The notes under the pieces: generated by a model
Seen by the model: only the letters and a program-made list of their open reading frames with translations
What the model was told of the DNA's origin: nothing
Databases searched by the model: none
Assembly: GCA_036172245.1 (NCBI GenBank)
Contig: JAYWIR010000009.1
Span: 4,340,001 to 4,404,000, forward strand
Origin: Raillietiella orientalis
Taxonomy: Eukaryota
Length of the DNA stretch: 64,000 nt
Reading direction: 5' to 3'
Shown here: positions 1 through 64,000 of the stretch, in pieces
Numbering within the stretch: position 1 is the first letter of the stretch
How the letters are laid out: each line of letters begins with the position of its first letter
Translations under genes and position numbers: made by a program

Positions 1-1099
1 CCGGGCGATCGGAAACGCGGCCGTCCGCCAGCAGAATTCGAAAAAACGATTCGGTTCAGGGATTCCTGCAGAATTGTGCTCCGTACCGACTTGGTGTGTA
101 CCGTCGTACACTGCCAAACTTCTTGCAGACTCTGCCGATCCCGGCGGAGAACAGAGCTTTCCTCTTTATTAATTTTATCCTTGTTTATTTTCTGCTGCTG
201 AGGACGTGGAGGAAACAAAGTTCAGACGGCTAGCATTCGATTACGTTTTCTCTGCCAGAGACCGTTAAACGAACCACAGAGATATTTAAAGAGCTGTTAT
301 TATACCGCTCAAGTTTTACCGTACGTTTGAATTTACTGCTCCTGAAGTTCCGAAAGCGGCAGTTTGGAAACTAGGATCTGTACACCCGAGGTGATGCAAA
401 AAAATCCACGGCATCCCAAACACAAAACACAAGATATTCGTGTACATGCATTTTCTCGACATCTTTTTGCAAAGTCCAGTCTTTCTGTTTACCTTAGAGC
501 ATCTGGTTTACTGAGATTCATTCCACAAACGGCTTCAACCAAATGATTTTCTAGGGCATTCGATATCCAGAGAGAATGAATTCCCATGCCAGATTTAATT
601 GTTGAATTCTTATTTCGGGCTATCTTGGTTTTGAAACAAAACATCACTTTATTCATTAATCTTTAATTGCTTTCAAAAACTTCGGTATTACGGAAATATC
701 AAAAATCCGTGACAAGATGATGACAAGTCTCTAAGCAGAAAAGACTTCAAGAGACTTTCAAATAGAACAGTATTGCGTAACAAACCATCTCCTAATTAGA
801 TTAGCAACAACCACTTCCGGAAGTTAATTTAGTTAAAAATGCGATACAGTGCAATTTGGGGCCCACAAAATTCGTATATATTGCAACTCCTTCAAGTAAA
901 TGAGTACAAAAAGACACTATCCATTAATAATAAGAAGAATACAAGGCGAAAAAAAATTATATTTTCACTGTTGTCAAAAGTCGATTCCCAATTTGCATTA
1001 CTCGAAGATGTTCCCCAAGTAAAAAAAAATAGACTTTGCAAAAATTTCAGCATAGAAAAGAAATCTCAGTAAGGAAATCTCATAAATCTCTTTATTGAA

Positions 1100-4000
1100 A
1101 AAGACAGTACTCTGTCACTAAAACAAAAAAGAAGCATCAGAAGAATAAATGTAATCAGGATAATTGTTGCAACTTATGTAATCAGAAAATATTTGGATTT
1201 GGAAAGAAATTATTGCAAGCAAACGTTGTGATAATGTAAAGTCATAAAGGATATCATTCCCATTCAATACTCCAGTTTTTCTTCATCTTCATTCGTGACT
1301 TTTCCAGTCTAAACTTACAATCACCTTGTACTTGAAGTATAGCGAAACTTTTAATGAAGTCCCATTTTCACATTTAACTTCAGTTTTATTGTAAGCTTTT
1401 TTTAGAAGCTGCTTCTGGATGGAAAGAGAACTCCGATAACCTTATTCTTATTTTGACTATTTTGTTTTGTAATAGGATGTTTCAGTTACGGCACTCACTG
1501 ATGATATTTTCAGCTTTCTCCTCATCTTTCAAGAATTTCACATCCAAGCGTAAAGGTCACGAATATGTCGGTTGATAATACTATAAGGGATCTATTATCA
1601 AGTATCAGTTGCAATGTCCTCTGAGTCCAAGTGCTTTTAGATTTCATAAATATGGATATGGAAGTATGGGAAATGTATTTAACAACTCTTTTAGATTTTC
1701 GAAGATATCTACTCAGAATTGCACATCACCACCGTATCCATGATAATTTTTTTCAGGAACTTCAGAATTTCATAGTGAACATAAATTAATGATTCCCAAT
1801 GGGCAAATCTTCAAAAAAAATGCTGCCGGAAAACACGTCATTTCTGAAACTGTTTTGTATAAAAAAACATTTAATCTTGAATTCTAAATTTGTTTGCTAT
1901 AAAACTCTTCGATTTTTGTATTTTTTGCAAAATGAAAAAGTAGTCTCAGATTCTGTAACTAGGATGGTTTTGAGATTTCAGAAAGTTGTATTCTAAATAG
2001 TTAAGAAAGTTAGACTCTAAAATTCTCCTACCACCTCATTTATCTTGCATCTTCGTGTTGAAATTCATTCTAAACCCTTTAAACTTTAGAGAGATTCTAA
2101 TTAACGTTGTAATTGTCCCCCACTAATAAAGTTATCTGGCTGAAAATCAATTTTTTCCAGTTGTGAGCGACATTGCGCCAGGAATACAAATATGATCATA
2201 AGAGCAATCAAGAAAACTAGATTACAATGAGAAAGGCTCTGATTACATACAATCTTCTCATGGCCTCGGTTCAGAAATAGCTTGTGAGGCGAAGCTTCCA
2301 GACTTCTGAAATCCGTTTGAGATGTGAAATATCATTAAATTTATTTTGATCATGTGTATGGTTCCAAAATGCTTCGTGCACTGTTTCAGTTTATCATTGT
2401 TAGTATGAGGAACACTACCATATTTTCATCATAACTGAATGCATACTAAATGCTAAAACATCTCTAACCAAAAGTAGTCATTGGTTACTCAAGTAGTCAC
2501 GATGCTATCTCCAAGCATTCTCTGGCATTTTTAAATAAAACTTATAAAAACTCAGTATTACACATTTATAGTGTTAATTGCCTTATCTAACACTACTCGT
2601 ACTTCTCTCCTAAGATGAAGGACGCTTTGACAATTTTTTCTCAAAAGACCTGAGGCCCGAATGTGGAAACATACCTTGCTGGAGGGTGCCATTTGCCCAA
2701 AGTTGTCAACGACATTACGATCGTGACAACCATAACTTGTGAATCTTGCGTAAATGGAAAGCAGAATTTGTCAAACATTTTGTTACTGGAATTCAGAGTT
2801 ACTCTTGTTGTCAGTTTCAATCACAGTGATTGATGAGTCGTCTGGGAATAGTAGTTATTTTATCGTTTTTCTACAAAATTTTTTGCGTTTTCCTTACTCA
2901 ACTTACCAAATTTAAAAAAAAATGCTGCTAAAACATATTCAGCAGATGCATATCTATCTCTTAATATAAATAATGGTTTTCATTTCTTATCTTCAGAGTG
3001 ATGGAGGTTAAAATCATTCCAATTACACGTACGAAATAACTAGTGCGGACACGTTTCATTAAGGTTGCCTGCCAGTATTTCTCTAACATTTTATTGGAAC
3101 AGATGTAATCAGAAAAGGTTAGAAACAAGTAAAAACTCCACTCATTCAAGTTTAAAATACCTGAAAAGATGGTGTGTAAGAAAAATGACCTGCAGCGTAT
3201 GCTTGTTGGTTTTAATTATGTCAAAATTGTATCAACTGTGATTGCATTAGAGAGCATTCAGAACTCTATTCGAAGTAACCTCGTGATGCATGTTCAGAAC
3301 CGATAATTGTGACCACGACGGAAAGGTCTCCGTGCTACTTTAAACGTGTGACAGACGGAATATGTCAACATACATGTTGATGTCCCCCATGCGTTCAGGT
3401 GAAAACTGCATTCAACACATGATCTCAACCTTCAATTCCAAATGTTTTGTTCCAATAATCGTAGGAACGATCTTAGACATAATTTCACGTGGGAATGATT
3501 GGAGTTTTGGAGTCGAAGTAGTCCGACTCCAGTTAGTGTCCTTAGTTTTTTGTTGTCAATGGTTCCACTGTTGGGCTCTCAACGACTGTCGAAGGAAAAC
3601 ATTCTCAATTCAGGGTATCCAACACCAATTTTGTCTGAATTTAGGATTCAAGGATCCATTGTCTCTGTTTTTCCGCAGTTCTGTTTTTTGCAAAGAATCA
3701 TTTTCATATCTCGAATGATTGCTTTGAATTTTGAATCACAGCATTCTCTTGGCACTTTTTATAATTGTGAAACTGTTTTCCATTTGCATAAAATTGTGCT
3801 TGTAGCTTTATGTCAGTTGAAAATAGGGAATTCGGAACGATTTGCTTGAAGGGTATAAAGTTGAATTTTCCGCCAAAATGATTGCGTTTCTTGAAAAGGA
3901 TGCTTTTGTGTTGGAATACCCTAAACGACAAATGCTTTGACCGACTCCTGCTTGCATACTTGCACACTGCATGTTTTGAAGCAAGAGTGCCAAATGCTGC

Positions 4001-5100
4001 TGTCCTTCCTTCCACCAAATCGAGAAATTCGAGTGTTTAACACATCCGAGTTTGCGTGAGGGGCAAAAACCTTCCCGAGCTGGAGACATATTTATTGTGT
4101 TAAGTGGATTTTTGCTTTAATTATTAGGTGACATAATCCGGATTCCTTATGTTTTGTATATTTCTGATATTTGATTTCGTAACACCGTATAACCTCCTGT
4201 TTATTCTAATTACGGCGGTCATTTGTGAGATTCGGCACATCGAAGGAAAGCGTGAATCAACACACTACGGAAGTTACTATCTTCACATGGTACAGTTGTG
4301 AAAAATTGTAAAGGAAAGTTTGGCTTTTTGCTTGCGTGTTTTACGACTTGAATTCCATTTCGCTTTAGAAGTAATATATTCAGCTTAACAAGAGCAGCTG
4401 GTAAGCCATTTCAAGAACCCAGCTGTTAGTTTTCGAACACTTCAAATATTACGCTTACCTGTTGTTGTGCTGCACCTTTGTTTTCACGTGTTTTGACGAA
4501 AATAATGCCGACCTATCTGTTTCCCTGACAAGAGTACATCTGAAGATGATGATGTTTCATCTTTCCCATATGACTTTCCAGGTTGGGGGTTCTAACACTT
4601 CATGCAACCGTGGTATAAGATGAAGATGTTTCCTATCCATCATTTGTTTCCCCCTTTTCTAAGAACATAATGACATTTAGTAATTGTATGATAAACTGTT
4701 GAATGTTCGGAGGGCGTATTAATATAGTTTGCTTTGACAAGTTTTCAAGCAGCATAACATTCCTTCCTGATTCCGATGTAAAATGGATTTCCATTCGTAT
4801 AAAACCGATTGAGAACACGTCTGTTGTATTAAATGCCCCTATGTTTTAATAAGACGTAAAATATGCTGGGTATTCTATGTTGATTAATGCCTTACAAGTA
4901 TGTGAACCAAGCGTTATGTGTACAGTTCATATCCAAGTTCTTTCATATCCAAGATATGTAGTCACAGTCCCCAGTTTTTCTAATTTCATTTCAATAATTG
5001 TAATCACTTCGACGTATCAGATAGACATAGGCAACCGCAAAATAAGCAAATTGATCTCTATTCACTGCAATAACATGCGCAAATTTCGGATGTAGAGAGC
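1100..5100 (-). other. Possible decayed intronless coding region (glycoprotein/env-like or viral relic)
   Basis: Stop- and frameshift-riddled but protein-like minus-strand fragments: Cys/Trp-containing EGFCPSRKLGCVKHSNFSIWWK...VCKY, and two TM-like stretches near 2170-2250 (LVFLIALMIIFVFLAQC) and 1110-1190 (VATIILITFILLMLLFVLV). Family not recognised. Confidence 0.2.
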
Positions 5101-6044
5101 TTTGTTGTATTTTTGAACATGATGGAGATATGAAATATTAAAATCTGTAGAACAAACGTTTAAGCCTCATATTTGCGTAAATACACTGTTGGACTTATTA
5201 TAGACTGACATAGATGCCAATAAAGCTTTCCTGTACTGTGGAATTTTGATATTCTTGCCATTTCGGAAAATATATGACTTAGGATTGTCTAGGTTGAGTG
5301 CAGCTCAAAGATATTAAAAATTACAAATGTTTTAATGACAAGCAGAGTTATTAATTGAAAAAGATTGCTTGGCAGCTTTGTAAAATATTCACATGTGTAT
5401 CGTAGTCTTTTGGGAAAGACATCAACAGGGTTAACACTACTGATGTATGGGCCAATGATCCACATTTTACTCAATATCTCTTATCAGTAAATGACAGTGT
5501 TTAGCAAGCATAAATTCCAAAGGTCATGCCAGTTAACAGCTTGCGAATTAAGGGGTTCTGTTAACAATAATTTGAGGTAGCCAGTAGTTTAAATTTTATT
5601 GTGGCTACAGAAAAAGGAAAATAAACAGTAAGTGCATTCTCGACCTGATTGATGGAATATTTTTGTTGAAAGCCAAGGTTTGCATAACACAGCCATACCT
5701 GAAAACAGCATTGCAATTCCAACAATACTGATTTTTTCGCAACCCCAACCACATCTTCATGTACATTGCCTTACATTCCAAATATATTCTGAATGCATAT
5801 GAAATGAAATATATTGGGTGGCATGTAAAATAAAATTACAAAACAGCGAATTTTATTTATAGAAGCATTTTCATAACAGTTAATCGACTTCCAAGCTATT
5901 TGCTTTTCATATTGAATTCAGTATAATTAATTGAATACGAAAAGTACCTAATTAAATAAGCATTAAGCTGATATAACATAATCTACGGGTTTTTTTCTTC
6001 ATGAGATATCAGCAAGCTTCTGCTGCAGTATTTGAATGCATGAT

Positions 6045-9000
6045 TCAGTCTGTATTTTTCTTTCCTTCATTTGTTTCCAACTTGATTCCTCCATTGTTTA
6101 ATATTGACTGAATATTTGATAACTGCAATTGCAATAAGACAAAAAAACAAAAGAAAAAATGTTACCTGAGAAGATACATTGGAAGTTGATGTATTGCTTT
6201 TGGAAACCATAATGACTTTCGTCATGGTGTTCCCAGAAGAATTGGTTATTATTTTTGAGGATTGTAAAGCTGTCCCCTAAAGCACTTACTATATTTTGAC
6301 AACTAGCAGCTAAATGCTACCTGAGTTCCACTACTAGCTAATAAAACTAAATTTTTTTGCTGAGCTGATCCTGGTGTCAATACTATTGTTCTTGTTGTTG
6401 ACGAATTACCTTAAGAAATCATTTTAAAACCTTATTTACATCATACTGACTTTGAGATATTATATTTCCAGTTGCAACTAGGTTTGCAGGCTGATTTCGA
6501 TGCTTCAAAACACTTGCAAAAATAGAGGGACCCAAATAACCATAGTCTTTTTTGTATTCTTCATTTAAATCAGGGGGCTGTCTACATGTTTTTAAAACTG
6601 GACTTACAATTTTCTGGAATGATTTTTCAATAGCAAAAAGCTGTCCAATGCATGCTTGTTCACTGACCACTAGTAGCTGCTTAATATGTTCAGAAGCAAT
6701 TTTATCGATCTGACTTACACCTGATCCTTCTATAATTAATTGCAATCTCTCACCTTCATGTTTAAGTCTGGGAATTAAAAATGTCTTAATGATTTCAGCA
6801 CCCATTTCAGCTAGGCCTGTAAAGAGCAACTTCAGTTCTAACACTGGCATATGATTTACTAACCAGCAATGGCACCATAATGTGTTGGTAGAGGAGCCTT
6901 TTCATTAAATAAAGCTTTACTAAATATCCTAGTCACTCTGGTTTGGATATTGTTGGTTGATGTATTAAAGTTTTTGCAGATTTGTGCCATTAATCGTGAA
7001 GCAAAATCCCTTAAGGCCCAATGATTATCTACATCAGGGCGCATACATAGCTGCTTACTAATAATACATGTAATCACAGAGGGAATGATTTCATGTAGCT
7101 AAAAAATTTTTTTGTCTCTTCAGAAAATTACCACACATACATATTTTTCCAAGTACAATGTCTGATTGTCCAAAAGAGCTTTCACCATTCTCATTAAATA
7201 AATCAGCAACGCAAGGTTACTTTGTACAACATTGACTTTCACACCTTCAGCTATGAATGTGCTAAGCCTTGGTAGCATTTGATGCAAACCAGGATCTGAT
7301 GCTAAGCTCTGAAGAGCCTCCTTAAAAGTAATATTAAAAATATGAATGCAAGTATTTTGCTTTAACACTGCACGTACAGCTCTCCTGGATTCATCACTTC
7401 CTACACAAGCTTCTGTAATTTCCTTGTAATACAACTGCTGCTCCACAGATAACTCATGAGTTGCAAGCTGTTTCAACTGCACAGTTTCTACGTTTTTGGC
7501 TTTTTGTGTTTTGCTAAATCATAAATAATAAAACTTCTGTTATGTTAAAAATTTTCTCCTAACCTTGCATTTGCATGTGGAATTTTTTCAGAGCCACATG
7601 GATTTTTAAGTTTGTGACATGGATCAACAGATTCTAACTTCTGAATATCCTTGGTGACTGGTGGAGGATTTTCTGGGATACTTGGCTGTATACCATCAAT
7701 GCTTAACCAATGTGCTATACACAGAAATAAAATAGAGAAAAACAAAAAAGGAACTATACTTTATATTATAACTATACTTAACTTCATATGGATTTGATTC
7801 AAATCACACAACATAAAAACCAAGTTATCCAATTTCCACAAAATAAAACAAAACTATTACACACAGCTATAGAGGATACAATTAACAATACACACAACTG
7901 ATAGTGTATTATTAGTGCATTAATTCAAAAAACATTTCTATGATGAGCATGTATCCCACACTCTAAAAAAAAACTACTAACTAACAAATCTTTAACCTCT
8001 ATAATGATCTTTTGATGCAATCATGGGTACATAGACATTTACATGATCATATTTGCAAAACCACTGGTGACAAAAACTCAAATAGTTTACTTGCCTTGAT
8101 GCTTTTCGTAATATTTTTTCATAATGATCTAAATTAAACAAAGAACTAATAAAAACTAAATTGAATACCTAAAATGCCTCTGAGGCATTGGTATTGCTTA
8201 CCTGAGTGCTTTTAAAGTAAACAAAAGCAAAGAACAAAAACTGAAAAAAAAAAAAAAAAAAAAAAAAATGATTCTGCATATGTTAGGATCTGAAGAAACA
8301 AACAAGGCAATACAAAGTCACAAAAAGACTTACGAACAGATTCAACACTTGAAAGTTCATTTGTAAAAAAATAAAAAACATGAAAAATTGCATATTTATA
8401 CAACCTGCCTACACCACCTTGACAGCATATTTACATTTACGATGGTACAAATTAATGAAATTGCTTAAAAAACGACTGTTATGAAACATTACACATTAAG
8501 AGTCAATAGGAGTTAAGACTATTCTGGTTTCTCACAACTAATGTGGAAGTCTTATGATAAAAGAGGGTCCATGCAATGATCCTGTCAGAATTAATTTTCA
8601 GAATATTTGTGCTTGGTCAACATCATAACAATTTGTTTTTATTCAAATAATTACGAAATTCCTCAGAATATTAATCCCAACAAAGTTTTAGTACTGCTCA
8701 TTTTAGTACTGTACCAATGCAAGATGCAAAACAAAATTACTGGTTAATCTCAGGTTAATTCATAACTTAGAGTTTTGAATAGTAAAAACATCATTTGGAG
8801 ACCAAATAAATCATGAAATAGAATAAAATTTTGAATTCATGTGTTGTATACTTACATTTTAAAACAGTATCTGATGGAATTTTGGGAATATAATTGGCAA
8901 CTATATCAGCTAAATCTAATTCTTGTTCATCTGTAAAAAATATTTCTCTTCCACCACCAGATGCAAATCGGAATGGCACATGAATGTCAGAATAAAATCC

Positions 9001-9737
9001 ATACACTGGCTACAAAGATAGCAAAGTTGAATTATCACTAAAGAACATCCCATGACTACAATTCAACAAATAATTGAAATCCTTACAATTAATTTATGTA
9101 AACGCAATGGAAGCATTGTATTAGTACTTACCAATACCCAAGAAAGAATACAATGCATTTTCTGTACACATAAAACTTTGATAATTTAGTACACTGCAAA
9201 CTTTGAAATTATCAACACACTATAAACTTAACATTTTTATTATACACTTATAAACATAACGCCAGAAACTATTTTACCTCAAATGTACTTATATGTAGTA
9301 ATTCCAATCATTTAGTAATTAAAAAGCTTCAGTAAGAAATGAGTTCCATAAAATGCATTTTAAAAGCAAGATGCAAACGTAATTTACATAAAAGTAAACT
9401 TTTAACATTTCTCTTACAATCTAATTATTTTTTATTTCGTTTGGCACAAACTTACTTCAATATTCTTTAATTTTAAGGAATGATCAACATCAGCTGAAAG
9501 CATTTTTCTTCTTTTACCATGGATCATAAATTTGGATGAATCCTGGGAAAGAGATTTTTGTATAAAAAAAAAATTGCATTCATTTACCTGTATTATCAAT
9601 TTTAATCTGTAGCTGACTTCCTCTGCAAGTTCTTTTGCAGATTCTTCAGATAAATTAATTCCTATGGTCTCAGCCATAATTTTCATTGATTCCAAGGAAA
9701 AGTAATTTGTATACAGATCTTTCTTTTTGTGAGCCAT
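6045..9737 (-). CDS. TAF6: Transcription initiation factor TFIID subunit 6 (spliced)
   Basis: Exons with GT-AG ends join in frame: 9737-9588, 9542-9456, 9009-8856, 7714-7564, 7513-7378, 7320-7141, 7098-6864, 6816-6451, 6409-6321, 6276-6166, 6122-6045. The protein has a histone-fold N-terminus, [39 protein letters not shown] and [12 protein letters not shown]. The last three low-complexity exons are less certain. Confidence 0.96.
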
Positions 9738-10812
9738 TCTTGGCTATTTTACCCATACAAGCAATAAAACTGAAACTGAAGATGAGTTTCAAGTTAGACA
9801 ATTAAAACTGCTTCTAAGAAACATTCTTGGATCACATAATTCAAATAATCTACTCACAAAAGAGTGCACAATATAAATTCTCTTGTAGTATAGAATATCA
9901 AATTTAAATGACCCCAATTCTGGCTTAAAATAAAATACTTAAAGTTGCATCCATTTCAAACTTTTAGAAAATAAGGTACAAAACAAGTACATTTGTTTGT
10001 TTAAAATACATCCTTACAAAATCAAAAACACAATTTGAGGCTGCAACCAACATTCAGATGACTAGTTGATGAATGCCCAACATTTTAAGTTGATAAATCC
10101 TCAAGACAATTTCTAGAAACACTACATGAAGCACTTCAAACCAAAATAAAATTTGTCTACACCTTGCAATTTTTGAAATGAAGTACACATCCAATATAAA
10201 CTATGGATTGCTAATTAAGAAATGGAAAACACATGTGCCCTTACTCAAGGCCACAGATTTTGGAACTCGTTTACAAAATAAATCCTAAAAGACTCGAAGC
10301 AATTTTCCTGAACCAATTGACACTGAGAAATTAGGGCATTTAAAAAAACAAAAAGAATATTTTAATGCTTCTGAAGATAATTAAAGGAAAGTTAAAATTA
10401 CAAATCAGTAACTGAAAATGTTCCAAGAACAATATGTGCTCATTGAGTAGAATGAACTCATAAAAGGTCGATGAAACTGCAAAATGTGGCCTTTGTCATG
10501 TGTGTGGAAACCTTTTCAGAAAACTGGCAAATCAGCAACGCATTAAGGTGGGCACATTTCCTCCTCTTGTCTTTGAAAATAAAATTATGCATTGCTGAGG
10601 ATGATCAAACAAAGCAATCATCTTCAAACAACCTGAAATATAATTTAATAATATGGAAACGTTCTTCCTGGGCAATATTAACAAATCTAATAAACTTCTA
10701 AGATGCTTTTGGGGAAAACATACGTGAAACTACACAAAGATTTATCATTTTTTTTTGTTAAAGATACGAGTAAAAGTAAATCTGTACGAAGACACGTCAG
10801 AATTGCTTTAGA

Positions 10813-10820
10813 TATCGATA
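10813..10820. promoter_or_regulatory. DRE-like palindrome TATCGATA, probable TAF6 promoter element
   Basis: Exact TATCGATA about 1.1 kb upstream of the TAF6 ATG, just upstream of a minus-strand GTATG donor near 10720-10724 that could close a 5'UTR exon. The DRE is a known housekeeping core-promoter motif in insects. Confidence 0.5.
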
Positions 10821-12135
10821 TACCATCCTTGTAAGCGGGGTTTTAAATCAAAAGCCCCCGTTTAATCAATTAGCATCGTGCAAACCACAACAAACAAAAC
10901 TACAGTAAGGCATGAACAAATAGTTTCACACAAATGCACGCTGAACTGAAGTGGAGAATGAATTGGGGGACTCAAAACCGATGAAATAAAACGAATAGCA
11001 ACGAAGTACACTTGGCATTACATCAAATACAAGTACGGTAGACTCGGAACACAATACCAAAAACGCATTATCGAGGGTACGCCATGGTGTAGCAATTCCT
11101 AATTTAAGTCTCAAAACCATGCTGCATCATCTGACGCAGGTACATAAGCAAAGCTACCTGAAACCACAAAAATGTGGAGATTTAGTGGCGTTACGATGTT
11201 AACTGTATTTTTGTCAGACAAGTCGCCAAGCGATTTTTCAACCGATATCAATTTTACGAATTTCATCCCATCACTGAAAGCATACCAGCAACAAGGGCTT
11301 CCAACTTATTTCAAAACTTAATTACACAACAAAAATGATGTGCATACATCTTAACTTGCTCCATGGAGAATCAATAGCTTGCTTTTGATACTACGGAGCA
11401 GTTTCTACTTTATTTAAAATGGAAAGAAGACCGATGTATTCGAAAAATAAGTTTTACTTTCGAGAAACTGAAACCCCAACCAGATCACATGTGCATAACT
11501 ATGATTCAACAATCGAGAGACTTCCATAAAGAAATGGTTGTGACAGACTTGCAGATCAAGTTGCAAATTACTCTTGCTGCATAATATAACTGCATAGGAA
11601 CATGTATGATGAATCAGAAAATGCATTCTTTAGTGTGAAGAGATGACCAGTATTTTTACATCATATATTAAACATCACTCATTTTAAGTGTCGTAGATTA
11701 TGTAGAATCTAAAGTCATCTATACATCTGCAAGAAATTAAACTAAGCCAACTAAGCGTGAGTTCCTGCATAGATGAATTATACAATTGAGAGTCCTGCTT
11801 TGTAGCTTCCAGAAATTGCACAATCTTTGATGTACAATGAAACCGATGTTTATATTTTATGATCATTAGCTGGTGAAGATGTTCACTATAAAGAAATAGT
11901 TGTCCCAACACTTTAATTTACGTGCATCATATGTGTAAACTTGAAATTTATTGCTTGATATTTTTTACCATGTGCAGCACACAATAAACAAAAGTTAAAA
12001 TCTAGTTTCTGTTGGTTAGGTTAGGTTACATTGGGAGTTGTTTGAAAAGCCAAAAGATAAAAAAAATTATCTCGATAGAAAGATAAAGTTAGTACTTGTT
12101 AATAACGTAAACTATTTACTTATTTAATTAGTTGA

Positions 12136-14197
12136 TTAACAAGACTCTTGAGATTTCTGAGCAGAAGCAAGTTTTTGAATGTCAGGTCCCCTTGCAGTGA
12201 GTGTTAAGACAAGGCCACCCCTTTTTGCTATGCCCAGGCCCTTGATCCTTGGCTCTCCCAAATAACTCACCTGACTGAAACCTGATGCTACAAAGTATGA
12301 CGAGGAAAATGCCACGAAAGGCAGTTTTCCATTCTCCCTAAGCCGCGGACAATTTTGGGGAATATGTCCGAAAACAATGTTTGTCTCTATTCAAACGTGT
12401 TTGGCCTTCTATATCGCTGTGTAGTTCGAAATCGGTTCCTGTAATGCAGCGTCAACCTCAGTCACGTTTATCGCAAATGCATTCACTATCCTTCTGCCGG
12501 AATGCTCACATCCAGCAGACCACGACAACCAACTTCCATATCATTGTGCAGCTGCTGCAGGTGTTCCACGTTTCAAGAGTGTGTCATCATCTTTTAACTC
12601 GAGATTGCTTACCGCTAAAGAAGGAAGCTGGGGAAAATTTCCGACGTTCAACGTTGCTTCCGTACAGCTTTGGTTTTCCGAGAAATTCCATAATAATCTC
12701 ACTCCATGATGAATGGTTTCTCCCCTGCAGTAGCCAGATTGAGAATTTTAGCTTTTCAGGCAGCTCGGCAAAATATGCGGCACTCGGTGGAGGTGGTCTC
12801 TCTTTCAATTTGTTTACTACTCGCAAATGCAGCAACCGTGTCCCACCAAGCAGCAAAACGACGAAGGTAGCGGCTGCCTCAGCTACCCGTCGGTTGCCAA
12901 CGTACTTCTGCGCGTAATGGAGAGCCCTCAGTGTCTTCAGAAAGCTGCCGAAGTAAAGGATCTTGAAGTGCATCCGATTTTATGCTGCTCATCACGCCAC
13001 ACTTGGAGGCTCGTGCAAAGCGCGCTGCCACTTATCGGAAATCAAGTGTTGCAGAGGAACCACGCAGTCGATACAGACTGCTTCTGGTACGGCACTTTTC
13101 AGGAATGCAGTAAACCTTCCGTTCTCCCACCGAAGCAGCAGCATCCGTATCGGAAGCCATGATGTTTTCCAAAGGGATATCCTTCTCCACTCTTCAAAAA
13201 TCGCCTTCAGTGTCCGCTTCAGGCTTGGGAGGAAGAGCGATTCTTCTCCACACTTACCCTTATCTGACATCAGCGATCGGTATTGCTGGTGTCATCTCTA
13301 AGACATGACTCGCTCGTTTGCAGAGCAAGCTTCTTAACTTTTAACTGGGAGACTACTTGTTTCCCCCCATGGTCTGCCATTTCGTCGATACGCTTCGAAA
13401 CTGATGAATTGCTCAAAGGAACGCATTTAGCATCTTAAGCATTTTCGTTCTTGACCTTCGAACTCTCAACAGGCACTGCCGGCCAATTCGAGGTTCACGT
13501 ACGTGGCGTGGCTTGCCATTGGGAATCAATTTTGGTATCTCGTAAGATACGACGAAACCTTTCTCCAATTTATGGGATTTCTCAACCAGCATTTTCTTCA
13601 TTGTACACCTAGCTGCAAAATTATCCCAGAGGGTCCGAAAACATTCCAGTCCGCATCTTGTCTGTATGATGTTACAAAATGCTTCTGCAATGTACATCGA
13701 CGCCTGCTTTCACCAGAAACTGTAGCCGTACGCAGTAAACTGAAGCCGTAGCCAAAAAGCTCAACAAAGTGCTGTCGACGTTTCTTTGCAGAGCTCTTCG
13801 TCGCAACACTGCACCTTGCTTAACTGGCGAAGTTCTCAGGGAAACCGACCTTCCGAAGAAGCATCAAGTGACGGACCCGTTCGAGTCCTGCAGGCCTCGA
13901 GAAGGTCGCGCAAGAAGAAGCGAAGGACACAGATCAGCATCCGGTTGGGTTATCATGGGTTGCTGTAATGGGACTTCTCAACGACTCGGGGTCAAACTGC
14001 GGTCCCTCGAGATCAATGGTTCGCTGAGGGCTTTCGCTGTTTGCCATGAGGTCAGGACAACGACAATGCACGGTTTCCCGTTTCGGAAGCGGACGGTGCC
14101 TTCTCCTCCATCAGCAAAAAGTGTTTACAGTATAATGCACCTTTTTCTTGTTCGAAAGATATTTTGGGACTAAATGGTCCCCAGTTGAGAATCACTG
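12136..14197 (-). mobile_element. Decayed hAT (Buster/Charlie, SCAND3/ZBED5-like) DNA transposon with one intact TIR
   Basis: Frameshifted minus-strand transposase pieces: KKRRQHFVELFGYGF, VSYEIPKLIPNGKP, KKLALQTSESCLRDD, FTAFLKSAVPEAVCIDCVV, LRAEVRW, FPSSYFVASGFS. The element starts CAGTGATTCTCAACTGGGG at 14197 on the minus strand, a Charlie/Buster-type terminus. The second TIR was not found. Confidence 0.85.
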
Positions 14198-16147
14198 GTT
14201 TGAATGGAATGCATTTCAATTGTATGTGTCAATGCCGTAAATGTTGTGAGCACGATAATGTGCTACATCCATTAGGGGTGTTAATAAATAATTGTGAAGA
14301 ATACCTTATTAGAATCTTAATTTTTGTTAACACGAAAATTACCAACGAAATAAAGGAAAACGTTACACCCTTTGCAACTTGGGGTGTTGTAATTTTGGTT
14401 TTATTGACACTTTTGCTCTAATATCTTAAAACTTTAAAGAAATGACTGAAATTAAAGTATCGAAGGAATGCTTTTATTCATATGCTATTGACCTTTTAGG
14501 TGACTTGTAAATAATTGAGAAAAATAATTATCAGCATCTTTTGAGACTTTGACGTCCGTCTTTTAGCTGTGTTTTTGAGGCTTTCAGCCACAGATGTCAG
14601 CATTGTTGACACACATTTCAGAATTCTTTTATTTACTTTGAACATTTTTAATGCACATACGTGGATTTTTGAATAGCGAGAACTACATACAAATTGATTT
14701 TTAGTGATGTTTCAATAATAACTGCGGGAAAGCTGGTTATATTTATTAATTGCAAAGGAAAAATGTACTGTAATCCAGCAGAAAACTAGGAATGTGTAGC
14801 CTTGTAACCGTCAGCAATAATTGACAGGACATTAAAGTTATAATGCATGTGTAAAAAGACGTCATGACACTTCATATCGTAAGTCTTCAAAAATAATGCC
14901 ATGTTATTCAGCACTCAGGGTGATGAAGTGGGCTATCTCTTCGTCTCTAAAGAGTAGGATAATCAAAGGTAGCGTGCCCGCCAGAATATTTTCTCAATTC
15001 TGGAAAGAATAAATGACACAAATATTTTTTTTGGAAATAAAATATAAACAAAAAGTGCGCTTTCTACAAATAGATATTCACCCAATTTTGCCAACTAAAG
15101 AAACAACTCAAAACTTCTACAAAAATAATTACCTTTATTTTTCCATTATGTATCCTGAATATTTTTGTAAGGGCAATTAAAGGTGTAAACGCTAAAAGAT
15201 GAAAGATGTAATTTTGTTTAATTAAAATTTGAGTTATAAAAGTCACAACATCCTCGGATGCACAAATCAATGGATTAAACTGCAATGATTTCCGCAATAA
15301 GCTGGAAACTAAATGCACAATTAATTCCAAATATAAAAGGGAGTCCTAATAACAAAAATAAATAAAATCAATGCGCTCATGGAAAGTAATGATAATCATA
15401 TGAGGCACTATAACTTTGGACAGAGTATAAGAAAAAACACCTGTATCTGAATCGGATGTTTATGAAAGGCAACAAGATTGTAGGCTCAATATTGCAAATT
15501 TTAAAGTAAATCCTTGCAGCAATGGAAACCGTTATCCTCAATTGAGCATTATATTTGTTTATCCATTAATTAAATGAGTGCAGCTATTACTCGTAATGCT
15601 TACTGATTGTGAACAACTTGAACAAGGCATTGATGATACACTTGCAAGAGCAACTTATCCTACTCAATGTGGTAGACATATTAACAAAAATTTGAATACT
15701 ATGAAGATTGGTTAAAACAATGACAAATTTGAAAGGCAAGAGTTGACCATGGAGCTCCTAATGAAGCTTCTAATGAAGAAAAAGACATAAAATTAATTAA
15801 AAAAATTTTAATTAATCCACATTGCAGATAATTATATCAAAATAAGTTATCAGTGCAGCGCAAAGGCAAAGAAATCGATTAAAGCATAAACCCTTGCATG
15901 GGAAATGATTTGTTGAAATCGCATATATCCTCCAGAGTTTGAAGATTTGAGGATACTTTTAATTATGCAAAACTGGAAGATTACAGTGAAACACATTTAT
16001 TTATAATAGTTTCTCACAGGATTGCTTCCAGTGTTTGTACAGTGATGGCTCTACATCAACAATAAGGCCTTCATAGTGTAATTATACATTACATACAAAA
16101 GTGCTTGCAAAATTTCCTTTAATTTTTATAGAAAGCATAACTTATGA

Positions 16148-19100
16148 TCATAACATTGCGGATGCTGGTAGAGAACTATGCTTTGGTTTTGCTTTGTTGA
16201 GGAATATTTTGATACAGCCATTGAAATCTGCTGTTACAAAAACGTATCCTCCATAAACTTCTAAAGAATTTGCATCTGACTGAATATTTTCCACTCTTGA
16301 ACGTTCACGTTCAATCTGTTTAAAGATAATATCAGGTTTTGGTGCAAACACAGCAGATGTTACAACAGCATTATGTGCTTTGATACCTTCCCAAAAATAA
16401 TTTAAATCTCTTCTAGCTGAGCTTAGTTTAGGATAATCATAGCGAGTTCTCCACAAATAGACACACTGATTCTCTGAACCACTTATGATATATTTACCAT
16501 CATGGCTAGAAATGCATTAGAATATGGTTGTATAGAATCTAAATACCTAAAGCTGGCTTTGATCTGGCTGCTCAAATTCACATACCCACGTCCTTTATAT
16601 TTGCAAACCAGACTCAGATCTCGTTGGTCATAAAGACGAATTCTGCTATCATTTGTCGTGATTAAAATCTACACGTCATTTATCCACAGAAATGTTTAGT
16701 TTTTCTCACCTTCTCTTCTCCTGGCATTGGTTCAATTCCCGTAATTTTGCGTCCTGAGGAATTCTTACCTCTAGTGGAGCGAACATGTATTTGTGTAAAG
16801 TATTTCAGCTGATCTGTTACATAAAAAACACAGCGTCCATCATAGGAGCCCACAACAGTACTTTTTCCATTCTAGAATGTATCCACTTCACTCAATGCTA
16901 ATGCAAACATCTTACCTGACAAAAATTTACAGCTGTTATTAACTTGCTAGGTCCTTCAAGCTCATTCCACAAGACAACTTTTTTATCAGGGATGTTCCAT
17001 AAGCGTAATTTACCATCCAAAGAGCCACTTACAAAATATCGATCATCCTGAGAAAATGCTACAAATTCATGAGCTGTTTAAAATGATTCAATGACTTACT
17101 TTTGGATGAAAGGCAATTGCAGTAACAAAATCAATATGCTGAAAGCAGCATAAACATTCTTTCCTTGATACATGCCATAATCTAACAGTTTTATCCATCG
17201 ATGAAGACAGTACGAAATAATTCTAAAAACAAAAATTGAAACTGAAATCCAGTCACAGAGCATTCATCTTTTCACTTTACATTAACTATTAGACTTCTTG
17301 GCTAATGAATCTATATCTTCCTGACTAATGTCTAATGAATCTATTTATAATCTAAAGTGAACACTCACTTTGCAATCTTATTACTATTAAAAAGACATGT
17401 TTACTCATGAAACTTGATAATTACTTTGGACCAAGATATATCCAGAACATCAGCTGTGTGCCCACTAAATGCACAAAAGGGTTTAGAAACAAATGGAGCA
17501 CGGTAGTCCACATCTGCAGCCAACAAATCATCAAAAGAATGCTGTGACTGGAGGGACTCTTGAGATGGCGTTGGAGATGCCTGCCATCAAAAATATCACG
17601 AAAAATTACTGTAGTTTTTTACCTTAATATCAGCATTGAATCTCTGACGCATATCTTGAAAATAAATAAATGCATCTTTGAGTACCCAAATGCGGAGAAT
17701 AAGATCTTGACCTGCAGTTGCCAGAAGGCGACCACACACAGAAAATTTCATTGTCCAAACAGGACTAACATGATGATCACTCAAATCCTGCACAAACTGC
17801 AAATTATCAAACTCTAGAGGGCCTTTATGATAACTAGAGGCTTTGACTTTGATGTTTTGCCCAAGATCAGCATGGGAAGCTTCATCTGGCATTTCTGATA
17901 TAGCAGCTTCTTCTTTCTGTTTTTGAGAATGTTCTTTGACTTCATGAGCGATTAGCTTAGCTTTTGTAAAGGTTCTTTCTACTGTACGACCAATCAGCTG
18001 ACTAAGTCGATTTCTATAAGAAAAGTTTATATGTTGCACCTAGTCTGACATGCCCATTTTACATTATAAAGAACGAAATTTTACATCAAAACCTTCTATA
18101 AATCTTTCAAAGATGAACCTAATAATCTTTAAAACTTTCAACAAATAGGAAATCATCAAAAATGTAAGAAATCAACAGTTTACTTTTTCGATTTGAGTTT
18201 TCCACCTTCACTTGTTTCACTCTCTAAAGATGATCTTCTCTGCATGCTTGCATATGTTTCAACAGATTCTCCATCTGATTCTTGTTTGCTGAAGAACACA
18301 TATTGGTTTTAAAAGAAACAAAAGAAGAAGAAAAAATGCTTACTTAAGGTATTCTGATGTTATCTTCATTATATGCAAAGAAAGTGGATTGCAATAGGGT
18401 AAATGATCTTCTGCTACACTAAGAGGAATGCGTTCTCCTGTATCTAAATTCAGAATTGTTAGTTGCTCCAAGATTTCCTTGTAAACATACTTAGGTATTA
18501 CAAACCAACATTAAGTAGAATTACCTTATCATCAAGGAGTCTTCCTGAATTTGTTCTAGTTCGAACAACCATATTCAGCTGTGTGGTGACTTCTGAATCT
18601 TCAGATGGAGCTACTTCCTTTACACACTCTTGACTTTCACTAACTGTATCGATGCTTGCAATTTCTTCCTTCCAGAAAAAAAAAAGGCATAGGTTAGAAA
18701 TGGATGAACAATCTACAAAGTTTACAATCAGGTTACATTTCCAACAAAGTAAAACAAACATAAAGCATTTAGAAAACTTCACTTACACTTTAGAAATAAT
18801 ATCCTATATGAATCACACACAAAAACTAAAAGTATTCAAATATTGACACTTTTAAAGGAAAATACTGAAGGCAGCAATAGCTATGTATGCCAATACAAGT
18901 AGTCAAGACACTTGGAAAAACCAATTTTATTTTACCTAAGCACAATTACATTAAGAAAGCCAACTGCAAACAAATAAAGGCCTGAAACATCTTGCAAATA
19001 CACCTCTAACAGTTACAGTTACTGCAAATTTAATGACAAAGGCATCAGCAAGGAGTATCGATTTCAACATTAAATCGAAAACAACTTATCAAAAGTGAAA

Positions 19101-20641
19101 CGTTCTAATTCTTTGATTATAATACTAAAAAAAATGGTGAAATCTTAGGAATGTATAATTGTCAAATCTGGAAACTATTTTAAAACTCTGAATACTGAAA
19201 AACAGGTTCACATTGCTCATTTTGAAATTCCATTGAACATTTTCATTACAGCAAGTGCAATTATAAGGGAAAAGGCCAAAGCTGCCAACGTGAATGGGAT
19301 TTCACATGCTAACAATGACGAGAAAATATTTAATGAACACAAAAACTTGATCTGAAATGCAGAGAATATAAAACAGCTGAACAACTGCTTGCTTTTTGTA
19401 TTGTTTCCCATGTTCTTATTAAACCTTTTAGCCAGTTGTAAAGTTTAAAAACACAACCACAATAGTAAAAACTAAACCATGATAACTCTATATGAATAGA
19501 TAAAATTATCTTACATGCTGATCAATAACTTGTTTGGAAGGCTCAAGGTCTGAAGAAAGTCCAGCATCCTCATATACTGAATCAATCATGATAGATGGAT
19601 TGCTTGTTGTAGGGGCATCTGCAATCCTCATGTCAACTGGACTTAAAGATGCAAACTCTATTACCTATCATTATTACGCATTAATTTGTACCAATAATTT
19701 TAAACTAACGTTGGATGCTTTTTCATGTTTCTTCTTTCTTCTAGGTGGAGGCTTTGGTAATTCATAATTATCACGTTCATCGGGTAGCCGAGTACTAGCA
19801 ATTACGTCAGGCTCTTGGAAAATGCAAGGTGATGTTTTACTTTTTGATTCTGATTCTGGTAAGAAATTAGAAAATTAATATCCATACAGGGTAGACAAAA
19901 CAAAGGTATATTTTCATAACTTAATTTCCATAACAATAGATTCAAAAGCATCACCTATTGCAATTTTTTCAGGTGGAAAGGAATCACAATTCATTACATG
20001 CACCGGATGCACATTATCTACACAAATACTTTCAAGGCATTTACTGGGACCAGAGTCAGATGAGATTTCATGAACATCTTGCTCTTCGATTTCCATATTT
20101 TTTCTTAGCTCTAAAAGTTTTTTCCGTTTCTCATGGTGATTATTTGTGCTTATGGGGTCCCTAGGTTCACTGGTTTTCTGTCAAGGGGCATAAACTTCCG
20201 CAGAATACACTTTTCTGTCATACCTGATCAGCATTTCCTTGCACATGAGCACTGTGGCGTTCATGAGAAGATGAGGCACAGCAACTGACATCAGATTCCG
20301 AACATCTAAACAAAAATGAAATCAATCAGATTCCAATATGTCGGTTTCTTTTCACTGGAGTGGTAATGGATAAATTCAAAATAAACTCGACACATGATTA
20401 ATTATTATTAATTACTGCCACAAAGGCAATATTCCAACAATATAAGCAAATCCCTTCCTCGTGTCTACTGGACAACTCGTGACTATTGCCAATTTTCTGT
20501 CAATCAGATGATTAGATTCACTTTTGCTCGATGACAGCCGATACATGAATGCCTTCCCAACGCGAAACTGCAAAATTGCACTCACAATTCGAAAGATTCC
20601 AATGCATCATAAAATTCCTCAGAACCGGAGGGATCCAACAT
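16148..20641 (-). CDS. WDR44: WD repeat-containing protein 44 (Rab11-binding protein), spliced
   Basis: Exon 1 (20641-20586) encodes [17 protein letters not shown], the EEFYDA motif, and splices in phase to 20305. Later exons encode [84 protein letters not shown] and a terminal [12 protein letters not shown]. Confidence 0.95.
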
Positions 20642-20699
20642 ATTCGGCGAGTATGTTTGGTTCTACAGTGAAGTCCTTGTCATCATCGGGCTACATTTT

Positions 20700-20900
20700 C
20701 CACAAGACTCGTGTTTCCTTCGGTTGCGACCTGCCCGCCACCCCCGCAGGCTCCCGGGCTCGTGTGCTCCTCCTCGCACAACACGACTGCGCGTCACGGG
20801 CGGACCGACCCCTTCCCTCCGTCACTCCGGGATGCAGAGAAGGAGGACGGGAACCGGCCCCAGCCGCCGATCCCACTTGTGGTGGATTCTTGCACGAGGG
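20700..20900. promoter_or_regulatory. GC/CpG-rich patch, likely WDR44 5'UTR/promoter in the divergent WDR44-SREK1 interval
   Basis: Abrupt GC-rich stretch directly upstream of the WDR44 ATG in an AT-rich background. The two ATGs (20641 and 21901) are 1.26 kb apart, head to head. Confidence 0.45.
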
Positions 20901-21900
20901 AAAGCACGACCACTAAAAGTGAAGGGAAACGTCACGTCTGAAGGAAACGGGCAACTTTCACATTTCAGGGAATTTCGATCATTCGAATCACAGTAAAAAA
21001 AAAAATGAAAATACTTAATTGCTGGAGACGATGCAGTTCTCCAATATCACATTTACTGACATGGCCCATCAATGGATTTTTTCGGTTCCGGATTTCCCTT
21101 GTTTTCTTTCTGTGCCTTCAAAGGTCCAATTAGTTTCGTGACTGGTGTTTCCTTTTCACTTTGGGTCTACTGGAAAACCTGCAAGATGCTTTCTTTTCCA
21201 GGTATTCTATATCCCTCAAATTATCTAGCTACAAATAGTTTAAAAGTACTTTTTAATTTATCTTATTTTAAAATCTTTATTATTTTGCTCGAGCTTTTAG
21301 AAATAGACTTTGATGCAGTTAGGTAGGATCAATAAAATTTGAATTTTGTTTTTTGTAGATGCCTAGAAATGGAAAATTATTCAGATGCAATTAGAATTAC
21401 TGCACGATTGTTTTCTCCATTGCATGACCAAAAGTAATATCCATCAAATGTTAAAACGTTAAAGCGGTTTCAGTAATCTCGACATCATGGACCACTAAAT
21501 TAAATGTGATGACTGATTATAACAAGAATACAGTTTGTAGTTGAAATGCAAGACTCACCCCTTACGTATTTTTACATTTATGTTAAGATTAGAGAATTAC
21601 AAAAAAAATTTTTTTAGACAACTTCACAAGTTCAGGTGAAGTCGGCTCAATAGGGAATATGATGTTTAAAGTATTGAAAAATTCGGAATAAATCACGCAA
21701 AAATGTTATACCATTGAAAATTCTTAAAGAATTTCAATCTTTTATTCATATCTGCAACTGCTTTAATGCTTTAATCACAATTTTTCATATTAAAAAGTGT
21801 TGATTCTGTTATTTTTTTTAAACAGCTCTTGGTATTTCTGATTGTAAGTATAGCGGTGTGCATTGGTAGTGGTGCCTTCGGTTGATAAATAGAGAATGCC

Positions 21901-24900
21901 ATGAGTTCTAAAAGCAAAAAAAGGGTAATTCAGGTGACTAATATTGCACCTCAAACGACGAGGGATCAAATGCAAACATTGTTTGGATACATTGGAAGAA
22001 TTGAGGAAATACGTTTGTATCCATCCGTGTAAGAGCATACAAATTTTCATCCTTTCCTTTAAAAACAACGGGCTTATAACTTTGTACATCTATAGAGGAA
22101 CGTGGAATTCCTTATTAGCTATAGCTTTATAACTGTTTTGATGGTAGTCATATGATTTGTAGATTTGGTCTAAAGTTTCTTTGGATTGAGTCTGTTCGCG
22201 CGCTAAGGGAACATTCAAATAAATGCAAAGTTCTCAGTTGTATGGTTGTTTTTGTTTGAAAGAATGATGTAAAAACTTCTTTCAGCACTTTTTATTTATT
22301 TCGCAATTTTTCTTTTCCAACTGATTTCAGAAGTTGTTTTACACGTATGATTAAATGTTTTAGCCGTGATGTTGCCATACCAGTCCAGTCGAGAATTTGC
22401 TACATTAAATATGTTGATCCTTCTTGTGTTGGAGTAGCACAGCATCTTACAAATACCGTATTTATTGACAGAGCTTTAATTGTTACTCCTGTTCAGGATG
22501 GTAAGTATGAAATGGATATAAGTCCATGCTCTTGTGTGCTGTATTTCATAAATGGGGTTTTTAAGTTTCCGTAAGCTTTTTATAGCTCAGAGCATATTAA
22601 ATGTTCTTTTAAATCAATTCAAATGAATTGTGAAACATTTATTACGGAAATGAAGCGAAGCATCGATAATTTGTGTACATTTTCTGCAACTTAGAATGCT
22701 TCTTTACACCACATGTTAAATAGATGTAAATTAAATAAATTAAGAGGCAAAAATAAATTAATCTTGAATTTATACAATATGATTCAATTATTCAATTAAA
22801 CAGTGAGGGTAAGTTCACACTGAAAGCTTTTGATTGTGTATAAGGGATGTGTGTAGGTAGAAAGGTTAGGTGATCTGTCATCTAGAAGAAGGTTAATATT
22901 GGTCCCATGCCATCAACAACAAATTATGCATGTTATAGCTTCAATGCAATTTGAATATTCAGATGAACACTCAAGTTTGGAGTTTTTTATGCTTGCTTCA
23001 GCATCCAATCATATTTTTATTTTTCACTTGTAATACTTTTCCACAATATACTTTAGATGCAGAAAAAGACAAATCAAAGAGAGCTGTATTTCAGACATTC
23101 TAAGATTGTTCACAAAGTAATATTATTTGGTGACATATTGATATGTTTTCTGAAGAAAACAAAAATGAACAAAACCAATAGTTGTTACTGGTGAAATAGT
23201 AAGGTTAAGTACATGATCTACTCAGTAGTGTGCTGCATATTCTCTTCTGGCACATGGCTGTTCCATTCTACTTGTTTTAGTGTTTCATTTGTAGGATTTT
23301 AATTTTTGACCACAGTGTTTCAGCATTCATTTGGTGATGCAAAAATATGAAAGGATGAAAATTTCAATAATTGAACTAGAGGAAACTATATGTTTTCTGA
23401 ACTGGAAACAAATATAAAATTGAATAAAATATGAATATGTAGACAGTAACAATAATTAGTAGATAAGCAAGATAATTCTTAGAGGTTTGTGATGCTTTCA
23501 GTTTGAGTTTTTTTTTTCTCGTAATGCTCGAAAATACATATTTTCTTTTGTATGATGCCCATGTTTTCCTCAGTTTGGTTTGCAATATTTTATAAATGGT
23601 GTCCTTAAATTTATGACTACAGTGCCAGATTGTACAGACATTCCAAGGATGTTTAGTAGATTTTTAATCAGTTATTTCAAAACTTAAATCTTTTGGTGCA
23701 AACCACCCAATAAAATCACAAGGCACATGAAAAGAGGTCCTTGAAAATTTCTATTTTGCAGTGGATGCAAATCATAAGATCAAAGTTTCATTAAGTTTTA
23801 AAGCATGCAGAACAATTGTATGAGCATAATAGCAATAAGTTGCCATGTTTGCAAAGCAGTCTCATTTTCTATCTGAGACAAGATAAATTTCCTGCATGCT
23901 TCTTCTAGCCCCATTTAGTGCATTAGTGCTTGGGTGAACTGAAACCTAGTTTTACTTGTTGATTGAAATTAGAAGCATATTTTTAAAGAATAATATAATC
24001 GGTCTATTGTAGCTGTAGCACCATTTGTTTTGTTTTTTTTTAGTATGGAACTTTTGAAAGGTTCTTTTCTGCATTAGTGTTATTGAATCTTTGTAATGTG
24101 ACAAAATGGGATGAATTGGTTGTACTGATTTGTACATCTCTGGCATTTCTTTTATTCAACTTTATTACACAATAAATCTGCAGTGTAATAACTTTGAGTA
24201 GCTGTATGGTTATTATTACTGATATAAAAACAGTGCACAATTAATGTATGTGTGATCTGCTTGAGTGTGTGGAAAATGTTTCAGGTTAACATCCATGTTG
24301 ATGCTCTTGTATGGAAAACTATGTTCTCAGATTCAGAATTCATTTCCTGGCATGTTTGAAAAATTCAGCATTTAAGTATGGAAACAAACTATTAAGTAAT
24401 AAAATTGAGAAAATATAAAATCCATTAGAAACATAAGTCACTACTTTAAAGTAGTGGAGTGCTAAATGAAAATAATGTTAATTAGAAAATTCATTTTGTA
24501 TGTAATAGTCTTACTATTGGATTTTTGTACTCTGTCAGGTGAAATTCCTGAAGAAGGCAAAGCTTTGAGATTGCAAGCATCGGGTTTATCATGGTTGATG
24601 CCCCCAACAGAACAAAAACTGCCACCACATGTTATATCTCAGGTTTAGTTGTATTGAATTTCCAAACCAGCACTAGTGTTTGATTCTGCAGATCCATGGA
24701 ATAGGTTCAGGAAGAGTAATAGTAACTGTTGATCCTCATATGGAAAGTGCCAGCATCCCTCCATATCCATCGCTTCCTGCAGCTATTGATGCAGTAAGAG
24801 TAGAAGAAATTCGAAGAACTGTGTTAGTTACCAATCTTAATGCAGAGGTATATATTTGAATTACTTGCTTATGTTGATTAAATTATTGTACTATCCTCTA

Positions 24901-26556
24901 CCGCAGACTACAGCCCAAAAAGTTCTTGATCATTTCAGTATTGCAGGAGAAGTGAAATATGTCATGATGTGCACTCGTAATGATGTGGAAGAAGGAAGGG
25001 CAGCACTCATTGAATTCACATCACAGCCCTCAGTAATTAGCGCTTTTAAATTACATGGAACACAATTAGATGGCAACATGATTGAGTATGTCAAGTTGTC
25101 TGCACCAAAATTCTCAACAAATTTTGACTTAGAATACATCATGCTACTGAGGCAATAGAAAAACCCCATGCTAAAACCAATGAAGCTGCGCAGAAAGAAA
25201 TTGATGAAGCAATGAAAAGGGTCCGAGAGGCCCAAAACATGATCTCTGCTAGCATTGATCCTGGAGAAATTCTACTAAATCTTCCTAAAGGTATTTGATT
25301 TTGATTCTCCATGGCATTGGAATCACTTGTATAATTTGTATTACAGTATTGGGATTACTGGATAAAAAGAGAAGTCGAAGTCGTTCGAGATCTAGGAGAA
25401 CACGTTCTAAATCACGGAGAAGATCACATTCCAGATCCAGGCGAAGATCTCGATCCAAGTCAAGGCGACGCTCACATTCTGAATCAAGATCGAGAAGCAG
25501 ACGATCTCGATCTCGAAAAAGAACACATTCAAGAGCTAGATCCAGGAAGCGATCACAGTCACGGTCAAAAACCGTTAAGAAACGAAGCTACTCTCGCAGT
25601 AGGAGTAAAACCCATCATTCTCGTAGTAGGGATAGGAAAAAATCTCGCTCAAAATCAAAGTCACGCCTGAGATATTCTCGTTCGAAGTCCAAAGGCAAGA
25701 ATTCCAAAGAAGAAGAAAAAAAGAAAAATCAAAAAGAAGTTAAAGTGAGTATATTGATAATTTCTTGACTTAAACATTTGCATTTAGAGCACCAAAACAA
25801 AAGAACCCAGTAAAACAGAAAAGGAAAAATCATTATTGCAACAAGTTACGAAAACTACAAATGATTTTAAGGAGTTAAAAAATGATAAAACTGATAAGAC
25901 AACGAACAAATCTCCCAAGAATAGTCATATATCCTCACGCTCCTTGCAAAAGGAAGACTCTCAAAAGAGAAGTCATAGTTCAAGAAGAAGTCGTAGTAGA
26001 TCGCGTTCCTTTCGCTCTTCTAGGAGAAAGTCTCCTAGGGAACTCAGTAATCATTCTAAAAGCAGGTATGTTCACTTATATCGTTAATCCAGAACGTTGT
26101 TTCTTCAGAAAGGAAAAAAGAAAAGAGAGAGGTAGAAGCAAAGAGAAGGATAAGAAAAAAGCCAAAAAAGAAAAGGATAGGAACCGTGACAGGAAAGACA
26201 AAATAAAAGAAAAATCTCGTGAGAAAGAGAAGGAACAAACCAAAACTCATCCTAAAAGGGAAAGCAAGATCCCTAGCATATCGGAAGCATTGAGAAATTG
26301 TGAATCAGGTGATGATGAATTGGCACATTCAAAGAAGAATTCTGTGATATTTGGAGAAAGTGACAAAGAAGCTGAAAATGTGCAAGGTTCTCCCAACAGT
26401 GTGTTGAAATCACACAGTCCTAAAAGTAGTTTGGAATCTGCAGAAGAGAAGGAAGCTGAAGCAAACAAATGTACAAGATATGCAGATGAGAGCAGTGAAA
26501 ATGAGTCTAATGACAATAGCGAGCCAGGAAATGATGATATGGATATCTCAGATTAA
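21901..26556 (+). CDS. SREK1: SR splicing factor, SREK1/SRSF11 (Srp54) family, with 2 RRMs and an RS domain (spliced)
   Basis: Exons 21901-22028, 22364-22500, 24539-24642, 24692-24847, 24907-25085, 25133-25290, 25347-25744, 25787-26065, 26109-26556. Motifs: VIQVTNIAPQTTRDQMQTLFG, VAQHLTNTVFIDRALIV, VEEIRRTV, KEIDEAMKRVREAQNMI, followed by a long RS tract and an E/K-rich tail. Confidence 0.93.
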
Positions 26557-29500
26557 GGATTTATTTAAATAAAGCACACTAAGAAAGCCAAGGTGGGCTT
26601 ATGTAAAGTTGTTTTGCAGATGCTCCAGCAGCATATAACTGCAAGATATCAATATATTTTTCTGGAAAAATGCCAAAGTCAGTTAGCATATGAATGCTTC
26701 CTTTCTCATTACCATGATCTCTGAATTTTTAGAATTTAATAACACCAGAAAGAACACAAAATCCATCCTCTAATGTAATAATGAAGGATCACGCTTAACT
26801 TTGGAAACACAAAAAGTAAAAAAACAAATCTTGAAAACAGATGTAGATGCAGTAATCACAAACATTTTGAATTATCAGTAATTTTATGGTGCAACAACGA
26901 TTTATAAGCACTTAATTTTGCAAACTTCAAAAAAAATATTTTGCCCATCTTGACCTGTTACACTGACTCAACATAACCACTTCAAAAAATAAAGTATACC
27001 TTCGGAGAAAATTTAAAGCTGTGGGTATCAGTTGCGGCATAACATGAATCCAAAAGGATGAAAACGAGAAATGTGTCGAGTAGTACTACAGACTTATTTT
27101 ATTTATTAAAAATAAAAGATGTATGTTTACTAAAGCAAGCTTCATTCCAACCAAAATGAGGCCACATTATGGTGATATCAAAATGATTGATAGTAAAGGT
27201 CTAACAGCATTGCTGATAACAAAATTAAATGCTTTTGACAGTAAAAGACAATAAAATGAAAAATAGGTACATAAGACAATAAAAAAGATTTCAAGCCAGT
27301 GAGGATCCTAGGTGCAACATTATAGAATACCATTTGCCAGAGTCGTAATAGTGCCAAGGAAGTCATTATGCTGAGGTCATGAATAGATGTGACTGGGGTA
27401 GGCAATATGGAAGTGTACAAGGCAGATGAGAAGCAGCTCAAAGATTAGAAAAAACGCAAGAAAATGCATTACTTAAAGTGTTCATGCAATTGCAGATACG
27501 ATCAAAAGACATCAAGCAAAAAAAGCAATGTTAAATCATCAATAAAGGTGCTTCAAGATGGGAAACAACAGCAGGTTGCATTTTATAGTGTTATAAAGCA
27601 ATACATAGAAAGAATTTCCAAGATAAGAACTTATTTATACGATGCAATCTTGCAAGACTTGAATCTTCATGATTAGGCAAGTTGTAACCAGTGCTGCTTA
27701 CACATTAAATTAAAGGTGCAGTCATGCTGGTTTACATACGTATTGTGCTGCTAAAGGAGCTGCAGTTCGATTTTTGTAGCGAGAATTGGCCAAATTCAAC
27801 CAGATTCACAAAATAGTGTTGGAACACTGTAAAATGTATTGGTCACAAAACAGTGCACAAACAAGAAGAAAAACTAAAGTGGAAGAACACATGTTGAAGA
27901 TGGTTCATGCCATCCAACAAATTCAGCAATGATAACCAATGCCTATCAAGCTAATGCTCTTGCTTTAGAAAACAGGCTTTTCTTGATGAAGTCAGACTAC
28001 CAGATTTAGGGGCACCAGCAGAAAACAGACGATATTGATTGTTAAATAGAAATGTTCTTCTAAGCTGGTGTGAAAAGGATTTAGTGAATTGATTCCTAAA
28101 TGGCTTTAGGAAACTTGTGAAATCCATAAGTTTGGAAAAGCAAGCAGACTGCTAGCAAATTGTACAAATGCTTTTAAGAACTTCTTTCAGAACTTTGTTT
28201 TTGATTATGTAAAGAATCTGCCTAGAGATTTTCATTTCAAGCACATTTCTGATGTAAGGCAATTTTCTTTCAGTTTCTTGTTACATAGCAACTTTGTTAA
28301 GACTTGTGACGAATTCAATGCTTACTTTGATACACCACAGCCATATTTACATTACTATAAATATCTAGGAAGTAAAAGGAAACTACCGATTTTGAATGAT
28401 TGATTACTTTAAAGTATTATTATTATTTTATTATTTCTTTTCAAACTGCATTAAATATCAACTAAACTGGGCATCACAAGGTAGTGCTGGCCTCCAAGTC
28501 ACTGGCTTCTATGCTAAACCTCTAAATAATGTGCTTCAAAATGCAATTGTGACTACATTTACAAAAACCTCATGAAATGAAAGTACTTCCTTGAAAATAC
28601 AGTCTTCTTTGCAGCATACCAATTCAACTTTGATTGTTTAGAGAAGCTGCAATTTACACAGCAATACTAAGGATACATAAATGATTCCACAGCATCTGCA
28701 TTTTTAATACATCTTTCGAAAACACTACCATAAGACATAACCTCTGACAACTCATCTATTGCACCACTTTAAATATTCAATACTTTAAATAAATCTTGCA
28801 ATATACCATTTATTAGTAAGTGTAATCATGAAATGAAAACTACTTTTTTCTAAGTTTTCTTAAAACTCATTGCAAGAAGAGTATAGTATTACAACAAAGA
28901 TGCTTGGTACTCTTCATGTTTTGATCCTCTGATATAGCATGAACCAGCAACAATTAGTGAAACTGCAATCATATACTCATATTCACTTCACAGCATTCTA
29001 CCAATGTTGTATTTTCTCAAAAAGTGCATACTGGACTACAAAAGACTGTTCTTTAGAAACACAAAGTGCATTACACACTTAGGAATTAATGCTCCTATGC
29101 AACTCTTTGATGAACTTCATTGGGCAACTTCAATTGAAAAAATAATTTACCTGAAATTGGATATTTCAATGTAACATATCCAAGAATGAGCACATTCAAA
29201 TCTACATAACTATATAATGTTGATACAAAACAATCCTTATACAAAATAAAATATAGCTTTCACAGTGCTTGACAGAAAGGAAATTTAGAATGAAGACTAA
29301 CTCTCAACTCAAATATGCAAAAAGTTCAATTACCAAGGTTACAAATTTAATCTCCAAACAGATCATATTTCCTTATCTCTCTTTTCTATCAAAAAACTAA
29401 TGTCAGTTAAAAAAACAACTTCTACCATTGAAATATTACATAGCAATCAATCCTGAGATATGCATATTTTAAAAAACAAAATAATCCATTCTCAATCCAA

Positions 29501-29743
29501 AATACGTGGATTAGTCATCAGGATGATGATACGACAGAATACAAACATGAATGAAAAAAAATTCCACCATTCAAATCAAATAAAACATTGAGTTTGATGG
29601 AATCCAATAGCCTTCATAAGGCAAGAGCTAAAAATTTGTACTTGAAACTTTTCCTGAAAATTGTATAACACCTAGTAAAATTACTAATTCATTTTTCCTT
29701 ATCAACTCTTTACAAATTAACATTGCCAAAAAAGATACTTACT

Positions 29744-30463
29744 TTAGACTAAATAAGGATCTGATTCTTTTTTCCACACGTAAGGCGTGCCAGGAGTACA
29801 TGAAACAGGAGAACCTGATTCGCCTTTACTAAAAATGTCACTTTATAACAAAATCCTTATGCTATTTCTTACTTTTGTGCTTCAATGGGAAGACAACTAT
29901 TAACTCCTATTTTATTATTAACAACAAGAACCGGTAATTTAACCAACTGCCTAGGATTTCTTTCAAAATAAAAATTTTTACTGAGCTTGTGAGCTTGTCC
30001 TGGAGGTAAGTTGGGGGGAAGCGATGAACGTGGACTGATCACACCTTCAAACCTTAATGGATTTCGTTGATCCCTCTAAAAAAAATTTAACAATACGAAA
30101 TGATTACAGCAATGTTTAATGTACCTATCTTTTTCAAAAGCTAACAACAACTACACTTAATTAAGAATACATAATGCGTTCCGTTCCTGTTTGGTTAAAG
30201 TTGTTATGAAAGAATTTAAATGTACATAGCATAAAGCACTGGAAAACTTATGAATGCAAAAATCATACACCTTGACGCTAAAACCTAAACTACCAAATCA
30301 ATAAGTTATCACATTACATTCTACAAGTAATGCAGCACACAACCTTTTCGCATTGCGGATGCCATCGTCAAGGGCACGAATATGGATAAGAATTACTTAC
30401 ACCCAACAGGTATTTTCTCAACAGTTGCAAAAATGTAGAGACTTCACGTTGATCACGACTCAT
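29744..30463 (-). CDS. NDUFA7: NADH dehydrogenase 1 alpha subcomplex subunit 7 (B14.5a), 3 exons, absent from the ORF track
   Basis: Exons 30463-30401, 30075-29873 and 29840-29744 translate to MSRDQREVSTFLQLLRKYLLG-RDQRNPLRFEGVISPRSSLPPNLPPGQAHKLSKNFYFERNPR...TPGTPYVWKKESDPYLV*. This matches the NDUFA7 pattern LRF..I..R..P.P.LP.G..HKLS.NYY..R ... TPG...W...DPYL. Confidence 0.92.
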
Positions 30464-30664
30464 AGCGAAGATTGTATTTCTGAAATCACACTGCTGCAGC
30501 TGGAAACATCACACAGACACGCAGCGACGCGCGCGGCCGATTCCCTCGAGAGCTGAAATCTACCTGAAAACACGCTTGCAGGCACCCATTCGAGACGTGT
30601 AGGCGTCAGCAACACACATCTCAAACACAGCAATTCATGTAGTACTTATGGGCGCGGAACACTA

Positions 30665-31290
30665 TTACGCTTCCTCGGTTGGATTTCTTGTTTCAGGCAA
30701 CGGAAGCAGTAATTGGATCGTACGCACAAAAAAGTTGCCCAAAAGCATCAGCTCCTTTGAAACAGAAAACTCTGGCACGAATCCTGCTCTCCATGTCATT
30801 TTCAAAGTTAACGGCCACGGTAGTACAGATGAAAGAAAGGGTTCTTCCCTATCTTCCACTTTTCCTTTCTGGTTCCTGAATTTGTGCTACGAGGGATGTT
30901 ACAGTAAGTTTCACTCCGGGGGAAATCCTGCAGGCTGTATTTCGGCGCTTCTTCCTCTCCGTCCAGGGGCCTGCTCCTCTTCATGATGCTGTCACAGATT
31001 TTGGGTATAGTCCGATAATCTTCCAAGCCGATGTGTCCAATACATGTCGGGAGCGTGGTGAATGCATGCCATAAACTGCCTCATATATCTGAACGCATCC
31101 CGGTTCAAGCACTGCTTCATTGGTAGGATCTCAAGTTCCCAAAGGTCCAAGGATGATGGCCAGCAACTTGGCGTCGACTTACTCGGACTGCTGGTAGGCA
31201 GTCTCTTATTTGAACACTTTCTCACTCCTGGTGATACTGAAGGCTTCTTTCCCATTATCCAAGGGGAAGCATCACCATCTGTTGTCCTTC
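30665..31290 (-). mobile_element. Decayed BEL/Pao LTR retrotransposon integrase/C-terminal fragment
   Basis: Fragments LNRDAFRYMRQFMACIHHAPDMYW (like the F..ALRRF.ARRG.P..I.SDN integrase motif) and LPWPL...NFFVRTIQLLLPL (like the DUF5641 WPL...RPIQ.L.PL motif), with frameshifts. Confidence 0.55.
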
Positions 31291-31299
31291 TGTGATACT

Positions 31300-32300
31300 T
31301 GATCTAGTCTCAGAGCTGAATCACGACCAGGAACGTTCTGATTCGTCGATACCAGTTTCCATCTTCCTGTTTCTATTGCTGCTATCTAAAACTTGTCTAA
31401 AATGGCATCGTGTCGCACCGTGTATAGACGAGTGCCTCATGCAATGATTTGTTATGTGAGGCAACACCGCGTCGTCACACAGGCTAGAACGACGATATGA
31501 ACGATCAGATTCTCAAATTATGGTTGTTCCTCTAATGGGAAGCAGATTAAGCGTTGTAGCGTGGATGGATCTGTAGTCCTCAAATGTCAAGTAGTCACCA
31601 TTAGTGTAAAAATAGCTCGAATAACTATGCAGTTCAATGCAGTGCATGGCTTTCACTAGATCCAGATTCTTCTTCACCTGGGATTGCCATGCTTTTTCCG
31701 GTTGCCCAGCTCTTACAAAGGAGGAAAGTTTTCTCTTGATGCAGATACCAAGAATCATCTCACTGATTCGAATTATTTGTCCCAAACTGCTCCTGATCTT
31801 AACGTAGCTTGTCCTTAATGGTTTAATGCATGAACAGGCCTCGTTACATAGGATTCCAGTTGAATATTTGCGATGTTGTCAAACGATAAGTGTTCAACGA
31901 TTTCAGGGTAAGTGAACCCAACTTCAACTTATGCTAGTGTTTTTGGCCTTATGGTATGCGAGATGGTGCTAAAAGCTTTGGTAAGACCAACGAAAACCAT
32001 TCCAATGTTCCCATATCGTCGAGGTAAGGTATCCAATTGCGTTTGGAGGACAAAGTGTCCTTCAAGAACTCCATCGAAGATAGAAATCCCTTCTGCTAGG
32101 GACAGACCATCTTGCTTCTCAAAATCCATTCCTGCAACCTTGTCGTTAGGGGTTTTGTGTGAAGCTTATAGATGCAACTGCCGATGGAAATCGGTCTCCA
32201 ATTGCCAATCTCTTCTATCGAGGCAGAAGCTTTCGGGATCGAAATTGCCGGGTGGACTTTCACTCTTCCGGAACTCGGTCGAATTTCAATCAACTGAACA
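31300..32300 (-). mobile_element. Decayed non-LTR retrotransposon fragment, RLE-type (R2/NeSL-like)
   Basis: IPKASASIEEIGNWRPISIGSCIYKL (RT domain 1), AEGISIF...MVFVGLTKAFSTISH (D..KAFD.V.H), then GDYLTFEDYRSIHATTLNLLPIRG and a degenerate CCHC knuckle (LPHITNHC). Much of the RT core is deleted. Confidence 0.8.
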
Positions 32301-33669
32301 GTATTGTTAGAATGGTAGCTTTTGCAGAGTAACTTTTTTGGGTACTCCAGTTGGAGTATGTAATACGGTCTGATCCGGGAAAACATATCAAATGCTAACA
32401 CGGTACTCACATGAAGAGGTAACAATAGAGACAAGGTGACCAGCATGAAAACGCAACGAAGAATCCTCAGGGCTTTTTAAGTGCACCAACACAGTATACT
32501 GTGGAAATAAAGGAACGAGAGGTGCCATGGAAGTTTGCAAATGATTTTCGTATCTCCAGATACATCAGGTGGAATGGCTTCTCGGCCTTTTGGCAAACAT
32601 AAAGTATAATTTATTCGATTTTAATTCGGTAATGGCGCTTGTTCGATGATGGCAGAAGTTTGGTATTTGCCTTCAGAGTTGTATGAATTTTAGTATGACC
32701 TTTTGAGTGGTTCTTGGTTGAATTTTCCTTTGAGTGTACGCTCTTGTGTTTGCCAAGTCGATTTGGCGAATACATTTGTAGATGATTAAGGAGCAGTAAT
32801 TCGTAAACAAAGTGACTTGTGGATTCAGTTAAAAGTTTTATACAAAGGATGCCTTTCGAATAGCAGTATCCACCTTTGATAATTAAAGACATGGATAAAA
32901 TATTTGCAATAATTACGGCTTCCATGACATGAGACTAAAAGCAGCCGTTTCTGAAGCGACTGTGCATTCTGCTTCTTGAATTTCAAACGCTGTGTAGTCG
33001 AAAATGCTTTGGACCCCCAAATTCCTGCATTACAAGATATAATCGATCAGTTAAATTGATTGGATCAAAATGGAAATTGTGTTCTTTAGAGTATTGTGTT
33101 GACAGCTGAGAAACCGAAGCACCAAATTTTAGTGGGAAAGATTTGAAATATTTTTCGATCATGTTTCCCATAATTCCGTAATTCATGCGAAAGCCCTTTT
33201 TTGAAAAAAAAATACCTGTAGTGCAATTCATTAGTTTTATTCCCTCATTCGGTGTCAAGTATCGAAATTCCATGATTTACTGTTATAACAGAAATTTTCC
33301 TGATTGATTTCTTACAGCCAACTGGGTATTGAAGCGTCTTTCGTTCTTGAGAGATCCTCCAATGCTCAGATATGTGTTAAAAAACTTTTTATTGATTTTA
33401 TTGACGGATGCTCATGCATTTTCTAATGATCATTGGTTGTGTGGCAACTGGTGCGAACTCTTATTTTCATTATTCAGTTTTCTTTAGTAAATGTTCTTGA
33501 GTGAATGAAGATCATATGTGATGGAATTTGTTTCTATACCATGCAGTTTAATGGTGATGACCGACGCATTTCGTTTGTTAACCATTGTTCGTCTTTCAGA
33601 AATAGCATACAGCATATGAACATTGTCACTCCAAAAAGTACCCATTAATACGTTTTCAGACTCTGATGA

Positions 33670-33919
33670 ATGCCTAAGGATCCCTGTAAGATTTATGCAT
33701 GTAACTTACAGAAATGCTTACAAAGTAATCATCATCATCAGAGTGTTAAGAAATTAAAAACTAAATTTGTTTTTAGGGCATCATTTCCAGGAAAATAAGT
33801 GCCTTAAAAGCATTCTTGATTTGAAAAATTGCTGCATGAGATCATTTTACTTGTCTGATACATGCTCAGGCATGTATTCATATAATATTCCTAAAACAGA
33901 GTTTAAAAATAATGAGTGA
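33670..33919 (+). CDS. CMC4: Cx9C motif-containing protein 4 (p8-MTCP1), 65 aa, 2 exons, absent from the ORF track; cistron 1
   Basis: Exons 33670-33724 and 33777-33919 (52-nt GT-AG intron) give MPKDPCKIYACNLQKCLQRHHFQENKCLKSILDLKNCCMRSFYLSDTCSGMYSYNIPKTEFKNNE*. This matches the CMC4 pattern KDPC...AC..QKCLQ.....E.KC......L..CC.......CSG. Confidence 0.88.
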
Positions 33920-34247
33920 TTATAACCCTCCCACACTTCCCTCCCTTCCATCACAAAAATCTCTTGTAGAATTCAAAAAGGGACGTTATTTTTATGATAT
34001 AAAAAAAGAAAGATCTTTGTTTGTTCGTCACCCAAGGCGATGGATGATAGGCCTTTATCTTGCTTCAGCATTGTGTTTTTTATCAGTACCAATCTGTAAT
34101 TACCTTTTTGGCCCATTTCCAAAGATTTTTCATATAAAAGAAGATCGAGAGAAAATTATGCTTCAGCACAAAAAAATTTGTGAAAAAAATCGTGAAATCC
34201 AATTTTTGTCTCAACTTAATGCTGATGGAATCAGTAAAAAGTGCTAG
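33912..34247 (+). CDS. 111-aa predicted single-pass membrane protein of unknown function; cistron 2
   Basis: Intact ATG-TAG ORF that exactly fills the gap between CMC4 and NDUFAF8 and overlaps both. It has one hydrophobic segment, WMIGLYLASALCFLSVPICNYLF, preceded by basic residues. Confidence 0.62.
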   Translation: MSDYNPPTLPSLPSQKSLVEFKKGRYFYDIKKERSLFVRHPRRWMIGLYLASALCFLSVPICNYLFGPFPKIFHIKEDREKIMLQHKKICEKNREIQFLSQLNADGISKKC

Positions 34248-34425
34248 AACGCGGCTGCATTGGTTTTCCAAAGCATTTAGTTCTTGCCACAAAGAGGCTT
34301 CATTATATGGAAAATGTGTTTTGATAAATGACACCAACACAAAAAAAGATGAATGCTTGAAAGAGTTCTTGCTATTAAAGCAATGTTTTCAGAAATCATT
34401 TCTGCAATCCGGATATCGCCCTTAA
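34225..34425 (+). CDS. NDUFAF8: Complex I assembly factor 8-like twin-Cx9C protein, 66 aa; cistron 3
   Basis: MESVKSARTRLHWFSKAFSSCHKEASLYGKCVLINDTNTKKDECLKEFLLLKQCFQK has two Cx9C motifs and the NDUFAF8 pattern V...R.RL..F......C..EA..YG.CV......KD.C.KEF..L..CF. Confidence 0.85.
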   Translation: MESVKSARTRLHWFSKAFSSCHKEASLYGKCVLINDTNTKKDECLKEFLLLKQCFQKSFLQSGYRP

Positions 34426-35612
34426 TGCATAAAGCAACTGATTCTCATTTTCAAATTATAAAGTATTGTATTTATGCTTACATTTTACGAATCTTGTTAA
34501 TCTTATATTCAATGTTTCATGATGCATACTTTGTGCCAAAGTACACTGATATTGATTATGAAGTGTTTCAAGATGCTGCATCTTATATGTATCACAATCA
34601 TTCTCCATATTTGCGTTCTGCATACAGGTACAGCCCATTAGTTGCTTTTCTTTTACTTCCAAATATATGGATGTGTTCTTGTTGGGGAAAGTTAGTATTT
34701 AGTTTCATGGATGTTATGACAGGATACATGATTTATTTGATTCAGCATCAGAAAGGATTTCCAAGTCATCAAGCACTCTCGAGTGCTTTATGTTGGTTAT
34801 TTAATCCTCTTCCAGCAGTTCTGTGTAGTCGTGGTAGCATGGATTCAATAATTTCCTTCTTAATTTTATATAGCATGTATCAGCTATTTAGGCAACCTCT
34901 AATTTCTGGGTTTGTATTTGGTATTGCTATTCATTTCAGACTGTATCCAGTGATTCTTATGTTTGCTTACTTCAATGCATTAAATGAAAAAAGGTTATAT
35001 TGCTTTCCTTATGTGAATCATCAACAGATCTGTTTTTGTATTAGTACAGCCCTGACAGTCATGATGCTTTTCATTTCATGTTATGCTGCATTTGAGGCAC
35101 CTTACGTTGAGGAATCTATTGTTTATCATCTCCATCGTAAAGATATACGCCATAACTTTTCTGTGTTTTTTTATATGTTATATTTAGATTCATGTAATGA
35201 GAAGGCTTTGCTGAATATGTTACTTTTTGTTCCGCAGAGCATAATTATTTTCTTTCTTAGTATGAAATTTGGGTCATTCAAGCACTTAAGCTTGGCATCA
35301 TTTATGATTGTAGCTACATTTGTGAGCTTTAACAAAGTGGTAACTTCGCAGTATTTTCTTTGGTATTTTAGCCTGCTACCTCTAATTATTCCATATTTAA
35401 ACATTCAGTATCTAGGAGGATGCATGTTAATGCTGGTATGGTTTCTTGCACAGGGTTTATGGCTTCTTGCAGCATATTTATTAGAATTTCATGGTATCAA
35501 TACATTTACCCTTATATGGATTTGTTGTTTGCTGTTTTTCATTACAAATGTCACCATACTTGTTATAATATTAAAATTGTATAAGAATGACCCTACAAAA
35601 GTGAAAGAATAA
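34425..35612 (+). CDS. PIGM: GPI mannosyltransferase 1, intronless, 395 aa from ATG 34425; cistron 4
   Basis: KYTDIDYEVFQDAA, SPYLRSAYRYSPL, WLFNPL, SRGSMDS, AIHFRLYPVI, YHLHRKDIRHNFSVFFYMLYL and FNKVVTSQYFLWY, with many TM segments and a C-terminal KxKE ER-retrieval-like tail. Confidence 0.96.
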   Translation: MHKATDSHFQIIKYCIYAYILRILLILYSMFHDAYFVPKYTDIDYEVFQDAASYMYHNHSPYLRSAYRYSPLVAFLLLPNIWMCSCWGKLVFSFMDVMTGYMIYLIQHQKGFPSHQALSSALCWLFNPLPAVLCSRGSMDSIISFLILYSMYQLFRQPLISGFVFGIAIHFRLYPVILMFAYFNALNEKRLYCFPYVNHQQICFCISTALTVMMLFISCYAAFEAPYVEESIVYHLHRKDIRHNFSVFFYMLYLDSCNEKALLNMLLFVPQSIIIFFLSMKFGSFKHLSLASFMIVATFVSFNKVVTSQYFLWYFSLLPLIIPYLNIQYLGGCMLMLVWFLAQGLWLLAAYLLEFHGINTFTLIWICCLLFFITNVTILVIILKLYKNDPTKVKE

Positions 35613-35687
35613 AACTATCTATGAAAGTTTTATTTTAGTATTTATCAAAAGCTAAAAAACTTTTGCCTTTATGCCTTTAATTTATTA

Positions 35688-37261
35688 TTAGTATTTCTCT
35701 TCTCGGAGTCCATGCTTAAGGAACATCATTACAGGAACATGTTTTCCATCAACTTCACGGTACTCCAATATTGCCAGCATACCATCAATGTCCATGGATT
35801 CTCCTAAAGTAGTTATGGTGTACACAATGCAAATTTACATTTTTAATTTCAAGTAATAGGAAAATAAACTGAACTAATTATAGCATATAATTAGTTCCCT
35901 AATTACATAAAGTAAATTACTCAGTAGTAACTTTTAAAATAATACAACTTAAGTCAAATAAATACAAACATATGCTTTTGTTACATTTCCAATGAAGCAG
36001 ATCATCAGTAACTGCCCAAAATGAATCAATTAACTAATCTCTGTGCATTTTCTTTTCACTAATTCAAACTTAACTTCTTGTTTAGATTGCATAAATTTAA
36101 AAGTACCATATGAATACAACCTTGAGCTCAGTGTTCAAGAATGTACTCATTTATTAATGTTTAGTTCTAAGCTGCACCACATGCTTGGTTTTACTTGAAT
36201 ACCTGTAAAAAATTGCAATTCCTTGAATTTCCCTACCAACTCCTTTGCTACTTTATTAACACTATTCTTGAATTTGTCAACTTCTTCAGGTTGCTCCTTT
36301 TGCAAAATTTCCAAAATCCTAAACGTATTAATCATAACACAAAACAATATAAAAATAACGAACTTGTTTGTGTACTCTTTCAAGTACTGGGTGAACGATT
36401 TTTTATCTGGAAATGCGAAGTTTTCTTGAAGTCGCTGATTCAAAACAATATCAACTCCAGACTCAACTACTTCATCAGTGTCGTTGCTGACTTCTTCAGC
36501 AGATGGATTCGCGCCTTCTAGACGAATATCTCCATGTTTTCTATTAATATACTGCACAGATCATTAAATAGTAGTAATTCATTGATACTTCAATTATACT
36601 TTTCCATAGACTTCATATAATACACCATCAACCAACTTCATTTTATATGAATCGGTGAACATTTCATCTCCTTAAAACAAAGATACAGACTTAACAATGT
36701 AAAAAAAAAAAAAAAAACATTAATAAATCAACATTCATAATTAAACTTTTTCAAAAAAATGCAAGCTACATTACGGTGAACCAATAAATTTGGTGCGAGG
36801 TACCGACACTACATAATTTTTCTAAAGAAAAATTTTTATATCTCACTGTGCAGATATTGTTTTTATTCGGAAAGTAATTAAATCTCTGAATATGGAATTT
36901 TCATTACCCTCCAAATTTTCTTGACTTTCTTGAAATTCGACATTTGCTTTTTTTTGCTCGCAAGAAAAAATTCGAAATTATTATCAATGCCATTTAACAG
37001 AATCATATTATAATGAAAAAATTTCAGCATGAAATCAAATGTCAGACAACTTATTTAAAATACGTTGCCATTACTAGTTGGATGATTTCCGTACGTTTGT
37101 TCTGATTCATCACTTACTACGTAAACGGATCTGCACGGTTGCACAACGTAAAACATGACCTCATTTTAAACAAAAACTTAAACGTTTTCGTGCCGTGCAA
37201 AAGATGCTCATGAGAGTATCAACGTATTCTTACCAGTAAAAATATCTTTATAAATCTTCAT
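35688..37261 (-). CDS. TPT1: Translationally controlled tumour protein (TCTP), 5 exons
   Basis: Exons 37261-37234, 36670-36600, 36551-36364, 36318-36203 and 35803-35688 give MKIYKDIFTGDEMFTDSY...GANPSAEE...ESGVDIVLNQRLQE...LQFFTGESMDIDGM...MMFLKHGLREEKY*. Confidence 0.97.
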
Positions 37262-38358
37262 GTTTCCCGGGTGCGGCCTTCCAAATTTGGACTAATACAC
37301 TTAAACAAATAAATAAACTTCACGCGTTGACTACGTTTCGCAGATCTATAAGGAAAACGAATGTGCTGTCGCAGATTACCAGCTCAACAATTTTGTAATT
37401 ACGCTTCCGTATGCAGTGTTATTTCAAAACAGCCACATCTGAATGTAGATCCCAGTGTGAGATTATCAAATAATGTGTACGAAATGAAGCATAAGGACAC
37501 AATATCGCAAAATTTTGTAATACATAGGTCAGCTAACTTTAAATATGAAAACTGGATTTTGGAAGTTGAATTGATTTGTCAGCTTCTTTAAAATTGTATA
37601 CCTTAAGATCATTCAATACTAAATTAACATCATTAAACAATATGATATTTATCTAATCTTAGAATCTGAAGCACACAATCATTAAGGAATGAATGGAATA
37701 CTCGAAGATTACGAAGAAAATAACTCAAAGGATTCAAACCTTGACTTCTGAATCCTTGCACATTTATCTTGGAAAACTGTTACTACAGTACTACTTAAAG
37801 ATTAACAAAATGATTTTCAATCATCAGTTTTAAAATTTAGAATTCATATAATTAGCTACCTAATTATGTCACTGTTCTCTTCGAAATCTATTTTGTAGCT
37901 ATGGACAAATGACTTTTCCCAACAACAACACAGTAAACAGTTTCCAAACACTCCCTCAAAAACTGTAGTGAACAACTAAAATTTAACCAAACAAATAGAA
38001 TTCTGGATACAGGCTAAAATCTTTATGACTGCTAACTACCTGAAATCAAGTTCTGTAGAATATGAAAGTTCCAAAAGTACTTCTCGAGGTAAAATGAGGT
38101 CGAATTGAACTGTTCATATAGTCACAGAAAATTATACAACACAAGAATCCTTTCAAGTGTCTTACAAGAAAATTTAAGACTTTTTTTTCGTACGAGTCCT
38201 TAGGGAGGTAACAGCACCTTACATTTCTTAAAGGTGTTCAGAAATTATATGCTATGCACCTTCTCAATGCATAAAATGATCTCCCATTGATCTGAAATTG
38301 TATTCAGCAGAAGTCATAGTTACAACAAAACAGACTTGAAAGTGAGTAAGCTTTTAGA

Positions 38359-38648
38359 AGTTTGCAGAGGACTTTATATAAGTCCTCTGCAAACTGAGAT
38401 AAAAAGGTTTTTCATCTTAAAACTCTTCTAATCCAACACATTAATCGATACGAGAGCATTCCAGCAATTAAGAATTTCAATTTTAGAAAGAATCAGAAAC
38501 TACTCAAGAAATTTACGAAACTGCATTAAACGAATATTTTCCATTGCTGCTAAAAACAGCAGTGGAAACAGATGACAGTTCCTGATGGATATTCCTAATT
38601 TTTTGTAAAAAAACAAAAAATTAGGAACATCCATCAGGAACTGTCATC
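38359..38648. repeat. Cluster of three inverted repeats (hairpins)
   Basis: 16-bp perfect arms 38359-38374/38380-38395; 12-bp arms with one G-U pair across 38538-38568; 36-bp arms with one mismatch 38571-38606/38613-38648. Confidence 0.9.
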
Positions 38649-40291
38649 CATTAGGAACTGATGTTTATTTACGAACAATCTATACCATCAAATGCGTAGA
38701 AAAGAAGGGGTTTATACATCGTTAAAGTTTCGTTTTTCAACATTTATACCCTTTTATTCAGGAGGGGAGCTCCAGAGAAGCAGCTCATTTTGCAACTTCA
38801 AGAATGATGCAGCAAAAATGGGCATTCGCCTTTCCACATAATATGGAACCACATTGTGTCAAAGCAATGATCCAATGCTTCATTGCTACAATTAATGATA
38901 AAATGTCTATAAAGGAACGTATTCGTCTAAATCTAATTGTGTATTATGGATTCCGTACACATTACATAATCAAGGATATATCATTAATCGTGTATTTGTG
39001 AAACTGGACAGTTTCTCGAAAAGTGTTGTATACATTACCTCTATTAATATAAATACTGAGTTCTTCTGATATATATATTCCCAATAGTAATGTAGCTATC
39101 ACAGTAAAGTTAAATATATTTTGAACTATTGCTCTTTGAAGCAATTAGGCATCAACTGCTATTCAGAAATAAAGAATTCTATAATAATGGACATTAAGTA
39201 TTTTTCGTGTTGACATGCTTCTCCAGTTTACCCTTTTAGCATTTATAGCATTAAGTGACTTCACTAGTGAACTTCGACTGATCTGGAAATAGCAAAAGAA
39301 AATACGCATTATCCTCTAATTATCACGATCAGATTTCTTGCAGCTGCATGGTTCTTAAGATCCAGTTCTTAATGACTGCAGTTTCCCTTTTCTTTCGTAC
39401 TTTTACTCACTTGATATTACAAACATACCAACTTGTTTCTCGAGGCCTTTAGAGGTTTTTTATAAAATAAGTTCTAGGAATGTCAGAGATGCAAATTTTG
39501 CATTTTCCTTCCGTTTCCCTGAACACTGGCAGTGAAGGCTGGTGTACAGTTCGCATGGAGCGGTGCGTACCACGCCAACGTCCTTTCACGCTCGAATCAT
39601 GCAGGTTAGCCTAAGTCGCAAAAACGTCACCGCCGTCGGTTCATCTGGACAGACTCTGTAAAATGCAAGGATGAAAACGGAAAAGGAGGATACTGTAAGA
39701 GCAATACGCGAGTGCATTGTATGTGGTGGCTGTTTTCATGGATTTCTCGATAAAGGAATCTTTTTCCATATAGTGTAACGTACAATGTTGCCAATGCTTC
39801 AGACATGTTCGGAATCGACAATAACGATCCATCTAAATCGCAAATGCTATTTCGAAGCAGTCGCTTAACCAAGTACTTAAATGGAAACTAAGAAACGTAC
39901 AGCAACATGCATAGCAACCACTTTTTTGTTTTTAGAAATTGATAGCCGCTTTTTTTTTTTAAATAGTTCACAATTTGCCAGACGGCATGATTTTATTGGC
40001 GCCAATTATTAGTTGGTAGTTTGCGAGTGTTTTGCACCTTTTAGGGTTGATAGCAAGTATCCAGTAGTGCCAATGAAAAAGACACGTATAATTAGTGCCC
40101 ACGATTAGTAATTTTATACATGGAAAAGATCTACCAATCAAAAGTTAAATCTGGATGAGGATGATAATAGTAACCATGGTCGTGTTTTAGTCATTCCTTC
40201 ATTTCAATGTTTCGCCAATTTGGCATTGAAAAGAAATTGGGCACAGGCACCGCTTTTAAATCCACACATGCGATGTTTTGACCAAGTACAG

Positions 40292-41346
40292 TCAACACTG
40301 CGACATTTAAAGGTATGATGGAAACTCCAGAAGATATTCAGAAGTGGATTGATGAAAGAAAAAGGTTAGATTTGATGAGTTCCATAACGTACCAAGCAAT
40401 TTCAGAAAGTATCCTACCTTTAAGAATATTGAAGAAAAGAAAGAAAAGGAAAAAGAACAGACATGTAGAGGAGAAGTTTTGAACAATTCCGATTTCTGTA
40501 GAAGATTTGCATACCACTTAAAAAGAAATAAAAAAAGTGTGGTGATTAAACTGTACAGTTATTATAACAGCTTATTTAGGAAAACCAGATAGAATTGTTC
40601 CAAGACTTTCAGAAGGATGTTTTGCAAAAAAAGTTTGCATTTCATCCAATGAAGGGCTCCATTGTGATGAAAGTACGGATATACCATATGCTGCATTCAA
40701 AGGAGCAGGTAGATGGGAAAACTAAATTGCAAACTACTGTATTGTAGGAACTATTAGGGATCGCCATGTTGATTTGGAAGAGTCTTATATCACAAATGAT
40801 GATACAGGTAATATATATTTTCGAACAAGGTGTGCATCTTTTTGTAGTATATATTACAGATTCTGAAGATGAAGCTTTTTTGTGTGACAAGGAAGATACA
40901 GGGATTTCACAAGTTCTTCATGCCCTAATGGGAGCCTACAAAAGTGAAAATGAAACAGAAGAGGATGGAATTGAAGGTTTCTTAATTTTGAACCATATAT
41001 GTCTACACTTTTTGATTTTATAAAGAAGAGAAATCTCAGAAATCATTGGTCCCAATGTCAGAACATTGCCCATCATCTAATGAAAAAGCAGTGAACAAAA
41101 AAAATAAGCGCAGACCTAAGAAATCATCACAACATTACAAGGGAAAAGCAGCTGACATTACTACCAGTACAAAGTCAAAATCACATCCCACTTCTAATTA
41201 CAAACTGACGCTTTTGGAAAAAGTAAGACAAACATGGAGGCACTTCTCATATTTGTTTTTAGCTTTTAAGTAGTGAGATTCGCCATGAAAGAAATGTCAT
41301 TTTGCAATGTGTACGATATGCAATTAGGAACAATTTTTTTCAATAA
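40292..41346 (+). CDS. NUFIP1: Nuclear FMR1-interacting protein 1 (box C/D snoRNP assembly factor); 5' end unresolved
   Basis: ETPEDIQKWIDERK|RKYPTLKNIEEKK (NUFIP1/Rsa1 PEP motif across the 41-nt intron 40365-40405), ALMGAYKSE, and a C-terminal TLLEK|LLSSEIRHERNVILQCVRYAIRNNFFQ*. The start codon and upstream exons (about 39.7-40.3 kb) are not resolved. Confidence 0.88.
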
Positions 41347-42892
41347 AACTTATGCACTAAAACATTACAAAGACTAATGCTAGCACATTGCTTTCAATAC
41401 TGCTTTTGACTAGTGGAACCATGGTACTAGTCTACAGATTACAACATTATTGAAGATACACCTATGGAGACAGGAGAGCAGCAAAACATCAACTTTTGAG
41501 CAGAACTGCATTGTTAGGGGAGAGAGTATGATTATTTGTCATTCAAAGATCTTAATGGTAAATAGAATAAAAAGATTAAAAGCTTTTTTGGCATTTGTGT
41601 TTAATGAATCCGTGCATCTCAAAGTCCAAACTTGAAATATTTATGTTTATTTTCTTAAAAAGATTTCTCGCTTGCACATTTATCTTGACTTTGTGATTTA
41701 CGCTGTTAGAAATAACATACACCAAGGTCAGTGCTAATATTTAACAATAATGTGAAAGTTTTCTATGAACAATAGAGGACTTTATGGACAACCAAAAAAT
41801 GCTTGAGACTAAGCTAAGAACCAGATATCTTTATTAATGCTTGATTTGCAACACTATAACACAAAAAAAAAAAAAAACGGACTGAAAATTTGTTGGCGCC
41901 AACTCAAAATCGAGATAATCAATGCAACTACAGGTACAATCATTTACCTGATTTTTGGGGAAGTTCTTCATGAAATAAAAGGTCAATTACAAAGCTGTCT
42001 GCTGTTTGGTGTTGAGTTTTGGCTTAGCTAGTTTGAAATGAAAGGAAAACGTGTACAGAACAAATATTACAAATGTATGAAGTGTAACACCTATTTTGAA
42101 TGCTATGTGTAATAAAATTTTTAGAAAAAGCGGTACAACCCAAGATTGTACAAAACAAAACAGACTTAGAGCATAACAGGTTCAAACCTCAACCCTTACT
42201 GAAGGAATTAATATCATCTGATGAATTTTCTGATTCCTAATTATGCAGTGTGTGGTGATGTTCAGAAAAACTTAATTGAAATGAAAAAAATTGGTTAAGT
42301 GCATAAATTTACAAAATACTTACACTTATAATGTGTGTAAACATAAAAATGCATAATTCTCTAGAAAACAAAGTCAATTCTAACTACTGAGAATTTGCTT
42401 TTAAGGCTAAATCATCCTATCCTTTATGTTTCATAAGATTCTCGAAATGTTTGCAAAAAACATCACTACTGCATTTGATCTCCTTTGGTTTTTTAATCTT
42501 ACTGTTCTGTTCACTGTAATATCCAGCACTGAATTTGCTGACTGCTGTGTTCCAGAATATGAAAACAGGGTATATCAAAATTGCATAAAACACTGAACAG
42601 TAAACACTTATAGAAAACTTTTCACACACAAACTATGTATTTATACGTAAGTATAAATACATACTTTGAATAGATCATTTAAAAAGATCACACAAATAGA
42701 TCATTTAAATATAGATAATATAAATGATGAATGGTATAAGCCAAAGAATTAGGTGCTTGCTGCCATGGAGAATTTTAAATCCTCATATCCACTTTTTAAT
42801 TTCATCATCTCTACAATAATAAAATTTATTGGATACGATAAAATAATTCAGCTGCTATTTTTGTTGCACAGGTCATAAAAAATTACATACAG

Positions 42893-44646
42893 TTAAAGAA
42901 CTTTGCTTGTTGTTACAATATGCTGACAAATCTTTCTTGGAAGTTGTAGTAGATGGTAAGGCATAGAAACCAAGAGAGTTCTCACCAAAGTTTGAAGGCA
43001 TTGCTTTACATACTCATTAAGCCAATTAAGGATTTACAACTTTAGTGTATCACATAAATAACAAATAATTCAATTAAATGCTAAATGCAAGATGCAAGAA
43101 TCATACCCAGAGTTGTAGTAACAAAGCTGCCATGTACTCTAATGAAAGCATGAACAGCTCAGTTACTCTCAACAGTTATGCATTTGAAGTGAGACATCAT
43201 ACACTCTATAAAAACAATTCTGATAATTTGAAAATTTTTCAGGTTCATTTTAAACAATATTTGAAAGGATATCATAAATTTGCATAGCTGTGTCCTCCAT
43301 TGATGTAAAGAACATAAGAAAATCCATCTCTAAAGTTATCATTAATGGAATAGTAATATGGCAGGAAAGCATGCAAACTGGAAAGCATCTTTATGAAAAC
43401 TTCCACTTGACATTTCTTAACCAATGAAAACAAAGCTTCCATTTCATTTACATTTTCTCTATGCAAATCACATGAACATAGAATTTTATACAAACCGGAA
43501 TTTTTTGCCTTCATAAAATTTGATAGCAGGAGTGTTTGTTGTCAAGACATGCAGCAGAACTGCCTTACATGATTGATGTTCTGGGCTTGTCAGATGTAAC
43601 AAAAGATTATTAAAAAGAAGAGATGCTATACCCTTTAAACGATATTGTTCAGATACACCCAAACTAAGAATGTAAGCTACATATAAATCAGAACCAACAT
43701 AGTGGGATAAAATGGATGCATCCTGAAAAATGGTTTAAAATCAAAACATTATAAATAATTAGCATTCAAAACAAATAAAGAATGGCACTATAATAAAATC
43801 TCTTTAAAGAAACATTTTTAATAACACATGAACAAAAACATCCTATAAGTCTTATGATAATATAAACACAAAACTTTTCTAAGATTTATTTCTTTAATAT
43901 AAACATTAATCATATATTTCAAAATAATGTCCATATCCATAAACAATCTGTATACTTAAGCACCAATGCTTTTCAATTGTGTTCCACTTACTGTTGTATT
44001 TTCAAGGAATAGTATCCGAATTAAACAAGCTCAAAAATACCATGGAAGAAAAACAATTCATTATGAAAATTTCTGATACACATCCCATCAAATGCCATAG
44101 TAATTTAGTGGGATTAAGAAGTCATTTACCTCCTTATTGAGATGACTGTACAATTTGACTTCTACAACAATAAAACCAATAATCACTCCCTGATAAAGAG
44201 CTGCTAAAGAATAAAACTTTGGGTCTGATGTAATATTTTCATACCAAGAATCAGGATAGCCAACAGGGAACCACTGATTACAGAGGTTTCTTACCTAAGA
44301 AAGCAAAGATATATCATAAAGAATATATATTATATTTCCATTTCTTCGAAATTCAAACTTTACTTAATCTTAGAAAGAATGATAATAGTTACATCCTCTA
44401 AATCAGCAGGGCACAAAAATCGTAACTGCACTTCATGCAGTAACAATGAAAAACTCTGTGTAGATGCCAATGGCTTCTGCTGCGTGCACTTGGTAATATT
44501 TCTTCCATACCTAGAAACAAAACCAATGATCGAACACACCATGGATACAAAAATCGATTCCTTTCAAAGATCATAAGTTGAGAATACTTGGCTGTTTCAG
44601 TTTTCTTTATCAAAACTGAAGGTACAAACATCCCAATGTCAGACAT
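42893..44646 (-). CDS. NAA60: N-alpha-acetyltransferase 60 (NatF), 6 coding exons
   Basis: Exons 44646-44588, 44510-44393, 44294-44130, 43722-43496, 43377-43273 and 43016-42893. Motifs: QLRFLCPADLEDV, WFPVGYPDSWYENITSDPKFYSLAA, VAYILSLGV...GIASLL, LLHVLTTN..AIKFYE, FLPYYYSI...DGFSYVLYINGGH, then an amphipathic EYVKQCLQTL tail. The first exon is less certain. Confidence 0.94.
43017..43272 (-). other. U12-type (minor spliceosome) intron of NAA60, AT-AA termini
   Basis: 5' splice site ATATCCTTT at 43272-43264. Branch site TCCTTAAT at 43032-43025. The frame is restored by an acceptor after ...GGCTTAA (43017). Confidence 0.82.
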
Positions 44647-47600
44647 CAAAAAAAAAAGGAAAGAACTTTCAAACAGATTGCCCAGAACTGCACTACAATG
44701 TTCTCACATGCTTTCACATGCTTACAAGATTCCTAAGGCACAAAAAATGTACCACATACACAAACCATGATTCTCACTATCAAGTTAGTCCGAGAAAGTA
44801 ACAAAGCAGCATTATTTTTTTTAATGTAATAGCCGCGTTTGAAATATATATATTGCAATACGTATGGTCACACAATAGTATTAATCAATAATAAGACTCC
44901 AAATTTATATCGATCAAAAACATGCCAAATCATGATTAGCAATATTCAATACAACGTAAACACACACAAAGATAAAAAAAAAAAGCCTCGTTGCTTAAAA
45001 TGATAACAAAAAAAACAAAAACAAAATGCAGCCATACCCCTTCACAAAAAAATACATTAAGAATATGGTTTACAATTACTAACTACTAGGCCTCAAGAGT
45101 GAACAATATGACACTACCAAATGTCATACGGCGTATATGCGCATCTAACTTTTAAAATTAACAAAATTTACATATTTTACTTTCAATACATGTCATAAAT
45201 AATATGAAAATAAATATCGATTACTTGGATGCATCCTTATAATCTGTATGTACATCGAACTTCATATACAGATACACTTATCTGCACGTTCGAGCCAGTT
45301 GAGGGCCCCGTGTGCATACATATTTAGAAACTCAATGCATACATTAAAAAAATAACGTACCAAGATATTGGGCACATCCGGATAATATGCTTAAGACATC
45401 ACTCTCGAGTATTTTTTTTTTTTCTAAGCCTGCAAGTTACAATGTGCAATCATACAGCTTTCACTTATTCAAGAAATGCATATAAGTCAACACCATAATA
45501 AATTTTGAAAGTGGCAACTTTTCCAGAAATGCAAACACATTTCATACAGATACACAGCAAAAAAATAGGAATTAATAGTTATAAACTTCTCTTAAGTTCT
45601 AAAAGTATTTTCTGGGTAATTCGAGTGTAGATGCAGAATTAATTTTATTAAGTATGTGTGCGCAGACTGTAAAGAAAATTATGAAGATCATAATATCACA
45701 AATCACTCCAAATAAACATTAAGTAGAATACAAGATAAATTGATGAAATATGGAAAAGTATTTAGGCAATCGACAAGATTCCTAAAACTATTGTTCATCT
45801 AATAGAATTCAGCAATTTTTTCTAGTTACAATAAAAATTCCATAATTCATGAACAGTAGAAACTGGTGAGTAAGCAGTATCAAGATAGAAACATCCGGTC
45901 ATTCCATGGCTCAGGAAAAGCACTCAGCTACAATCCTATAATGAAACTCCAGCAGAGGTGATGGTAAAAAGACAATAGCTACCGATTATCGCAGATTTTT
46001 TTTTTAGAAAAAAAATCTGAACAAATGACTCATTTCACAAAATAAGGAAGTGGATAATAAGGAAAACAGAGAGAAAAAATTGCTCCAGAAACCACAATTA
46101 TCACTGTAGCTTGGTGCTTTAGTAGTAAGCAAAGAGAGAATTCACCAGAGAAAAAAATCGGAAGGTGACTAAAAGCAGAAAAACACAAAAAAACAAACAA
46201 GCCGTATCATCGTTAGCCATAAAAGGAACGGATTAAAATGAATGCTTCCATTAATACAAAAAATCCTTCCATCAAATACAGTGAAATATTGAAATAACAA
46301 GTTTTTAGCGTTCTTAATATGTGCGAAGATAAATATAAGCTTCCTCAGGAAAATTAATCTTGAAAAGCAAAAATCATCAATCCTTCCAGTCCACCATGCT
46401 GTTTCATCCGTCACAATATTGTTATTTTCCTCTATCAATAATCCTTACATCGGTTCAAGAGATCAGAATTTTATAAACATTCAGGAACTTTCCTATCAGT
46501 GATAAACCATAAAAAATTAAATAATTCCCAATCTGAACGTTTATCAACCTTAACAGAAAGATCCTTCGGTTTCAATTTACAGTTTAAATCTTGAAATATA
46601 TTACATCTATTCTTTCTCAAGTTCATAAATTTCCAATTGCACATTCAATCGATTCAATGTATCCTTTAAGCACAGGCAGTATCCTAATCCAGAACCGATA
46701 CTCACATGGGATTATTGCAAGTTGTAAAGTTATCCTGAAATTTATCATCATATTTAGAGCCTTTTTTTGGGAAAAACAATAAAACAACCGGAAACATCAT
46801 TTCCATACAGCAAGAAAGCGTGTGGATAGCTATTTCCTATAATGCCATTGTAAATTTCATCATTGCATGCAAAATAAAAGGTTTTACTTAAATTATGAAA
46901 CTGTTTCAAAACAAATTGGAATCTTTTTTTATGAATAAAATTGCATGCGTGATTCAGAGATGCAATAAGAAACCACTAGTCATCGTTGTCAGAGTAATAA
47001 ATTCGTTTACCTGTTAACCGAAACAGAGTACTTCCGTATGACAGACACATGTTCTGGAGACATAGTCAGCTTGTTAACCTAGTCCAAATTCTCTTATGGA
47101 GTTTTCAAAATCACTGTTGTTTGAAGAAATTCGTCCTGCTTAAGTTATTTTCAGCTTTGGTGAAATACTGAGTTTTCTAACCAAAATTCGTGATGACATG
47201 AAAATATTTTTTGGGGGGTCTTTCCATATGCAACTTCCTGAAAAGTCATAATTATATACTCATTATCACTATACACTTCTCTTTCCTACAAACGTAAGAA
47301 GATTGCATAAAATAAATGATTTTTTAGCATTTAAAGAGAATCATAAAATTCATTGAAAAGTCTTTCACGTGTGCTTCATTGGAACATGCCAATTAATTTC
47401 AAGTCGCTGGATGCCTTACTCTGTTATTGTATTTTCTACTAGGTCCCTATCAGAAACTTCATTCTTTTTATGACCTTATAGGCACTAATGAAAATTCAAA
47501 TGGAAGTATGTATGAAGGTTTCCATCGTGTATTTACACAACTAGTCACAAATAGTGATATTGTTGGAATAGAGAATTTTTTCCAACTATAAATCTCAGTT

Positions 47601-50180
47601 TTATTCCTGAGACCATAAGAAAAAACGAGTGAATTTTATTTTTATTTTTTTACATTTTCAGAAAATTTTCAGTTCCCACAAAATAAGATTAAAACATTCG
47701 ATTGATGTAAGACACTAAATTAAGGTCGAGTTTCCTTACCTGTATCCAGTAAGTCTTTATAACATTGCCCCCGAACTAGCAGTCGTTACATATGCAACGA
47801 AGGTTTCAAAATTATTCGAAGGCTTCTTGTGTAATCATGGTTCTATTCAACTTTTGCTTCATTTTTAATTGTAACGTTTGACATCTGACGTGTTTTGTTT
47901 GGCCAAGTTGTGGTTGTTGAGCTTCATAGTGCTTTTGAACAAGTTTTTCATTTCATTTTCCTCCTGGAAAGGTACAAGTCAAGTTTCTACAAAGTATTTT
48001 CCTGCATTTTCGACTTAGGTATCCATTAGGCAATTTCAAGGGAATTGAGACTCTTGTTTCTCTTCTGTATTAGTCATGGTATAAACGTGAAGGTTGTATC
48101 CTACATTCGCCATACTTATGGTCATTTGTTAATCTTTCCACGTCATGTGTTAAATTCATGCAGAAGAGCATGCAAATCTTAATGAGTTTTAGAAAGCTTT
48201 ACTATTTAACCAGTGTCGTCTATTGTATTCAATGCTACTTCATAAATTACTCTGTCATCAGGATTTCCATATTTGCACTGCATGCATAGGTATTTAACAT
48301 AAGAAGAATAAGTGTTGTTACGAAGGAGAAACAGCAACAACACAAATGCTTTTCCAAGGATTGGAATTAGGAGTTTCCTACAAAATTAATTATTATAATC
48401 AAGTATATGCAGAAGGGCAAAATCGTCTACTGTATTAATTAGTGAAATCAGATGGAGTTTTAAACACGGGTCATATTCGGAATTACTTTTCATACCTAAA
48501 AGCACAATTAACACATTTCTTAAAAACACATGAATTTGAAAACTTTTTATTTCTTCAATTTTATTCTTGAATATATTAGAGTACTTCCGGAAAACGAAAA
48601 CAAAAACAAAAAAAGCAATGGCATTAAACATCAATTTTTTTGATTAAGTTTAACTTTTTAGTGTTTTAGATGATTACAAGGTGTAGTGAAGGCTCTGCTG
48701 GAAACTGTGAAGGGATATAACTTAGTTTTCATGTTTGGATGAGATTCACTTCTTTGCATAGATAGGACTGGAATAGATTTAGGCAATCAATTAATTGAGT
48801 TAGGAAATTGTAACGAAAAGGAGTAGTGTAAGTAAGTATTGAATGGAAGGACAAAAAATAGACGATAAATTAATGAAACTTCATATGCTCATGTAATTCA
48901 AATTGAACACAGTTCACTTGTCGAGCCATGTGATGTCATTCCTCCCTGAATTTCTAAGAAAGAATTGCATTGGTGGAAATTTTAGAAATTTTAGAAATAT
49001 ATATATATATAATACTGTTAATTTGTTTTCAGTTTTCCTGTTGGCAATGATTATTGCATTATTCTTCCATTTCCTGAGAATGAAAATTATTCTATTTAAG
49101 GATCTGTAAATAAACTATCATAGTAAAAGTACTCACCTAACCAATTGCAATAAATGTGAATGCTAATCATAGAATTCCTTTTAACAAGTGACAAAAACTG
49201 TACTTACAGAAAAGTACAGTGTTTTTCTTATTCTCCTAATGCGTTATTCAAAAGAGATGTGACAGAAAAAAAAAAATCAGGTCAAAGTGTTTCAACTATA
49301 GTAATTTGTGATCTTTAAAATGATAAATTAATCATCAGTCCGCTTTATGGACAAAGTTATTCGTTTCTAAACAAGAGAAACTTCAATTAGAAGTTCAGCC
49401 GTACTTCGTGTAACTCATGGATATTCATTCAGAAAGTATTTTCTAAACAACATTTCTGAACGAAAAACATGTACACTGAATGTACCTCCATCTGATGTGT
49501 AAGACATAAACACGAAGGAACAACGGCCTTATGTCTCACACGTCAGTTATTAAATAAACATATGTATATCTGTACATAGATGATCATTATCAGGCGGTCA
49601 TTTAGTCGCTATTAAATATTTGTTAAAGCTATATTTTTCATTAAAAAAACTGAATCGTTTTATCAATTCTGTCGCTATTTTTAAGCATGCCTCGAGTCCA
49701 TCGATTCCCGTGCTGGGCAACCTGTTGCCCCGTTTCGAAAATTAATTTTTCTCTCTGCAAGTAAGCCGTCCCATTATTTTCTGTTCCCAGTTAGTTACTT
49801 CTGACAGAGATTTGTACATGGCGAGGCGTGTGCTTCCCTGTACGTTGGAGGAAGGCACCATGGAGGAAAAGAGCGCGTTCCTCAAGCGCGGCCGTCGCAG
49901 CCACCTGCTGAGCCCAACCGCGGTCCTCTTCTGTGCAACCTGTGGTCGCCTTTCAAACGGACCGACGACACAAAACACACCTCAAGAGAGAAATCGGTTT
50001 GCCGTTTCCTTCAGTGTTCCCTTTGGTGCAATTTGTTACCTCGGATTTGTCCGGTCGGCCTCAAAGTCGGTCGCACCCGCGGCCAGTCTTTTGTTTTCCA
50101 CACTCCTTCAAGTGTGTGGAGTCGACGCAACTTTTTGGGCTTTTTGAAGGTTCTGCAGTTTGCTTGCCAAGGACAAAGAC

Positions 50181-52787
50181 ATGCGCTTTGGGACGGATAA
50201 AGAAATCACAACCTTTAAGGATATTGATGACATTTTGAAGGAATGCAATATAGTGAGTGTCAAGATGCTTGTGTTACTTTATTGGTCTGTAACGTATTCA
50301 TGTTTGCTTCATCAGTTGTTGTCTAGATCATTCCAGCAATAGCAGCGAACAAGGGGAAATTTGGGTAATGGTTGAGGCCTTTGTTAATCATGTGTTTTTG
50401 TTTAATTGTTTTATCGTTGTTATTCACCCACCTTTCATGTAGGTCACTTATAAAGATGTTACGAGAAGATGTAAGAAAAGCATCATTTCAGCCACGAGGT
50501 TTGTAGATTGAAGCTTATCAGATACTGTAAGGTGATTGTGTTTATTAACTATACTCATTTATAGAAAAACGAGTAAAATTTAAAGGATTTTCAATAGCGC
50601 CGAACGTATGTGTATGTTGTTTGCAAACTAAAGCAATGAATTTTGGAAGTTTAGTACTTCCAAAATTTAGGCAAAATTTAAGGGCTAATCTAAAGTTTAG
50701 TACTTTAGATTTAATAATTTAACATATTAGACTGTAATGTATCTTTGGCAGAAATAACATTTTTACAACTAAGCATTGTTTCCCTGTTTGAAGGGGGGAT
50801 ATAATGGAGGTATTCAGTATATTCTACTTTATTTTTTTTTTCCGAAACAAAGTTCAAGACTAAATGAAAGGAAGCAATTTTTTTTCCAGGCTCCTAAAGG
50901 ATTATGTAAATCAGAATAAGGAAATATCAGTTACTTACTTTTTATTAGCAGTTGATGATGCTCAAACATACCACATTGTATTGGTACCTGCAAGCAGAGT
51001 GGAAGAAGCAAAAAGAACGTGGAATGTTATCCAACAACATATATTTTGTATCAGTAACCAGCCTATCAATGATACATCTGTCCTTTATACAAGTGAATAT
51101 ACAAAATGGAAGAATATGGATTTTCCCCAAATGTATGCTTGAAATTCTATTGGAAATGTTTGAGTTTGTTTTGCTGCAATAGTCTTCGTGATCAAGCAAT
51201 GGAAGAGAAAAAAGAAGGCAGTAGTTCCAGTGGGAGATCTTCCAAAAATCCAGAAGTTCAAGCATCACCTTTAGAATTAGACAATGTGGATGCTCCTAAA
51301 GTGGATCATCATCAAACATTGAGTAAAGATGTAATTCCAAATCCAAATAAGTCCAAGATTGGGAAATGCAGCAAATGTGTAGTAAGTGTTTCCACTTTTA
51401 TATTAGAAACCATGTTTGCGTGTCTCTTTCATTATGCTTTCATTAAAGTTTTGATTGAATGCCAACTAAATTCCGTACTTGCTTATTAAGAATCAATTCA
51501 CAGAATGCAAGCAATTCCAAACAAAGTAAGTTTTCCAATTAGTGGGTTTCAATTTGCTTTATGGAATCTTTCATTACAACCAAGTACTGGACATTGTACT
51601 TATTGAAAATATGCTATACAGCAGTGCTTTAGCAGAAAACCTTAGATTATTTACCCTACCTTGCAAACATACGCTGAATGTAAAGCTATACCTTGAAGGG
51701 TGTTTGTGGAATTAGCTACACTGTGTATTTACATAGAACAGTGTATCAAGTAATGCAAATCCTAAAAGAAGTGCACATTTCCTATAATTTATTTAGAAAC
51801 ATCATTTGAAACTTTACCTAACCAGTGGAAAAACTTTCATTGGTAATCTTATTGTTTTGATTAAGGTTTCCTACAAAAGTGCCAAAAATTAAACATACTT
51901 TTATGTTGTATTCAGTATTCAGTACATTCATTCATACTTGTATTCAGTTTGCCAAAAAGTGTTGGAAACCATTTTTTTACTGGTTGCAAATTCAGAGAGA
52001 AAACCTTAGATAAGTTTCAATACAGTTACCACATTATCATTTTTAATGATGTGTACACTTATAAGATTTGTAATGAGTGCATCTTCAATACATGAACATG
52101 AAGTCATTCCTTTTTTTTTTTCTTCAAGGGCAAAAGTAATTCTCAAAATAGTGAAAAGAGCAAATTGAACATTAATATATTTGCTAGAAGTTCTCCGCAA
52201 ATTTGCACAAGTGTATCATCATTGCACAAAGTTCATGAGGATAAACCTCCTATGTCTCAAGAGCAAACAAGAAATGATGGTAATCTTCCTTCAACTGACA
52301 AGCCTGAAAATGAGAAAGTTGGCAAAGACACTGTAGTTATTCATGATTCTGATACAGATGTTTCTGATAGTTCTTTAAACAAGACAGGTATTTATTTATA
52401 TTTTTTCTGTCATATATGCTATTATATTTTAATCTCAATTAAGGTAAGGGGTCCCCCAGAAGTAATTTAGAAGACAGTTTGTCTGTGAAGAAGTTAAAAG
52501 CCAAAAAGAGAATGCTTGTGGAGAATACTTATGAAGACAATGAGGGTTTTTTGGGTAATGCAATCTTAAAAAAGAAAGATCATTTGATTTTCTCCTCATC
52601 AGTGACCAAAAAGAAACTACAAAGTTGCAGTGCATCAGATGATAGTGATCAAGAGTTTACCATTTCAGATGAGATGAAGAATCATAAGGAAAAACAGGCA
52701 TCAAAAGCCAATACCAGAAAAGTTCAGAAATTGTGTAGTCGTGTAAAGCAGGTTTCTATTGCAAGTTTTTTTAAAAAAAAATCATAA
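50181..52787 (+). CDS. POLD3: DNA polymerase delta subunit 3 (p66/Cdc27), spliced
   Basis: DIDDILKECNI|VTYKDVT...|LLKDYV..ISVTYFL...HIVLV...HIFCI N-terminal domain, then a low-complexity middle, ENTYEDNEGFL|VTKK and a C-terminal PIP box KQVSIASFFKKKS*. Confidence 0.9.
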
Positions 52788-55700
52788 ATACGCAGTCTGT
52801 GATAAATTCTTGTATATAACTGGTACATTGGCATTGCCGTAACCCCTGGTACTCAAAAGATTGGTTTGTATTCTTTGCAGATAAACATCACTTTATTAGC
52901 GATAGATCCTCAAAATTCAGTAAGCTGCTCGCAATCTTTTCAATTTTATTCTAAATTACCAAGAAATTCGGGTTGGATATGCACCAGTCATATTCAGTAC
53001 ACATCTCCGAGCCAATTCCTCATACAACTACGAATTAACAGGCCGTAATCATTTCTGTGCCTCGTAACAACATAAACGTAATATTACAAAATTGGTCTCT
53101 ACTAGATGGATTAATTCGTAATGAATCTGACGAATATCAGGAAATGAAATTTCCGGCAAACTTCACATTCACCGATTCCCACAGCAAACTGCCGATTGCT
53201 AAATGGCATTCAGTAAACGAATCCACATTCAAATGGAAGTAAGGGCGATGTATTGAACACTCCCCTATACACTAATTTTCTGCTGTAAAATTCCTCCGGT
53301 AAACACAATCATCCGCGACATCCGTCGCGGAAAGGAGCTTAGGCCGCCGCCAACCTACTTCCATAATAATAATTCTATGTAACGAGTAACTGTGTAACTC
53401 ACATGTCGTGAGTTGTCGAAGGAGCTCCACGCGCGTACCTGCGCTACCTTTTCTGTACATTCTCATAATTTGTATATCCTCCCGCAAACAATATGAAACC
53501 CATTCTCAACCGTCCAACCCACAAGATAGCGATCGCACTCTCACGGCTGCCAGTAGCATTCCAGCACCTATTCGTTCACAAAAACAAATAGTATGCCAAC
53601 GACTGAAGGTTTGCGACAAGCCGAATCAGCTTATCAGAACACAATTTCAAGAATTTACACTCTAGTAACGTAAGGAAGTTCGCCAACAACACTGCAAATA
53701 CTGCACTATCATCATCACACTTCGTAAGCTTCCCTTTTGGGGAACTCTCACAAAGAAGACTCCGTGATGCATAAGGAAAGAAACAAATGCCTTGCATCAC
53801 ACATCTTATATCTAATCAAGCTCGAATCATGCAGGATTATGAGATCAAAAAAAGCATCATTTCGTCCAAAAAGCCAACTTCATAGAGGAAACAAACTGGG
53901 TGAATAATAAAGTTATAGATGGTTTGGGTTTGTATCCCTACAAACAAAATTTGAAATACTTTAAATGGTAGCTGAGCTCTTATGGGCTTTTGGCCATGTC
54001 CAATGCTAACAAATCTGGCATAAGATCAACAGTCCAAATTACTGAATCTTGGAGTCTTAATGCATATTCACTCAACTGACGTGACACATTATCTGTTTAT
54101 CGGAATGCGATCCAGATTGGTTGATTCATCATATGTGAGAAGCTTCTGCCCAAGAAATGGAAATTGCAAATTATTTGAACAGTGCTAATACCACATTAAT
54201 TTCCCGTGGTGCATACTTTAAAGATTGAAGGTTTAGAAATTTATCATTAGCAGCATGAAGGACCTAATTTCTGTTGTCAATGTTGGATGCTCTGAAACAT
54301 GATCTGAGTGGTAGACCATCTGATCGCAGCATTCAATTTACAGAGTTGAAAAGGAATGTAAAGTGAGCTAGAGATTCAGCTGCTTTTCTCAGCCCATTGT
54401 GCGGCTACAGACACCAATTGTTGTTTACTGGATCTGCAACAGAAGTGTACTCCCAAGACTTGCAGTAAACTGAGCTGAATTGGATCCATGGGAGACTGCT
54501 CATTCTGAACATCACGTCACATTGCAGTAGATGATTAGACATACACCACTCATAAGAAACTCAGGGCTGAAATGCTTTCAATTACCTATTTCGCGAAAAA
54601 AAAAGCATTTCCAGCATCAGGGGAGATCAGATAGTGAATCATTTCAGCTACCATTAAGTTGCAGTGTTGTCTTGCAAGTAGACTATTGCTAAAAGTCTTG
54701 ATCCTCTCTTGGCGATTTCCTATTTCTCCCTATCGATGTGCAATCCAACCGAACTGTCAGGTTTCCTTTTAAGCCTCAATTGCCGTTCTGCAGCTCCCAA
54801 GTAAAGGAATAATCCCTCACTTTAGAATGTTTTAGCACATACCAAACGAATGTCTATTACGTTTGAATTTCGCAACTCTGCATTAGCGAGCACTCGAGAA
54901 ACCGAAGATACGGGTTCCTGCTCCAAAAAAGTTTGCCAAGGCGTGCTCTCATGACTTCGAAGATACTGATAAGTATGAGGCAGTTATGTGGCTCACATCG
55001 TGCAACACCGACGAGGCGTCAGGCGCTGGAAGGGTTGGATTTTCGAGAGCTACCACAACAAGCATAGGAGTTACAGGACGATGAACAAGAGCAGCTTGTT
55101 AAAGGGGAAGGAGAAGAAGGTGAGAGATCAGATGCAATGCACTGGAAAGAAACCAGTACGCGAACCAATGGTAAACAGCTCTCGGTGACCTTGCTTAATA
55201 TTTAGAGAGAGCAGATCGAATTCATCTTAAGAAAAACAGCTTAAGAAAGATTAAAGAATGGATATGAAGAGCTGAAAAAAAATTCTATCAAGGGATCAAT
55301 AACGCAAGGAGGAAGGGTGAAGGACTGAATCCTATTCAGTTTATCAACTCTGGTCTCTATAATAATCATAATGCGCAGTTTATTAAAACAGAGATCAGCT
55401 CAGCAACTACTTATCCCAGGTTTCCCTTCAGTTGTCCCCCAGGTGAGGTGATAGCAATCTCCTAATAGCTTACCATCCCGTTTGGAACGAACTCCTCTCC
55501 ATTTGACAATTGCTTGCTTACTGAGCTTGTACTTGTTTGTTTCCTTGTCCCAATCTTTCCTCCTCTGCAGTCGCGTGTGGCTGGTGATGATCCCAAATCC
55601 AACTCTGCGTGTCAGCCAGTGATGCATTTTCTTTCACTGCGATCTGCCTGAACATTTACGTGCACACTTATGTGCTTTGAAGAAGTGCTGTCTGTTGCAT

Positions 55701-57004
55701 TTCATCTTCAAGTCTCGCTCTTAGATTGATCATTTGAGTGTCATCATCTGAATGTCAGTAAAGAGTGATTTGTCGTGCTATTTGCGGTATTGGAAAAGGT
55801 GGAGCAAATCTCAGAAGAAATGGGGCTTCATGAGTGAAAACCCAGGTGTTGTGGTTTTCGTCTGTACATGATTATTCGATTACTCATTTTAAAAACAGAT
55901 ATGGATTGAAAGACTGGAAATCGTTATTTCATTATTGTTTTCCAGTATTCATAACAAATGACATTACTATTGTTGTTCTGATGGAAATTTAATCTGATAT
56001 TCACAGTAATAAGTACCACATGAATCCATTACTGAGTTATATATGTTAGTGGATTTTAATCCAAAGTTTATGTGGGACCCCTGACATTAATGCAATAGCA
56101 ATTGTGGCTGGAACGTAGCAAGAATAATTCCTTTTAAAAATACATATTGTATACTCTAATGGAGTAGTTATCTCGAAAATTTGCTTCATAAAGCGTATCT
56201 TAATTAAGCGAATTCGGATGAAATAAGTAACAAGATTATTTGGATCGTCTGCTGAAGGGAGAAAAAAAAAAATTGTGTAAGGATAGAAAATTCACATCAC
56301 CTGCACGAAAGACTGTCTGGACCGGCAAGTGTCCGATGCAGAGCATGCAAAGAAGATTATTTTATAAGATTTATTCGTTATGCATGGAATACTGTACGTG
56401 ATTGCATTCTTCCACGAGTACGAGCAGAATGCATGCTGGCAGCAGAAAGACTTTTCGAGTGCACTCTTCTGATTCACTCTGCCCACGGGAGTTCTGCAAT
56501 GGTGATTGATCTGATTCTGATCTCATGTCTCTTGAGGATGGACCTGAGGGCATCCGAAAGCGCACGGTATTGGCACTTTAAAGTTCAGTGTCCCTAAGGT
56601 AATGAATAGCGTAGGTCACATAGAACAAGCGTCGATCCGAAGAGGGTTTGCTAAAGAATCTGCCGACGTCTCGCTCGGGACAACCCGATCGAGAGTGACG
56701 CCAAAAGGCAAAACGCAGCAGGGAGTCGACGTTCAACAGGAGCATCGGTGAATTTTCTTTTCTGTGACATCCGGGAAGCGAAGCCTCCCGTCGAGCGCGG
56801 CTCCCAAACTTCACCCTCCAGCATTCTGAAGAGAGCACACACACAGCACCGCCGCCAGACGAGGCAAAGGTTCCAATGCAGTAGACGGGGAGTCACGGAA
56901 CAACGAAGGGACACCCACGAGATCCCCAAAAGTTCACGCAGGCGAACACGGTCACGGCAAGAGGGGTTCGCCATCGCACCTGATCCCAAACCTTCCCTCT
57001 CCAG

Positions 57005-58500
57005 TTGTCCACCCGGATTCATTAGAAAAAGTAATAAAAATACCTTTTTGTGGTGGAACACGCAGTTCTACCACGCATATGGAAAATGCACCGATTGTCG
57101 GTACAGACCGGCGAAGAGGAAGAAGGGAGGACCGAAAACAAAAATGAGCAAACCGAAAAAGGGAGGGAAAGTTTTTTAAGGAGAAGAGGGGACACGGATC
57201 GGGGTAGGCATCACGGTTCTCTGTCAGGCGTCCACTGCATCCTATCCAGATTAGGACTCCAGGCAAGTTAGTTTGTTCCGGATGCTGCCCAAGTGGACCA
57301 TCTCGTCGCGGTCCTCAGAAGGAGTTGCTTCCAGGGAAAGACGTCCATGTTGTCCCCTTCTTGCAGAGTTCCAAGCCGCCACCATCCCGCGAAGACAGCA
57401 GAGAACTGAGAAGGACGCGGATGGCGACAGTGCGGTACGAACGAAGAGGAGTTTGAAGGAGTTCCTGGGCCGCCCACAGGGATTCCAAGAATCGTCTCGA
57501 AATGCTTTCGAAGGAATCGGAGGGCACGACAGTCTAGGGGCAGGTGAGGATGGGTCTCCCTCACCACGCCTCCACCCTCCCCAGGTCCAATGGTGTAGGT
57601 GCGCTAATCATGGGGAATCCCCCATGCAAGACCAGCAATGACAACTTTTGACACCTGAGAAGGAGGGTGCACTTGTCCTGCAACACTGGGGGTCACATGA
57701 AGGATTATCGAGGAACCTCCAGCAGTTCGCCCAAGCGGAGAAGTCCTTCGGGTGGGACACTCAGGGTCGCAGCGTCCGTCGGATGCCGTGCTCTCCCAGA
57801 AGTTTCTTTCTTCCTGCAATGCAGCAGGACACCTCCTACTATGCAGGATGGACGCTGTCCGTTGCTCCCCTTGGAAGGGCAGCGCTGGGTCAAGAAAAGG
57901 GGGGGGAGGCTAACGAAGCCCACAGACGAGCGTATCTGCCGCGCACCACACAAGAAAACTCCGCCCTCGCTGGTGCCGTGGGTCCTCCCTACGCGTCAAC
58001 TGAATTTAGAAATTCAGCTCGCGGGGATGCAGATCTATGAGTCCTCTCTTACCAAGGCAACCTGTTTGACGAAGTCGGCAGCCGCAGAAGGCCAGACTAG
58101 GTCGGTTGGCGGCAAGGACCGAAGTCTTTCTGTTGCAGACGGCTGCTCATTGGCGAGAGAGAGGTGTGCTGGCGCGCAAGGCAGCGTCCACAACTTCACC
58201 ACAAGGGCGAGACGGGTTGCCCATTCCAGGTTTGGTGACCCTCCTCGAGTTTCCATAACGTATGCAAGCGCTCCGAGACTTCCTGGCCAACGCAGCAGCC
58301 TTCACAATCGCGCATTACCTCACGCGGAGGGGCTGTGCAGCGGACGGGAAGTGCCTTCCATCCGCAACGGCTTTCAAATCAACACGGAAGGCATCCTGCA
58401 AAATCTACCCAGCGGTTTCTGAAAGCCGCCACACCCTTTGCCGCAGCACCCTCTGCCCTCAGGGCACAAGATGACAGTAGCCTACCAGCAAGGAGGAGAG
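57005..58500 (-). mobile_element. LINE (L1/Tx1-like) 3' fragment, copy A, strongly decayed
   Basis: Colinear similarity to copy B (cgtccactgcatcctatccag vs tgtcctctgcatcctttccag; acgaagagg; ccatctcgtcgcggtcctca) and a degenerate version of the same terminal motif at 57005-57024. Confidence 0.65.
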
Positions 58501-58619
58501 TTCTGTAAAATTGCAGGAGTCGATAAACTCCTCGAAGGCAGCAGACGAGTGAGTTGGTGAACGCCGCCTCCACTCGTTCCCGGAAGAAGGGACTCCTTCG
58601 GTGGAGCGACTTGCTTGGT

Positions 58620-61490
58620 TTATCACCCGGTCACGCCGGCACGTTTATTATAAAAAATAAACATACATGTGTAGGGCCATCGGCTGTACATTGTCCGAAA
58701 ATGCTCGCAACCTGCCGAGTAACCGGCACGCAAACCGGCGACGGTCGCCTCTTCTGCGGAGGGGGAGGGGACAAACAAAAAATAAGCAAAAAAAGTGTAT
58801 ACAACAATTGGGTGCAGGAGGGTGAGCGAGGGTGTCCTCTGCATCCTTTCCAGGATGCCGACAAGTTCCATCCGAGTATGCCCCAGGCGAGGCCATCTAG
58901 CCGCCGTCCTCATGAAGGGCTGGGCGAAGCAGGTGGCGTCCCGATGGCACCATCCTCCTCCCCTGGCGCAGCTCCAGGTCGCTACATTCCCGCATAAGCA
59001 GCAAAGAGCTGCTGGGGATGCGGCAGGCGGAAGGGCATCGCGCACGAAGAGGCGCTTCGTCATGTCCCTGGGATTGTCTGTCAGTGCACCAAGGGCCGTT
59101 GTGTAAGGCAAGAAAAGGGGCCATAGGGCAACACAGTCTGCTAAGAGGTGCGGGAGGGATTTCCCTTTCCCTACGCATGCAACAGTCCAGTGGGAGCGAG
59201 GGAGGTCTACAGTCCCCCGGGGCGAGTGGGAGCGGCGGAAGGTGCAAGGAACATCCCAGTGCAGCACCACTTCGGGGGGAGGACCCGCTTCAGCGCTGGA
59301 GGCCACTCGAGGCCTTCCTGTGGGATTCTCAGCGGTACACCCCAATGCAATAGTCCTTTCGGCCAAGCACTTGAGGTCGCAGAGTCCGTGAGCTCGCCCG
59401 TGTCCAGCCACCTAATTCTTTCGCCCTTTCTCCGATCTCACATCGGACCCCCCCCTTTGGTCGGATGGTTACTGCCCAGGTTCTCCCTGAGGGAGGGCAG
59501 TGCGGCGGCTAGGAAGGTTCTTTGCGTCCACGCACACGTGGTGGGCTGCAAGATGATGTCCTGCAGCGAGCAGTTGTTTCAGAAAAAGTGCAGCAGTCGC
59601 TGCCGCATCTCCGTGCTCGCTTCGTGGTTCCTGGCTCACGTGCGAACGGACACTTCCGTTCGCGGACCCGCAGAACATCCATCCGTGGCCAGCGTGGCCA
59701 CCCGCCGGAGGTGCAGCCCGCAGCTGGACACGTTGCGTCTGCTCCGCTCCGCCAGGAAAGAAGATGGTCCGGCGAAGCCGGTGGCTCGCTTGACCAGGTA
59801 TGGTGCGGACTCGCACGAGTTCGTGCTCCACATCTTCGTTGCTAGGGCAAGCGTCCTCCACTGGAGCTGCCGCTCCAGGTGTTCCAGCGTCAGAAGACCG
59901 AGGCCTCCGTAGCGACGCGGAGCGCACAAGTCCTCCAGGCCTTCCTGTGCCCCACAGGGCGATTCTGAGGAGGTCCTTCGCCCGCCTTTTGATGCTACAC
60001 GGTGGTGGGCGAACTAAAAGAAGGGGGCAGTAGAGGGGGGTCACAAACGCGTTTCACACCGCGGCTTGTTTCAGCAAGAGAAACTTTCCATTCCGGAACG
60101 GGCCGACCGCCAACTCTGCCTTCTGGAGGCAGCCAGACGAGGCCACCGTCTGAGAAAATTCCCCCAACAGTATACCAAGGTGCTTAAGGTACCGAACCGT
60201 GGGGATCTCCAAGGGAATCCAGTCCAGCTGCAGCAGGACAGCCTCGTCTGCGTAAGCAAGGCAGTCCAGTTGCCCTGCCTACGCCGAACCGACTGTTACC
60301 ATGGTCGATTTCGTCCTGATCACCTCCACTCCTGTCCTGCAGCTGCAGTTTAACAGCTGGAAGAAATCTGAGAGCAGTGACGCTGGGGTGGACATGGGGA
60401 GAAGGTGCAGAAGATCGTCCACATATGCTGACACGGCCGGTGTGCCTGGGCACGCGCGTGGCAGGCGAGCCAGAGTCTTCCTGTACTCCCTCAGCACCAA
60501 CTCGAAGTAGGTGCCGAAGAGCAAGGAGCTCAGACTGTCCCGCCCTGCCGTAACCCGCGACGCATCGGCACACCGTGCGCGTTTCGTCCACTCAAAGAAA
60601 TAGTGATCAGCGCGTCGCGCCTGCAAAGAGCGAAGAAAAACCGCCAAAGAGACCGGGAAGCCTAAGCGTTCCAGAAGCTCCAGAAGAAGTTGCTCCTGGT
60701 CGACGCAGTCGAATGCTTTCTGCAAGTCGACTGCGGCCGCAAGGGTACCTTCTCCTTCCCGCCCATCCCGCCCACCACCGGCGGACGTCCCGGAAATCGG
60801 GGTGCCAATCGTGTTCCCTCCGTTCGCTCTACTCCGCTGGAACTCCAACCATGTGTTCGAGAAGAGTAGGTGGTTGGCGTCCATGCACTCCCCGGGAACA
60901 GAGGAAGTCTGCTCCGGGCTAATGAATCTTTCCGTCACCCGCCCTCATCGCTCCGAGCAAAGTTTCGCCAGCAACTTGGCGTCCGCGCTCAACACGGTGA
61001 TCGAACGCCAGTTGCAGAGGCTCCGTTTAAGTCCCCTCCCTGAGGGTGGAGACGCATCCGTACCGATCGAAGAGAGGCGGGAACCGCCTGTCTCCCAAAT
61101 CAGCAGCGTTAAGCGCTGCCGAGAGAAGTTTGAGCTATCTTGGCTCTCAACTTGGCCGAATAGTTTCGCCTTACTACGGCGAAATCCCTGGGATCTCCGT
61201 CCTCCCAGAGAACTCGCCTACTTGGCTGCAGGAGTCCGTATTTTTGCCTGGGGTAAAATCAACGGCGCGAGCGAGGGGGCAGAGTGCATCTGCCTACGAA
61301 ACAGCAGATGCACTCGTCAGTCGTTGAGGAAGATCCTGGGTAACACCAGGAATCTGCTTTGGGCGTCGTTCATCCTCCTCGCCCCAATGCTGTCCTCCCT
61401 AAGGGGAACCTTCCGGCAAGGCGGAACATCACGAGCACTATCGAAAATAGAAGAAAACATCCGGGTGCGTGGACAACTCGGGAACTGAGA
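58620..61490 (-). mobile_element. LINE (L1/Tx1-like) 5'-truncated, frameshifted ORF2 (RT + CCHC), copy B
   Basis: NWRSITVLSADAKLLAK, ISPEQTSSVPG, AVDLQKAFDCVDQ..L...LERLGFP, DSLSSLLF, VSAYVDDL, CAPRRYGGLGL and KSLPHLLADC, then a T-rich 3'UTR with AATAAA at 58649-58644. Confidence 0.9.
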
Positions 61491-62207
61491 TGCTGCCACC
61501 CCGAGTGTCCCTCTAAAAGGACTGCTACGCTGAGGAGAGCCACTAGAAATTCCTCCGCAGAAGATACAGTGGCCTCCAGCGTGCTGGAACAGTGTAACGC
61601 TCCTGCCCCCTGAAGTGGCAGGAGTCGGCGATCCTTCTGGCAATGGGGTCTCCCGTGCAACGCCCGCCGGCATCACTGTACCCTGGGGAGGAAGTGAGCC
61701 CGAACTGCAGAAGGTGCTGCGAAAGAGAGTCCCTTCCGCACCTGCTCGTGGATTGCGTTGCCTTCCGCCCCGTGGGAACGCTTTGCTGCGTCCCTGTGGA
61801 TCCCCAAGGACAACCTCACAGAGTTCTGAAGCGCCTCTTCCTGCGTGACGCCATCACGCCGACCGCATCCCCAGTGGCACTTTGCTGCCTACGCGGTGGG
61901 ATCGTGACTGCATGAAGCAATGCCAGAGAAGGTCGGGACGACAGGGACTCCATCTCTTGTGCCTATCTCCTATTCGTGAGGATAGCGTCAAGATGGCCCC
62001 ATCTGAGGGTCGTAAAACGGGAACTTGCCGGCATCCTGCATAGGATGCAGAGGACGCCCTCCAGCACCTGGTGATCCCTTCCTGAACCTCCCCATTTTGT
62101 TTCGTGTATATTTTTTTTGTTGTTGTTTCATTTTTCTTTTCGTTCTGCCACTGACCTGTATGTTTATTTTTTATATAAGTGAACGCCCCGGCTCAACCCG
62201 GTGTCAA
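61490..62207 (+). mobile_element. LINE (L1/Tx1-like) 3' fragment, copy C, inverted relative to B
   Basis: NCRRCCERESLPHLLVDC...LKRLFLRDAITPTASPVALCCL...ELAGILHRMQRTPS is homologous to the copy B C-terminus. It shares TGTATGTTTATTTTTTATA and the terminal motif with B. Confidence 0.85.
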
Positions 62208-63252
62208 CCCAGTGACCAGAGCGGTGGCTGCAGAAGTGGGAATCAAGGCGGGAGACACCGAGGTCCGCGGCCGACAACCCAGGACGCTCTCCCGCTTCGG
62301 GGTCGCGAGGCGGCTGCGATGCCAGAAGGAAAAGCGGCGTATCAGGCGACAGCAGCATCCACCCGGTTGATGAGTGGGTGAGGGGGGAGCAGCGAAATTT
62401 TCTGGCGAAAAGAATGAACGGAACGGCGGGAACGTGCTAGGGGCAGGCGGACGGGAGCGCGGGGCTTTCCTGCACGGCGGCAGGAGGGGGAAGTTTTCTA
62501 ATTGGGGTTTGCTCAAACGGTAGCGTTTCTTCCTCCGGATCCACAGAGAACAGAGACTTTTCCGCTTTCCACGAGTCCGTCTGGCTAGAAAGGAGAGGGG
62601 GTCTTGGAGATCGGGAAGAAACAGTGGTCAAAGCAAAAGGAGGAGGGGTGCTTTTTAGACTCCATTGGATCCCCTCCCCATCCGGAGCACAGAGGCCCGC
62701 GAACAGAACCTCCGTAGCGGAGCGCTGCCGTTTCCAGAACGCTAAGTGTTGAGCTGGGCGTGGGTTCCGGAGGAAGAGGCCGCGCAGCTTCCGTGGAACC
62801 GGTGAGCGCGCGCCGGCCGGGAAAGGGAGAGGGATCGAAAAAGGGGGAGGAAAGCGTCCCGGGACGCGGACCGCGGGAGGTGCGGGGAAGGATCGAGCAG
62901 CGAGCGGGACTTCTCCCCTGCCAGGGAATTTCGCGATCCCCCCCAGCTCGACAGACCGAGCGCGCGGATGGGTGGGGGATCCCAGGGAGGCGACGAAAGC
63001 CCCGCGAAGGAAACTTGGACTCTCGACCGCTGATTCCTAGCTGGCGTTCCCGGAGAGAATTCGGGACTTCAGGATCGAATGACAACTCCTGGGAATACAA
63101 AAATGCATCTATTCTTATTCTTATTATTCTTATTGTTATGTTGGGGAGTAATAAATACAACATGACTAGAAAGTTTGCGGATGTGGAAGTGTTCTAAATA
63201 AATGCCATAAATAAATGCCCCGGCATACCCGGTTGTTAAGCCGGAGGTGTTC

Positions 63253-63488
63253 TCACAGCTGCATCAGCACGAGCAGCATGGCTGCCAAGTTTACGCTGCA
63301 CGGAGCCTTGAACGGCGCCGAGTTGCCACCGTGTGGATCCACCATATGTCGGGAATCAGGCGTCCAGCTGCTGCACTTCGGGAACTCGTAAGGGACTGGA
63401 GGCATCTGCTCCCTCCCTCCCACTTGAAAGATGACTGCCATCCCGATCTCCAGGTGGAAATCGATGTGGCAATGGAGCAGCCAGAAGC
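63253..63488 (-). CDS. Last coding exon of a laccase / multicopper oxidase; upstream exons lie beyond the window
   Basis: After a CTGAC branch-like site and a CCAG acceptor: (G)[41 protein letters not shown]...[12 protein letters not shown]. HCHxxxHxxxGM is the L4 copper-binding signature. The hydrophobic tail resembles a GPI/membrane anchor signal. Confidence 0.92.
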
Positions 63489-64000
63489 CTGGAATTTCCG
63501 ACCGTCAGTTGACGCGCGCGCGATCCGCGACGCGCAGCCTGCGCGAAGCAGCAGCGTCTCCGCTGGCTCTTCTTCTTCCCTGCATCCCCGGGCTGGAGGA
63601 AGGGAGGGAACCGAAACGGGAGCTGGAGTCCCACGGACGAAGCGGCGCCGCGTTCACGAACCCAGGAAGCGCCCCGGGTCGAAAGACCGGATCTCCCGCG
63701 TCTTCCTCGGACGAGCGGGGCGTGGTTCCCACATGGGCTGGGTTGGGCTTTCAGCGAACCCCCCTCCAGCTCCACCTTCTCCTGCACCCTTTCCACGGTC
63801 CGCATGCGGTGTCGTGGTCGTCTTCGTTCGTTCTTCCCCCACGCGGACGAATGGTTTCCCCGGTTCACGTTGGGCTTCAGATGACGCGCTTGGGCCCACT
63901 GACGTTCCTTTAAAAATCATTCGGGATTCTTCCCGCAACACGGGGGGGGGGAGGGGAGGAACAAAAAGGCAACCCGATCTTGCAGCCGATTCCGCAAGGA

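Follow-up and report, generated by a model that had tools for sequence, protein, structure and literature searches.

How four open reading frames (ORFs), each overlapping the next, might be expressed together, and whether such an arrangement is peculiar to one lineage, is the question raised by a compact locus of Raillietiella orientalis. The window analyzed here is a 64,000-nt stretch of contig JAYWIR010000009.1, and all coordinates are counted from its first letter. A sequence and ORF check of this window identifies four ORFs that share a strand: first a CMC4-like gene, then ORF2, which encodes a single-pass membrane protein of 111 aa, then ORF3 with a twin-Cx9C motif, and last PIG-M. Taken together, the evidence below makes it probable that the locus is the orthologue of the tetracistronic Drosophila unit CG42381–CG42379–CG42380–CG9865 and that it is read as one mRNA.

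All features lie on the plus strand. The CMC4-like gene (p8MTCP1/CG42381-like) begins with exon 1 at 33670..33724 (18 codons plus 1 nt), which carries the first Cx9C motif. It is followed by a phase 1 intron of 52 nt at 33725..33776 (with a GT donor at 33725-6 and an AG acceptor at 33775-6), the sole intron of the unit, and by exon 2 at 33777..33919, ending in a TGA at 33917-19. ORF2 occupies 33912..34247; its ATG at 33912 (ATGAGTGA) opens an 8-nt stretch common to CMC4, and its TAG stop lies at 34245-47. ORF3, encoding a 66-aa twin-Cx9C protein, runs from 34225 to 34425, overlaps ORF2 by 23 nt, and ends in a TAA (34423-25) that has 1 nt in common with the ATG of PIG-M (TAATG). The intronless PIG-M gene (GPI mannosyltransferase I; 34425..35612) encodes 395 aa and stops at 35610-12, where an AATAAA poly(A) signal (35608..35613) overlaps the stop codon. 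The three junctions thus measure −8, −23, and −1 nt, so that promoters or poly(A) sites would find no space between the genes. The AATAAA is the only canonical one in 33670-35700, with none between the cistrons, and four ATTAAA variants occur in the same interval (33753, 34374, 34979, and 35570). An Rfam search of the window returned no RNA gene. An earlier note on this DNA had given the coordinates and overlaps of the four ORFs, a sole intron within CMC4, and an AATAAA at the very end, and the sequence bears out all of these.

The PIG-M protein matches Pfam family PF05007 (Mannosyl_trans) over profile positions 2-259 of 259 (E 7.5e-62; 210 bits, where the gathering score is 23.4) and has 829 homologues, the best at 43% identity. 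Aligned with 17 homologues, it shows 66 invariant columns, and the length of its N-terminus fits a start at 34425. To look for related loci, metagenome contigs were scanned. The PIG-M protein alone as query gave no match; an alignment (A1) returned 80 loci. A quick version of a PIG-M tree covered those of the 80 loci whose ORF is intact over 340 aa or more, which left out 34. In it the window sequence sits on a long branch (1.35) with no firm position inside a group of arthropods and Octopus.

In seven of the loci, tblastn with the window proteins placed an ORF3-like ORF directly upstream of PIG-M (E <1e-5), with CMC4-like ORFs farther upstream. ORF maps then revealed the gene order of the window in nine loci, seven with all four ORFs and two with three, each carrying a one-transmembrane (one-TM) ORF between the CMC4-like and ORF3-like slots. 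The PIG-M sequences of some of these positive loci group with those of ants, orthopterans, and isopods. In a census of the 50 loci that extend 300 nt or more upstream, 9 were positive, and among the 40 that extend 800 nt or more, 7 have all three upstream ORFs; no further positives come from this census, as its profiles were derived from those same nine loci. The four-ORF unit is absent from the other 41 of the 50, including a GC-rich set (L001, L005, L007, and L016) whose PIG-M groups beside that of crustacean-like positive loci. Among the positives, three contigs of 1.9–2.6 kb (L061, L010, and L014) each carry four ORFs with an uninterrupted CMC4; the shortest, L061, is a 1922-nt contig in which this CMC4 ORF is followed by the other three. 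Gaps in these compact loci are short (−1, −1, and 24 nt in L061; 15, 2, and −4 nt in L010), and the genomic-type loci L015, L022, and L024 have spacers of 219–882 nt.

For the small ORFs, profiles built from other organisms, excluding the window, were run over the complete set of 1229 stop-to-stop ORFs (30 aa or longer) in the window. Together with the PIG-M match, their scores take the arrangement beyond chance. Against a profile of three full-length CMC4 relatives from other loci, exon 1 scored E 4.3e-9 and exon 2 E 3.3e-9. Each half matched PF08991 (CMC4) and no other Pfam family: with each exon half scored alone, exon 1 aligned to profile positions 1-21 (E 1.5e-4, 22.4 bits) and exon 2 to positions 16-38 (E 1.5e-3, 19.3 bits), against a cut-off of 28.9. 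The spliced protein is 52–54% identical by tblastn to its counterparts in L010 and L014. The sole PDB match of exon 2, a weak one (E 1.9), is 1hp8, Cx9C motif-containing protein 4. The position and phase of the intron (after C-L-[QK] plus 1 nt) are identical in the genomic-type loci L017, L022, and L024, and L015 has a matching acceptor.

ORF3 contains the cysteine pairs C21-x9-C31 and C44-x9-C54, and none of the four cysteines varies among the 10 family members, whose alignment has 10 invariant columns in total. Its score against the profile from other loci is E 4.1e-19 among the 1229 window ORFs, and in the ESM Atlas it matches Cx9C intermembrane-space clusters (score 0.93). Every one of the ten family members matches PF16860 (CX9C), and the dN/dS of the family is 0.06. 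Of its two in-frame ATGs, at 34219 and 34225, the latter is favored as the start because all nine homologues begin with M-[ED]-[SA]-V. A word-index search gave no homologue of ORF3, and single-sequence and profile searches of the PDB gave generic CHCH proteins (NDUFA8, NDUFS5, and CHCHD5; E 0.017 or worse), with no NDUFAF8 among them. ORF3 is a clear orthologue of the Drosophila 'group 8' ORF, uORF3/CG42380. Group 8 may correspond to NDUFAF8 (C17orf89), the name that the earlier note gave to ORF3; the database matches themselves say twin-Cx9C/PF16860 only. In length and motif, ORF3 fits the NDUFAF8 type (about 70 aa, twin Cx9C). The first 19 aa of human NDUFAF8, described as a weak positively charged targeting stretch, contain four Arg and no acidic residue, and in human cells the protein has been shown to act with NDUFAF5 (PMC10174193). 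Among its first 20 residues, ORF3 has four basic ones (K5, R8, R10, and K16) and one acidic one (E2), a charge pattern that is alike but not identical. The three small proteins of the unit may be mitochondrial.

Is the arrangement new? The earlier note had read the four cistrons as one unit and had added, with a hedge, that Drosophila PIG-M also belongs to a multicistronic locus, in which case the unit would be an ancient arthropod polycistron rather than a lineage novelty. Both readings are supported. Hayden & Bosco (2008) described three conserved peptide uORFs on the transcript of Drosophila CG9865, which is PIG-M: in FBtr0071680, uORF1 (65 aa) is a twin-CX9C homologue of p8MTCP1, uORF2 has 84 aa, and uORF3 (76 aa) is a twin-CX9C homologue of plant group 8 (PMC2276209). 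In arthropods, the uORF of group 8 had been reported ahead of a putative mannosyl transferase (PMC2075485). FlyBase curates CG42381, CG42379, CG42380, and CG9865 as sharing polycistronic transcripts only ('all di/polycistronic'); the distances between them are −1, 8, and 22 nt (Crosby et al. 2015, PMC4528330 supplement). The four-gene unit was therefore already known in the fly, and the window locus is no lineage novelty. Products, order, and strand are the same in fly and window: ORFs 1 and 3 encode twin-Cx9C proteins, ORF2 a small one-TM protein, and the last ORF PIG-M. By eye, the window peptides also resemble those of the fly (PMC2276209 supplement): in both, ORF1 starts K-D-P-C-K and contains C-S-G, ORF3 starts M-E-S-V, and R-x-P-R precedes the TM helix of ORF2.

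There are differences as well. All three junctions overlap in the window, unlike those of the fly, and ORF2 has 111 aa with a charged C-terminal tail as opposed to 84 aa. The window CMC4 ORF has an intron, whereas for the fly 'no introns' is stated for the group-8 ORF alone (PMC2075485). The fly unit is backed by transcript evidence and the window unit is known from its genes, and we infer from orthology that a single mRNA is made in this species too. The earlier reading of the four cistrons as one unit is supported by both the FlyBase listing and the nine environmental contigs, in which the order recurs. An EST-based study traced uORF1 within Sophophora only and uORF2 within Diptera only (PMC2276209). 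The environmental loci extend this record, as the whole four-ORF order, beyond the Cx9C–PIG-M pair, is kept in ant-, orthopteran-, and isopod-like lineages. FlyBase release 6.04 is reported to hold two tetracistronic loci (PMC4528330), and the window provides a clean non-Drosophila example of what is a very rare type of protein-coding unit in animals. Annotation pipelines that assume one coding sequence per mRNA would miss three genes at this locus. The accessible text of a Tribolium small-ORF study (PMC13670568) makes no mention of the CMC4/PIG-M locus, and a full-text literature search, with most subscription journals outside its scope, did not find 'PIG-M' together with 'polycistronic'.

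The second cistron, in the slot of fly CG42379/uORF2, is the one that the earlier note had called an orphan. By position that label does not fit: the same slot holds a start-to-stop one-TM ORF in all nine related loci and in the fly. By sequence, the match to this one-TM family is weak. Its family profile ranks ORF2 at the top of the 1229 window ORFs (E 0.078), narrowly ahead of an unrelated ORF at 0.086, and hhalign of ORF2 against the family gives a probability of 65% (E 6e-5). The predicted TM helix corresponds to the most hydrophobic 19-mer (residues 44-62, mean Kyte-Doolittle 1.89), and ORF2 and its slot relatives have in common an R-x-P just before the helix and an S near its end. These figures leave some room for ORF2 being an accidental frame or what is left of a decayed gene, which would make the unit effectively tricistronic, with a 300-nt spacer after CMC4. 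Such an account would fit the absence of a Pfam family at a meaningful level for any of the 10 family members, of a homologue in a word-index search, and of a true relative in a phmmer search of 1.84 billion representatives. The only phmmer match, P0121, is a 1043-aa tandem-repeat product matched in 11 stretches, and was set aside as spurious. The ESM Atlas gave an uninformative best score of 0.89 to unnamed bacterial clusters, and the recognition score of ORF2 (2221) falls below the level of 2300 that 91 of 100 proteins of known families reach; ORF2 is also longer than its nine relatives (61–89 aa). Against this, besides the occupied slot and the common motifs, ORF2 keeps an open frame over 135 codons at a GC content of 33%, its ATG has the best start context of the four ORFs (A at −3), and the family shows purifying selection in two species pairs (dN/dS of 0.25 for L061/L062 and 0.15 for L010/L014). 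We therefore consider a chance or decayed ORF2 quite unlikely. As judged from these comparisons, the slot is occupied by a fast-evolving one-TM family under purifying selection, with neither a Pfam model nor an assigned function. A possible likeness of its TM-helix motif to SMIM20/MITRAC7 was dropped, as no result supported it.

Expression of the unit would start with a single Pol II transcript initiated shortly upstream of 33670. Removal of the 52-nt intron and polyadenylation just past the AATAAA at 35608 would yield an mRNA of ~2 kb with four ORFs, of which the first, CMC4, would be read by cap-dependent scanning. With T at −3 and C at +4, the context of its AUG is weak, and a share of the ribosomes may scan past it. 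Plain leaky scanning as a route to PIG-M was rejected: the spliced RNA has 20 ATGs before that of PIG-M (12.5 ± 3.3 in shuffles, hence no depletion), and leaky scanning cannot pass that many. Ribosomes would get to the later ORFs mainly by termination-reinitiation where stop and start overlap (ATGAGTGA, the 23-nt overlap, and TAATG). The output of PIG-M, a low-abundance ER enzyme, would then be fixed at a small share of that of the three small proteins. Eukaryotic reinitiation after ORFs of 65–111 codons is generally inefficient, and other routes are thus possible, such as an IRES, internal promoters, or alternative splicing. With their recurrent TAATG/ATGA junctions, these loci lend themselves to the study of how termination-reinitiation works after long upstream ORFs.

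Internal promoters or alternative splicing could go further, in that the packed ORFs would be expressed from several RNAs and the four-cistron RNA would be minor or absent. The PIG-M frame is open from 34353, and a splice 33724|34393, from the CMC4 donor at 33725 to an AG at 34391-2, would join an 18-residue CMC4 head and an 11-residue linker in frame to PIG-M; an in-frame junction of this kind has a one-in-three chance of arising by accident, and it has no counterpart in the other loci examined. In L062, unrelated sequence is joined exactly at the start of CMC4 exon 2, in the place of the exon 1 found in the closely related L061; an alternative first exon is one possible explanation, and a chimeric assembly of L062 is another. 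The long spacers of L015, L022, and L024 could house promoters, and many polycistronic FlyBase loci are reported to have monocistronic isoforms too (PMC4528330). The fly locus itself is not among these, being listed as 'all di/polycistronic'. Furthermore, the window has three overlapping junctions and no canonical AATAAA before 35608, and L061, L010, and L014 fit four ORFs on their short contigs. Expression from several RNAs is therefore unlikely, and we favor the single four-cistron mRNA.

A different way to read this mRNA is that the three upstream ORFs are mainly cis-regulatory uORFs that throttle PIG-M, with peptides that have no function of their own. The fly ORFs were indeed first described as conserved peptide uORFs (PMC2276209), and twenty upstream ATGs must strongly lower initiation at PIG-M. 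The CMC4 and group-8 families, however, are reported to occur in vertebrates and fungi as small genes that stand alone (PMC2075485), and human NDUFAF8 has a protein-level role with NDUFAF5 (PMC10174193). The strong amino acid conservation, with its low dN/dS in the ORF3 family and four invariant Cys, also speaks against dispensable peptides, making a purely regulatory role very improbable. Regulation is compatible with the tetracistronic reading, as the ORFs can be genes and attenuators together.

Human PYURF–PIGY is a bicistronic mRNA that, like the one presumed for the window, places a small mitochondrial protein upstream of a gene for GPI-anchor biosynthesis. It has two cistrons, in vertebrates, as opposed to four in the window; PYURF is unrelated to the window proteins and has no Cx9C motif, and PIG-Y is a GPI-GnT subunit rather than the mannosyltransferase PIG-M. 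NDUFAF5 is reported to be stabilized by PYURF and also by NDUFAF8, each of which cooperates with it (PMC10174193). One may speculate that the coupling of an NDUFAF5 partner to a GPI gene on one mRNA arose twice independently (NDUFAF8-like/PIG-M in arthropods and PYURF/PIGY in vertebrates), and that this is no coincidence and reflects a functional link. We regard this as a long shot, and the parallel with PYURF–PIGY as a lead, not a result. If true, it would point to an unrecognized connection between early complex I (Q-module) maturation and GPI-anchor synthesis, with translation at a fixed ratio through the stop-start overlaps, and the conserved one-TM ORF2 could be a further mitochondrial or ER player in this link. 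Eight papers that mention at least three of PYURF, NDUFAF8, PIGY, and PIGM were, judging by titles and the openings of abstracts, gene lists only, with most subscription journals outside the scope of the search.

Two further parallels involve single components of the unit. In plant CPuORF group 8, and with the nematode group-8 uORF, the same small twin-Cx9C ORF, of CHCH type, precedes a larger ORF on a common transcript, as proposed for the window (PMC2075485). The downstream ORF is Mic1-like in plants and encodes an unknown protein in nematodes, and neither unit contains CMC4 or ORF2; three independent transcriptional fusions were inferred for the group-8 uORF units (Hayden & Jorgensen 2007, PMC2075485). 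At the human MTCP1/CMC4 locus, CMC4/p8 is carried on a transcript with an unrelated ORF, again as in the window (cited in PMC2276209). Its partner there is p13MTCP1 rather than PIG-M, and this mammalian arrangement has a different origin.

Four same-strand ORFs, coding for a CMC4-like protein, a one-TM protein (ORF2), a twin-Cx9C protein (ORF3) and PIG-M, follow one another on the plus strand. Reading 33000–36200 and listing its ORFs under the standard code matches the four-ORF anatomy of an earlier note base for base. CMC4-like exon 1 (33670–33724, ATG at 33670) is followed by a 52-nt, phase 1 GT..AG intron (33725–33776) and by exon 2, which runs from 33777 to the TGA at 33917–33919. ORF2 (111 aa) runs from the ATG at 33912, within ATGAGTGA, to the TAG at 34245–34247. 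For ORF3 there are two in-frame ATGs (34219 and 34225), and its stop is the TAA at 34423–34425, the last A of which is used by the ATG of PIG-M (TAATG; 34425–35612). The junctions, in order, are −8, −23 and −1 nt, so every ORF overlaps the next, as had been claimed. The AATAAA poly(A) signal placed by the same note at the very end of the unit (35608–35613) overlaps the PIG-M stop and is the sole canonical copy within 33670–35700, where four ATTAAA variants all lie within the intron or coding sequence. A mini-ORF of three codons (ATGAATGCCTAA, 33666–33677) has its ATG 4 bases 5′ of the CMC4 ATG and overlaps the CMC4 start.

PIG-M covers the whole Pfam profile PF05007 (E 7.5e-62) and has 829 database relatives, with a best identity of 43%. 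The two CMC4 exon halves match PF08991 only, in consecutive parts of the profile, each half alone scoring below the gathering score. ORF3 is a 66-aa protein whose top Pfam match is PF16860 (CX9C, E 0.0014), and in the Atlas it falls with Cx9C intermembrane-space clusters (0.93). Profiles built from other loci only, when run over the window's full set of 1229 ORFs of at least 30 aa, recover the CMC4 exons at E 3.3e-9 and 4.3e-9 and ORF3 at E 4.1e-19. The twin Cx9C, size and basic N-terminus of the predicted ORF3 protein would fit NDUFAF8 as Peker et al. 2023 (PMC10174193) describe it.

The earlier suggestion that Drosophila PIG-M also lies in a multicistronic locus is borne out by two papers. 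Hayden and Bosco 2008 (PMC2276209) reported that the Drosophila CG9865 transcript, the main ORF of which encodes a putative mannosyl transferase, carries three conserved peptide uORFs: uORF1 is a twin-CX9C homologue of p8MTCP1, uORF2 has 84 aa, and uORF3 is a twin-CX9C protein that represents plant uORF 'group 8' in the fly. ESTs available at the time allowed them to be followed across Sophophora (uORF1), Diptera (uORF2) and Neoptera (uORF3). Crosby et al. 2015 (PMC4528330) put the number of tetracistronic loci in FlyBase release 6.04 at two; in supplement file 2, CG42381, CG42379, CG42380 and CG9865 share one transcript span, all four are flagged as polycistronic and 'all di/polycistronic', and the junctions are listed as 'OVERLAP 1 nt', 8 nt and 22 nt. 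Hayden and Jorgensen 2007 (PMC2075485) had already placed the group-8 CHCH ORF upstream of a mannosyl transferase in arthropods; in plants and nematodes it precedes other ORFs, and in vertebrates and fungi it stands alone. Compared by eye with the fly peptides in the 2008 supplement, the window shares the ORF1 start and C-S-G, the R-x-P-R just before the ORF2 helix, and the M-E-S-V start and both Cx9C pairs of ORF3. By order, content and junction style, the window locus is a member of the fly CG42381–CG42379–CG42380–CG9865 unit, and it would work in the same way. The arrangement is already in print, and the first reading of the locus is supported, its observation being confirmed.

The same order recurs in metagenome contigs encoding a PIG-M relative. 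A first metagenome scan with a single PIG-M protein as query gave no match, while a second, with an alignment of PIG-M relatives (A1), matched 582 stretches, 308 of which encode a relative; the best 80 of these 308 were analysed. Among these 80, tblastn with the window's small proteins places an ORF3-like sequence immediately 5′ of PIG-M, in the same orientation, in seven loci (E 8e-13 to 1.5e-6), with CMC4-like sequence further upstream, and ORF maps extend the arrangement to nine (L008, L010, L014, L015, L017, L022, L024, L061 and L062). A census of the same 80 finds a Cx9C ORF in 9/50 loci whose upstream sequence reaches 300 nt and all three small ORFs in 7/40 where it reaches 800 nt; because its profiles were built from the nine positive loci themselves, its result is that the other loci lack the arrangement, and it adds no positives. 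The tBLASTn comparison of order and overlap suggested earlier, run here on metagenome loci and extended by the ORF maps, finds the order repeated in nine loci, and overlaps or tiny gaps in the compact ones (ORF2 and ORF3 meet at TAATG in L061 and L062, ORF3 and PIG-M at ATGA in L010). Junctions in three genomic-type loci measure 219–882 nt.

ORF2 has one hydrophobic helix (residues 44–62). It was called an orphan, which holds in that no Pfam family matches it and no word-index relative was found, but not for its slot, which is filled by a 61–89-aa one-TM ORF in 9/9 positive loci (ORF maps). The sole phmmer match to ORF2 among 1.84 billion representatives is a tandem-repeat product and was rejected as spurious. 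Against the ORF2 profile, window ORF2 ranks first of 1229 ORFs, but at E 0.078 with the runner-up at 0.086; hhalign against the nine others gives a probability of 65% (E 6e-5), with the R-x-P motif and helix aligned. The case for its putative place in this family is made by its position, its topology and one short motif, not by a solid score. That the family does code for protein is shown by dN/dS values of 0.25 (L061/L062) and 0.15 (L010/L014); for ORF3 and PIG-M, the L061/L062 values are 0.05–0.06.

In a quick maximum-likelihood tree of PIG-M (65 rows; 34 loci without an intact ORF left out), L017 groups with the ant Harpegnathos (support 100), L022 with the orthopteran Anabrus (98), L010 and L014 within that insect group (95), and L061 and L062 with the isopod Armadillidium (93). 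Window PIG-M forms a long branch within a group of arthropods and Octopus; the sequence is that of an animal, most probably an arthropod. A GC-rich clade (L001, L005, L007 and L016) adjoins the crustacean-like positive loci and has no Cx9C ORF in the 551–4000 nt upstream, so the unit was lost or dispersed in some lineages.

In codon and phase, the CMC4 intron of the window matches that of the genomic-type loci L017, L022 and L024. The short contigs L061, L010 and L014 have an uninterrupted CMC4 ORF followed by all three other ORFs, as would be expected of a spliced four-cistron mRNA; intron loss may be the cause instead. Contigs L061 and L062 (L061:1–140 vs L062:1–110) are ~85% identical from CMC4 exon 2 on and wholly different upstream of the exon-2 boundary, where L061 carries CMC4 exon 1 and L062 unrelated sequence not ending in AG; this may come from the use of another first exon, from a leader or from a chimeric assembly. 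In the ant-like locus (L017:3886–3956), the 69-nt Cx9C–PIG-M spacer holds a small-intron-like GTGAGT...TTTAG.

We favour a single mRNA that would carry all four ORFs in the window species, with the CMC4-like ORF probably read by scanning and the later ones reached by termination–reinitiation at the overlapping junctions. Leaky scanning alone is ruled out as a route to PIG-M by the 20 ATGs that precede its own in the spliced RNA (12.5 ± 3.3 in shuffles). The −3 base is T at the CMC4 and PIG-M ATGs and A at the ORF2 ATG. Reinitiation is usually poor after ORFs as long as these. For such loci, FlyBase considers an IRES and resumed scanning both possible (PMC4528330). Splicing from 33725 to the AG at 34391–34392, raised earlier as a route to a PIG-M mRNA, is in frame with PIG-M and is thus a live rival to the single four-ORF mRNA for a minority isoform.

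In humans, one mRNA encodes both PYURF and the GPI gene PIGY. NDUFAF5 works together with NDUFAF8 as well as with PYURF (PMC10174193), so partners of one complex-I assembly enzyme would be linked to GPI-synthesis genes by two unrelated arrangements. A full-text literature search found no discussion of this parallel, and it is unlikely that the coupling is more than coincidence.

On the minus strand, a TCTP (translationally controlled tumour protein) gene (35688–36560), two exon pieces of which match PF00838 (E 6e-22 and 3e-5), runs towards PIG-M, and just 75 nt separate the end of its final coding exon (35688) from the PIG-M stop. Since an AATAAA on the minus strand (plus-strand TTTATT, ~35629–35634) sits between these stops, TCTP and PIG-M must have 3′ ends that abut or overlap. 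TAF6 exons (PF07571, E 1e-29) and those of a WD40-repeat gene (6419–7518 and 16148–18039, minus strand) are set apart by long AT-rich introns; compared with these intron-rich neighbours, the PIG-M unit is compact and nearly intronless. GC content jumps from ~33% to 51–59% over the last 8 kb (56000–64000), where many long ORFs lie on both strands, including a reverse-transcriptase-like one (60279–60944, minus strand) whose PF00078 match (E 5e-5) falls short of the gathering score; the stretch may be a GC-rich block of retroelements or may result from an assembly join. There are smaller islands of high GC at ~12–14 kb and ~30–32 kb.

Follow-up and report, generated by a model that had tools for sequence, protein, structure and literature searches.

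In Drosophila, the gene CG9865 is preceded by three conserved upstream open reading frames, namely a p8MTCP1-like CX9C ORF, a second ORF and another CX9C ORF, as described by Hayden and Bosco (2008, PMC2276209), and File S1 of Crosby et al. (2015, PMC4528330) has CG42381, CG42379, CG42380 and CG9865 exclusively as polycistronic genes, joined at -1, +8 and +22 nt. A CX9C uORF and a mannosyl transferase on one transcript also make up the 'Group 8' of Hayden and Jorgensen (2007, PMC2075485), reported there from arthropods and as kept for 300-500 My. As for the translation of cellular mRNAs of this general kind, leaky scanning is the tested mechanism of the silkworm uENF1-uENF2-PP tricistron (PMC2978622) and, at second hand, that of Drosophila stoned and Snapin, in which the first ORF must lack in-frame AUGs (cited in PMC2978622 and PMC3372440). 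Coupled termination-reinitiation on overlapping ORFs has been reported for five human transcripts, one of them needing an aspartate-rich tail of its ORF1 (Gould et al. 2014, PMC3923131), and PMC5972666 calls reinitiation very rare after long ORFs. For a CG9865-type locus, we found no paper testing translation, in a literature search that left subscription journals and bioRxiv supplements mostly outside its scope.

The window (the whole stretch of 64,000 nucleotides that was analysed) holds, on one strand and in the arthropod polycistron order with PIG-M last, a chain of CMC4, a small membrane ORF, an NDUFAF8-like twin-CX9C ORF and PIG-M, whose joints measure -8, -23 and -1 nt. Judged by its sequence, this locus corresponds, in another arthropod, to the tetracistron published for Drosophila, in other words a fresh member of something already known; the earlier note had overlooked two of its cistrons and two further overlaps, all upstream. 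The features that the argument needs are these:

33653..33659, + strand: acceptor-like TTTTCAG, 10 nt 5' of the CMC4 start (score 4.2)
33670..33724, + strand: cistron 1, CMC4 (p8MTCP1-like), exon 1 (PF08991, E 1.5e-4)
33725..33776, + strand: predicted CMC4 intron, 52 nt, GT-AG, at the one codon and phase shared with the homologous loci L018, L023 and L025
33777..33919, + strand: CMC4 exon 2 (PF08991, E 0.0015), completing a protein of 65 aa
33912..34247, + strand: cistron 2, a 111-aa ORF recognised by its position and by an R-x-P motif before one hydrophobic stretch
34225..34425, + strand: cistron 3, NDUFAF8-like twin-CX9C ORF, 66 aa, with homologues at the equivalent place
34353..34385, + strand: two extra ATGs in the PIG-M frame (34353 and 34383) within cistron 3, read from the sequence
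34386..34392, + strand: acceptor-like TTTTCAG within cistron 3, 32 nt 5' of the PIG-M ATG, which Cys-Phe-Gln codons explain too
34423..34427, + strand: TAATG stop-start overlap, read from the sequence
34425..35612, + strand: cistron 4, PIG-M (GPI mannosyltransferase I), 395 aa, intronless, single copy
35608..35613, + strand: AATAAA overlapping the PIG-M stop, the only one on this strand between 33001 and 35613

The match to the CG9865 locus, as the fly papers describe it, was made by eye and covers the same order of CMC4-like CX9C ORF, R-x-P membrane ORF, CX9C ORF and mannosyltransferase. The three joints differ from those of the fly, ORF2 has 111 aa here as against 84 aa in Drosophila, with weak similarity, and the animal is a divergent arthropod without a close database relative (best database identities of ~55% for TCTP and ~43% for PIG-M). 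With Group 8 the locus shares the CX9C ORF directly 5' of PIG-M; as described, however, Group 8 covers only that pair, whereas here the first two cistrons were traced too, to ant-like, orthopteran-like, isopod-related and unplaced arthropod loci, and the spacings were measured.

Among the individual cistrons, PIG-M is what the earlier note had taken it for, a full PF05007 protein (E 8.9e-62) and the sole match in this genome. We call cistron 3 NDUFAF8-like, after the name proposed before: its twin-CX9C character stands, with clear homologues at the matching place in 9 other loci, but the name itself comes from no library, the profile match to CX9C/CHCH being weak (E 0.0015, under the cut-off) and the databases offering only CX9C or 'uncharacterized'. 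A twin CX9C with a basic N-terminus, such as this one, fits NDUFAF8 (PMC10174193). It overlaps cistron 2 by 23 nt and has an additional in-frame ATG at 34219, the homologues starting at the residue that matches ATG 34225; in all loci its length is 63-66 aa and its stop lies at the usual place. Cistron 2 would be, from its position, the counterpart of Drosophila CG42379 (uORF2). A leave-one-out profile placed it top among the non-training peptides of 10708, but with an E of 0.68, which is not significant; searches of Pfam, with the window ORF as well as 9 homologues, of NCBIfam and of the complete HMMER library assigned it to no family, and the top scores of two Atlas searches, 0.89 and 0.85, are leads only. 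The sole library match to the cistron 2 group was rejected as a repetitive artefact. CMC4 overlaps the start of cistron 2 with its stop by 8 nt and is preceded by a 3-codon uORF that begins at 33666; the TTTTCAG at 33653-33659 is, on sequence grounds, probably the end of a 5' UTR intron (or of an outron), the GT donors 5' of it being weak ones 69-87 nt upstream. A fusion protein running from CMC4 to PIG-M was rejected, since stops and frame changes are retained in all loci. One public ant gene model (P0252) joins CMC4 and cistron 3 as a single 214-aa protein, which is probably an annotation artefact of the cluster.

Around the locus, a TCTP gene (36147-37260, minus strand) lies ~530 nt from the stop of PIG-M, in tail-to-tail orientation. 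Broken reverse-transcriptase-like frames occupy 30800-32480, and more of them lie in a GC-rich block at 57000-64000; recognised from their translation, they are probable remains of non-LTR retrotransposons. Four genes at 6400-26600 and 50800-52800, which we take to be TAF6-, WDR44-, SREK1- and POLD3-like, have very short introns, mostly of 45-62 nt, with degenerate splice signals.

At the last joint, the letters at 34420-34430 read CCT TAA TG CAT, exactly as the earlier note had it. Namely, the twin-CX9C ORF ends on TAA at 34423-34425, and the last A of this stop opens the PIG-M-frame ATG at 34425-34427, so that TAATG is the third and last overlap of the four-cistron chain. The PIG-M frame is open already from ATG 34353, and the second in-frame ATG, at 34383, stands in a better context (G at -3) than 34425 (T at -3, C at +4). 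Despite this poor context, ATG 34425 appears the likeliest start, because the conserved Arg past the first hydrophobic segment is residue 22 when counted from it, and residue 13-25 in nine relatives. That said, some wasp proteins have longer PIG-M N-termini, and the true start may instead be 34383 or 34353. A start at 34512 was rejected, as it would delete the first conserved hydrophobic segment.

How particular the overlap is to this animal can be seen from the relatives of the cluster. In a metagenome scan, 80 PIG-M loci were fetched of 314 confirmed, and in 9 of the 80 cistrons 2 and 3 lie directly 5' of PIG-M; CMC4 is there too in 8 of the nine, and is absent from the 247 upstream bases of the remaining one (L009). 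Spacers between cistron 3 and PIG-M are -1 (window), +15, +22 (fly), +24, +32, +38, +42, +42, +51, +69 and +94 nt, those between cistrons 2 and 3 are -23, -1, -1, +2, +4, +7, +8, +15, +18, +41 and +100, and those between cistrons 1 and 2 are -8, -8, -1, -1, -1, +1, +3, +15, ~+140 and +231, the values for L016, L018, L023 and L025 depending on introns predicted by eye. Overall 21 of 32 joints are at most 30 nt long, the PIG-M joint being the loosest (4/11), and overlaps of -1 make up 6 of the 32, above chance, with only 1 in 11 at PIG-M. TAATG occurs at the PIG-M joint of this animal only, among the 11 loci compared. In other words, the comparison of junction spacing that the earlier note had called for shows neither the motif nor the spacing to be conserved at this joint, one of the outcomes that by the note's own terms speak against its reading: the PIG-M spacer is 15-94 nt in 9 relatives and 22 nt in the fly (L011, at +32, additionally has an in-frame ATG at -4). 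From the cistron 3 stop to the conserved PIG-M Arg codon there are 62 nt in the window; seven of the 9 relatives have 63-93 nt, and the other two 141-145 nt. The simplest history would be that an AUG arose at the cistron 3 stop and that the old spacer was absorbed into the PIG-M N-terminus.

A single-gene PIG-M tree, built on 37 of 81 loci with distant and partial sequences and 2 interrupted frames left out, places L018 among ants, L023 with an orthopteran (0.98), L062 and L063 with an isopod (0.97) and L011 and L015 beside insects (0.98), with L016 and L025, L009 and the window unplaced. Another arthropod-like clade (L002, L006, L008 and L017) shows no cluster in the 551-2500 nt upstream of PIG-M and has probably lost it. 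The contigs L011, L015 and L062 each carry the four ORFs with CMC4 unbroken, which fits spliced four-cistron mRNAs; they may also be intron-loss lineages or merged assemblies. In the two isopod-related loci, the first two joints are 1-nt stop-start overlaps (L062, at 293 and 553; L063, at 267 and 524), which makes this pair more suitable than the window as a natural test of coupling. CMC4 is distant from ORF2 in L016 (181-400) and L025 (1168-1400), and in L016 an AATAAA follows CMC4 and a strong acceptor immediately precedes ORF2; the first gene looks there as though it were coming loose. A further contig, left uncounted, perhaps opens, as judged by eye, with the final codons of cistron 3, after which comes ~100 nt of AUG-free spacer (L028:1-120).

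On the predicted spliced mRNA, counted from 33660, 21 AUGs lie 5' of PIG-M, 8 of them with a purine at -3, and the other six complete four-cistron models have 11-22. The earlier observation of many upstream ATGs thereby holds, as does the judgement that simple leaky scanning is implausible, all the more as out-of-frame AUGs are not depleted within the upstream cistrons (88 seen, 83 expected under synonymous resampling). They are not depleted in the final 63 nt before the stops either (18 against 19.5 expected), although cistron 3 has 6 there against 9.3 expected. In spacers of at least 6 nt, on the other hand, there is 1 out-of-frame AUG against 9.4 expected (P 0.0009), or against 7.6 when one locus per sister pair is kept (P 0.004); in-frame AUGs were excluded from this test, since the start is by choice the first in-frame ATG. 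For the PIG-M spacer alone the deficit is marginal (1 against 5.1, P 0.04; with sisters dropped, 1 against 3.6, P 0.13). The 3' UTRs of seven loci, taken as a control, show no deficit (48 seen, 38 expected). An AUG-poor zone therefore starts approximately at the stop, the pattern that a ribosome scanning onward from the stop would select for. It is also expected if separate 5' ends lie near the stops.

In mammals, the viral UGGGA motifs pair with UCCCA of helix 26. A TURBS, or termination upstream ribosome-binding site, is described as combining such a UGGGA, which pairs with the helix-26 loop, with a presenting stem and with a stop and start within 20-30 nt (PMC5972666, PMC10275272). The locus does resemble influenza B M1/BM2 and the calicivirus systems in its UAAUG overlap, its poor start context and the many AUGs before the downstream ORF, and the earlier note had suggested scanning for a TURBS-like motif, which we did. 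None of the three window joints has a UGGGA in the preceding 110 nt, a stretch that includes the interval 40-90 nt upstream where motif 1 belongs, and overall the motif is present at 1 of 27 joints. The animal's own 18S rRNA (L082:1641-1712, the helix 26 region, with the hairpin placed by landmarks) has a hairpin loop without UCCCA, so that a canonical TURBS would be unable to pair with its ribosomes. Upstream of the PIG-M start, complementarity to helix 26 reaches no more than 5 nt, a length that 96% of shuffles attain as well, and CGGTT, the equivalent motif for the animal's own rRNA, does not occur on the + strand of the locus; applied to the junctions of other species, this own-rRNA test is a rough guide only. 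The junction region folds no better than its shuffles (z +1.07) and the 10 aligned loci share no pairs in a consensus structure, which gives no sign of the stem (motifs 2/2*) that would present motif 1. The stop-start distance, -1 nt in the window, exceeds 20-30 nt in 7 of 10 homologues and drifts to 94 nt. The scan was negative by sequence, own-rRNA complement and structure alike, and neither the viral analogy nor a special role of UAAUG finds support.

What remains of the coupled reinitiation proposed in the earlier note is reinitiation after the upstream stop, the mechanism that fits best with the AUG-free spacers and the tight junctions. We would explain the locus by a generic relay without TURBS in which, after every stop, the first AUG is taken as the next start, an explanation that we favour while giving it slightly less than an even chance. 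As is in print for Drosophila, one mRNA would carry CMC4, ORF2, the NDUFAF8-like ORF and PIG-M, the gene order being observed. Ribosomes would enter at the cap, read a short cistron (~60-110 codons) and terminate; a fraction would stay bound and start at the first usable AUG, be it at the stop, just before it or up to ~100 nt past it. PIG-M would then be reached by ribosomes fresh from the NDUFAF8-like protein, no rRNA-tethering element would be involved, and TAATG would be a lineage-specific end state of the PIG-M joint. In favour of this relay are the identical gene order in Drosophila, the presence of cistrons 2-4 in 9/80 loci, the mRNA-like intronless contigs, the shortness of most junctions, six of them at -1, the AUG-poor spacers, the similar stop-to-Arg distance in 7 of 9 relatives and, on the + strand from 33001, the lack of any AATAAA before the PIG-M stop. 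There are, in addition, two other ATGA junctions in this genome, both on the minus strand (L084 and L085), in gene pairs that we presume to be TRIAP1-TP53RK and ACOT13-HscB. The human overlapping ORFs reported in PMC3923131 offer a cellular animal precedent, although cistron 3 is without the aspartate-rich tail described for one of them. Against the relay, the PIG-M joint is the loosest and its spacer deficit marginal, the deficit in the cistron 3 tail is not zero, three reinitiations in succession would leave very little PIG-M, and the insect polycistrons with a tested mechanism use leaky scanning.

The best-surviving rival, which we consider unlikely yet worth taking seriously, gives PIG-M an mRNA of its own, by alternative cis-splicing from a 5' exon, by SL trans-splicing to 34392 or by an internal start site. 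If splicing occurred at 34392, ATG 34425 would be the first AUG and TAATG would have no translational role, and the site falls 3' of ATG 34383, exactly where this would require it. Its score is 5.5. Of the 54 AGs within PIG-M's coding sequence a single one reaches that value, and all 19 training acceptors, each left out in turn, fall below it; yet the matrix is crude, its 19 sites being hand-picked (one of them mis-picked) and its true sites hardly separating from decoys. The identical TTTTCAG precedes CMC4, but the motif is not enriched in the window (29 against 24.7), runs of Cys-Phe-Gln yield TGT TTT CAG with an expectation of 0.31, the homologue P0121 shares the residues, and only 3 of 10 aligned loci have, by eye, a YAG at that place. 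Acceptor-like AGs also lie near the TRIAP1-TP53RK and ACOT13-HscB overlap joints, and six of the 9 homologous spacers contain TAGT, against 2.1 expected, a count made post hoc. This TAGT, often as TAGTG or TGTAGT (in L009, L015, L016, L023, L062 and L063), could be a cryptic acceptor or chance. There is no usable local donor, and a local cis-intron ending at 34392 was rejected, as donors at 75-77 nt are only weak and upstream AUGs would remain. An SL operon would show a poly(A) signal and an acceptor between its genes; here all three joints overlap and no internal AATAAA occurs. The nematode SL1 model found no match in this genome, its controls being unable to give a signal, and in the FlyBase list (PMC4528330) the fly genes have no monocistronic isoform.

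Rather improbable, in our judgement, is context-dependent leaky scanning with hopping, in which 40S subunits would slip past weak cistron starts, reinitiate behind short out-of-frame uORFs and in part arrive at PIG-M with cistron 3 untranslated, so that PIG-M could start at 34353 or 34383. The silkworm tricistron, stoned and Snapin set the precedent, being, like this locus, cellular insect polycistronic mRNAs; they are reported to use leaky scanning, whereas the upstream cistrons here keep AUGs in number and the genes joined are housekeeping genes unrelated to one another. Three of the window's four cistron starts have T or C at -3, and internal in-frame Met is rarer in the upstream cistrons (23/2001 codons) than in PIG-M (75/3954), composition being uncontrolled. 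However, the 8 upstream AUGs in good context and the undepleted out-of-frame AUGs within the cistrons speak against it, out-of-frame ORFs run over the next start in the relatives L009 and L018, and leaky scanning does not predict that junctions cluster at stop codons.

IRES-like internal entry, or shunting, near the end of cistron 3 we hold to be very improbable. The FlyBase authors suggest that IRES use may be common, most dicistrons breaking the scanning rules (PMC4528330), and the region is AU-rich and unstructured, but it shows no conserved sequence or structure and three separate entry sites would be required. TURBS reinitiation of the viral type, known from influenza B BM2 and the caliciviruses, to which the pentanucleotide identical to that of M1/BM2 (PMC3035654) and the tolerance of such systems for a poor start context (PMC10275272) would lend some colour, is the least credible of all and is largely refuted by the missing motifs, the chance-level complement and the ~30 nt limit exceeded in 7 of 11 homologous spacers.

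Taken as a whole, the idea of an ancient arthropod four-gene mRNA, older than the split of insects and crustaceans, in which chained reinitiation through three full ORFs without TURBS would link the supply of an ER GPI-anchor enzyme to the translation of two mitochondrial disulfide-relay proteins, is one that we put forward only tentatively, as nearer to one chance in three than to an even one. The locus itself is known. In animals, reinitiation past full-length cellular ORFs is regarded as rare, and the spacer series from -1 to +94 nt, nearly free of AUGs, offers ready-made constructs and a clear, testable prediction. For the reading of animal genomes, a stop-start pentanucleotide need not signal a virus-like element, and for their annotation, three small upstream genes such as these are easily overlooked or fused. 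If the relay is true, the same generic capacity would account for the many further overlaps of stop and start that this genome and flies contain.
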